A program made the translations under genes and the position numbers. DNA of 43,885 nt from a virus (lineage: Duplodnaviria; Caudoviricetes). Below, in pieces: positions 1 to 43,885 of the stretch. The stretch covers positions 1-43,885 of the IMG/VR virus record IMGVR_UViG_3300020138_000049. The stretch is one strand, 5' to 3'. Under the pieces are notes generated by a model, which ran no database searches, had not been told where the DNA came from, and saw nothing but the letters and a program-made list of their open reading frames with translations. Every line of letters starts with the position of its first letter. Position 1 is the stretch's first letter.

Positions 1-310
1 CCATCGGCACCGATCTTGAGGAAATGGGACACGGGTGTTCTCCGTTGGGAAGGGAAGGCCGAAAGGCCGATTACTGACCGGACGCCGCCGGCAACACCGA
101 ACGCACCGCCCGCACGCGGGCTTGGAGGTTCTGGTTGCAGGGGTAGCTGTCGCCGTCGTTGAAATTGACGAGCCACGCGCAGGCCGAAGGGGACTCCGCG
201 TCGACGGTGCTGGACCAATAGCGGCTGGGATCGCACTGGAAAAGGTCGGTGTTGATCGCGGGGTTGAAGCGGGTGTCGTCAACCAACGTCAGCAGCTCTT
301 TGCGAGTGGG
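1..310. repeat. Terminal overlap (circular permutation) with 43577-43885
   Basis: 1-76 and 200-310 are identical to 43577-43652 and 43775-43885; all differences fall inside the DGR variable repeat. Confidence 0.95.
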
Positions 311-562
311 CAGGCGCCAGTCTGTATAGCCGCCCAGGTCGACGGCCTCGGCGACTTTCTTGGCCTCGGCCCACGTCTTGTCGGAGGCGACGGTGGCCGC
401 GGTCCACATGAGGCCGGTGGCGCGGTCGACCACCGTGCCGGCGAGCGCGCCAGCGCCGTCCGTGAGCTGGTCAATCTTTGAGGCGAACGCTTCGGATTGC
501 AGCAGCACGCCAGGCGAGGGCACGTGCAGGTTAAGGGTGCCGATGTGGATGGTGGTGGTCAT
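71..562 (-). CDS. DGR target protein 1, stand-alone DUF1566/Lcl C-terminal (CLec-fold) protein, 163 aa
   Basis: ATG at 562 with AAGGAG RBS and ATGA overlap with the upstream gene; motifs VVDRATGLMW, GYTDWRLPTRKEL, YWSST, RVRAVR; C-terminal VR matches the TR. Confidence 0.92.
   Translation of the reverse strand: MTTTIHIGTLNLHVPSPGVLLQSEAFASKIDQLTDGAGALAGTVVDRATGLMWTAATVASDKTWAEAKKVAEAVDLGGYTDWRLPTRKELLTLVDDTRFNPAINTDLFQCDPSRYWSSTVDAESPSACAWLVNFNDGDSYPCNQNLQARVRAVRSVLPAASGQ
77..199 (-). repeat. DGR variable repeat VR1 (allele a)
   Basis: 123 bp; differs from TR (42535-42657) at 11 TR adenines plus one T->C. Confidence 0.95.
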
Positions 563-801
563 GCGGAATGCTCCTTTCGGTCGGCCTTGCGGAGAAGGCG
601 GCGGCGGTGGGTTTCGGCGCGGTTGATGGCCGCGGTGATGCTGTCGCGGGCGTTTTCGAGATTGCTGATCACGCCGGGGTTGGCATTGGCTTCGCGAGCG
701 CGAGACAGGGCGGCGTCGAGGTGGACCACACTGAGTGCCGCGCTGCCGGCAGCGGCAACCAGCTGTTCGGCGCGGTGGTGAATCTGGCGTACATCGGTCA
801 T
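559..801 (-). CDS. Hypothetical phage protein, 80 aa, helical
   Basis: ATGA overlaps with both neighbours in the leftward operon. Confidence 0.7.
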   Translation of the reverse strand: MTDVRQIHHRAEQLVAAAGSAALSVVHLDAALSRAREANANPGVISNLENARDSITAAINRAETHRRRLLRKADRKEHSA

Positions 802-1124
802 GCTGCGGCCTCGGTGGCTTGTTGGACGTGCCGCATGGCCATGGCTGCGCGCGCTGCCACCAAGTCGTCAGCGATATCGCTGGCGGTGCAAGGGAATGCA
901 GCTTTGCGTGGTTTGCGGTAGGTGTTGATGCGCTGTTCCGGCGCGTGGCGCAGCATGGCGTTGGCGCGCGGGTGGCGAGTGAGTGCGAGGTACACGCAGC
1001 CGTCGTCATCGACCCAGCAGGCATATTGCAGGCCATTGCTGGCCAGGCGTACGCGGTACGCGATGGCGACGGCGAGAATGGACAGGTTGCCGGCGATGTG
1101 GCCGATGGGGCGGAGGGGCGACAT
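798..1124 (-). CDS. Hypothetical phage protein, 108 aa (probable paralog of 6776-7102)
   Basis: Tight operon packing; by-eye similarity to 6776-7102. Confidence 0.7.
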   Translation of the reverse strand: MSPLRPIGHIAGNLSILAVAIAYRVRLASNGLQYACWVDDDGCVYLALTRHPRANAMLRHAPEQRINTYRKPRKAAFPCTASDIADDLVAARAAMAMRHVQQATEAAA

Positions 1125-1126
1125 GG

Positions 1127-1375
1127 TTACGCCCTGACGTGGGCCGGCAGGTCGGCGAAAGCGACGACACGGCGTAAGTCAGGAAAAACCTGGTCGATTT
1201 CTTGCTTCGTCAGGCAGGTGAGGTAGAGCGTTCCCGACTTGATGAACTTTTTGCCGGGCAGTAGCGCATCATCCTCACCAACGATTTTCGTGAGGTGGAA
1301 GTGCGCAGCAATGCGCTTGGCGTGCCGGCTTTTCCCGCAACCTTGAGGCCCGTAGACGACGATGCTCTTTTCCAT
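1127..1375 (-). CDS. Small P-loop protein, 82 aa
   Basis: N-terminal IVVYGPQGCGKS Walker A motif; AGGA RBS. Confidence 0.7.
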   Translation of the reverse strand: MEKSIVVYGPQGCGKSRHAKRIAAHFHLTKIVGEDDALLPGKKFIKSGTLYLTCLTKQEIDQVFPDLRRVVAFADLPAHVRA

Positions 1376-1515
1376 GGCGTTTTCCTGGTGAATGGGTGTC
1401 GCAAATTCGGTGCCGGTTACGACATCCGGCGTTGATGCGTGATCCTTAGCTTCCCGTGGACAGCGCCCGGGTTGGCTTCGGCGCAGAGCAACCGGCTCGC
1501 TGCATCAGGGCTCGG

Positions 1516-2355
1516 TTACGGCGTGAACGTGCCCAGGGTGAGCGGGCAGGCGGTGCCGAGCTTGGCGGCGAGGCGGTCGCGGAAATCCTTGGCGATGTCC
1601 TCGGTGACCTGCTCGGCCTGCTGGATGCGCAGCGTGAGGGCGACCTTGTCGCCGCCGGTGATCACGCCAAGGCGCAGCCTGAGGGTGCGTTCGGCCAGGC
1701 CGTCATAGGGCACTGCGCGGAACTCGAAGCCGCTGGGCAGGGTGAGGGTGCTGCGGGCGTCGATGCTTTCCATCGCGCTGCGGGTGGCGCCCATGTCGCG
1801 CTCTACGTGGTTCACCTTGCGTGCGGTTTCCACGGTGATGTCGCGGATGGCGGCGAGCGTGTTGGCCAGGCGTGTGGCATCGGGCTGGCCATCGAACAGC
1901 GGCGTGATGTTGTCGCGCCAGTCCTCGACGAAATCGTGCAGGGTGCGCTGGTCGAGCGAGCGTGCGGTGGCTGCAAGCAGCGCGGCATAGGCTGCCGTGG
2001 GCTTGAGGTTGAGCGTGGCGGTGTGGTCGGCGTGGCCGGCGTGTTCCAGGTTGCCCAGGTTGAAAAACACCTTGGCGCACATGTTGTCGGTATCGATGAA
2101 GCCCTGCACCGAGCCGCGCTCGCGTGCGGCGTTCTCGGTCTCGGCGATGACGTAGGCGGCGAAGTCCGGCAACTGACGGGTGGCGAAGGCGCCACGGAAG
2201 CGGCTGCGGCCCGGCTGCAGGTGTTCGATCGACACAACCTGCTGGCCGGCGTGTTCGGTGCGAAGGATGAGGGCTGGGGTGTCGGCGTCGATTCGGTTGG
2301 CCTGCGCCGCCTCGATGGCGAGCTGGCCGATGGCATTGACGGTGGAACTGTCCAT
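1516..2355 (-). CDS. yfdQ: YfdQ/DUF2303 family phage protein, 279 aa
   Basis: SIEHLQPGRSRFRGAFAT, FFNLG..GHADHTATL and FVEDW motifs; adjacent to a yfdP-like gene; GGAGA RBS. Confidence 0.85.
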   Translation of the reverse strand: MDSSTVNAIGQLAIEAAQANRIDADTPALILRTEHAGQQVVSIEHLQPGRSRFRGAFATRQLPDFAAYVIAETENAARERGSVQGFIDTDNMCAKVFFNLGNLEHAGHADHTATLNLKPTAAYAALLAATARSLDQRTLHDFVEDWRDNITPLFDGQPDATRLANTLAAIRDITVETARKVNHVERDMGATRSAMESIDARSTLTLPSGFEFRAVPYDGLAERTLRLRLGVITGGDKVALTLRIQQAEQVTEDIAKDFRDRLAAKLGTACPLTLGTFTP

Positions 2356-2557
2356 GTGGTTCTCCGGTGGTGGAAGGGTTGGCAGTGGCCGGGTTGGCTA
2401 CCGGCATCCGTCAGGAAGGCGATGGGTGGTTCCAGTGGTCCGCGCTGCGAACAAGGGCTTGAGGGCTTACGGCCGTACCGCGCTCTGCCTCCGCAATCCC
2501 CGCTGGGTCGATCCCATCGGCATGCGGGTTCATCCCCGCCGCACTGCCGTGAAGGAG

Positions 2558-2902
2558 TCAGTCCGCCGCGCCGGCTTCGGCCGCACGCTTGGCGAACATG
2601 TCGGTTTGCGATTCGGGGAACAGGCTGAGCACGCCGCCGGTGCCGACGTGCAGCGGCGTGCTGGTGGTGGCCTCTTCCATCGCCTTGCCCTTGGCGGTCG
2701 GGCGCGCGTACTTGATCTGGTGTTTGCACTGCACCTGGCTGCTGTCGCCGATGCGCTCCAGATCCAGCGTGATGGTGACCTTGCCTTTCTTGCCGGTGGC
2801 GACCACGCCCATGGCGGTGTCGCCCAGGGCGGCGCTAAGGCGTTCGGCGAAAATGCCGGCGTCGAGGTCGTTGAAAAGGGTGGTGATGTCCGTCTTTGCC
2901 AT
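2558..2902 (-). CDS. yfdP: YfdP-like phage protein, 114 aa
   Basis: DLDAGIF, KKGKVTITL, PT.KGK..EE....TPLHVG..G.LSLF motifs; synteny with yfdQ. Confidence 0.8.
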   Translation of the reverse strand: MAKTDITTLFNDLDAGIFAERLSAALGDTAMGVVATGKKGKVTITLDLERIGDSSQVQCKHQIKYARPTAKGKAMEEATTSTPLHVGTGGVLSLFPESQTDMFAKRAAEAGAAD

Positions 2903-2943
2903 GGGGTTGCTCCGATATGCGCTGTGCGCGATGAGGGGATTGA

Positions 2944-3306
2944 TCAGCGCCCGGCGTGGCCGGGGGAGGCGGCCCGCACGTGGGGGAGTACGTGGGCCGG
3001 GCGCTGATCAATGCGGCTTGGCGACGAAGCCGCGGCGGGTGGGGTGGTGTCGATGGCGCTGGCGATGAGCACGGCGGCGATGGCCAGGGACGCCACCAGC
3101 ACCACGGCGCCCATCAGCGCCCAAAGCCATGGCATGCCGTCATGCAGGCGCCACGATGCGGCGGCGATGCGATCCGCGCGGGTGGTGGCGGGTGATAGCA
3201 TGACGGCCACGGGCAGCGGCGCGTCGCACAATCGCACGTGCGCGTGTCGGGGGGTGATGTCCCGATAGCGGCGGATGGCGCGGCGCTGGTGCATGGTTTG
3301 CGTCAT
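2944..3306 (-). CDS. Hypothetical membrane protein, 120 aa
   Basis: ATG at 3306 in ATGA overlap; one hydrophobic segment WLWALMGAVVLVASLAIAAVLIASAI. Confidence 0.6.
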   Translation of the reverse strand: MTQTMHQRRAIRRYRDITPRHAHVRLCDAPLPVAVMLSPATTRADRIAAASWRLHDGMPWLWALMGAVVLVASLAIAAVLIASAIDTTPPAAASSPSRIDQRPAHVLPHVRAASPGHAGR

Positions 3307-3455
3307 GTCAGTGATTTCCAGATGAGCGCGCCACCGGCGATAAGCAGCGCCAGGTAGAGCGCGAAAAACAGCAGAAAGAGGCGCCAGGCGGTGGCGGGAT
3401 GCGGGCGATCGGTACGGCGGCGCAGCGGATGCGGTGTGACCGATACGCCCCACAT
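3303..3455 (-). CDS. Small membrane protein, 50 aa
   Basis: ATG at 3455 in TGATG overlap; C-terminal TM segment LFLLFFALYLALLIAGGALIW. Confidence 0.55.
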   Translation of the reverse strand: MWGVSVTPHPLRRRTDRPHPATAWRLFLLFFALYLALLIAGGALIWKSLT

Positions 3456-3631
3456 CAGCGCGCGTTCTCGCGGGGCAGTTTGTGGGCGGTTTCGCGCAGG
3501 TATCGCTGCCGGCACAGTGCGGCTCGGATGTAGTCGGCCAGATCAGGGTCGAGCGGCAGCAGGGTGTCGTGGTCGCGCAGCGTGGGCAGCGGGTGCTCGC
3601 GGGCGTCGAAGTCGCGCAGGTCGATGGTCAT
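3455..3631 (-). CDS. Hypothetical protein, 58 aa (MTIDLRDFDAREHPLPTLRD...; below the ORF-track cutoff)
   Basis: Translated by hand; start and stop overlap both neighbours; GC3-rich codons. Confidence 0.65.
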   Translation of the reverse strand: MTIDLRDFDAREHPLPTLRDHDTLLPLDPDLADYIRAALCRQRYLRETAHKLPRENAR

Positions 3632-3909
3632 GCGGCACCACCGGCCACGCGAGCCAGTGCGGCATGCCGCCGATCGACGGCGGCCACTACGCGCGCCCAG
3701 GCATCGTTGCGCGGCTTGCCGGTCTTGGCTGCCGAGTAGGCCATATGCGCGGCGTCGAATTCGATGTTTGCTTCGATCAGCTCGGCCACGGCTGCGCGGG
3801 CCTGCTTGACCGCCTCCGCGCGATCATCATCGCCGCGGCTCTCGCTGCTGCGGTAAAGCCAGTCTTGCACCTCGTCCAGCACCGCGAGCACATCCACCGG
3901 CGCGCTCAC
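3628..3909 (-). CDS. Hypothetical phage protein, 93 aa
   Basis: Overlapping start/stop with neighbours; ends in GGAA, typical of a coupled RBS. Confidence 0.7.
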   Translation of the reverse strand: MSAPVDVLAVLDEVQDWLYRSSESRGDDDRAEAVKQARAAVAELIEANIEFDAAHMAYSAAKTGKPRNDAWARVVAAVDRRHAALARVAGGAA

Positions 3910-4127
3910 CTCGCACCACCATGGCGCGCAAGCGACGCGGCCCAGCGGAAGGCCTGCTCGCTATGGAGGGCAGCCATCTTGCGCATGCCCACGGCAATGC
4001 CGCTGGAGAGGGATGATTCGCCTTCGACGAAGTCCGCCAGGCGCAGCGCCTTCTCGCATTCGTGCGCCTGGCGCACGATTGCAGCGCGCGCCTGCGCGGC
4101 GGGAGTGGTGCGCGGCGCGGCCATCAT
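3906..4127 (-). CDS. Hypothetical protein, 73 aa
   Basis: ATG at 4127 in ATGA overlap with GGAGG RBS. Confidence 0.6.
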   Translation of the reverse strand: MMAAPRTTPAAQARAAIVRQAHECEKALRLADFVEGESSLSSGIAVGMRKMAALHSEQAFRWAASLARHGGAR

Positions 4128-4393
4128 GCGGCCCTCCGCGTGCGGCGAGGGCGCAGCGGCAGCGACAGCTGCGCGTAGTCGGTACCCCATTCGGCCTCGG
4201 CGGCGGGCAGGGTGTCGTGGCGGGTGGTGCGCGCGCCGCAACGGCATTCCAGACTGTGGCGCTGAGCGGCGGCGATGAACTGCACGGGCTCGCGGCTGCT
4301 GCGGCCGGACGTGCGGATGTGCTTGGGCTCGCTGCCGCAACCGCGGCAGCGGGTGAAGCGACCTGCTGGGTGGGAAACAACACGCTCGATCAT
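4124..4393 (-). CDS. Zn-binding protein, Lar (restriction alleviation)-like, 89 aa
   Basis: CRGCGS...ECRCGAR...AEAEW pattern; first gene after PL; GGAGG RBS. Confidence 0.55.
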   Translation of the reverse strand: MIERVVSHPAGRFTRCRGCGSEPKHIRTSGRSSREPVQFIAAAQRHSLECRCGARTTRHDTLPAAEAEWGTDYAQLSLPLRPRRTRRAA

Positions 4394-4429
4394 GGTGCCC
4401 TCCGATGCCGCTGGTGGCGGCGTGGAGGG

Positions 4430-4473
4430 AGTATTTAGCTACGCGCTAAAGAAGTCAATAGCTACCAGCTAAA
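4430..4473 (-). promoter_or_regulatory. PL promoter with two repressor operators (OL)
   Basis: Minus strand TTGACT-17bp-AATACT; 17-bp operators TTTAGCTacgCGCTAAA (4434-4450) and AATAGCTaccAGCTAAA (4457-4473). Confidence 0.8.
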
Positions 4474-4476
4474 TAA

Positions 4477-5127
4477 TTATTCTGCCGGCTGGCACCTAGC
4501 CATGGCAGCCATGAAATCACGTTCCTGGCGATCCGCTTCGGGTGCTGGGCTTGGATAGCCGCCCCGTGCGAAGGAGAGGACCTGCGCTTTTCGCGCTTCC
4601 ATCGCAGCCACGAGCGCGTCACGGGCTTGCTCCATGCAGCTAGAAACCGGATAAACGCGAGTCTCTTCGATAACGCCATCCATGCGGGCATAGAAGCTGC
4701 TTACGGCAAAACGCGGCGTGCTCTTAACCTCTTCGATGAGTACGGTCCATTTCTTGGCGCGGCGTAAAAGGCCCTCGGCTTCCCAGCTAAATGCTTCCTT
4801 TCGATGCCTTGATGCGGCATCTCTCTGGAGCTGCACATCGACCGCCGCGTTCATCATTGCGCGGCGCTCTTGGGCACGGACCCAGTAGATACTGAGCCCC
4901 ACGGACGCGATCAATGCGAGGGCGATGACTGCGATGGCTACCGCTGGCTTTACTTCCGGGCGTGACGGCGCCATCGGACGGCGGGATAGGTTTGGTGTGA
5001 CGGGCGCCGCATCTGCTTTCGCATAAACCACTTTGCATCGCGGGCAACACCACCTCGGCTCACCATCCGCAAGATCGCGGCCATACCCGCACTTGGTGCA
5101 ACGAACCATTCCTTGTTCCGTAGCCAT
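4477..5127 (-). CDS. Zn-ribbon plus single-TM membrane protein, 216 aa, directly downstream of the repressor
   Basis: CTKC...CPRC N-terminus; TM AVAIAVIALALIASVGLSIYWV; GGAGG RBS; A/T-richer codons. Confidence 0.75.
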   Translation of the reverse strand: MATEQGMVRCTKCGYGRDLADGEPRWCCPRCKVVYAKADAAPVTPNLSRRPMAPSRPEVKPAVAIAVIALALIASVGLSIYWVRAQERRAMMNAAVDVQLQRDAASRHRKEAFSWEAEGLLRRAKKWTVLIEEVKSTPRFAVSSFYARMDGVIEETRVYPVSSCMEQARDALVAAMEARKAQVLSFARGGYPSPAPEADRQERDFMAAMARCQPAE

Positions 5128-5151
5128 GAATCCTCCAAAAACAGCTAATCG

Positions 5152-5592
5152 TCAGGCGCGCCGGCGCGGCTGCATGTGCTGTTTCTCAACCGCAGCAGAC
5201 GTTGTCGTAATTGCCGCCTTACCGGCGTCGCCGGCAGCGCGGTAATTTTCAAGAAGCGCCCGTTCATCGCTGGGAAGCAACTGCATGAGCTTCTCAATTT
5301 CGGACGTCCTATCCAATTCCACGCTGTCGGCGACTTTGCCCCCAGACACGTTCCACTGCGGCTGGTCCATCCACCCGTGCGGCTTGTATGTCGCTTTTTC
5401 GATGCGTCGAGCGACGCTATCGCCCATCACCTTGCCGCCCTTCAGCTGGCTGAGATAGGACGATCCGAGGCCACCCAGGGCTTGGGCGGCGTCTTTGGTC
5501 CTAGTGATGCCGCGCGCGGCCAATTGCTCCAGCAGGAGCAAAAAGTTGCGGTGGCGGATTTCATTGACATCCATGTTTGCAATGTTAGTCAC
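5152..5592 (-). CDS. cI: CI-like HTH repressor lacking an S24 peptidase domain (start 5592 or 5574)
   Basis: AAQALGGLGSSYLSQL HTH and ARRIEKA..KPHGWMD; divergent from the cro-like gene. Confidence 0.8.
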   Translation of the reverse strand: MTNIANMDVNEIRHRNFLLLLEQLAARGITRTKDAAQALGGLGSSYLSQLKGGKVMGDSVARRIEKATYKPHGWMDQPQWNVSGGKVADSVELDRTSEIEKLMQLLPSDERALLENYRAAGDAGKAAITTTSAAVEKQHMQPRRRA

Positions 5593-5651
5593 GCGCTAAA
5601 GCCAAGCGGTTAGCGGATAGTTGACAGAATCGTTTAGCTGTGAGCTAAATA
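5584..5651. promoter_or_regulatory. OR region: three 17-bp operators and a PR -35 box
   Basis: GTTAGTCacgCGCTAAA 5584-5600, GTTAGCGgatAGTTGAC 5609-5625, TTTAGCTgtgAGCTAAA 5633-5649; TTGACA at 5621-5626. Confidence 0.8.
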
Positions 5652-5656
5652 TCCGC

Positions 5657-5905
5657 ATGGAAACCACCAGCCCACCCGCCAGCCTTCCCATCGATCGACT
5701 CGTCGATTTGTTCGGTACACAGAGCGCGCTTGCCGCCAAGTTGGGCATCCGATGCGCTTCGATCAGCGGGTGGCGACAGCGGGGAAAAGTGCCGGTTGAA
5801 CGCTGCTTGGCGATAGAGCAGGCGACCGGCGGCAAAGTCACGCGCTACGAACTTCGCCCCGATGTCTTCGGCGAGGCGCCCAACGAGTTGCAAGCGGCGG
5901 GTTGA
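5657..5905 (+). CDS. cro: Cro/YdaS-family transcriptional regulator, 82 aa
   Basis: GTQSALAAKLGI..ASISGW, VPVERCLAIEQATGGKVTRYELRPDVF signature. Confidence 0.9.
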   Translation: METTSPPASLPIDRLVDLFGTQSALAAKLGIRCASISGWRQRGKVPVERCLAIEQATGGKVTRYELRPDVFGEAPNELQAAG

Positions 5906-5918
5906 TCGCGGTTTTCCG

Positions 5919-5946
5919 GCGAGGCTTTTCATGCCTCGCATTTTTT
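5919..5946 (+). terminator. tR1-like intrinsic terminator
   Basis: GCGAGGC-ttttcat-GCCTCGC followed by ATTTTTT, just after cro. Confidence 0.7.
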
Positions 5947-6008
5947 CAGATGTAGTGGGGAATTCTTGGGAACACGTCGTCCCCTGAATTCCCAAGGTGG
6001 GGAATCCG

Positions 6009-6386
6009 ATGCAGCAATTGAATCTGACGTTTGAACCGGGTCTGGCGCAGCGATCGCGTTGCCTGCGCGATCACATGGCAACAAAGGTCTATAGCCGCGG
6101 GCTAGTGGAGACCGCCGGCAGGATGGATTTGTCGCCGTCGAAGCTCACCGAAAAGCTGGCCGGCGTGGACAGCGGCGGCAAAACGCGCGGCATGACGGTC
6201 GATGAGTTGGAAACGTACATCGACAAAACGGGCGATGTGTCGCCGGTGTATTACCTGGTCGACAAGTATCTGCGCGACCCCGCGGTGACGCAGCAGGAGG
6301 CGCTGGCCAAGTTGGCCGCGCTGGCCGATGTGCTGCCGGCGCTGATGGCGGCGGCTGGCCTGCCTGCGGCAAAGCGGGGGCGCTGA
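6009..6386 (+). CDS. CII-like phage regulatory protein, 125 aa
   Basis: Position after cro; HTH-like TAGRMDLSPSKLTEKL. Confidence 0.6.
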   Translation: MQQLNLTFEPGLAQRSRCLRDHMATKVYSRGLVETAGRMDLSPSKLTEKLAGVDSGGKTRGMTVDELETYIDKTGDVSPVYYLVDKYLRDPAVTQQEALAKLAALADVLPALMAAAGLPAAKRGR

Positions 6387-6387
6387 C

Positions 6388-6606
6388 ATGGACATGATCG
6401 ACCTGGCCCAGCAGCGACAGCAGGATGAGGTGGACCACGCGTTGCAGGCGCGCGCGCCGGCGCCGCCCGGACGCACGCACTGCGCGAACATGGACTGTGG
6501 GGAGCCGATTCTCCCCGTGCGACAGCAGATGGGCGCGCAGTTGTGCATCGATTGCCAACGCGCCAGCGAACGGGCGACGCAGCCATGCGCACGCACGGCG
6601 GTCTGA
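6388..6606 (+). CDS. TraR/DksA C4-type zinc finger protein, 72 aa
   Basis: DMIDLA (DxxDxA) plus C..DCGEPI..R...LCIDCQ. Confidence 0.9.
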   Translation: MDMIDLAQQRQQDEVDHALQARAPAPPGRTHCANMDCGEPILPVRQQMGAQLCIDCQRASERATQPCARTAV

Positions 6607-6779
6607 GCCGATGCCCCATATCGACACAACAGCGCGCCGCGATGCGCGCCGCCCAGCAACACGTCGAACGCGTGCTGGAACAGGGTTGCACGCCCGAGCA
6701 ACAAGCGCAGGCGCGCGCGGAAATTGCCGCGTTGGCGCAACCACGCCAGCGGCCTCTGCCGCTGAAGGTGCAGGCGTGA
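6585..6779 (+). CDS. Hypothetical protein, 64 aa
   Basis: Stop overlaps the GTG of the next gene. Confidence 0.5.
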   Translation: MRTHGGLSRCPISTQQRAAMRAAQQHVERVLEQGCTPEQQAQARAEIAALAQPRQRPLPLKVQA

Positions 6780-7102
6780 GGGCGTGGGTGTCGCCGGTAC
6801 CGGCGGGCATGGCCCCTGGCATCCGCGTGTATCGACCGGGTAGGGACGTGCGCGCCATCGCCGATGCGATATGCGACCGGGCGTGGAAGGGCCTGGGCGT
6901 GCGCGTGTACGCCTGGCCCTGCGGCACGATCGCTCTGGTAACCGTGGATTCGTGCGGTGACCTGGCGCTGCTGGCGCGCCACCCGGACGCGCTGTTTGTG
7001 ACCTACGCGCGCCACGCGACCACGCGCGTGGGGCCGATGCGGGTGGATGTGCTGCATGACCTGGGCTGGGCGCGAGCGCAGCAGCAGATGGTGACGGCAT
7101 GA
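6776..7102 (+). CDS. Hypothetical protein, 108 aa (probable paralog of 798-1124)
   Basis: GTGA and ATGA overlaps with neighbours. Confidence 0.65.
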   Translation: MRAWVSPVPAGMAPGIRVYRPGRDVRAIADAICDRAWKGLGVRVYAWPCGTIALVTVDSCGDLALLARHPDALFVTYARHATTRVGPMRVDVLHDLGWARAQQQMVTA

Positions 7103-8145
7103 GTCTGATCAACACGCAGCAGTTGCTGGCACGCGTGGATCTGTGCGACGTGGTGGAGCGCCATGGCGTGGAGCTGAAGCGCGCTGGCAAGGAGTGGACG
7201 GGGCTATGCCCCTTTCATTCGGAAAAATCGCCATCGTTCACGGTGTCGCCGGCGAAAGGGTTTGTGCACTGCTTTGGCTGCGGCGCGCATTACGACGCGA
7301 TCGGCTTTGTGATGGCGATGGGTGGCGTGGATTTCGCCACCGCCTGTCACCAGTTGGGCGGTCACGACATGGGCGCCATGGCGCGGCGTGCGGTGACAAG
7401 CGCGCCGCGGCGGCTGGACCGCGCTGACGATGAGCTGTGGGTGCCGATTTGCCCGGTACCCGACGATGCACCGGCGTGGACACCCGGCGTCAAGGGCCGC
7501 GTGTGGAACCTCAAGCGCGGCCGATGGTGGGAAGGGTTGGCGCCCTCGCGTGCCGATGCGTACCGCGACCCGGAAGGCGCGGTGCTGGGCTACGTGCTGC
7601 GCGTGGATATGCCGGACGGCAAGATCACGCCCGCTGTTACGTGGTGCATCGGGCCGCGCGGTGAAGCGCGCTGGTGCCTGCAGCCGTTCCCCGACCCGCG
7701 CCCGCTGTTCGGCCTGGACGCGCTCGCGGCGAAGCCGGCCGCGCCGGTGCTGATGGTCGAGGGCGAAAAGTGCGCGACGGTCGGTGCTGGCGCACTGCCC
7801 ATGTATGCCGTCAGCACCTGGATGGGCGGAAGCCACGGCGTGAAGCATACGGATTTCGGACCGCTGGAAGGGCGCGATGTGGTGTTGTGGCCGGACGCGC
7901 TGGATGGCGTGGGCGCGATGCTGGGCTACGTGGACGGCAGCGGGTTGTTGCACGAGGGCGTGGCGCAGTTGGCCTATGCCGCCGGTGTGCGCAGCCTGCG
8001 CGTGGTGGACACCTCCGGCATGCCGAAGGGCTGGGATATTGCCGACGCGGTGGCGGACGGCTGGACGGCCAAACAGATTGCGGCGTGGGCGCGGTCTCGG
8101 GTGAAGGCGGTGGAAGTGGCGGAGACGCGGCGGGTGATGGCATGA
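7099..8145 (+). CDS. DNA primase (CHC2 zinc finger plus TOPRIM), 348 aa
   Basis: GLCPFHSEKSPSF, HCFGCG, VEGEK, PKGWDIAD. Confidence 0.9.
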   Translation: MSLINTQQLLARVDLCDVVERHGVELKRAGKEWTGLCPFHSEKSPSFTVSPAKGFVHCFGCGAHYDAIGFVMAMGGVDFATACHQLGGHDMGAMARRAVTSAPRRLDRADDELWVPICPVPDDAPAWTPGVKGRVWNLKRGRWWEGLAPSRADAYRDPEGAVLGYVLRVDMPDGKITPAVTWCIGPRGEARWCLQPFPDPRPLFGLDALAAKPAAPVLMVEGEKCATVGAGALPMYAVSTWMGGSHGVKHTDFGPLEGRDVVLWPDALDGVGAMLGYVDGSGLLHEGVAQLAYAAGVRSLRVVDTSGMPKGWDIADAVADGWTAKQIAAWARSRVKAVEVAETRRVMA

Positions 8146-8675
8146 AGGCGTTCGCGGCCGCAGATGGTGGTGGTTACAACAACGAGACGTGGTTGACGCC
8201 GCCCGGCATCCTCGCGGCGCTCGGGCGCTTTGACCTAGACCCGTGCGCGGCGCCAAGCCCGCGACCGTGGCCTACGGCGGCGCGGCATATCGAGCTGCCG
8301 GAGGATGGCTTGCAGGCGGCGTGGTCCGGTCGCGTGTGGTGCAACCCGCCTTATGGGGTCGAGGCCGCACGATGGCTGGATAGGCTGGCAGCCCACGGCG
8401 ACGGAATCGCGCTGGTATTCGCACGCACCGAAACGGCGATGTTTCATGACCACGTCTGGCCGCGCGCTCACGGGTTGTTGTTCCTTCGAGGCCGCATTGC
8501 GTTCTGCGATCGAGCAGGTAAGCCGGCGACGGCCAATGCGGGAGCGCCGTCGGTGCTGATTGCGTACGGCAAAGCCAACGCCGAGACGCTATCCGCTTGC
8601 GGTCTGGCAGGCTATTTCGTGGAGCTGTCGCCAGGCGCTTGCGCCAGCGAGGATCTATTCGGGGCCATCGCATGA
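8142..8675 (+). CDS. Phage DNA N6-adenine methyltransferase (Dam-like), 177 aa
   Basis: WLTPP, FDLDPCA, WCNPPYG, ARTET, FLRGRIAF; ATG at 8142 in ATGA overlap. Confidence 0.88.
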   Translation: MKAFAAADGGGYNNETWLTPPGILAALGRFDLDPCAAPSPRPWPTAARHIELPEDGLQAAWSGRVWCNPPYGVEAARWLDRLAAHGDGIALVFARTETAMFHDHVWPRAHGLLFLRGRIAFCDRAGKPATANAGAPSVLIAYGKANAETLSACGLAGYFVELSPGACASEDLFGAIA

Positions 8676-10072
8676 CCGAACCCCAGAAAGTAGTCGTGCC
8701 CATCGGCCAGCGCCAGCAGAAGCGAGGGGGCGGCGGAGGCGGGCGTGGCCGCGGTGGTTCGGGCGGCGGCGGTCACAGTGCGCCGGGGGAATGGTCGAAT
8801 GACCTGACGCGCACGACGACGGGCAAGCCGGAGTCCACGACGCACAACACGCTGCTGGTGCTGGAGCACGACCCCGCGCTCGAGGGGCTATTCAGCCTGG
8901 ATGAATTCAACAACATCGTGCGGCTCACCCGCGACCCGGTGTGGGCCGGCGGCGAGCGCGACGAGTTCACCGACCAGGACGGCACCGAGCTGGCCGGCTG
9001 GCTCGGCAGCCCGACGCGCTACACCCTGAGCGTGAAGCGCGACATGGTGATGGATTGCGTCGAGGCGATGGCCAGGCGCAGCAAGGTGCACCCGGTGCGG
9101 GAGTATCTGGAATCGCTGAAATGGGATGGCGTGGCGCGCATCGACGCGATGTTCCCCACGCTGTTCTCGACGGTCGATACGCCTTACACGCGCCAAGCGG
9201 CGCGCTGTTTTATGGTCAGCGCAGTGGCGCGCATCTTATGGCGCGACCCGAAGGTGCGGCACAACGGCGCGCAGGTGGACTTCATGCTGGTGCTGGAGGG
9301 CGAGCAGGGGCGCGGCAAGACGTCGGCGGTGCGCGAGCTGTTCGGCGCCGAGTGGTATGCAGAGTCGATGGAATCGCCGAGCGGAAAGGACTTCTATCAA
9401 TCCTTGCGCGGGCGATGGTGCGTGGAAATCGGCGAGATGGACAGCTTCACGAAAGCCGACGTGACGAAGGTCAAACAAGCGATCACGTCGCGCTTCGATA
9501 CGTACCGGCCCAGCTATGGGCGCGTCGCGCGATCGTTCCGCCGCGAGTGCGTGTTTGTCGGCACCACCAACGAGCACGAATACCTGCGCGATGCGAGCGG
9601 TGGCCGGCGCTTTTTGCCGGTGGTGGTGGACCACGTCGACATCCCCGGCATTGCCGCACAGCGCGATCAACTGTGGGCTGAGGCGGTGGTGATGTTCCGC
9701 GACGGCTACCCGTGGTGGCAGCTGCCGGCCGATGCAGTGGAGCAGCAGGAAGAGCGATTTGCGGAAGACAGCTGGCAAGGCATCATCCAGCGCTGGCTGG
9801 CCGGCAAGATGATGGACAGCGCTTACCCGCCACGCATCGCGCTAGCGGGCGAGGGCAAGCCGGTGACCTGGGCAACCACCGCCGAAATACTCAGCTGGGC
9901 GCTGAGCATCGATGTTGGAAAGCATGGCAAGCCGGAGCAGATGCGCGTGGCCGCTATCATGCGGCGCCTGCGCTGGGAGCACGACCGCGTCATGGTCAAT
10001 GGCTACCGCGAGCGTCGATGGGTGCCGCTGCCGCAGGCTGGCAGTGGGGGAGATAGCGATGTGCCGTTCTGA
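8672..10072 (+). CDS. VapE/virulence-associated E family replicative helicase/ATPase, 466 aa
   Basis: HPVREYL..L.WDG, Walker A GEQGRGKT, VEIGEM, FVGTTN, GRRFLPV, RDQLWAEA. Confidence 0.92.
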   Translation: MTEPQKVVVPIGQRQQKRGGGGGGRGRGGSGGGGHSAPGEWSNDLTRTTTGKPESTTHNTLLVLEHDPALEGLFSLDEFNNIVRLTRDPVWAGGERDEFTDQDGTELAGWLGSPTRYTLSVKRDMVMDCVEAMARRSKVHPVREYLESLKWDGVARIDAMFPTLFSTVDTPYTRQAARCFMVSAVARILWRDPKVRHNGAQVDFMLVLEGEQGRGKTSAVRELFGAEWYAESMESPSGKDFYQSLRGRWCVEIGEMDSFTKADVTKVKQAITSRFDTYRPSYGRVARSFRRECVFVGTTNEHEYLRDASGGRRFLPVVVDHVDIPGIAAQRDQLWAEAVVMFRDGYPWWQLPADAVEQQEERFAEDSWQGIIQRWLAGKMMDSAYPPRIALAGEGKPVTWATTAEILSWALSIDVGKHGKPEQMRVAAIMRRLRWEHDRVMVNGYRERRWVPLPQAGSGGDSDVPF

Positions 10073-10102
10073 CGCGCCATGGCGCGGGCATCCGCCATCC
10101 AT

Positions 10103-10346
10103 TGCCCAACCTGCCCAACCTCTGCCCAACCTCTGCCCAACCTCGGAGGCGTTGCCCCGTATGGCTTTGCCCAACCTACCCGACCTTTTCGCGGCTCGCG
10201 CGTATATAGGCATGCAGTTGGGCGACAGCGCTTGTCCTATGTGTGTGCGTAAACAGGTTGGGCAGGTTGGGCAGGTTGGGCAACGCAAGCAACAGCGCGG
10301 GTTCCCGCTGCCCAACCTCTCCGCTGACGGTTGGGCAGGTTGGGCA
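10103..10346. repeat. Iteron cluster (TGCCCAACC x11, both orientations); probable replication origin
   Basis: Forward copies at 10103, 10112, 10123, 10134, 10168, 10309; reverse copies at 10256, 10265, 10274, 10329, 10338; directly after the helicase. Confidence 0.8.
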
Positions 10347-10528
10347 AATTGCGGTCTGACGCGGTTTCGGGCGGGCCGCTTGAGCCTGAACGAACTGTTG
10401 AGAAGGTACTCCCCCGGCCGGGCGGATACGGGTCATTGGGCGCGCAAAACCTCGCTAGTTACAGGGTTTGAACTATGGTTCAGCGCACCCCTTCCCGGTT
10501 CAGTTGATCGGTTTAGCGGGGTGGCGGC

Positions 10529-11071
10529 GTGACGGAGTTGAGCAAATCGGAATACGCCCAGGCGCGCGGTTGCTCGGCGGCGTACGTGAGCAAGCTGAAT
10601 CGGCAGGGTCGCCTGGTGTTGACGCCATCGGGCAAGGTCAACGTCGAGGCGACGGATCGGCTGATTGAATCCACGCGCGACCCTGCGCGCGGCGGTGATC
10701 GCCGGCCAGGCGCCGCTGGGCGCGATGTCGACGCGGGTAACGCGGCTGCGCCGGGCGTGGTGGTCCACCAGACGTACAAGGAGGCGGCGCGCCGCGAGCG
10801 CATCGCCAAGGCGCGCATCGCCGAACTGGAGCTGGCGGAGAAGACCGGCCAGCTCGTCCGGCGGGAAGAGGTGGCCGCGGCGATCTTCGGGCTTTCGCGG
10901 CAAGCCATGGAGGCGCTGGACGCCCTGGCTGATCGTCTGGCCTCGCAACTGGCAGCGGAATCCGACGTCACCCGCGTGCATGCGCTGTTGACCGAGCACA
11001 CCGGCAAGATCCGCGTGGCGATGATGGGTGCGCTGCCGGGATTGGCGGATGCCATGGAGAAAGCCGCCTGA
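10529..11071 (+). CDS. terS: Terminase small subunit (Nu1-like), 180 aa
   Basis: N-terminal HTH LSKSEYAQARGCSAAYVSKL; ARIAELEL...G.LV; overlaps terL. Confidence 0.82.
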   Translation: MTELSKSEYAQARGCSAAYVSKLNRQGRLVLTPSGKVNVEATDRLIESTRDPARGGDRRPGAAGRDVDAGNAAAPGVVVHQTYKEAARRERIAKARIAELELAEKTGQLVRREEVAAAIFGLSRQAMEALDALADRLASQLAAESDVTRVHALLTEHTGKIRVAMMGALPGLADAMEKAA

Positions 11072-13041
11072 TGTTCGACGTCGACACCATCGATGTGGAG
11101 CTTCCGTCTGGCGCCGACGTGGTGTCGGAGAGCTGGCGCCGCGGATGGACCATCCCCGAACCCATCACGCTGAGCGCTTGGGCCGATCGCTACCGCAAAC
11201 TGCCCAAGGAAGGCAGCAGCGAAGCGGGCGACTGGTACACCAGTCGCATGCCGTTCCTGCGCGAGATCATGGATTGCCTGCACCGGGAATCCACGGTGCG
11301 CGAAACCACGATCAAGAAATCCACGCAGGTCGGCGGCACCGAGGTGGGCATCAACTGGCTTGGCTACATCATCGAGCATGCGCCCGGCCCGGTGATGTAC
11401 GTGCTCCCCACCATCGACACCGCACGCAAATTCAGCGATCAGCGCCTGGCGCCGGCCATTGCCTTGATGCCGGTGCTGCAGGAACGCATCCCGCCCGCGC
11501 GAAGCCGCGACAGTGGCAACACCACGCTGGTGAAAAAATTCCCCGGCGGCGTGTTGGTGCTGAGCGGCGCCAACAGCTCCGCGTCGCTGGCGTCGATGCC
11601 GATCATGTACCTGATCCTCGATGAGCTGTCGAAATACCCCACCGACCTGGACGATCAGGGTGGCGCCGAACAGCAGGCGCTGCGCCGCACATCGAGCTTC
11701 GTGCGGCGGAAGATCCTGCGCATCAGCTCCGCGACGATCAAGGATGCCTGTGCCATCAGCACCGCGTATGACGACGGCGACCAAAGCCGCTACTACGTGC
11801 CGTGTCCGCATTGCGCCCACAAGCAGGTGCTGGTGATCGACCAGATCACCGACGACGGCCAATACCTGTGCATCGGCTGCGGCCAACTGATTGCCGAGCA
11901 TCACAAGACCCTGATGCTGGAGCGCGGCGAGTGGATCGCCGCCTTCCCGGAGCGCAGCGCCCACCACCGCAGCTTCCACATCTGGTCCGCATACGCCGCC
12001 ATCGGCCTGGGTTACACCTGGAAGGAAATCGCCGATATGCGCGCCGAAGCGCGCAAGGATCCCGCGAAGGAAGTCGTGTTCGTCAACACGATTTTGGGCG
12101 AGGCCTACGAAGGCGCCAGCCAGAAGGTCGAGGCCAATGACCTGCAGCAGCGCGCCGGCAAGTGGGTGCGCCGCACCGTGCCGCGTGGCGGTTTCATCAT
12201 CACCGCGGGCGTCGACGTGCAGGTCAATCGTTTCGCGGTGCAGATCGTCGCCTGGGGTCGCAACGAACAGGCCTTCGTGGTCGACTACGTCGAGCTGCCC
12301 GCCGACCCCACCCGCAAAGAAGACTGGGACATCCTGTGGGAGTTCCTGGCCCAGCCCGTGGCCAACGCCGCCGGTATCACCCTGCACATCAGCGCCGCGG
12401 CCGTCGATTCGGGCAACTGGACGCAAGAGGTCTACAACGCCGTGCGCCCGCGTCAGTCGCAGGGCGTCATGGCGATCAAGGGCAGCAAGGATGCCACCAA
12501 GCCGATCATCGGCCGCGCCAGCAAGCAGGAGGTCGACACCAAAGGCCGCACGCAACGCCGCGGCGTGAGTCTGTGGGTCATCGGCGTCAACTCGGCAAAA
12601 AGCACGCTCATGCAGCGCCTGCTCGGTGACACCGACCGCGACGAAGATGCGCGCCTGATCCACTTCCCGGCCGATCTGCCCGACGACTACTACACCATGC
12701 TCACCGCCGAGCGCTACGACCTGGCCGCCAAACGCTGGCTCAAGAAAAAAGGCGCTCGCAACGAAGCGCTGGACACCCTGGTGTACGCGTACGCCGCGGC
12801 GCTGAGCCCCAGCATCCGCATCCACGTGAAGCGGGAGGCGGATTGGGCAGCGCTGGAAGCGAAACTGGAGCCGTCCAGCGGTGACCTGTTCGTCGCTGCC
12901 GCGCCGCCGGCGCCGACAGTTCCAGCGCCGGCAGTGCGCCCAGTGCTACCGGTACCAGCCGCCGCACCGGCTTCACGTGGAACCCCCGCCGAAGCCAGCC
13001 TCAACCCCTTCGCATCCCCCGACTGGTTGACCCGCCGATGA
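11071..13041 (+). CDS. terL: Terminase large subunit, lambda gpA family, 656 aa
   Basis: KSTQVGGTE, ILDE, YYVPCPHC, FVNTILGE, TAGVDVQ, AVDSG, RNEALD. Confidence 0.95.
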   Translation: MFDVDTIDVELPSGADVVSESWRRGWTIPEPITLSAWADRYRKLPKEGSSEAGDWYTSRMPFLREIMDCLHRESTVRETTIKKSTQVGGTEVGINWLGYIIEHAPGPVMYVLPTIDTARKFSDQRLAPAIALMPVLQERIPPARSRDSGNTTLVKKFPGGVLVLSGANSSASLASMPIMYLILDELSKYPTDLDDQGGAEQQALRRTSSFVRRKILRISSATIKDACAISTAYDDGDQSRYYVPCPHCAHKQVLVIDQITDDGQYLCIGCGQLIAEHHKTLMLERGEWIAAFPERSAHHRSFHIWSAYAAIGLGYTWKEIADMRAEARKDPAKEVVFVNTILGEAYEGASQKVEANDLQQRAGKWVRRTVPRGGFIITAGVDVQVNRFAVQIVAWGRNEQAFVVDYVELPADPTRKEDWDILWEFLAQPVANAAGITLHISAAAVDSGNWTQEVYNAVRPRQSQGVMAIKGSKDATKPIIGRASKQEVDTKGRTQRRGVSLWVIGVNSAKSTLMQRLLGDTDRDEDARLIHFPADLPDDYYTMLTAERYDLAAKRWLKKKGARNEALDTLVYAYAAALSPSIRIHVKREADWAALEAKLEPSSGDLFVAAAPPAPTVPAPAVRPVLPVPAAAPASRGTPAEASLNPFASPDWLTRR

Positions 13042-13322
13042 CTGATTTTGCGCCAGCCCAGGAACTGGTCGACGAACTGTCCGTGGCCTTGTGCGATGCC
13101 AAAGGCATCCCGTTGGATACCGCCGTGGCCTATGCCGAGCCCATCGTGCGCTACCTGCAGCAGCAATACGGCGGTGATGAGTTGTACATCCCGCAGCCCT
13201 ACATCCGGCGGGACGCGGCCCAGATCGTCGCCGCGCGCAATGCGGGCATGCCGCTCAAGCAGATCCTGCGCGAGTTTGGCATCAGCCGCCGCACGTTCTA
13301 CCGGATACTCAGCCAGGCGTAG
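13038..13322 (+). CDS. Mor/C-family transcription activator, 94 aa
   Basis: YGGDELYIP followed by C-terminal HTH ILREFGISRRTFYRIL. Confidence 0.8.
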   Translation: MTDFAPAQELVDELSVALCDAKGIPLDTAVAYAEPIVRYLQQQYGGDELYIPQPYIRRDAAQIVAARNAGMPLKQILREFGISRRTFYRILSQA

Positions 13323-13337
13323 GCCGGCGGGCAAAGC

Positions 13338-13382
13338 TGTGCCATCCGTCCGGTAAACGTGGCACAACAAGCCCGCGATTCT
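13338..13382 (+). promoter_or_regulatory. Late promoter motif, copy 1
   Basis: TGTGCCA-tccgtccggtaaacg-TGGCACA, 10 bp, GATTCT, then ATG 6 nt later. Confidence 0.8.
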
Positions 13383-13388
13383 GTGCGC

Positions 13389-13628
13389 ATGTCCACCGCC
13401 ACCGACATGCGCGACAAGTATCTGGCCGCCGAGGCCGCCATCCTCGCCGGGCAATCGTACCGGTGGGGCGATCGGCAGCTGACGCGCGCCGATCTGTCGA
13501 TGGTGCAAGCCGGGCGGCGCGAATGGGAGCGCAAGGCCGCCGCCGAATCCCGTGGCGGTAGCGTGGGCGTCCAGCTCGCCGATTTCAGCGGTGCCGGATG
13601 CCGCGAGCACTGGGGCCGCAACGCATGA
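13389..13628 (+). CDS. Head completion protein (gpW-like), 79 aa
   Basis: YLAAEAAILAGQSY...RQLTRADL; lies just before the portal. Confidence 0.8.
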   Translation: MSTATDMRDKYLAAEAAILAGQSYRWGDRQLTRADLSMVQAGRREWERKAAAESRGGSVGVQLADFSGAGCREHWGRNA

Positions 13629-15136
13629 GCGGGCTCAAGCTCAGCGGCATGGACCGCGCCATCTTCGCCCTGTCGCCCGGTTGGGCGGCCCGCCGCGCCG
13701 CGGCGCGCTACAAGGTCGCCGCCTATGCCGGCGCCTACGAGGCCACCCAATCCGGCCGCCTGCGCAAACGCTCGCGCGACTACGGCGACGGCAACACCAC
13801 CGCCAACGGCGCGCAGGTGCCGCTGCGCGACATGGCCCGCAACCTCGACCGCAACCACGACATCAGCCGCGGCATCCTCAACGTGCTGGTGCGCAACGTC
13901 GTCGGTGCCAACGGCATCGGCGTAGAGCCGCAGCCGCGCGACGCGCAGGGCAACGTGCTGGAGGCTCTGGCTCAGCAAATCACCGACCTGTGGGAAGCCT
14001 GGAGCCGCGCGCCGGAAGTCACCGGCGAACTCAACCGCGCCCGCGCCGAACAACTCGCCTGCCGCAGTTGGATGCGCGACGGCGAGGCGATGTGTCAGTA
14101 CGTCGAGGGCAACGTGCCCGGCCTCACGCATGGCAGCGCCGTGCCGTTCTCGCTGGAATACCTCGAAACCGACATGGTGCCGATGGATTTCAACGACCCG
14201 GCGCGCAACATCATCCAGGGCGTGCAGGCCAACGCGTGGAACCGGCCCACCACCTACTGGGTCTACAAGACCCACCCCGGCGCGCGCCTCACGGCGTACC
14301 CCGAACTCAAGGCCGTGCCCACCGACAACATCGGCCACATCAAGCTGATCGACCGCTTCGGGCAGCGCCGCGGTGTCAGTATGTTTGCCAGCGTGTTGTC
14401 GCGGCTGGATGACCTGAAAGACTACGAGGAAAGCGAGCGCATCGCGGCGAAGATCGCCGCGAGCATGGCCGCCGTGATCAAGAAGGGCGACGCCACCAGC
14501 TACCCCGACACGCCGTATGACACCAAAGACCGGAGCATGCACTTTGCCCCCGGCATGATCTTCGACGATTTGCAGCCCGGCGAATCCATCGAGACCATCG
14601 ACAGCAACCGGCCCAACCCCAACGCCGTCAGCTGGCGCGATGGGCAGTTGCGCGCCGTCGCTGGCGGTACCGACGTCAGCTACAGCAGCGCCAGCAAAAA
14701 CTACAACGGCACGTACAGCGCCCAGCGGCAAGAGCTGGTCGAGCAATGGGCCGCGTACCAGCTGCTGAGCCAGGCCTTCATCGACCAGCACACCGCCGAG
14801 GTCTACACGCGCTTCGTCGGCATGTGCCTCACCGCCGGCCTCATCCGCATGCCGCGCGGCGTCACCTTCGCCGGCCTCACCCACGCACTGTACATCCCGC
14901 CGTCCATGCCGTGGATCAACCCCGCGGACGAGGCCACCGCCTGGGAGCTGCAGGAGAAAAACCTGTGGGTCCCCGGCACCGAAATCGTCCGCAAGCTCGG
15001 CCGCAACCCACGCGACGTGCTGCGCGCCGAAAAGCAGTGGCGCGAGGCGCAAACCGCCGCCGGCCTCAAAGCCGATCTGGGCGTCAGCAACCAAACCACC
15101 GCGGCGCCTGCGGCGCCCCCCGAGGAAACCGCATGA
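13625..15136 (+). CDS. Portal protein, lambda family, 503 aa
   Basis: LRDMARNLDRN, RDGE, QRRGVS, DLQPGE, YSAQRQELVE, PWINP. Confidence 0.93.
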   Translation: MSGLKLSGMDRAIFALSPGWAARRAAARYKVAAYAGAYEATQSGRLRKRSRDYGDGNTTANGAQVPLRDMARNLDRNHDISRGILNVLVRNVVGANGIGVEPQPRDAQGNVLEALAQQITDLWEAWSRAPEVTGELNRARAEQLACRSWMRDGEAMCQYVEGNVPGLTHGSAVPFSLEYLETDMVPMDFNDPARNIIQGVQANAWNRPTTYWVYKTHPGARLTAYPELKAVPTDNIGHIKLIDRFGQRRGVSMFASVLSRLDDLKDYEESERIAAKIAASMAAVIKKGDATSYPDTPYDTKDRSMHFAPGMIFDDLQPGESIETIDSNRPNPNAVSWRDGQLRAVAGGTDVSYSSASKNYNGTYSAQRQELVEQWAAYQLLSQAFIDQHTAEVYTRFVGMCLTAGLIRMPRGVTFAGLTHALYIPPSMPWINPADEATAWELQEKNLWVPGTEIVRKLGRNPRDVLRAEKQWREAQTAAGLKADLGVSNQTTAAPAAPPEETA

Positions 15137-17457
15137 AAAAGACCCTGATGGCCATTGCCGTGTTGGCCGCTACCACTGCCCCCGCGCAGGCATCCGCGCG
15201 CCGGTGTGCGGCCTTTGCCGATGCCGACCGCACCGCCGCGAACCTGCCGGCCATCCGTCCGCTGATGGTGTTGCGCCCCGTTGCGGCCTCAAGCACCGAG
15301 TACGAATTGCTGGTGTACGGTGACATCGGTGATAGCTGGTGGGGAGAATCCGTCACCGCGCTCAGCGTGGTGCAGCAACTGCAGGCGCTGGACGCCGCCG
15401 TCACGCAGATCAACGTGCGCATCAACAGCTACGGCGGCAGCGTGAGCGATGGCATTGCCATCTACAACGCGCTCAAGCGCCACGGGGCGCGCAAGGTGGT
15501 CACCGTGGACGGCGTGGCCATGTCCAGCGCCAGCCTTATCGCCATGGCCGGCGACGAAGTGCAGATGCCAGCCACCTCGCTGCTGATGATCCATGCGCCG
15601 TGGGGCTATGCCCAGGGCAACGCGCAGGACATGCGCACCATGGCCGACGTGCTCGACACCTACGCATCCGCCATGGCCGGCGCCTACGCCACCAAATCCG
15701 GCCGCGACCGCGCCGACATGCTCGCGCTGCTGGCCGACGGCAAGGATCACTACTTCACCGGCGAGCAGGCCGTGGCCGAGGGCTTCGCTGACGCGTTGAT
15801 CGACGCCCTCGACGACACCGCCACCGACGATGACTCGCAGGCCCGTGCTGCTGGCGTCAATCGCCTGCTTGCTGGCGCGCCGGACCACATCCGCCAGATC
15901 GCCATGTCGGCGGCGGGCAAACACCCTCGTGCATTGCCTCGCGCCAGCAAGCCGCGCCTGGTCGTGCCCGAAGGCCTCGACCTCGAATCCCTGCAATCCG
16001 CGCTGGCATCCGCCAGCGGTCAGCGGGCGCTTGTCGCCGCCCTTACCACGGCCGCTTCGGCCAACGATGGAGACCTCACGATGAAAGTACGCAAGCTGTT
16101 CGCCGCCATGGCATCCCTGCGCGAAGCGGCCACCGATCCCGGTGATGGCAACCGCGGCGGTGGTGGCGCTCCCGCCCCGCAAGCCACGGCGGCGGAAGTG
16201 CACGCCGCGCTGCGCGCCCGCAACGACGAAATCACCGCCATGGTGACCCCGTACCTGCAGCGCGATGGCGTGCAGGCCATCTACACCTCCGCCCTGGCCG
16301 ATCCGTCCATGACCGTCGATCGCGTGCGCCAGCAGGTGCTGGACAAGATCGGCGCGCAGACCATGCCGATCGCCAACAATGCCAGCATCGAGATGGTCGC
16401 CGACGAGGCGGACAAGTTCCGCGCCGCCGGCGAAAACGCCATCCTGTCGCGTGCCGGCCTGGTGAAGGCCGACGGCCAGAATCCGATGCGTGGTTACCGC
16501 CTCATCGAGATCGCCCGCGCATCGCTCGAGCGCAGCACCGCCAGCAATGGTCGCAGCATGAGCTCCATGGATGTGGTGGCCACCGCGTTCACGACCACCA
16601 GCGATTTCCCCGCGTTGCTCACCAGCACCGCGCGCGCCTCGCTGCTGCGCGGTTACGACGAAGCACCCGAAACCTTCGACAAGTGGACGCGCCCCGGCAC
16701 GCTCACCGACTTCCGCGAGGCCAGCAAAGCCGGCCTGGGCTTCTTCTCGGATCTGGACAAGATCCCGGAGGATGGCGAATACAAGTACGGCACCTTCGGC
16801 CGCACCGGGCAGGCGATCGCGCTGGCCACCTACGGCAAGCTTTTCGCCATTAACCGCCAGGCCATCATCAACGACGACTTGGGTGCGTTCACCGCGGTGC
16901 CGCAAAAGATGGGCCGCGCCGCCAAGCGCACCATCGGCAACCTGGTGTACGCCATTCTCGTCAACAACCCGAAAATGGCCGACAACGTGGCGCTGTTCCA
17001 CGCCACCCACGGCAACCTCGCCACCGGCGCCGGCATCACCAGCGCCAGCGTGGGCGCGCTGCGCAAACTGATGATGGCGCAGAAGGTCGACGGCCAGCCG
17101 GTCAACATCCCGCTGCGCTACCTGATCGTGCCGCCGGATGAAGAGGACAACGCGATCCTGGTGCGCGACAACCAATTCGAGGTCAAAGCCGACGGCTCGG
17201 TCAGCAGCAACGCCAACACCCAGCGCAACCGCTTCGAAATCGTCAGCGATGGACGCCTGCCGTCCGGCGCGTGGTTCGGCAGCGCCGACCCGAACCTGTT
17301 CGACACCATCGAGGTGGCGTACCTCGACGGCGTGCAGCAGCCCTTCCTCGACCAAAAAGACGGCTGGACCGTGGACGGCACCGAATACAAAGTGCGCATC
17401 GACGCCGGCGTGGCGCCGCTCGACTACCGCGGCCTCGCGAAGAACCCGGGCCTGTAA
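15133..17457 (+). CDS. ClpP-like prohead protease / major capsid protein fusion, 774 aa
   Basis: VRINSYGGSV, VDGVAMSSAS, MIHAPW protease motifs; TTSDFP, EDGEYKYG, ATYGKLFAI.RQAIINDD capsid motifs. Confidence 0.92.
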   Translation: MKKTLMAIAVLAATTAPAQASARRCAAFADADRTAANLPAIRPLMVLRPVAASSTEYELLVYGDIGDSWWGESVTALSVVQQLQALDAAVTQINVRINSYGGSVSDGIAIYNALKRHGARKVVTVDGVAMSSASLIAMAGDEVQMPATSLLMIHAPWGYAQGNAQDMRTMADVLDTYASAMAGAYATKSGRDRADMLALLADGKDHYFTGEQAVAEGFADALIDALDDTATDDDSQARAAGVNRLLAGAPDHIRQIAMSAAGKHPRALPRASKPRLVVPEGLDLESLQSALASASGQRALVAALTTAASANDGDLTMKVRKLFAAMASLREAATDPGDGNRGGGGAPAPQATAAEVHAALRARNDEITAMVTPYLQRDGVQAIYTSALADPSMTVDRVRQQVLDKIGAQTMPIANNASIEMVADEADKFRAAGENAILSRAGLVKADGQNPMRGYRLIEIARASLERSTASNGRSMSSMDVVATAFTTTSDFPALLTSTARASLLRGYDEAPETFDKWTRPGTLTDFREASKAGLGFFSDLDKIPEDGEYKYGTFGRTGQAIALATYGKLFAINRQAIINDDLGAFTAVPQKMGRAAKRTIGNLVYAILVNNPKMADNVALFHATHGNLATGAGITSASVGALRKLMMAQKVDGQPVNIPLRYLIVPPDEEDNAILVRDNQFEVKADGSVSSNANTQRNRFEIVSDGRLPSGAWFGSADPNLFDTIEVAYLDGVQQPFLDQKDGWTVDGTEYKVRIDAGVAPLDYRGLAKNPGL

Positions 17458-17528
17458 CTCCCGCCACCTGACACCGCCGGCCCGCCGGCGCGTGTCACCA
17501 CATACCCCATCGCTACCGGAGACATCGC

Positions 17529-17885
17529 ATGACCACCAAGTATGTGCAAAAGGGCGAGATCATCGACTACACGCCTTCCACCTCCAAGGCCAGCAACGAC
17601 GTTGCCGTGCTCGGCATCCTGATCGGCGTCGTCTGCGCCGACATCGCCGCCAACGCCACCGGCGCACTGGCGATCGAAGGCGTGTTCGATCTGCCCAAAA
17701 AGGCCGGCAGCGCGATCACGGCCGGCGCCAAACTCACCTGGAGCGTCGGCGACAGCGCGTTCACCACCGGCGCCGGATCGACCGGTGACACGCTGGGCGG
17801 CGCCGTCGCCATCGCCGCGGCTGCCAGCGCCGACACCGTGGTGCGCGTGCTGTTGCTGCCCGGCACCGGCAGCACGGTGGCCTGA
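17529..17885 (+). CDS. Capsid cement/decoration protein (DUF2190 family), 118 aa
   Basis: YVQKGEIIDY, EGVFDLPK; follows the capsid gene; GGAGA RBS. Confidence 0.8.
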   Translation: MTTKYVQKGEIIDYTPSTSKASNDVAVLGILIGVVCADIAANATGALAIEGVFDLPKKAGSAITAGAKLTWSVGDSAFTTGAGSTGDTLGGAVAIAAAASADTVVRVLLLPGTGSTVA

Positions 17886-17888
17886 TCC

Positions 17889-18191
17889 ATGTCGCTCGAC
17901 GCATTCACCGCCGCGCACCGTGACCTGCTCGCCGCCCTCGGCGAGCCGGCCACATACATCTCCGCCGGCGGCGACATCATCGAGCTGCAGGCCATGCTGG
18001 ATCGCAATGCCGCCGAAATCGGCGAGTACGGCCAGACGGTGGCCACGCGCCCCGCCATCACCGTGCTCAATGCTGACGTCGAGCGGCCGGAGCAGGGCGA
18101 CCGCATCACCTTCGCCGCCAGCGCGTGGGAGGTGGTGCGCGTAGCCAACGCCGACGACATCGTCAGCGTCTTGTGGGTGTCGCCCGCATGA
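17889..18191 (+). CDS. Head-tail joining protein, 100 aa
   Basis: GEPATY...PEQGDRITF; synteny. Confidence 0.7.
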   Translation: MSLDAFTAAHRDLLAALGEPATYISAGGDIIELQAMLDRNAAEIGEYGQTVATRPAITVLNADVERPEQGDRITFAASAWEVVRVANADDIVSVLWVSPA

Positions 18192-18634
18192 TCGGCCTGC
18201 AACAGCACATCGACATGGTCAAGGGCTGGGTGCAGCAGGTGCGCCAGTCCAGCGGCTACGCCACCGACGTCGGCGCCAACGTCAGCACCGAGCGCGTGGC
18301 CGGCAACGGCGACGACAACAAGCTGCTGGTGGGCGTGTTCCTCGCCGACCTCACGCCGCTCAAGACCACCCCGCGGCGGCGCGATTGGCAGCCCGACATC
18401 GTCATCGAGGCGCGCATCCCGGTGCAGTTCAAAACCGCCGAGGCGCAAGCCATCGCAGTGCTTGAAGACCTGGTGCACTGCATCCCCACCGTCAAAACCA
18501 CCGCCGACGACAACCTGGCCACCTTGGAAATCGTCGGCACCGCCATCGATCGCCAGCCCGATGGCGTCCCGTACATCGTTGTAAGTGTGACCCTGCGGGC
18601 CACGTGCAACGAGTTCATTTCTCAGCCCGCGTAA
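18188..18634 (+). CDS. Tail terminator-like protein, 148 aa
   Basis: GYATDVG..V motif; precedes the tail tube gene; ATGA overlap. Confidence 0.65.
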   Translation: MIGLQQHIDMVKGWVQQVRQSSGYATDVGANVSTERVAGNGDDNKLLVGVFLADLTPLKTTPRRRDWQPDIVIEARIPVQFKTAEAQAIAVLEDLVHCIPTVKTTADDNLATLEIVGTAIDRQPDGVPYIVVSVTLRATCNEFISQPA

Positions 18635-18650
18635 TTCGGAGGATTCACCC

Positions 18651-19394
18651 ATGTCTGGTCTCTTGTGCTCGGGCAATGTGCGCATCGCACTGCTCAACGA
18701 CGACGGCACCAACAAAGGCTATCTGGGCCTGAAAAACACCGTCAAACTCGCCCTCAACCCCGGCGCCGTCAACTCGGTGGTGCGCGTATCCAAACAGATC
18801 GAAAGCTTCGGCCAGAACCTGGATACGGTGAACATCCCCGGCGGCCCCACGCTCAGCATCAGCGTGGACGACATCGACGCCGACACCGTGGGCATGGCCT
18901 TCCGCGGCGACGTGGTGGATCTGAGCCTGCCGGCCCTCACTGCGGCCGAATCCACCATCAGCGTTGTGCCCGGCCAGTGGTACGCCGTCGCCCCCAACGG
19001 CTACAAGATCGGCACGCTGGTGGTGAAGTCTGCCGATGGCGTCGACACCTTCGACGCCGGCACGGACTACAAGCTCGATGCCGACGGCGCCATGATCTAC
19101 ATCGAGCCCACCGGCGACATCGTGACCGGCACCATCGGCCTCACCGTCACCGCGCCGGCAGTCACCGGCAAGCGCGTCAACCCGGCCACCAAGGCCGCGC
19201 TGCGCATCGCCATCAGCGGCCGCATGAAGAACCTGGCCACCGGCAAATACATGCTGGTGAATGTGCCCGACGCCAGTGTGTCGCCCAGCGCCGATGTCGA
19301 TTTCCTCTCCGGCGACTTCGCCGTGAATGAAATGACCGGCCCCATCCGCACCGCATCGGGCGCGGCGCCGTTCACCGTCGATTTCCTCGACTGA
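18651..19394 (+). CDS. Major tail tube protein, 247 aa
   Basis: GGAGG RBS, beta-rich sequence, GTDYKLDADGAMIYI, downstream terminator. Confidence 0.78.
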   Translation: MSGLLCSGNVRIALLNDDGTNKGYLGLKNTVKLALNPGAVNSVVRVSKQIESFGQNLDTVNIPGGPTLSISVDDIDADTVGMAFRGDVVDLSLPALTAAESTISVVPGQWYAVAPNGYKIGTLVVKSADGVDTFDAGTDYKLDADGAMIYIEPTGDIVTGTIGLTVTAPAVTGKRVNPATKAALRIAISGRMKNLATGKYMLVNVPDASVSPSADVDFLSGDFAVNEMTGPIRTASGAAPFTVDFLD

Positions 19395-19419
19395 GCGGGC
19401 AGTGGAGTAGAAAGGAAAG

Positions 19420-19447
19420 GGCCGGCGCGCAATGCGCCGGCCTTTTT
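19420..19447 (+). terminator. Intrinsic terminator (probably bidirectional)
   Basis: GGCCGGCGC-gcaat-GCGCCGGCC then TTTTT; A-rich upstream; lies between convergent genes. Confidence 0.85.
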
Positions 19448-19457
19448 GTTTGGACGT

Positions 19458-19667
19458 CTACTTGCCGCGACGTGATTGCTCGCGGATCATCCTGCGCGCC
19501 CACACGGCCGCCTTCTCGCCAGTTTCCGCGAGGATGCCGGCGAGCATCTTCGTGTGCGCATCGTCGAGCGTGACAAAGAGCGTACCGGCGCGGCGCTGGC
19601 GTAGATCGCGCTGGCGGTCGGCGGCGGTGCGAGTGGCAAGAGGTACCGCTTCCGTTGTCCTGGTCAT
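19458..19667 (-). CDS. Small ribbon-helix-helix-like protein, 69 aa
   Basis: ADRQRDLRQRR, strand LFVTLD and two helices; ATGA overlap. Confidence 0.55.
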   Translation of the reverse strand: MTRTTEAVPLATRTAADRQRDLRQRRAGTLFVTLDDAHTKMLAGILAETGEKAAVWARRMIREQSRRGK

Positions 19668-20101
19668 GCGCGACCAGGGTGATGGGACACCCCACCTCCG
19701 CGCCTATTCTCGGCGACGGTTTCGGCAATCAGGTCCTCCTGCACGGCGTCTCGGGCGCCGCCGGCTGCCCGGTGGTGCTCGTACCAGGTGACGATCATCC
19801 CGGCTACGCGATCCTCGGGGGCATGGCGCAGGGTGGCCACGTCGATGCCGCTGGCCTCGCAGATCCGCTCGATCGGTGTCCAGTCGAAGCTCACGGCGCC
19901 GGTTGCAGGGTCGCGGGCCAAGTGCAGGTCGGCAAAATTGACGCCCTCGGGAATGGTGACCTTGACTGCTTGCGGCATGTGTTGCTCCACGGCGTTGACG
20001 ATCCAGTCGGTGAGCCGCATTCCGGCGGCGCGGCTTGCGCGAACCCAGCGGCCTTTTGTGGCCGCCGGTACCCGCAGGTGTATCAGCGAGTCGTTTTGCA
20101 T
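19664..20101 (-). CDS. Protein with N-terminal ribbon-helix-helix-like domain, 145 aa
   Basis: IHLRVPAATKGRWVRASRAAGMRLTDWIVNAV; TGATG overlap. Confidence 0.7.
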   Translation of the reverse strand: MQNDSLIHLRVPAATKGRWVRASRAAGMRLTDWIVNAVEQHMPQAVKVTIPEGVNFADLHLARDPATGAVSFDWTPIERICEASGIDVATLRHAPEDRVAGMIVTWYEHHRAAGGARDAVQEDLIAETVAENRRGGGVSHHPGRA

Positions 20102-20400
20102 CAGTCGATGCTTACGCCGATATGGCCATAGCCCACGGTGGTGCGGACGTCGACCGGCACGCGCAGGGCGCGGCAATAGCAGGCGGCCCACAATTTACGC
20201 AGGCGGGCCTTGTCTTCCGGGTGCGCCGAGTAGATCGCGTAGTCGATGGCTGTTTCCGCCGCGGTGTCGCCGCCCTGGGCGAGGTCGTAGCGCGTGGCAG
20301 GGGAAAAGCCTATGCCGTGGCGTGCAGCAAAGCGTTCAGCGGCCGCTTTCACGCGGGCTTTGTCTTCGGCTTCATAGGGGCGGATAACGGCGATGCTCAT
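20101..20400 (-). CDS. Hypothetical protein, 99 aa (first gene of a reverse-strand moron)
   Basis: AAGGAG RBS; has its own promoter. Confidence 0.7.
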   Translation of the reverse strand: MSIAVIRPYEAEDKARVKAAAERFAARHGIGFSPATRYDLAQGGDTAAETAIDYAIYSAHPEDKARLRKLWAACYCRALRVPVDVRTTVGYGHIGVSID

Positions 20401-20468
20401 GATGGTGCTCCTTGTCAGGATTCCCGGTGCCGCCGGGGCGGGGTGACCATTGCGGTGACCGTGGAGCT

Positions 20469-20497
20469 AGGTTAATGCGTGACTAGTCACACGTCAA
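20469..20497 (-). promoter_or_regulatory. Sigma70-type promoter with palindromic operator
   Basis: TTGACG-17bp-TAACCT on the minus strand; GTGACTAGTCAC palindrome at 20479-20490 in the spacer. Confidence 0.75.
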
Positions 20498-20539
20498 GCA
20501 TTTTCGCAAAATAATCGAAACGACGTGGTTCAGTAATTC

Positions 20540-20584
20540 AGTGCCATCCGTCCGGTAAACGTGGCACAGCGCGCGGGCGATGCT
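20540..20584 (+). promoter_or_regulatory. Late promoter motif, copy 2
   Basis: AGTGCCA-tccgtccggtaaacg-TGGCACA, 10 bp, GATGCT, ATG at 20592. Confidence 0.8.
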
Positions 20585-20591
20585 GGCAGGC

Positions 20592-21251
20592 ATGCCCAGT
20601 CGCCGCAATGTCGCTCTCAAGATCTACACCAACGGCCGCGCAGCCAATGACCTGTATGGGCTGGCGAAGCGCGTCGGCCAGCAGGTGTCGCGCATGTCGG
20701 TGGCGGCGCAACGTGCCCAGGCGTCGCTGGCGCGACGTGTGCAGCCGCTGGCGAAGCGCGAGATTCGCAACGTTTACGGCGTTAAGGCCAGCATCCTCAA
20801 CGGACGCATGCGGCTGGAATCGGGCGCGCGCGGCAAGGGCGATTTCCTGAGCCTGTGGGCCAGTACGCGGCGGGTGTCGTTGCTGGATTTTGGTGGGCGC
20901 TGGCGCGGCGTCAAGTCGCCCGGCGCCACGGCTTCCATCCTGCTCGGCACCCGCAAGACGTACGGCAGCGCGTTCATCGCCAACGTGGGCTGGCGAGGGG
21001 CCAGCGGCGGCGCCGTAAAGTCGGGCACGGCCAGTCGCGCCATCTACGTGCGCCAGCGTGGTCCGGATGGCAAGCGTTACGGCCGCGGCCCGCTGAAGCG
21101 GCTCTACGGCCCCAGCGTGTACGAGATGATCGGCACAAGCCCGAAGGCCCACTCGCGCGACACCGTGCGCGCGGCGCTTGTGCCGCAGCTGGAAAATTTC
21201 TACGTCTCCGAACTCACCCGCCAGCTTGCTCTGGAGCTTCGCCGTGGCTGA
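20592..21251 (+). CDS. Minor tail protein, lambda gpZ-like, 219 aa
   Basis: Basic protein with AKREIRNVYGVK, AFIA and LKRLYGPSV motifs. Confidence 0.7.
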   Translation: MPSRRNVALKIYTNGRAANDLYGLAKRVGQQVSRMSVAAQRAQASLARRVQPLAKREIRNVYGVKASILNGRMRLESGARGKGDFLSLWASTRRVSLLDFGGRWRGVKSPGATASILLGTRKTYGSAFIANVGWRGASGGAVKSGTASRAIYVRQRGPDGKRYGRGPLKRLYGPSVYEMIGTSPKAHSRDTVRAALVPQLENFYVSELTRQLALELRRG

Positions 21252-24200
21252 TATGAAATTTGAAGAGGTCATTCGCCTCGCGTTCGAAACCGCCGGCACG
21301 GAGGGCATCAAGCAAGCCGCCGCCGCCATCGCCGGCATGGGCGATGTGTCGGAGGAAGTGAAACAGCAAGCCGCTGGTCTGTTGGACGAGATCGGCAACG
21401 TGGAGAAAGCTGGCGCCGCCGCGCGGCAATACGAGCAAATTGGCAAGCAGCTGCTGGAGTACCAGCGCCAGATCAGCGCCGCGCGGGCCAAGGTGCTGGA
21501 GTTGGCCGCCGCGGTCAAAGAGTCCGACGCCCCAACAAAAGCCCAGCAGCGCGAGCTGGCCAAGGCCCGCGCAACGCTCAGTGACCTGGTGGGTGAGCAG
21601 CAGCGCGAGCTGGGCACGCTGCGTGAGCTGAAGGCCGGGCTCAATGAGCAGGGCGTCAGCACGCGCAACGCGGCGGCGGCGCAGAAAGACCTGGCCGGGC
21701 GCACGGCGGCGGCCAGCGCCAGCCTACGCGACATGGTGGGCGCGCTCAAGGCGCAGCGCACGGCGGATGCCGCCATGCAGGCCGAGTTGGCAGCGGCGGC
21801 CGGCAAATCGCGGGAAAAGACGGAGCAGTACGACGCCGCCCTGAAAAAGGTGCGCGCCCAGTTGGATGACAACAGAGCCGCCGCCAAGCAGGGCGGGGCC
21901 GAAACCGTCGCGAGCATGGAGACGACCACCTCGGCGGTCGGGCGGCTCAAGTCCGCACTGCTGGGCCTCACGGCCTATTTCTCGTTGCGTGGCGCCGTTG
22001 ATGGCGTCAAATCCTTGTTGGGCACGGGTGATCAGTTCGAGAAATTTGAAAAGCAGCTGAGCAACATGTACGGCAGCGCTGCAAAAGGCGCGGAGTCGTT
22101 CGCCTGGGTCAAGCAGTTTGCGAAAGACACCCCGCTGACCCTTGGCCAGGTGATGCAGTCGTTCATCCAGCTGAAGAATTTCGGCATCGACCCCATGGCC
22201 GGCACGTTGCAGGCGGCGGTGGATCAGAACGCCAAGCTGGGTGGCGAATCGGAGCGGTTGACCCGCATTACCCTGGCGATGGGGCAAGCCTTTGCCAAGG
22301 GCAAGCTGCAGGGCGACGACATCAAGCAGATGATCGAAGCCGGCGTTCCCGTGTGGGAGTTGTTGAGCGACGTCACCGGTAAGAACGTCCAGCAACTGCA
22401 AAAGATGTCCGAGGCGGGCGCGCTGGGCAAAGACGTCATGGAGGCGTTCTTTCGGCAGATGGGCGAGAGTTCTCTGGGGGCGGCCTCCGAACAAATGGAG
22501 ACGCTGAGCGGCCAGTTCAGCAACCTGCAGGACAATGTCGAGCAGTTCCAAGATCGCGTGGCCAAGAAAGGCGTACTTGATTATTTCAAGAATCAACTGG
22601 CGGATCTAAATAAAACGATCGGTGAAATGGCAAAGGATGGCCGCCTCGATCGGTATGCGAAGAGGATTTCAGATTCCATTATTGGCATTGCTCAAGCGGT
22701 AAAATCAGGTACTTCGTTCATTGTTGATCACGCATCGCAAATCAAGAAGCTTGCGCAGGCTTACATTGGCCTAAAGTTGGCCCGTGTTGCACTCGAGGTT
22801 ATTCAATTTACAGGGCGATTGGTAAAACTGACAACCGTCGCGAAGTTGGCAGCTCCAGCGGCCGAGGGTTTGAGCATAAGCATGGCCGTGCTGAGAGGCG
22901 CGGTCATTCTATTGTCTGGGCCAATTGGTTTAGTTATTGGTGGTTTAACGCTGTTTGCAACGACTGCGAAGCTCGCGGCTGACGCCATCGTCGACTATGC
23001 CTCACGGCACAACGAAGCCGCCGCGAAATTGGCGGAGGCAGACGAGAAATATAAAAAATCCATGGCCGCATTTGCGGAGCTTTATGGAAAGCGCGCCAAA
23101 GCGCTGGAGCAATACGCAAACGTTCACATCCTCGCCGCTGATCAGGTTGCGAAACTCTCAGAAGCGGAGCGCGAGGCATATAAAAAGGCGCTTGAGGGGC
23201 ACGAAGCTTACGTCAAGGCCCGTGAACACGAAGCACAACTGCTGATTGCTAGTGGCACCGCCAGTGAAGCGTGGGTAGGCTACCAAAAGGAAATGCAGGA
23301 TGAGCTTGCCAAAACGACGGCGGGCATAAGCGCGTTCTCCGCAGGGGCAAAGCAAGCGGCAGATGCAGCGTCCGCACATCTGAGTGTTGGCGCCGCGGCG
23401 ATAAAAGAGAGCCTAGGCAATGTTTCCGATAGCGCGGAACAGGCGGCAAGCAAATTGGCGGCCGCGTTTGATGACTTCGGGAAAAAATCCCCGGAAGAAA
23501 TCGGGAATATCGGTCTTGCGCTGGCGGGGCTTGCGGGCCAAGCTGGGCGAGCGGGCGAGGTCGTGCGCGATAATCTGCATAAGGCGCTAGCCGGGCTCAG
23601 TGGCGAAGACTTACTGAATTTTCAGACACAAAGCAGTCTCGCCTTCACTGCGTACAACACCAATGTGCGAGATGCGGCAGCCCTGACCGAGGCCACTCTG
23701 CAGGTGGCGCTCGAGCGTCTCGGTGTCTCTGCTGAGCAATGGGGTTTGAGGACCACCGATGCTGGGCAGCAGAACATTGCAATGTTCCAAACGGTGGCCA
23801 CGAATGCGGCGGCGACTGCCGATACCATTGAGGCAGCTTTCAACAAGGCGCTGGCCAACGCGACGACGGCGTCTGACGCCGAAGCGATCGGCGCCGCTAT
23901 GGCGGCGGCTGGTGAACAGGGAAGGGTCGGCTTTGATTCGACCCAGCGTGCTGTAGCTGCGGTCGAAAACCGCGTTCGCGCATTGAAGACTGCCCTTGAT
24001 CCGCTGGCCGATTCGTTCGCGTTGCTTGGGATCAAATCGCAGCGCGCCCTGGACGATGCAGCGGCAGCCGCGCGCACTGCGTTCGACAACATTGTGCAGG
24101 GCTCTAGGGACGGCGAAGCCAGCATGAACGATGTGCGTGCGGCCTTCGAAGGCTATGCGCGGGCGCAGCTCGATTCCGTTGCACATGCCGAGGTCTGGAA

Positions 24201-25047
24201 GCGCGAGCAGGTCAAAAATCAATTGGAGGTGCAAGCTAGCATCCTCGGTGTGTCCGACGAACTCGCTGCCATGGGGCTGGCGGGCATGGATGCAGGCGAC
24301 AAAGTGGCCCACGGCGCGCACGTCGCCTCGGACGGGCTGCGAGGCACGGCATCCGCCGCGCGTGAGGCGTCCGACGCCACCAGCAGGGCAGGCGATGACG
24401 CTGCCAGCTACGCAGAAAAGTCGGGCAGCGCGGCGAAGAAAACCGAAAAAGACTGGATAGCAACCGGCCAGCGCAGCAGCGCGGCGTTGAGCGGGCTTTC
24501 GGACACGTTCCTGAAGGCGCTGGCGTCGATGAATCAATACGCGTCCATGCCAACCATCTGGCGCAGAAAGTGGACGGAAACGGTCAACGAATGGCAGCGC
24601 GAAACCGATGCGCTCAACGAGCAGTTGGCCTTGCTCGACAAGCAAAACGCGAAATTCGATGAGCTGACCGCCCGCGTCGAAACGCTGCGCCAAACCTACA
24701 AGTACCTCAACGACGATCAGCTGCGCGCACTCGCCACTGCTGAGAAGCGGCTGGCCGACAACCAGAAGCGCGCCGAAGACGAAGCCCGGCAAAAAGCGAA
24801 AGACGCGCAGGAAAAAAACGCCGCCCAGAACGCCGCCGATACCGAACGCTGGAATAAGGAACTGGGGCGCGATGGCACGGCGCCAACGCCCGTGCCCGCC
24901 ACCCAGCGCATCGCGCTGGATCTGAACGTGAGCGCGAAACAGGTCGCCGGCGCGGTGCCGGCGCAGATCAGCCCCGTCGACGTGCAGCGCATTGCGAATG
25001 AAGTGGTGCGCGCCATCGGCATGTCCCGCACCGTGAGCAACCGCTGA
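21244..25047 (+). CDS. Tail tape measure protein (about 1265 aa; start 21244 GTG or 21253 ATG)
   Basis: Long Ala-rich helical protein; tape-measure domain FAKDTPL, AMGQAFAKGKLQGDDIKQMIEAGVP. Confidence 0.92.
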   Translation: MADMKFEEVIRLAFETAGTEGIKQAAAAIAGMGDVSEEVKQQAAGLLDEIGNVEKAGAAARQYEQIGKQLLEYQRQISAARAKVLELAAAVKESDAPTKAQQRELAKARATLSDLVGEQQRELGTLRELKAGLNEQGVSTRNAAAAQKDLAGRTAAASASLRDMVGALKAQRTADAAMQAELAAAAGKSREKTEQYDAALKKVRAQLDDNRAAAKQGGAETVASMETTTSAVGRLKSALLGLTAYFSLRGAVDGVKSLLGTGDQFEKFEKQLSNMYGSAAKGAESFAWVKQFAKDTPLTLGQVMQSFIQLKNFGIDPMAGTLQAAVDQNAKLGGESERLTRITLAMGQAFAKGKLQGDDIKQMIEAGVPVWELLSDVTGKNVQQLQKMSEAGALGKDVMEAFFRQMGESSLGAASEQMETLSGQFSNLQDNVEQFQDRVAKKGVLDYFKNQLADLNKTIGEMAKDGRLDRYAKRISDSIIGIAQAVKSGTSFIVDHASQIKKLAQAYIGLKLARVALEVIQFTGRLVKLTTVAKLAAPAAEGLSISMAVLRGAVILLSGPIGLVIGGLTLFATTAKLAADAIVDYASRHNEAAAKLAEADEKYKKSMAAFAELYGKRAKALEQYANVHILAADQVAKLSEAEREAYKKALEGHEAYVKAREHEAQLLIASGTASEAWVGYQKEMQDELAKTTAGISAFSAGAKQAADAASAHLSVGAAAIKESLGNVSDSAEQAASKLAAAFDDFGKKSPEEIGNIGLALAGLAGQAGRAGEVVRDNLHKALAGLSGEDLLNFQTQSSLAFTAYNTNVRDAAALTEATLQVALERLGVSAEQWGLRTTDAGQQNIAMFQTVATNAAATADTIEAAFNKALANATTASDAEAIGAAMAAAGEQGRVGFDSTQRAVAAVENRVRALKTALDPLADSFALLGIKSQRALDDAAAAARTAFDNIVQGSRDGEASMNDVRAAFEGYARAQLDSVAHAEVWKREQVKNQLEVQASILGVSDELAAMGLAGMDAGDKVAHGAHVASDGLRGTASAAREASDATSRAGDDAASYAEKSGSAAKKTEKDWIATGQRSSAALSGLSDTFLKALASMNQYASMPTIWRRKWTETVNEWQRETDALNEQLALLDKQNAKFDELTARVETLRQTYKYLNDDQLRALATAEKRLADNQKRAEDEARQKAKDAQEKNAAQNAADTERWNKELGRDGTAPTPVPATQRIALDLNVSAKQVAGAVPAQISPVDVQRIANEVVRAIGMSRTVSNR

Positions 25048-25445
25048 TGCCACAGATCACCCTCGGCTCCGTCACCCTGCCGCCCGACCTGCAATGGTCG
25101 GATGAGTTCAGCTGGGTGGCGCTGGGTGTCACCGCCAAAACCACCCTCACCGGCGCGGAAATCGTGCAGAGCGGCTCGCTGCAGGCTGGCCGCCCGATCA
25201 CCCTGCAGGGTGGCACCGATTTCGCGTGGCTGGACTACGCGACCGTGGAGGCGCTGCGCACGCTGGCCAGCGCCGCCGGCGCCACCTACACGCTCACCCT
25301 CGCCGACGCGCGCACCTACCAGGTGCGATTCCGCTGCGAGGAAACGCCCGTGGAGGGCGCGCCGGTGGTGCACCGGGTGTCACCCGATGCCGGCAAGCGC
25401 GACGCCCTGCAGTACGTCCCCATCATCCGCCTCAAGACGGTGTAA
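25047..25445 (+). CDS. Distal-tail-like protein, 132 aa
   Basis: LPPDLQWSDEF.W, TLTGA, GRPITL; directly follows the tape measure gene. Confidence 0.7.
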   Translation: MPQITLGSVTLPPDLQWSDEFSWVALGVTAKTTLTGAEIVQSGSLQAGRPITLQGGTDFAWLDYATVEALRTLASAAGATYTLTLADARTYQVRFRCEETPVEGAPVVHRVSPDAGKRDALQYVPIIRLKTV

Positions 25446-25448
25446 CCC

Positions 25449-28400
25449 ATGCCCATCGAAGTCACCGATATCCAACTGCTGGCCAGCGAACGCCTCACCG
25501 ACACCGACGACGGCGGCGGCAAGATGACCGGCAACGTCATCGTGAGCGGCGCCATCAACAACCTGTTCCCCGACATCAGCCGCCTCGATCGCACGTATGG
25601 CCGTCTATCTCTGCGCAAGGCCTACATGAGCGTGCGCAGCCAGAACACCGACACGTACCTGGGCGCCCACGTGATCGTCACCGACCCGCCAAGCGATGAC
25701 AAAGTGGCCGTGACCCTGTTCAGCACCGGCAGCACCACCGACGTGCGCAGCAATGCGCAAGATCGCATCGAGAGCTACCTCACGGCCGGCCCGCTCAGCG
25801 GCTACTACGTGTTCGGCAATCAGCCGCAGGGGGCAAAGGCCATCAGCCTGCTTGGCCGCGTGGAAGATGCGGTGCCGGAAGTCGGCGACGTGCTGGTGAT
25901 CAGCGTGGAGAGCGGCAGCAACGTCACCGCGCAGCAGTACGTGCGCGTGGCCGACGTGAAGGTGGAAACCCGCACGTTCACCGACGCCCAGGGCGATTTC
26001 ACGCGCAAAATGGTAACGCTGACCCTCACCAGCGCATTGCGGCAAACCTACATCGGCGCTGAAGCCAGCCGGCTCAGCAACGTCACGCCGCCCACCCGCA
26101 TCCGCAGCGTCACCGTCGCCGATGCCAGCAGCTATTTCGGCGTGAGCCACCTGAGCGCGGCAGCCACGCAAAATGACCTGCAGGTGACGGTGGAGAGCAT
26201 CACCTCGCAACTGGTGCCCAGCACCACGCGCGAGGTGGCCGTGGCCGGCGCCACGCCGGGCCTGTCGCTCAGCTACATCGCCGCGGCGGTGGCGCAGAGC
26301 CTCACCACCGGCTCCTCGCCGCGCTACCAGATGCGTGGCGTGCTGCCGAAAAGCCTGCAGGCCAGCGTCAGCAGCGGCACCGCGAAGGATGACGGTGCCG
26401 GCAACATGCTGGTCAACACCACCACCGTGGGCGCCGTCGATTATGAGTCGGGCCGGTTGTCTGGCGTCACCATCAACGGCGGCACCTACATCCCGGCCGC
26501 CACCATCAGCGCGGCGTCCAAGACCTACTCCGTGGGCGTCACGCTGGGCACGCAAGGCACGGTGTACGTCGTCACGCTGCCCAGCATCCCGGCGCCCGGC
26601 ACGCTGAATGTCGCGTTCCGCTACCTGGGCAAGTGGTACAGCCTCACAGATTCGGCGCGGGATGGCACCGTGGCTGGCGAATCGCTGGCGGCGGGCAGCG
26701 GCACGGTGGATTACACCACCGGCGACGTCACCATGACGTTCGGCGCGGTGCCCGACGTGGGCAGCAAGATCGTGTATTCGTGGGGCGACCCCACCAGCTT
26801 CGAGCAGCACGCCGGTGACCTCACCGTCACCGACCCCACGCTGATGTTTCAGGTGTCGGCCTGGCCGATCAAGCCCGGCACGCTGACGCTGTCGTGGCTC
26901 AGCAACGGCGTCACGAAAACGGCCGCGGCGGACGCGTCTGGCGTGGTCACCGGAGACGCCACCGGCAGCGTGGTGTACCTGGACGGCACCATCATCATCA
27001 AACCGGCCAGCAGCGCCTTCCCCGACAGCAGCGCGAAGATCGACGTGGCCTACACGCAGGCCGAAGGCCTGAAGTCGTCGGTGGTGGGCGCCTATGCGGC
27101 TGGCGTGCTGACCTTCGACCTGGCCAGCTCGGTGCTGCCGCTGAAGCCCGGCGCCGTATCCGGCTCGGTGGCCGGCATCTACGGTGCCGCCTCCCCGGTG
27201 ATGTACTGGAAAGACGATGGCGAGGGCGGGATTGTTTCCGCCACCGAGCTGGCGCCGAAATACAAGCGCGTGGGCGGTGCCACTGGCAACCTGCCGATCG
27301 TGGCGGTGGCCACCGGCAGCATCGACTACACCACCGGCCACGTCATCATCCAGCCCGGTAGTCTGGCGCAGCGCGTGTACGCCGGTACCAGCATGTTCAA
27401 GGTGCCCAGCACCGACCCGGTGGCTGACCCGTACTTCACCGGCGCCTGGCAACTCGGTGGCGGGGTGCCCAACTTCGTGCCGTCGCCGCTGGTGCAGTAC
27501 AACGCCGCGCGCGCCTCTGGCACGGAAACCGCGCAGGAAGAGTCCATCGATTACCCCGGCATCGGCTTCGTGCTCAACCGCACGCTGATCGACCCGATTC
27601 TGCCCGGCAGCGTGTGGTTTACGTGGGGCGGCAAAACCTACATTGATCGGCAAGGCAAGGTGTTTCGTGACATGGACCCGGCCACCGGCAGCGCCACCCA
27701 GGCCGGCACCATCAACTACCAGACGGGCGAGGTGGTGCTGAGCAACTACGGCACCAGCACCGGCGGCGCCGTGTCGCTGGTGTCGCTGGTTACCAGCTAC
27801 GGCATCATGCCCACCAGCTACGCCGTGTTCCGCACGCCTGGCGCACCGCTGCGCCCGTCGTCATTCTATTTGCAGGCCGTGCGCACCGACAGCGGCGAAA
27901 CCATCACCGCCACCAGCAACAGCAGCGGCACTATCACCGGCACGTACATCGGCGGCACGGTCAACAACGACATGGGCTGGGCCGAGGTGCGCTTCGGCAG
28001 TTTCGTGGCCGCCGCCGGCAACGAAAACGAGCCGTGGTACAGCGCCGACAACGTCGTGGGCAGCACGGTGTGGAAGCCCATCTTCGTCGACCCCAGCACC
28101 ATCAAATTCAACTGCGTGGTGCAGTCCACCCTGCCGCTGGATGCCGACCTGCTGGGTATCGACCCGGTGCGCCTGCCGCTGACCGGCCGCGTGCCCATCT
28201 TCCGCGACGGCAACGTGGTGGTGATCCACGACGATCGCACCGTCAACCTGCCGGGCGGCTTCACCTCGGGCAGCAACTACACCGTGGCCGATGCGCCCCT
28301 GGCCCAGGCCACCCTGGTCGACGCCACCGGCGAAGCGGTAGCCATCAGCGGCTACACCATCGACATGGATACCGGCGTGGTCACCGCCACTGAGGCGTAC

Positions 28401-29003
28401 GACGTCAGCGGCCTCACCGCGCCCATCAGCGTGGCCTACACCGTGGAGGATATGCTGCTGGTGTCGTCGGTGGAGCTGACTGGCCAGCTGTCGTTGGTGT
28501 CGCCCCTGAGCCGCGATTACCCCAGCGGCGCCAAGGTCAGCAGCGCGCTGCTGTTCGGCGACCTGCAGGGCGCCAACCCCATCTTCTTCTCGCAGGCCAC
28601 ATGGACCGGCGCATGGAGCGACACCCAAAGCGGCAGCGGCACCACCGCGCAATACAACCGCGCGCTGTACCCCTTGCAATTCGACAACGCCGGCACCTAC
28701 TCCGACCGCTGGGCACTGATCTTCACCAGCACCACCGGCGGCCGCATCGTCGGCGAAATCTCCGGCCAGATCGGCACCTTCACCACCGACACCGACACGG
28801 CACCGATCAACCCGATTTCGGGGCGGCCGTACTTCACGCTGCGCAAAGAGGGCTGGGGCGCAGGCTGGGGCGTCAACAACGTGCTGCGCTTCAACACCAT
28901 CGGCGCGAGCGCCCCGATGTGGATCGCCCGCACCATTCTTCCTGGCGCGCAGGCGGTGATTGAGGATGGGTTTCGGGTGCAGTTGCGGGGGGATGCGGAA
29001 TGA
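25449..29003 (+). CDS. Large tail-tip structural protein, 1184 aa
   Basis: DDGGG.MTG, NNLFPDIS.LDRTYG, repeated G.IDY.TG units, LGIDPVRLP..GRVPIFR. Confidence 0.8.
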   Translation: MPIEVTDIQLLASERLTDTDDGGGKMTGNVIVSGAINNLFPDISRLDRTYGRLSLRKAYMSVRSQNTDTYLGAHVIVTDPPSDDKVAVTLFSTGSTTDVRSNAQDRIESYLTAGPLSGYYVFGNQPQGAKAISLLGRVEDAVPEVGDVLVISVESGSNVTAQQYVRVADVKVETRTFTDAQGDFTRKMVTLTLTSALRQTYIGAEASRLSNVTPPTRIRSVTVADASSYFGVSHLSAAATQNDLQVTVESITSQLVPSTTREVAVAGATPGLSLSYIAAAVAQSLTTGSSPRYQMRGVLPKSLQASVSSGTAKDDGAGNMLVNTTTVGAVDYESGRLSGVTINGGTYIPAATISAASKTYSVGVTLGTQGTVYVVTLPSIPAPGTLNVAFRYLGKWYSLTDSARDGTVAGESLAAGSGTVDYTTGDVTMTFGAVPDVGSKIVYSWGDPTSFEQHAGDLTVTDPTLMFQVSAWPIKPGTLTLSWLSNGVTKTAAADASGVVTGDATGSVVYLDGTIIIKPASSAFPDSSAKIDVAYTQAEGLKSSVVGAYAAGVLTFDLASSVLPLKPGAVSGSVAGIYGAASPVMYWKDDGEGGIVSATELAPKYKRVGGATGNLPIVAVATGSIDYTTGHVIIQPGSLAQRVYAGTSMFKVPSTDPVADPYFTGAWQLGGGVPNFVPSPLVQYNAARASGTETAQEESIDYPGIGFVLNRTLIDPILPGSVWFTWGGKTYIDRQGKVFRDMDPATGSATQAGTINYQTGEVVLSNYGTSTGGAVSLVSLVTSYGIMPTSYAVFRTPGAPLRPSSFYLQAVRTDSGETITATSNSSGTITGTYIGGTVNNDMGWAEVRFGSFVAAAGNENEPWYSADNVVGSTVWKPIFVDPSTIKFNCVVQSTLPLDADLLGIDPVRLPLTGRVPIFRDGNVVVIHDDRTVNLPGGFTSGSNYTVADAPLAQATLVDATGEAVAISGYTIDMDTGVVTATEAYDVSGLTAPISVAYTVEDMLLVSSVELTGQLSLVSPLSRDYPSGAKVSSALLFGDLQGANPIFFSQATWTGAWSDTQSGSGTTAQYNRALYPLQFDNAGTYSDRWALIFTSTTGGRIVGEISGQIGTFTTDTDTAPINPISGRPYFTLRKEGWGAGWGVNNVLRFNTIGASAPMWIARTILPGAQAVIEDGFRVQLRGDAE

Positions 29004-29956
29004 CCGTCGTATTATCTGCACTGGAGGAGACTGCGATCGCCGATAGCCCGACATTTCTTCTTAGGCTGTCAGAAGATGCGATTATCCAGCTCACGGACGC
29101 TACTCCGGTTGCGGTGCGTGTTGGTCCAAACTCCGGCTCACCTTTGTCGGATAATGATGGATTATTTACGCCGAAATCTTGTAGATTTCTTGGTGGTCTC
29201 GTTGGATCAGCGACCGGAACGTATGCGTGGATAGCGCCTTGGCAGGCGGTGAGTCCGGTGGCTGGCATAACGTTAATGCTGCTGATGAGCGATATAAGAA
29301 ATCAAACGCCGTCGAGCGGTGTGATCGGTGTGGTGAATTACATCGGTTCCGGAGGCGGCTATTCAATTAATCTTGATAGCACTGGGAATGTGGTCTTCCA
29401 CTGTTATTACGGGACAAGCCCTTCGGCGTATGTAGAGGTCAAATTTTCGCGGACTTTATTGAATGCCTCGGGGACGTTGGTGCATTTCACTTTTGATGGA
29501 AGATTCGTCGGGGCATATGTGAACGGTGTGAAGGTGGATTCATTTGACCTTGGCCAAAAGAAGTCTATTACGTATCTTCCTAACACAAGTTTGATTATCG
29601 GGACTCGTGCGGACTCAATATCTGTCCCAGTGAATGGAACGCAATGCTCGAGTTTCGACCTGTCGTTGTTTGGTGTCTTCGCGGTGGCGCTTACTGCTGC
29701 CCAGATTCAAGGTGAGGTTGAATCATGGTCAACTCCACCATCGAACCTTGCTGGAACTGCTTTCCTCGATGACGGGCAGCCGGCCTCTAGTGTTGTTATT
29801 GCGGAATGGATTGGCACTCGAAAAGGTGTCGTGGTTCCACAAAACGACGGTGCGTGGCAGGCGGAAGTGCCGCCAGGCGATTATCTGATCACGGCGCGAG
29901 GTCCATCTGGCTACCGCCCCATTTCCCACGGCCCGGTCACCGCGGTTGACCCGTAA
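29000..29956 (+). CDS. Candidate receptor-binding protein with LamG/ConA-like domain, 318 aa
   Basis: HFTFDG...AYVNG motif; C-terminal GYRPISHGP; A/T-rich codon usage. Confidence 0.65.
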   Translation: MTVVLSALEETAIADSPTFLLRLSEDAIIQLTDATPVAVRVGPNSGSPLSDNDGLFTPKSCRFLGGLVGSATGTYAWIAPWQAVSPVAGITLMLLMSDIRNQTPSSGVIGVVNYIGSGGGYSINLDSTGNVVFHCYYGTSPSAYVEVKFSRTLLNASGTLVHFTFDGRFVGAYVNGVKVDSFDLGQKKSITYLPNTSLIIGTRADSISVPVNGTQCSSFDLSLFGVFAVALTAAQIQGEVESWSTPPSNLAGTAFLDDGQPASSVVIAEWIGTRKGVVVPQNDGAWQAEVPPGDYLITARGPSGYRPISHGPVTAVDP

Positions 29957-31866
29957 TGCCGGCATGTCCGCCCTACGCTCCGCCTGCTGGACCAAGCGTG
30001 GCGCTTACCCTGGCGCACGGTTACGTGCCGCCTGGTGGCAGCGAGGTGGTGTTCCTGCTCGACCCTTGCGAGGGCTCGACGCCAGCCGGTGCTGGCCCGC
30101 GAAACCGGACATTTGCGGTGCCATACGGCTTGGGGATGCCGATCAGAGCCCGGCCGATGGATGCGCTATGGCAGCCGACGGCGGCTCGCCAGCGAAGCGC
30201 ACGCGTGCCCTGGGGCGCCGCGGCGGCGTTGCAGGTGGCGCTGATATCGGATGTTGCCGGCGTGGCGGTGGTGGATGCAGCAAGCGCCGTCGGGTACACG
30301 TCGGCGGTGCCCAGTGGGGCGGCTGCCAGTGCGCCATGGTCATTCGTTGGCGCGGCCGATCGGCACACGCAGGCGGAGTGGGGTACGGCGCACATGAGCC
30401 AGGCGGTGACGTCGGCAGTGTGGCTGCCTGTCTATCCACACGACGCGGCCCACGTGTCGGGGTGGCTGCCCGCCAAGCCGCCGGCGATCTACTACGATCC
30501 GCCGCCGGTCACGTCCGGCTATGTGCCGCCAGCGGGCGATGCCGTGCATCTCACGGCGCACGGTGGTTACATGCCGCCGCCAGGCGGCATGGTGTCGCTG
30601 TTGCTGGATTCGGACCTGGGCGATTTGCCGCCCTACATCGTGCTGCGGCGGGATCCCTCATCGGGCTACATCTGCTGGGGCCAATCCACCGTCGCCGATG
30701 CGCTGGAATCCATCCGCTGGGGCCGTGGCCAGCAGTATCACCGGCCCGATCCGCCGCCCATCGACGGCCCGTGGACGGGCAGCCCGGACGAACCGCCACC
30801 CATCCCCATTGCCCGCAGGGTCTACATCGTCATGAATGATGTGAGTGTTGTACGGCTGCCCGAGCGCACGCCGATCGATGTGCTTTCCGTCGACCTCAAT
30901 GCGTCGGTGGACGCCTGGGCGTGGTCGCTGCGCATGGAGCTGGCCGACCCGTCGCAGGTGGCGCTGTTGAAGCCGGACGGCAATGGCCCAAAGGTGGTGG
31001 AGATCACCATGAACAGCTACGTGTGGACGGCCATCATCGAGGGCCGTGACACCAGCCGTGTCCATGCCAGCAACGGCGCCACGGTGACGGGGCGCAGCCA
31101 GACGGCGCTGCTTTCCGACACTTACACCGCCCGCCGCTCGCTGGCGGTCACCGACGCGTACAGCGCCCAGCAACTGGCCAACCTGGAGATTACCGACCGC
31201 GCGCTGCCGTTCTCGATCGACTGGCAGGGGCTGGATTGGGTGGTGCCCGGTGGCGTCTGGTATTACCAGGAGTTGTCGCCCATCGAGGTGATTTCGCAGA
31301 TCGCCGCCGCTCGCGGCGCCGTGCTGCAGAGCCATCCCAGCGACCCCACGCTGATTGTGCAGAGCCGCTACCCACTGAGCCCGTGGGCGTGGACGGCCGG
31401 CTTGGCCGATGTGGCGCTGCCGGCCGACTGGATCACCGGCATGACGGCCCAGCAGCAAAGCAAACCCATGTATGACGCGGTGATCATCGCCGGCCAGCAG
31501 CAGGGTGTGCTGGCCAAGGTAACCCGCCTGGCCAGCGCTGGGGATACCTTCGCGGCGCAGGTGGTCGACCAGCTCAACGTGACGGCGGCGGTAGCGCAAG
31601 AGCGCGGCCGCAACGTGCTCGGCGATCGCGGCGTGCAAGAGCTGGTGGACATGGATATCCCACTGTTCGCGCCCGGCACTATTACCGCCGGCATGTCCGG
31701 CTTGTATCAGCCGCTGCTGCTGGTGGATGTGCAGGATGCTACGGATCCGTGGCAAGGCCAGACCGTGGGCGTATCCATCAGCGCTCGCCGTGGCGGGCCG
31801 GACAACAAGGCGCTGGAAATCTGGCAGCGCGTATCCCTTGAGAGGCACATCAGCGATGCTAGTTGA
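29956..31866 (+). CDS. Tail protein (hub-like C-terminal half), 636 aa
   Basis: Pro-rich N-terminus; DAWAWS, GRSQTALL, DWVVPGGVW, SRYPLSPWAW. Confidence 0.72.
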   Translation: MPACPPYAPPAGPSVALTLAHGYVPPGGSEVVFLLDPCEGSTPAGAGPRNRTFAVPYGLGMPIRARPMDALWQPTAARQRSARVPWGAAAALQVALISDVAGVAVVDAASAVGYTSAVPSGAAASAPWSFVGAADRHTQAEWGTAHMSQAVTSAVWLPVYPHDAAHVSGWLPAKPPAIYYDPPPVTSGYVPPAGDAVHLTAHGGYMPPPGGMVSLLLDSDLGDLPPYIVLRRDPSSGYICWGQSTVADALESIRWGRGQQYHRPDPPPIDGPWTGSPDEPPPIPIARRVYIVMNDVSVVRLPERTPIDVLSVDLNASVDAWAWSLRMELADPSQVALLKPDGNGPKVVEITMNSYVWTAIIEGRDTSRVHASNGATVTGRSQTALLSDTYTARRSLAVTDAYSAQQLANLEITDRALPFSIDWQGLDWVVPGGVWYYQELSPIEVISQIAAARGAVLQSHPSDPTLIVQSRYPLSPWAWTAGLADVALPADWITGMTAQQQSKPMYDAVIIAGQQQGVLAKVTRLASAGDTFAAQVVDQLNVTAAVAQERGRNVLGDRGVQELVDMDIPLFAPGTITAGMSGLYQPLLLVDVQDATDPWQGQTVGVSISARRGGPDNKALEIWQRVSLERHISDAS

Positions 31867-32086
31867 CGTCTGGAAGCGATTCGAGGGCCTGCTGCCCTCG
31901 CAAACCGTCATCATCGCCACCGTGTCGGCGATCAACAGCGACGGCACCAGCAGCCTCACCACGCCCGAGGGTGGCACGCTGCGCGCCATCGGCACCGACG
32001 TGGGCGTGGGCGCGAATGTGTACGTGCAGTTCGGCCGCATCACCGGCCCGGCGCCCACCCTGCCGGCCTACAACCTCACGGTGTAA
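31856..32086 (+). CDS. Small tail protein (OB-like), 76 aa
   Basis: WKRFEGLLP, G..VG.NVYV..G.I.GPAP.LP; ends the tail operon. Confidence 0.7.
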   Translation: MLVDVWKRFEGLLPSQTVIIATVSAINSDGTSSLTTPEGGTLRAIGTDVGVGANVYVQFGRITGPAPTLPAYNLTV

Positions 32087-32116
32087 GCTGGCAGCAAACC
32101 AAGCGAGGGCAGTGCG

Positions 32117-32386
32117 ATGAAACGATGGATCGTGTTGATGGCGGGTTTGCTGCTGGCCACCAGCGTGGCGGCATCCGACAGCGTCCGCTTCGGCTCTCGC
32201 GTGGTGACCGTGGGCGACTCCGAAAGCAAGGTGCTGCAGGTGGCCGGCGAGCCCACGCGCCGCGTGAAGCTCGAAAGCGAATACGGCGGCGCCGAAGGCT
32301 ACCGCCTCGACTACGACCAAGGGCGCAAGACGGTGCAGATCATCATCGCCGGCGGCCGAGTGGTCGCGATCAACGAGATGTATTGA
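32117..32386 (+). CDS. Secreted DUF2845-like protein, 89 aa
   Basis: Signal peptide; SVRFGSRVVTVGDSESKVL..AGEP. Confidence 0.7.
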   Translation: MKRWIVLMAGLLLATSVAASDSVRFGSRVVTVGDSESKVLQVAGEPTRRVKLESEYGGAEGYRLDYDQGRKTVQIIIAGGRVVAINEMY

Positions 32387-32561
32387 TCGGCGCCGGTGCT
32401 GGCCTGGGCGGCGGCAACGCCGCCAGGTACAAGCCAACAAGCCCAACTTCTTCACTCGCCATCACGCGCACGGCGTTCGCCAGTTCGGCCTCGGTACAGC
32501 GAAAGTTGCCACACCAGTGCGCGCGGCATACCGGGTTGGCCATGTCGATGAGCTGATCCAT
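32370..32561 (-). CDS. DUF3606-like small protein, 63 aa
   Basis: IDMANP....HWCGNF.CTEAELANAV...V..YL pattern. Confidence 0.5.
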   Translation of the reverse strand: MDQLIDMANPVCRAHWCGNFRCTEAELANAVRVMASEEVGLVGLYLAALPPPRPAPAPINTSR

Positions 32562-32646
32562 GGGGCCATCCTGAGTGGCCACCCTCGACTGGTCTATCAG
32601 CGGCTCGACCAGCACGGTGTAGGCGCGCGCCTCGCGCGTGCATGGG

Positions 32647-32691
32647 TGTGCCACGCGTCCGGTAAAGATGGCACTGGCCGCGGCGGATGCT
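32647..32691 (+). promoter_or_regulatory. Late promoter motif, copy 3
   Basis: TGTGCCA-cgcgtccggtaaaga-TGGCACT, 10 bp, GATGCT, ATG at 32697. Confidence 0.78.
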
Positions 32692-32696
32692 GGGCC

Positions 32697-34610
32697 ATGG
32701 TCGACACTCCGCACAACGAAGAAAAAGAAGCGCTGCAGCAAGCGATAGCGACCGCCGCGGTGTATCGCGGCGTGACTTTGTGCCTGCCGCAGATAACGCG
32801 CACGGGCAGCTGGGTGACGCGCGGCGATGCCACCGTGATCGGCCCGGGCTACACGGTGACCTGCCTGCCGTCGAAAGAGGTCAAGGCGCTCATCGACGCA
32901 AGCCTGGACCCGATTACGCCACCACCTGTCGACGTCCCGCCCGCTGACCCTGCGCCGGTCATCGATGTACCACCCACGTCGCCGCAAGATCGGACGCCAC
33001 CGACCTTCACCGCCATCGACCTGCACTGGCGCGACAAAACCGCCGCCGAACGCGTGGATGTGGAAATCACGCTGGACGACGGCACTGCGCTCGCCGTGAG
33101 CGATGCAGACGTGGGCGTGACCCGCATGGGCGACGTGCTGGTTCTGACGCGCTATGCAGACTGCGTGGTGATCGAAAACCCGTGGCCGGCGAGTACGCAA
33201 AACCTTGCTGGCAATATGAAGGTCACTGTGGATGGCGCCGTCGTGTTCGATGACCGCGCGCGCTTCGACTTGCGCACCGGCACGCGCCCGATCCGTACGG
33301 GGCTCGCGCAATTCACGCCGGGCGATATCCGTGACCAGATCGGCAAATTGCTGGCCAACTATGCGGACCCAGGCAGCTTCAAGGATATGATGCCGAAGGA
33401 CGACGGCAAGCGCTACGGCATCAATGGCCGCGGGCCGATGACGTATGACGCCATGGGCACGACGGGCGGGCGCAACGAAATCGGCCTGATCCCCGGCGGC
33501 GATCTCGCCTACGCAATTCGCGGCGAGCAATGGCCGCTCGCTCGCCTCGGCGCCGATCACGCGCGCTGCTACCCGATCCACATGCGCGACCCAGCCACGG
33601 GGCTGCCGTTGGACCCGACACAGTGGCCCACGGCATCGACGCTGCATGCCCATCTTGGCTACAAGTACGGCCCGAAAGGAACGAACCCCGTCGTCGCGGA
33701 CTCCGCCTCGCCGCTCGTGCCCGACACTGCGCACCAGCCGCATTACGGCATTGTGCCTTTCCTCGCTACCGGCAGCGATTTCGATGCGGAGGAACTGCTG
33801 TTTTGGGCGAGCTACCAGGGTACGTGGAACAACGCGGCCTACCGCCAATACGAAAAGGCGATCGTCTCCGGCTCGCAAACACGCGGCATTGCATGGGGGA
33901 TCGCGTCTTACGGCTACGCGGCAAAGCTGCTCGACGGCCGCCACCCACAGGCCGCGTCGTATCGACAAGCGCTGCGCAACACCGCGGATGCGTACTGGAT
34001 CCAGCGTTTCGCGCCCGGCAAACCGCAAAACAATATTTTCGGTGTGTTCCCCGAAGTCGCTTACCGGGACACGCAAGGGCGCTATCGCGGCGTGGCCCCG
34101 TGGCAAAACCACTTCCTCGCTTCAGCCCTGAATCTGCTGGTGCAGTTCGGTTTCGCTGAGTTCACCGCGTGGCGTGATTACAGCGCGGCTTTCCCCGTCC
34201 AGCTCGCGAGGAGCGCGTGCTACCAAGCGATGAGCCTCTACAACTGGTCTGTCATCGACCCAGACCTATACACGTCGCGCAGTGCGGCGGAGGCCGGCAC
34301 GTCGCAGTGGTACAGGACGTGGGACGCCGCTCTTTCCGACAGCCTGGCGCATAGCGCACCGGGCGAAGTTGGCAAACCTTGCGGGCAGCTTTCACTCAGC
34401 GCGCCGATCGGATTCGTGTCGGATGGGCGTGGCCCGGCCACCAGCTTTGCGGCAAATCTTCAGCCCGCGCTCGCGGCGGCAGTGGACGCCGGCATCGAGG
34501 GCGCTGGTGAAGTATGGGCGACCTTCCTGAAGTGGCGCGGCCCGGGTGGCGAGATCGACTACACCACCGGGGCGCAGTTCGACATCGTGCCGCTCCACGC
34601 GCGGGCATAA
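32697..34610 (+). CDS. Large late protein, 637 aa; possible alpha/alpha-barrel glycan-degrading enzyme
   Basis: Pro-rich linker; GGRNEIG, PIHMRD, DTAHQP, ELLFWA, QTRGIAW, PWQNHF motifs. The function is inferred. Confidence 0.6.
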   Translation: MVDTPHNEEKEALQQAIATAAVYRGVTLCLPQITRTGSWVTRGDATVIGPGYTVTCLPSKEVKALIDASLDPITPPPVDVPPADPAPVIDVPPTSPQDRTPPTFTAIDLHWRDKTAAERVDVEITLDDGTALAVSDADVGVTRMGDVLVLTRYADCVVIENPWPASTQNLAGNMKVTVDGAVVFDDRARFDLRTGTRPIRTGLAQFTPGDIRDQIGKLLANYADPGSFKDMMPKDDGKRYGINGRGPMTYDAMGTTGGRNEIGLIPGGDLAYAIRGEQWPLARLGADHARCYPIHMRDPATGLPLDPTQWPTASTLHAHLGYKYGPKGTNPVVADSASPLVPDTAHQPHYGIVPFLATGSDFDAEELLFWASYQGTWNNAAYRQYEKAIVSGSQTRGIAWGIASYGYAAKLLDGRHPQAASYRQALRNTADAYWIQRFAPGKPQNNIFGVFPEVAYRDTQGRYRGVAPWQNHFLASALNLLVQFGFAEFTAWRDYSAAFPVQLARSACYQAMSLYNWSVIDPDLYTSRSAAEAGTSQWYRTWDAALSDSLAHSAPGEVGKPCGQLSLSAPIGFVSDGRGPATSFAANLQPALAAAVDAGIEGAGEVWATFLKWRGPGGEIDYTTGAQFDIVPLHARA

Positions 34611-34624
34611 CGTTCGCCAGCGGG

Positions 34625-34669
34625 TGTGCCATACGTCCGGTAAAGGTGGCACAAACCGCGCGGCATGCT
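34625..34669 (+). promoter_or_regulatory. Late promoter motif, copy 4 (lysis cassette)
   Basis: TGTGCCA-tacgtccggtaaagg-TGGCACA, 10 bp, CATGCT, ATG at 34677. Confidence 0.78.
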
Positions 34670-34729
34670 CCCGCTCATGGCCGCGACGCAACGAACGAAC
34701 GCTCAAACCACAGGGGGTTGGAGCCGGTG

Positions 34730-35092
34730 ATGGAAATCGAGCAAAAAGGCGATGGCCAATGGCACTTCTCGCTCGGCCCGATGGAGCGGTGGATTGTCGG
34801 GCTGGCATCGCTGGCGTTGATAGGCATGTTCGTCTTTATCTTCAATTCCTTTTCCGTGCGCCTCGATCGTCAAGGCGATGCGCAGGACAAGCAACTCGAA
34901 GCGCAGCGGAGCATGGCAACGCAACTGGCGGTTATGAGCGGGCAAATGACCACGCTAAATACGCAGCTTGCGGATGTGCCTGGGCTCAATACCCGGACGA
35001 CAAAGCTCGAGACCAATCAGGCCGAACTTATCCGCCGCGTCGGCAGGCTTGAAGACGGGGGCAGCACGAAGGCGAAGGGGTGGACGCGATGA
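34730..35092 (+). CDS. Single-TM coiled-coil lysis-region protein (holin/antiholin-like), 120 aa
   Basis: TM WIVGLASLALIGMFVFIF followed by a coiled coil; GGAG RBS. Confidence 0.65.
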   Translation: MEIEQKGDGQWHFSLGPMERWIVGLASLALIGMFVFIFNSFSVRLDRQGDAQDKQLEAQRSMATQLAVMSGQMTTLNTQLADVPGLNTRTTKLETNQAELIRRVGRLEDGGSTKAKGWTR

Positions 35093-35307
35093 AGCTGATC
35101 GATGAATGGCGCGATGCTTGGCGCTTGCGGTCGGTGCAGATCGCGGGCGGTGGTGCCATCGCTGGCGCTCTGGCTGCCGGCCTGATGGCCAGTGGCGCGA
35201 TCGTGCCCTGGCTTGGCCTGATCCCGACATGGGCAGTATTCGCTGGTGGCGCATTGATTTGCGCGTTCACGGTGTGGGCGCGCATCACTCAGCAGAGAAA
35301 GCCGTGA
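35089..35307 (+). CDS. Holin-like protein, 72 aa, 2 TM
   Basis: MKLIDEWRDAWRLRSVQ...ARITQQ; directly before the endolysin. Confidence 0.7.
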   Translation: MKLIDEWRDAWRLRSVQIAGGGAIAGALAAGLMASGAIVPWLGLIPTWAVFAGGALICAFTVWARITQQRKP

Positions 35308-35804
35308 AACGTTGGCAAAAGCTGGCGGCGTCGGGCGCGGGTGCCGTGGCGATCGCGGTAGCGATGACCGTGCAGTGGGAGGGCACGGTCTATCGAGCCC
35401 ATTTCGATCCGTTCGCCAAGGTGTGGGACATCTGCAACGGCCACACCAAGGGAGTCAAGCCTGGCGATACCGCCACGCAAGCGCAATGCGATGCCTACCT
35501 GGCCGAAGACATGGCCAGCGCGCGCGCCGATGTTGAGCGCTGCATCCACGTGCCGCTCACCGAAGCGCAGCGCGCCGCGTTCCAGGTGGCTGCGTTCAAT
35601 CTCGGTGCGTCGGTCGTGTGCGGTTCCACGCTGCAGGCCAAGGCAAATGCTGGCGACGTCCTGGGCGCCTGCCTGCAGCTGACGGACGCGCTCGACAAGC
35701 GCGGCAACGTCGTTGGCTGGACGTACGCGCGTGGAGAGCCGGTGCAAGGCCTGCGCAACCGCCGCACCGACGAACGAAACGCCTGCATCGGATATTTCCA
35801 ATGA
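35304..35804 (+). CDS. SAR-type endolysin, GH24 lysozyme, 166 aa
   Basis: N-terminal Gly/Ala-rich SAR; WEG..8aa..D, ICNGHT, FNLG, STL, GLRNRR..E. Confidence 0.9.
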   Translation: MKRWQKLAASGAGAVAIAVAMTVQWEGTVYRAHFDPFAKVWDICNGHTKGVKPGDTATQAQCDAYLAEDMASARADVERCIHVPLTEAQRAAFQVAAFNLGASVVCGSTLQAKANAGDVLGACLQLTDALDKRGNVVGWTYARGEPVQGLRNRRTDERNACIGYFQ

Positions 35805-35989
35805 ATGGCTGGTTTCTCCACAGCAAATTCAAGATCACGATCGGCGCATTTCTGACCGCGCTTGGTCTGCTGCTCGCCGGCCTGATCGATGCTGCCCAGT
35901 GGGTCAGCTTCACCACTTGGGTGATCGGCTTGTACTTCGCCGCCAACGTCGGCGACAGCGTCGTGACGAAAAAGGCGGCCGACGAATGA
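35801..35989 (+). CDS. Small 2-TM membrane protein (second holin-like), 62 aa
   Basis: SKF..TM..GLIDAAQW..TM..YFAANV; ATGA overlaps. Confidence 0.65.
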   Translation: MNGWFLHSKFKITIGAFLTALGLLLAGLIDAAQWVSFTTWVIGLYFAANVGDSVVTKKAADE

Positions 35990-36288
35990 AGTGGTTGATC
36001 AAGCTGAAGCTGTTCGCGTTGGCCCTGTTGGGCCTGCTGGCGACCATCGCCACCGCGGCGCTGTACTGGCGCAACCAGGGCAAGGCGGCGCAGAAAGCTG
36101 TCGATGCAGCACGCGAGGCCGAGGTGAATGCGCAGGCAGCGCAGGAAACCATCCATGCTCACGAGGTGCGCAATGAAGTCCAAGCCGAAAACGCCAAACT
36201 GCCAGGCGCCCCGGCGCAGGCTGTGGCCACTGCTGACCCAGCTACTGCTGCTGGCAAGCTCCGCGATGGTGGCTGGGTGCGCGACTAA
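35986..36288 (+). CDS. i-spanin (Rz-like), 100 aa
   Basis: N-terminal TM followed by an Ala-rich helix. Confidence 0.75.
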   Translation: MKWLIKLKLFALALLGLLATIATAALYWRNQGKAAQKAVDAAREAEVNAQAAQETIHAHEVRNEVQAENAKLPGAPAQAVATADPATAAGKLRDGGWVRD

Positions 36289-36451
36289 GCCTGTCGTCAA
36301 GACCGACTTCTGCGCACCCTGGCGCGCGATCTACGTGAGCCGGCAGGATGTTTTGACGGACGGCACGGCGAAGGCCATCAAGGATCACGACGAAACCGGC
36401 GTGAAGATCGGGTGCTGGTCGGCGCCCAAACCAGCGGCGAAAACGCCATGA
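36173..36451 (+). CDS. o-spanin lipoprotein (Rz1-like), overlapping the i-spanin in the +1 frame
   Basis: Hydrophobic stretch, lipobox VAGC, then two further Cys; start uncertain. Confidence 0.75.
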   Translation: MKSKPKTPNCQAPRRRLWPLLTQLLLLASSAMVAGCATKPVVKTDFCAPWRAIYVSRQDVLTDGTAKAIKDHDETGVKIGCWSAPKPAAKTP

Positions 36452-36711
36452 GTGAGCTTTACATGTTCGACGGCCAACCGATGACGATCGCGCAGATCCA
36501 CGCCCGCGTGCCCGCGCTTTCCACCACCACCATTCGTCGCCGCCTGCGCGAGGGGCGCTGCACCGCGCAAACAATGCTGGCCTTCGACACTCGATGCGCT
36601 TTGCGAAGGGCTGGAAAGAAAACTGCGAAGAGACGACAAGCCATGCAAGCACGTGGCACCATGGCCGTGCAGGTTCTGGTTCCCGGTGGGGACTCAAACA
36701 GCCGCGCGTGA
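36448..36711 (+). CDS. Small HTH-like protein, 87 aa
   Basis: FDGQPMTIAQI...LSTTTIRRRLREG; ATGA overlap. Confidence 0.55.
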   Translation: MSELYMFDGQPMTIAQIHARVPALSTTTIRRRLREGRCTAQTMLAFDTRCALRRAGKKTAKRRQAMQARGTMAVQVLVPGGDSNSRA

Positions 36712-36715
36712 AAGG

Positions 36716-36942
36716 CTCCCCAAAATCTCCCCACGAAATCGAGCGACGCAAGACACAGAGCCGTTTTCGGGTTCCCCTCTTGGGCACCAATGCAATAAAA
36801 GCGGATGGATACGCTTGCGACACGAATAGCCCCTGAAGGCGCACGGTTGTGCGGTTTCAGGGGCTATTTCTTTGCCTGCTATTCGACAAATTGCAACGTA
36901 TTGCCCTAGTCTGTTTCCCCACGAATTACGCAGCGTGGGGAG
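36716..36942. other. attP: core TCCCCTCTTGGGCACCA (36773-36789, tRNA-Leu-like 3' end) with arm-type repeats
   Basis: CCA-ended tRNA 3' segment just upstream of the integrase; TCCCCA(C/A)-type repeats at 36716, 36727, 36916 and inverted at 36934. Confidence 0.75.
36825..36873 (+). terminator. Long hairpin terminator after the attP core
   Basis: AATAGCCCCTGAA/TTCAGGGGCTATT 13-bp inverted repeat with inner CGCAC/GTGCG stem and T-rich tail. Confidence 0.75.
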
Positions 36943-36946
36943 TTGG

Positions 36947-37918
36947 ATGGCCAGTATCAGTAGGAGCGGCAAGCGGTGGCGGGCGCAGGTGTTTGTGCGG
37001 GGTGTGCGGTCGTCGAAGATCCACGACACGAAGGCGCAGGCGGCGGCTTGGGCGCTGGAACAGCAGGCGGAGCTGGCGGGCGACAAGTTGCCGGACAAGA
37101 CGTTTGGGCAGGCGCTGGAGCGGTACGCGGCCGAGGTGGCGCCGTTGCACAAGGGTGAGACCTGGGAGCTGCGGCGGCTGACGGCGATGGGGCGGCACAA
37201 GCTGGCCAGCAAACGGTTGGCGGTGATCGTTGGGGCGGATATCGCGGCGTGGCGGGATGAACGGCTGCGATCGGTGGCACCGGCGTCGGTGCTGCGGGAA
37301 ATGAAGTTGATGCGGTCGGTGTTTGAGAGTTGCCGCTGCGACTTCGGCTGGCTGCGGTCAAACCCGATGCAGGATGTGACGCGGCCCACGGCGCCGGCGA
37401 GCCGGAAACGGCGGATCACCGCCGACGAAGTGGAGCGGCTACGGCTAGCGTTTGGCCTGGGCGAGCACCTGGCGGCGGATACGGCCACGCAGCGGGTGGG
37501 CTTGGCGTTTCTGCTGGGGTTGGAAACAGCGATGCGGGCCGGGGAGATGCTGGGCCTTCGTTGGGGCGATGTGGAGCTGGACGCTTGCTATGTTCGCCTG
37601 CCACGCACGAAAAACGGTGATGCGCGCGAGGTGCCGTTGTCGCCGCAGGCGGTGGACATACTACGCGTGCTGCCGGTGGGCGATGGGCCGGTGTTTGGCA
37701 TCGAGGAAAAGTCACGCGATGCGCTGTTCCGAAAGATTCGAGCGCGGGCCGCGCTGACGGACCTGCATTTTCACGACAGCCGGGCGGAGGCGATCTGGCG
37801 GCTGTCGAAGAAGCTGGACGTGTTGCAGTTGGCGCGGGTGATCGGTCACCGCGACCTGAAAAGCTTGATGATCTATTACAACGAAAGCGCGAGCGAGCTG
37901 GCGAAGAGGCTGGTATAA
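36947..37918 (+). CDS. int: Tyrosine recombinase / phage integrase, 323 aa
   Basis: Catalytic set R (ETAMRAGE), K (TKNG), HxxR (FHDSR), H (IGH), Y (MIYYN); GGGAG RBS. Confidence 0.95.
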   Translation: MASISRSGKRWRAQVFVRGVRSSKIHDTKAQAAAWALEQQAELAGDKLPDKTFGQALERYAAEVAPLHKGETWELRRLTAMGRHKLASKRLAVIVGADIAAWRDERLRSVAPASVLREMKLMRSVFESCRCDFGWLRSNPMQDVTRPTAPASRKRRITADEVERLRLAFGLGEHLAADTATQRVGLAFLLGLETAMRAGEMLGLRWGDVELDACYVRLPRTKNGDAREVPLSPQAVDILRVLPVGDGPVFGIEEKSRDALFRKIRARAALTDLHFHDSRAEAIWRLSKKLDVLQLARVIGHRDLKSLMIYYNESASELAKRLV

Positions 37919-37937
37919 CCGACGCCAACCCGGGGCG

Positions 37938-38237
37938 TTATTCGTGTCGTGGGCTCAGCAGGCGCGGAAGCGCACGCCGTACGCCATCTAGCACTCGCGA
38001 CCAGCCAATGCTGGCTTTCCACTCGGTGCCGTTGACTACGACGCGGTAGCTGTCGATGCGGCTGGTGCGGAAAAGCTCGATGGTGTGTATGTGCGGCTCC
38101 TCGCCATCGAAATCCTCAATCGTGACACGCCGGCGCAGCTGCGGCGGCTGCCATGCGGCTTGGCGCTGTTCGTTTTCAGCACATTCGGCGCGGCGCTGCT
38201 CGCGGCGTGCCTGGTATTTTCGGGTTCGTCGGTACAT
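37938..38237 (-). CDS. Hypothetical protein, 99 aa
   Basis: Last gene of the leftward operon, convergent with int. Confidence 0.6.
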   Translation of the reverse strand: MYRRTRKYQARREQRRAECAENEQRQAAWQPPQLRRRVTIEDFDGEEPHIHTIELFRTSRIDSYRVVVNGTEWKASIGWSRVLDGVRRALPRLLSPRHE

Positions 38238-38268
38238 TGCAGACCTTCAACGCTCCGTCTATTAGGCG

Positions 38269-38523
38269 TTAGGCCGCGCGGGTGGTGCCGCGCCGGTAGT
38301 TTTCTGCCCATTGGTCGACCTCTGATTTCTTCCACGCTTTGACTTTGCCCAGCGGTAGTGCTTTGGGGAAATTCGGTTTGCACGCGATGGTTTCGAGGAA
38401 GGTGCGGCGGGTGATGCCGCCGAGGTACGCGGCGCAGGCGTCGGCGGAAAGCCAGCGGTCACCGGCCACCAGCGCGGCAATGATGGCGACGGCGTCGGGG
38501 CCGGTTGGTTGTTCGGTGTTCAT
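38269..38523 (-). CDS. Excisionase/AlpA-like winged-helix protein, 84 aa
   Basis: WLSADACAAYLG.ITRRTF, FPKA, WKKSEVDQW; ATGA overlap. Confidence 0.78.
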   Translation of the reverse strand: MNTEQPTGPDAVAIIAALVAGDRWLSADACAAYLGGITRRTFLETIACKPNFPKALPLGKVKAWKKSEVDQWAENYRRGTTRAA

Positions 38524-40364
38524 GCGGCGATCCGTTCCGGTTGGTTGACCGGGTCGAGGTTGGCGCGGGCGATGGCGCAGAGAGGCGGCGGGCTGACGCT
38601 GTTGCCGACCATGCGCACGGCGGCGCTGATGGTGAGTGGCTTGCCGCTGGCGGTGCGGTCGATGATGTAGTTGGCGGGGAAGCCCTGGGCGCGGTACAGC
38701 TCGCGCGGCTTGAGCATGCGCAGGCCGATGTCCACGATGACGTAGGGCGTGCCCTTGATCGTGACGGTGACCAGCGCGAGGCGGTCTCGGGTGGTTACCG
38801 TGTCGAGCGATTCGCGCAGGTCGCGCGGGGCGCCGTTGCCGTAGTAGTTGACCAGGAACGCGGCCACGCGCAGCGCGCCAGCTTCGTGCTCGGCGCTGAG
38901 CGTGCACTCAACCACGGCGTGGTGTTCGCCGCCGGCGCTGACGGTGGCCAGCGGGCCAGCCACATCGGCTGCGCTGCTGGTGCCGCGCAGCTTCGCCATA
39001 TGGGCCGTCACCACGCGCTGCTGGCTGCCGGTTCCGGTGATGCTGCTCACCGGCTCGTCGGCTCCACGCGCGCGGGCCGGGTTGCCGTTCTCGCCGCCGC
39101 CGTTGGCTTGCTCGAGGAAGGCGGTGACGACGGCGCAATCGGCTTTCGCAGTGACGGTGTAGCCCGGCTGATTCACCGGGCGTGGTTCGGTGTCGCCGGC
39201 GCGGCCGCCGACGCCCACCAGCAATGCGCTTGCCAGCGCGAACGATCCGCCGCCGGCATGCACAGTGCCCAGCGGCTGTTTCGGATCATGTGCGCCGCTG
39301 CCGCGCCGTTTCGTGGCGCCACTGCCTTCACCATGTGATGCCTGCACCAGCGTCGGCGCCACTACCGCATGCGCTCCGCCCTTCGGCCAGGCGGTGATCA
39401 CGCCGAGCGGTTCGCCGCCGCTCGCGATGCCACTGGCGGAGGCGTTCGCGCACTGCACGATGAACGGCTCCGCTGCGTTCACCACGTAGCGCATCACCCC
39501 GCGCGCGATGCGGCGCTGTGTGGCATCGGCCAGCGGCTTCTTGCGTTCGAAGATCGACGGGCACGGAATGGACCAGTCGATGCAGTCGGCGGCGGTGACG
39601 TAGGGCTGTGCGCGGCCGGGCCCGTGCGTTGGCTCAGGCCAGACGATGGGCTCGCCGTCGCGGCGGGCAATGAGGAACAGGCGCTCGCGGCTGGTGCCGG
39701 CGCCGTAGTCGCAGGCGCGCAGGATGCGCCATTCCACGACGTAGCCCAGCGCGCGCAGGGTAGCGACGAACTGCCGCCAGATGCTGCCGGCGCGCTTCTT
39801 GTCCGGCACCAGGAACTGCTCGCGCAGCGGGGTGTGCTCGCCGGGCGCGGCCACGGTGCCGTCGAGGCGGATCACGCGGCCGGTGGCTTTGTCGCGCTTG
39901 GCGATCAGCGGGCACCAGGTGAGGATCTGGCGGACGTTCTCCAGACTGATGATGCGCGGGGCAAGGCCATGCCGCGCGAGCCGGCCGGCCACCTTGACCA
40001 TCACCCAGCTGAGCGAGCGGGTGGCCCTCGATCGCGGCTGGCCGCCCTTGGCCTGGCTGAAATGTGTGCAGTCCGGGCTGCCGTGGAACCAGCCCACCGG
40101 GCGCCCGGCGACTTCGCGCAGGATGTCCACCGCCCACACGTCGGCTTCCATGTGCCGGGTGAACGGGTGGTTCGCGGCGTGCATGCCGAGCGCGTCGTGG
40201 TCGTGGTTCACGGCCACGTCGGGGTCGCGGCCCAGCGCCTGGCGCAGGGCTTCGCTGGCGCCACCGCCGCCGGCGAAGAAATCCACGACGATTTCGCCGG
40301 GGCGCAGGGCGCTGGCGAGTGTTTTACGCGGAAAGTTGAAGGCACGCTGGTTGCCGTCAGCCAT
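38520..40364 (-). CDS. DNA cytosine-C5 methyltransferase, 614 aa
   Basis: DFFAGGGG, GSPDCTHFS, LENV, RERLF, RML.PREL..AQGFP, GNSV. Confidence 0.93.
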   Translation of the reverse strand: MADGNQRAFNFPRKTLASALRPGEIVVDFFAGGGGASEALRQALGRDPDVAVNHDHDALGMHAANHPFTRHMEADVWAVDILREVAGRPVGWFHGSPDCTHFSQAKGGQPRSRATRSLSWVMVKVAGRLARHGLAPRIISLENVRQILTWCPLIAKRDKATGRVIRLDGTVAAPGEHTPLREQFLVPDKKRAGSIWRQFVATLRALGYVVEWRILRACDYGAGTSRERLFLIARRDGEPIVWPEPTHGPGRAQPYVTAADCIDWSIPCPSIFERKKPLADATQRRIARGVMRYVVNAAEPFIVQCANASASGIASGGEPLGVITAWPKGGAHAVVAPTLVQASHGEGSGATKRRGSGAHDPKQPLGTVHAGGGSFALASALLVGVGGRAGDTEPRPVNQPGYTVTAKADCAVVTAFLEQANGGGENGNPARARGADEPVSSITGTGSQQRVVTAHMAKLRGTSSAADVAGPLATVSAGGEHHAVVECTLSAEHEAGALRVAAFLVNYYGNGAPRDLRESLDTVTTRDRLALVTVTIKGTPYVIVDIGLRMLKPRELYRAQGFPANYIIDRTASGKPLTISAAVRMVGNSVSPPPLCAIARANLDPVNQPERIAA

Positions 40365-40821
40365 GGGTGGCGTCTCCGGTGAGCAGACCCTTTGCTTCGC
40401 ACAGCAAACCGGTCAGAACGCGCACTGTTTCGGCATCGATGTCGATGATGGCGCCGGGGCGGCAGTAGCGATCCATTCGCTGTACAAGATGGGTCGAAAG
40501 GAGCTTGCGGCGGTTGACAAAACGAAGGGCGGAGCGCGCCGCAGAAAGTGCCGCGCGCTCCGCGGTGAATTTATTCGGATCATCGCCATACTCTGAATCC
40601 ATGTCGCACAACGTCGCCAGGTGGTCGCTGACAGGTGCCGGTCGCTGGTTTTCAAGAAATGCCATCAACGCGTCTGTTGCGCGCATCGTGTCGGCGGATT
40701 TCGTCGTGCCAGCGCGGCCGTCTTCCCATACGTGGTGCAGCAGGTTCTCCAGTAGTCCAGTAACCGACTGGCGCGCCTCAGATGGCAGCTTGCGACCCTT
40801 GTAGCGAGTGCCGTTATTCAT
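40357..40821 (-). CDS. Hypothetical protein, 154 aa
   Basis: ATG at 40821 with GGAGG RBS; overlaps neighbours. Confidence 0.62.
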   Translation of the reverse strand: MNNGTRYKGRKLPSEARQSVTGLLENLLHHVWEDGRAGTTKSADTMRATDALMAFLENQRPAPVSDHLATLCDMDSEYGDDPNKFTAERAALSAARSALRFVNRRKLLSTHLVQRMDRYCRPGAIIDIDAETVRVLTGLLCEAKGLLTGDATHG

Positions 40822-41341
40822 GGCTGGTGGCCTCCCCGCAGCCGGCGCCGATCGAACCCGGATCATCGCTGGCAACAAACTTTCTCCATGGCACCCAGCC
40901 GCGCGGGCAGTGAAAACCCCATTCGCGGCAGTTGCGGAAGAAGACGAACAAGGTGAAGTAGCGCTCGGCTGGCAGGATTTCGATGCGGTGAGCGAAGCGG
41001 GCCGAGCGGAAACGGAGCGTGCCAGCTCTCAGCTCGCGGCGGTGGTGCACGCCGCCGGCGGCGATGGTGTGTTCGATGGCGCGGCCCCACAGCCCGATGC
41101 TGAAACTTGCGGCGGGGTGGTCGTGATGGGCGCGGTCGTCGTCACTGCGGCGGAACTCGTGGACGTAGGCGCGGGCCAGGCCAAGCAGGGTGCGAGGCGT
41201 CGGGCGCGGCTCGGTGGCGTGCAGCTTGGAGCCGAACACATACCAGCGGACCAAGTAGGGGTTGTCCCGGCCGCCGACGAAAAAGTCAGGGTTGTGGCGC
41301 ATGGTGCGGCGCGCGATCGCGCGCGCGATGGCGGTGATCAT
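40814..41341 (-). CDS. Cupin-like phage protein, 175 aa
   Basis: YLVRW, H.F.RSD.DR.HHDHP, E, HRIE, WGF motifs; ATGA overlap with the RT stop. Confidence 0.72.
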   Translation of the reverse strand: MITAIARAIARRTMRHNPDFFVGGRDNPYLVRWYVFGSKLHATEPRPTPRTLLGLARAYVHEFRRSDDDRAHHDHPAASFSIGLWGRAIEHTIAAGGVHHRRELRAGTLRFRSARFAHRIEILPAERYFTLFVFFRNCREWGFHCPRGWVPWRKFVASDDPGSIGAGCGEATSHE

Positions 41342-42714
41342 GGGTGGTGAATCCTCACGGTGACGCGCCGGCCTTCCAAGCGGTGATCGAAGCGGCGGCG
41401 GGTGGTGGTCAAAGGGGCTAGCCACGGAAGTCGGGCGTGGAAGGCTTGTTGCAGGCGGTGGCTGTCGGCCTGGCTGAAATGGCCGCGGTAGCTGGCCCAG
41501 ATGCTGCCGAGGTTGCGGAACTCGGCGGGCGTGCAGCGGACACCATGCGGTGTTGCGTGGGCGCGGTGCCAAGAGCGCAGAGCGGTGGCGGCGTGTTTGA
41601 CGACGCGCGCCCTTATGCGGGTGTGCGTGGGGTAGGTGACGTAGCCGAGGAAGTCGATGCCATCGCTCAGCGGGCGCAGACGGATGTCGGATTTCAGTTC
41701 GAGTCGCAGGGTGTCGCGCAGGAAGGTGGTGATCTGTGCCTGCCATTGCTGCAGCTGCTCGCGGCTGTGGTGCACCAGCACGAAATCATCGACGTAGCGC
41801 AGGTAGCGCGGTGCCTTGAGTGTGTGCTTGACGAACTGGTCGAGTGCATCGAGGTAGACGTTGGCAAAGAACTGCGACGACAGGTTGCCTACGGGGAGGC
41901 CGCAACCGGCTGGCGCGTTTTCCAGCCGTTTGTGCGGCGGCACGTGGGCGCGCTCGGCCGCGGTGGAACGGTGCAGTACGCCCTGGCGCTCGACGGAGCG
42001 GCGCAGCAGGGCATGGGCCACGTGCTGGGTGGCGAGCGGCACGCCGTGGCGCTGCATGCGCTGCTTGAGCATGCGGTAGAGCGTGAGGCGGTGGATGGTG
42101 TTGAAGAAGTTGCGGATGTCCAGCTGCAGGTAGAAGCCGCCGCCCTGGCCGCTGTGTACTTGGCGCACGTGCTTGCGCAACGCTGCCACGGCGGCGTGGG
42201 TGCCTTTGCCGCGGCGGTTGGCGTAGCTGTGGTGAATGAAGCTGGGCTCGTAGATGGCCTCCAGTTGTGGCACCAGCCAGTGGTGCACGACGCGGTCGGC
42301 GAAGTCGGGTGCGTGGATCTGGCGAGCCTTGGGCTTGGTGGCGATGAAGCAGGTGGTGGGGCGCGGTTGCCACGTGCCGTCGTTGATCTGCTGTTGGAGA
42401 TCAAGCAGGCCATCGATCCACTGTGATTCGAATTGCAGCTGGTTCTGGCTGGGCACCTTGCGGCGCCGGGCGCGCTGCCATGCGCTGTGGAGGTCACGAA
42501 AGCTGACCTCGCTGTGTGTTGCACCCTGAGACTCACCGGACGCCGCCGGCAACACCGAACGCACCGCCCGCACGCGGGCTTGGTTGTTCTGGTTGTTGAG
42601 GTTGCTGTTGCCGTTGTTGAAATTGACGTTCCACGCGTAGTCCGAAGGGGACTCCGCTATCCCGCGCGCTTGCGACCCGTCCGCGCGGCCCTGGGGTTGG
42701 CGCGGCTTCGTCAT
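41338..42714 (-). CDS. DGR reverse transcriptase, 458 aa (template repeat in frame at the N-terminus)
   Basis: PKARQIHAPDFADRVVHH, GKGTH, LDIRNFF, DGR-type GLPVGNLSSQ, YVDD, IDFLGY; ATG overlaps the avd stop. Confidence 0.96.
   Translation of the reverse strand: MTKPRQPQGRADGSQARGIAESPSDYAWNVNFNNGNSNLNNQNNQARVRAVRSVLPAASGESQGATHSEVSFRDLHSAWQRARRRKVPSQNQLQFESQWIDGLLDLQQQINDGTWQPRPTTCFIATKPKARQIHAPDFADRVVHHWLVPQLEAIYEPSFIHHSYANRRGKGTHAAVAALRKHVRQVHSGQGGGFYLQLDIRNFFNTIHRLTLYRMLKQRMQRHGVPLATQHVAHALLRRSVERQGVLHRSTAAERAHVPPHKRLENAPAGCGLPVGNLSSQFFANVYLDALDQFVKHTLKAPRYLRYVDDFVLVHHSREQLQQWQAQITTFLRDTLRLELKSDIRLRPLSDGIDFLGYVTYPTHTRIRARVVKHAATALRSWHRAHATPHGVRCTPAEFRNLGSIWASYRGHFSQADSHRLQQAFHARLPWLAPLTTTRRRFDHRLEGRRVTVRIHHP
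42535..42657 (-). repeat. DGR template repeat (TR)
   Basis: 123 bp with nine AAC and one AAT codons; nearly all mismatches to the VRs fall at TR adenines. Confidence 0.96.
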
Positions 42715-43145
42715 GGATTGACCCCTGCTGGGGTGGCGCGGGAACTCAGTATCTGGGCACGCTGACCGCCGATGCTGTGGCGGACATTCTGGCCCTTGGG
42801 GTGCTGCTGTTGGCGATGCCACGCGCCGGTTTGCCGGCCGAGCGATGCGGCCGCGCGCGCCAGGCTTTCGAACTGGCCGAAGCTGTTGAAGACACGAAGC
42901 CTGCTGCCGATTTGCAAGCGCAGTTTGAGGCTGTCGACCTCGCGTACCAACTGGGCGATGTGTTGCGCCTGGTGTGCCCTGTCGCGCCATGCTTCATGCG
43001 CGGCGAGTGTGACCCGGTACGCCTGGGCGCGGAGATCCGCACCGTAGGCGTAACGGTGGGCCCGGTTGAATCGTGCTGCTGCGCGCTCGATGTCGAGCAG
43101 CAAGGATTCGGCCAGTTTCACGATGGGCGGGAGGGCGAAGGACAT
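42711..43145 (-). CDS. avd: DGR accessory variability determinant (four-helix bundle), 144 aa
   Basis: F.R.HRY..G.DLR and LGRQTGAW motifs; located between the targets and TR/RT. Confidence 0.9.
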   Translation of the reverse strand: MSFALPPIVKLAESLLLDIERAAARFNRAHRYAYGADLRAQAYRVTLAAHEAWRDRAHQAQHIAQLVREVDSLKLRLQIGSRLRVFNSFGQFESLARAAASLGRQTGAWHRQQQHPKGQNVRHSIGGQRAQILSSRATPAGVNP

Positions 43146-43170
43146 CAGGATAGGTCAGCCGAAAAGCCGA

Positions 43171-43608
43171 TTACTGACCGGACGCCGCCGGCAACACCGA
43201 ACGCACCGCCCGCACGCGGGCAGGGCTGCTCTGGCCGTCGAGGTTGCTGTTGCCGTAGCTGAAATCGACGCCCCACGCGCAGCCCGAAGGGGACTCCGCA
43301 TCCACGGTGCCGGACCAATACCAGTCCGATTTGACAGACGGGAAGGCGTCGGTGTCGATCGCCGGATTGAACTTGCTGCGGTCGGCGAGCAGGAACAGCT
43401 CTTCGACGGTGGGCAGGCGCCAGTCGCTGTAGCCGGCGAGCGACAGCTTGCCGCAGGCTTTGCCGGCGGCAGCAAAGTCCAGGCGCTTGTCGCTGACGTC
43501 GTTTGCCGCCCACATGAGGTTGGTGCGGGTGTCGATCACGGCGGCGTGGTCGGTGGCATCGCTGGCGAGCTGCACGCCATCGGCACCGATCTTGAGGAAA
43601 TGGGACAC
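43171..43608 (-). CDS. DGR target protein 2, stand-alone DUF1566/Lcl C-terminal protein, 145 aa
   Basis: GTG start with GGAGA RBS; VIDTRTNLMW, GYSDWRLPTVEEL, YWSGT, RVRAVR. Confidence 0.92.
   Translation of the reverse strand: MSHFLKIGADGVQLASDATDHAAVIDTRTNLMWAANDVSDKRLDFAAAGKACGKLSLAGYSDWRLPTVEELFLLADRSKFNPAIDTDAFPSVKSDWYWSGTVDAESPSGCAWGVDFSYGNSNLDGQSSPARVRAVRSVLPAASGQ
43177..43299 (-). repeat. DGR variable repeat VR2
   Basis: 123 bp; 14 mismatches to TR, all at TR adenines. Confidence 0.96.
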
Positions 43609-43646
43609 GGGTGTTCTCCGTTGGGAAGGGAAGGCCGAAAGGCCGA

Positions 43647-43885
43647 TTACTGACCGGACGCCGCCGGCAACACCGAACGCACCGCCCGCACGCGGGCTTG
43701 GAAGCTCTGGTGGCCGAGGTCGCTGCGGCGGTGCTGAAATCGACGCCCCACGCGTAGTCCGAAGGGGACTCCGCGTCGACGGTGCTGGACCAATAGCGGC
43801 TGGGATCGCACTGGAAAAGGTCGGTGTTGATCGCGGGGTTGAAGCGGGTGTCGTCAACCAACGTCAGCAGCTCTTTGCGAGTGGG
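43647..43885 (-). pseudogene. Partial second copy of target 1 carrying VR1 allele b (43653-43774; 1-bp deletion frameshift)
   Basis: Flanks identical to the copy at 1-310; 14 substitutions at TR adenines plus loss of one base near the TR GGC codon. Confidence 0.75.

Follow-up and report, generated by a model that had tools for sequence, protein, structure and literature searches.

The window analysed here, that is, the whole stretch of 43,885 nt, is an entire single-contig virus record whose two ends carry almost the same sequence. They disagree within one short segment, which is the first variable repeat (VR1) of a diversity-generating retroelement (DGR), and this raises the question of why a single phage genome was written with two versions of one variable region. 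The first-pass annotation proposed that the assembly had failed to close the circle at a hypervariable bubble and had retained two coexisting haplotypes. We consider it very likely that the overlap holds two DGR-mutated versions of VR1, an intact one (allele A) and one with a 1-nt frameshift (allele B), caught as a k = 127 bubble in the assembly of one circular temperate phage. Allele B is likely the majority version, and A likely amounts to less than a tenth of it.

Layout of the terminal overlap

Alignment of 1-310 with 43577-43885 placed every difference within 127-183 and left the arms 1-126 and 184-310 identical, in agreement with the earlier statement that the two copies match base for base outside the VR. 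Read across the overlap, 126 identical nucleotides are followed by a core of 57 nt (A) or 56 nt (B) and by another 127 identical nucleotides; the flanks of the VR1 core thus agree in 253 of 253 nt. Both ends of the window interrupt genes in mid-frame, and its first 32 nt (1-32) repeat the first part of target gene 2.

Table 1 Features of the DGR locus, the terminal overlap and the integration module.
Feature	Position	Strand	Description
Overlap, start copy	1-310 (310 nt)	.	Assembly edge with intact VR1 allele A
Overlap, end copy	43577-43885 (309 nt)	.	VR1 allele B with 1-nt deletion; runs on into 311 in the circular genome
Inverted repeat GGCC-GAAA-GGCC	57-68	.	Just past the VR1 stop; 4-bp stem; weak candidate recognition hairpin
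Target gene 1	71-562	-	163 aa (allele A); stand-alone Lcl_C (DUF1566), Pfam PF07603 E 4.9e-30
VR1 allele A	73-199	-	11 TR-adenine changes and one T>C
VR1 allele B	43649-43774	-	14 TR-adenine changes; 1-nt deletion near 43729-43730, between TR AAC codons
Target gene 2	43171-43608	-	145 aa; Lcl_C; intact; 53% identical to target 1
VR2	43173-43299	-	14 core changes, each at a TR adenine; free of indels
avd accessory gene	42711-43145	-	144 aa; PHROG 3206 E 3.9e-15; Pfam bAvd E 8e-4, below its cut-off
Template repeat (TR)	42531-42657	-	AAC-rich; inside the RT reading frame
DGR reverse transcriptase (RT)	41338-42714	-	Open frame; VGNLSSQ and YVDD; RVT_1 E 8e-17; PHROG 1423 E 3e-97
Tyrosine integrase	36872-37918	+	PF00589 E 1e-17
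Likely attP core	36773-36789	+	17-nt match to the 3′ end of tRNA-Leu(GAG); rest of the tRNA absent

An avd-type DGR with two short targets

With the circle closed, the minus strand reads target 1 (562-71), target 2 (43608-43171), avd, TR and RT. The differences at TR adenines, an RT with the motifs [IVL]GxxxSQ and YxDD, and the avd gene identify the element as a DGR, [IVL]GxxxSQ being described as the DGR-type RT motif (PMC7826257). Both targets are stand-alone Lcl_C domains with the VR at the C-terminus of a C-type-lectin fold, and they sit in a leftward operon apart from the tail genes. The cassette is an ordinary avd-type DGR with short DUF1566 targets. The RT presumably starts at an ATG at 42714 that overlaps the avd stop. 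The TR lies in the frame opened by this ATG, so that its translation may form the N-terminal part of the RT; a weak Lcl_C match at the TR falls inside an open frame of 424-473 aa in five of five relatives. Beyond the RT, the operon continues with a C-5 cytosine methylase gene and a cysteine-dioxygenase-like gene (38520-41341, minus strand).

As described by Guo 2011 (PMC3240598) and Handa 2021 (PMC7826257), the DGR of the Bordetella phage BPP-1 type shares with this cassette the order target-avd-TR-RT, an AAC-rich TR, the [IVL]GxxxSQ motif and a GAAA-loop inverted repeat after the VR, here VR1. Unlike BPP-1, the window has two tandem small Lcl_C targets in a leftward operon and no tail fibre target, its TR lies within the RT frame, and its hairpin stem has 4 bp. 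The hairpins reported for phage DGRs have a GC-rich stem of 7-10 bp and a GRNA loop and stand after the VR (PMC3240598), so that the sequence at VR1, with its GAAA loop, falls short of a BPP-1-type hairpin. Nor was it significantly more stable than shuffled sequences (z of -0.4 and -0.9). Behind VR2 (43150-43170), the inverted repeat is broken relative to the one after VR1 and does not form the hairpin; VR2 still carries its 14 adenine changes. The IMH/IMH* difference is present, with all VRs ending in TCAG and the TR in TGAG.

Short stand-alone DUF1566 targets like these correspond to category 'd', or CLec2, in Wu et al. 2018 (PMC5758913), the likeness to CLec2 being one of description; two targets per cassette, as found here, occurred in 50 of the 372 DGRs of that survey. 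Close systems include a prophage DGR of Rhodanobacter thiooxydans LCS2 (L081) and four IMG/VR relatives (L001-L004), which have the same cassette and an RT 82-85% identical. In L081, L001, L003 and L004 a single target directly precedes avd, and only L002 has the tandem pair. Several relatives (L002, L009, L038, L055, L056, L079 and L080) have three or four VR targets, some of them 2-4 kb from the cassette.

Both VR1 alleles derive from the template repeat

Compared with the TR, allele A shows 12 substitutions, 11 at TR adenines plus one T>C. Allele B shows 14, all at adenines if the gap is placed at either G of the TR codon GGC; with the gap placed elsewhere, one G>C appears. The 11 and 14 adenine changes counted in the first-pass annotation were thus correct, but it had overlooked the T>C in A as well as the deletion in B, and the peptides that it quoted are correct as far as this deletion, which shifts the frame. 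The adenine bias exceeds chance in both alleles, with hypergeometric P values of 1.3e-4 (A) and 3.3e-7 (B) in the 62-nt core with its 26 adenines, and of 8.8e-8 (A) and 2.1e-11 (B) over the 123-nt TR span. The numbers of changed TR adenines, 11 (A), 14 (B) and 14 (VR2) of 26, are close to the A-to-N change at 51.6% of adenines reported in vitro (PMC7826257).

Most letters of allele A occur in none of TR, VR2 and B, so A is no mosaic of these three. A relative in run X2 carries a distinct VR1 allele that lacks the gap, and it differs from the window at seven listed places within 184-310; since the arms of the overlap are identical throughout, A did not come from such a relative. A search with target 1 in metagenome_contigs, in which five of 197 candidate stretches were confirmed, gave no further alleles of this phage: two of the five are the window's own record (L176, L179) and three are relatives at 43-66%. 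The shared 3′ repeat had no exact match in viral_contigs, a set from which near genomes may be missing.

The circular genome contains one VR1

We compared contig records from four of 19 runs (X1, X2, X3 and X5). Run X1 has every sampled word of the window and is possibly its source, which makes it a second method rather than a second sample. Its Logan contig (42,468 nt, depth 40.5) joins 43885 directly to 311 and has a single VR1, which is allele B. Letters 1-214 of this contig equal window 43672-43885 with no differences and no gaps, and letters 41204-42468 equal window 41300-42564, offsets that are exact only if 43885 joins 311. Aligned with window 1-420, the contig spans 96-420 and crosses 310 with 15 other letters and one gap, as in allele B. 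Three X1 records run across the variable core, one each with the TR, VR2 and allele B. Allele A was carried by none of the six X1 records aligned to 1-420, in contigs of a kind that drops rare variants; A has been seen in one assembly only.

The depth of shared units fits one VR1 per genome. A 45-nt unit with four copies in the window had a depth of 130, or 2.97 times the mean single-copy depth of 43.7, and a 41-nt unit with three copies in the window had 89.5, or 2.05 times that mean; contig depth is not equal to copy number, and these ratios only back up the junction. The relative L002 is colinear across the junction and likewise has one VR1.

A simulated assembly bubble reproduces the ends of the contig

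Six k values were tried in a simulated assembly graph of two circles that differ at VR1. With k = 127, the two edges of the bubble were 311 and 310 nt long, and the A edge plus the B loop came to 43,886 nt; after removal of the first k-mer from the A edge, the length was 43,885 nt and the arms were 126 and 127 nt, exactly as observed. The ends of the window match those of a bubble with a disconnected weak edge, with arms of k-1 and k and a cut edge followed by the loop.

We take the assembler to be metaSPAdes, as in the JGI pipeline, run with k = 127. According to Nurk 2017 (PMC5411777), metaSPAdes disconnects edges with less than 1/10 of the vertex coverage by removing their first or last k-mer, and loss of the first k-mer gives the 126/127 arms and the exact length. 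That rule cuts a weak edge at both ends, whereas the edge in the window was cut at one only, in an assembly for which the program is presumed; a single trimmed first base would likewise give an arm of 126 nt. By this rule the A edge is predicted to have had less than 1/10 of the coverage, so the intact allele is likely rare; the absence of A from the X1 contigs, which drop rare variants, is in line with that prediction. Together, the junction contig, the shared-unit depths, the colinearity of L002 and the simulation support the proposal that the circle was left open at a VR1 bubble. As to the two coexisting haplotypes, both alleles carry the DGR signature and their coexistence is well supported, but the idea of two comparable haplotypes needs amending, as B is frameshifted and A likely makes up only a small share.

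Neither of the two viral relatives checked out of 80 (G001 and G002) has ends of this kind. G002 closes cleanly, and its exact end repeat of 127 nt is in keeping with k = 127; the end of G001 lies in another target with a differing hairpin region, and its first 64 nt show no overlap. Eight viral relatives have a contig end upstream of the RT, three of which end at most 170 nt from a VR, while the start of another lies some 50 nt ahead of its TR (set: L005, L052, L063, L008). DGR repeats may often set contig ends. We found no title or abstract on VR alleles read from mismatched contig ends, in a search with subscription papers outside its reach.

Allele B probably encodes a null protein

The structural model of target 1 (72-sequence alignment, pLDDT 86) had its best Foldseek match in 8q4e (E 1.6e-6), followed by other C-type lectin folds; the C-terminal domain of Lcl is among the folds that the model matches. 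The deletion in allele B shifts target 1 from codon 137 into a frame of 330 aa, which crosses target 2 out of frame and stops at 43147-43145. Gly137 is shared by all 72 aligned targets, and the predicted strands 138-143, 148-150 and 153-155 as well as the conserved Arg154 lie after it; the invariance of Gln163 was set aside because the targets had been chosen by that codon. Allele B would thus lose Gly137 and three predicted C-terminal strands and is probably null. We also considered translational coupling through the B frame, whose TGA overlaps the avd ATG (43147-43143, minus strand). As this geometry occurred in none of 59 non-proximal and three of 73 proximal VRs of relatives, we regard it as a coincidence.

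For a census of related VRs we used 101 loci, namely all 80 viral loci and 21 of 80 genome loci with an RT identity of at least 58%. A TR/VR pair was present in 99 of the 101 and several VRs in 68. Among 171 distinct related VRs, not one frameshift was found within the AAC core, to which the count was confined, as gaps at the alignment edge alone had mimicked frameshifts in nine of the 171; the same code detected the -1 in allele B. Indels of 3 nt occurred in five (one at the alignment edge) and a non-adenine change in seven. The census loci are related to each other and reveal dominant alleles only. A likely dominant null allele is unusual in this DGR family, and because no related VR is frameshifted, B is probably young.

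Similar errors are on record. In Wu et al. 2018 (PMC5758913), non-canonical indels between TR and VR are given for 25 of 372 DGRs, 11 of them frameshifts, and 74% of the non-canonical indels adjoin AAC and are ascribed to RT slippage, which is discussed also in PMC12875486; bioRxiv 2024.11.15.621889 has no passage on frameshifts. The 1-nt deletion amid AAC codons in B and the one non-A substitution in A resemble these cases. Unlike them, as described there, a frameshifted and an intact allele of one VR occur here together, with the frameshift likely in the commoner of the two.

Phage and host

A profile scan, which covered 47 of the 255 listed ORFs or trimmed versions of them, revealed a gpA terminase, a lambda portal, a Clp-capsid gene, a tape measure, a lysozyme and an integrase. 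The gpA terminase, lambda portal and integrase mark a lambdoid temperate phage; since the likely attP has the 3′ end of the tRNA without the whole tRNA, the contig is likely the excised circle. The prophage L081 has a related integrase beside tRNA-Leu(GAG). In 36742-36789 an 11-nt piece of the same tRNA precedes the 17-nt match by 20 nt, with a degenerate spacer between them, as if attP had kept a decayed longer core. Among the matches listed, the closest named RT was that of Rhodanobacter thiooxydans (82% identical), and the host is therefore likely a member of the Rhodanobacteraceae. A conserved element of about 28 nt recurs four times in the late region (at 13339, 20541, 32648 and 34626); it begins with GTGCCA and ends in its inverted arm, and the copies are possibly operator or antiterminator sites.

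Alternative explanations

Fixed terminal repeats occur in other phages, and the contig as written does include both copies, as it would if the overlap were a real direct terminal repeat or a tandem duplication whose VR1 copies mutated independently in one molecule. We regard this as extremely improbable: the X1 contig contains the 43885-311 junction, the depths of the shared units correspond to three and two copies instead of four and three, L002 has one copy, both contig ends fall in mid-gene, the arms match k, and the phage has a lambda gpA-type terminase. An artefact, in which A would be an erroneous or chimeric path or B would owe its deletion to a sequencing error, is also very improbable, if slightly less so. 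Single-base indels are a common type of error, and A is missing from the X1 assembly. Nevertheless, 11 of the 12 changes in A fall on TR adenines, far beyond chance in the core, most of its letters could have been taken from none of TR, VR2 and B, and the deletion in B recurs with another assembler on a 40x contig.

A possible, though doubtful, alternative is standing variation, in which A and B come from two near-identical lineages or lysogens with a VR1 rewritten in the past, and the DGR may have been quiet in the sample. It agrees with the bubble, in which only two alleles are visible, though not with ongoing diversification, and it agrees with the X1 assembly, where VR1, VR2 and TR each form one path, suggesting one dominant allele per VR; the weak hairpin, too, counts toward a quiet DGR. 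Against it stand the intact RT, avd and TR, the probable youth of B given 0 of 171 frameshifted VRs in relatives, and the identity of all 253 flanking bases.

Origin of the two alleles

Under the preferred reading of a bubble between two DGR products, the cassette would act by the established DGR mechanism, with the anatomy described above: TR RNA is copied into adenine-mutagenised cDNA, which replaces VR1 and VR2. A and B would most likely be separate retrohoming products of the same TR. In B, the RT may have slipped by one base between AAC codons during copying. This allele may then have spread by drift or clonal expansion, its defect being tolerable in a non-structural gene with an intact paralogue adjoining it. 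Allele A, the likely minority, could be a repair of B or a remnant, as the sequences give no direction; a new retrohoming event would be expected to put B back in frame. In the assembly, the weak A edge was likely shortened by one k-mer and then written ahead of the whole B circle, 310 + 43,575 = 43,885 nt.

The first-pass annotation saw in the allele pair direct evidence of ongoing diversification. Ongoing diversification is plausible, given an intact cassette and the probable youth of B, but past activity in two lineages would account for the two alleles as well. Population variation at VRs is widespread, with recent activity in 50-75% of DGRs (PMC8144416).

Implications

The case is explained by known biology and assembly behaviour, mostly as first inferred. 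DGRs, population variation at VRs and VR frameshifts are already known, and the gain is modest; particular to this locus are the allele pair and the clue to the allele ratio in the length of the arms. There is also a practical warning, as this complete circular genome was recorded with a mismatched overlap, so that the likely rare intact allele stands as the full gene and the frameshift is hidden.

A more far-reaching idea, which we consider unlikely, is that the frameshift null swept the population because loss of the protein was favoured, and that retrohoming from the intact TR regenerates alleles like A, so that the DGR would not only diversify a non-structural phage lectin but also switch it on and off reversibly. 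Contigs with terminal arms of k-1 and k would then make it possible to search public assemblies for such pairs of minority and majority alleles even where no reads are at hand. The locus shows two products of one DGR side by side in nature, and they suggest that a broken version of a target can come to prevail in a phage population. If the broken allele does dominate, these small Lcl-domain phage proteins would be dispensable at least temporarily, unlike the tail fibres targeted by other DGRs.
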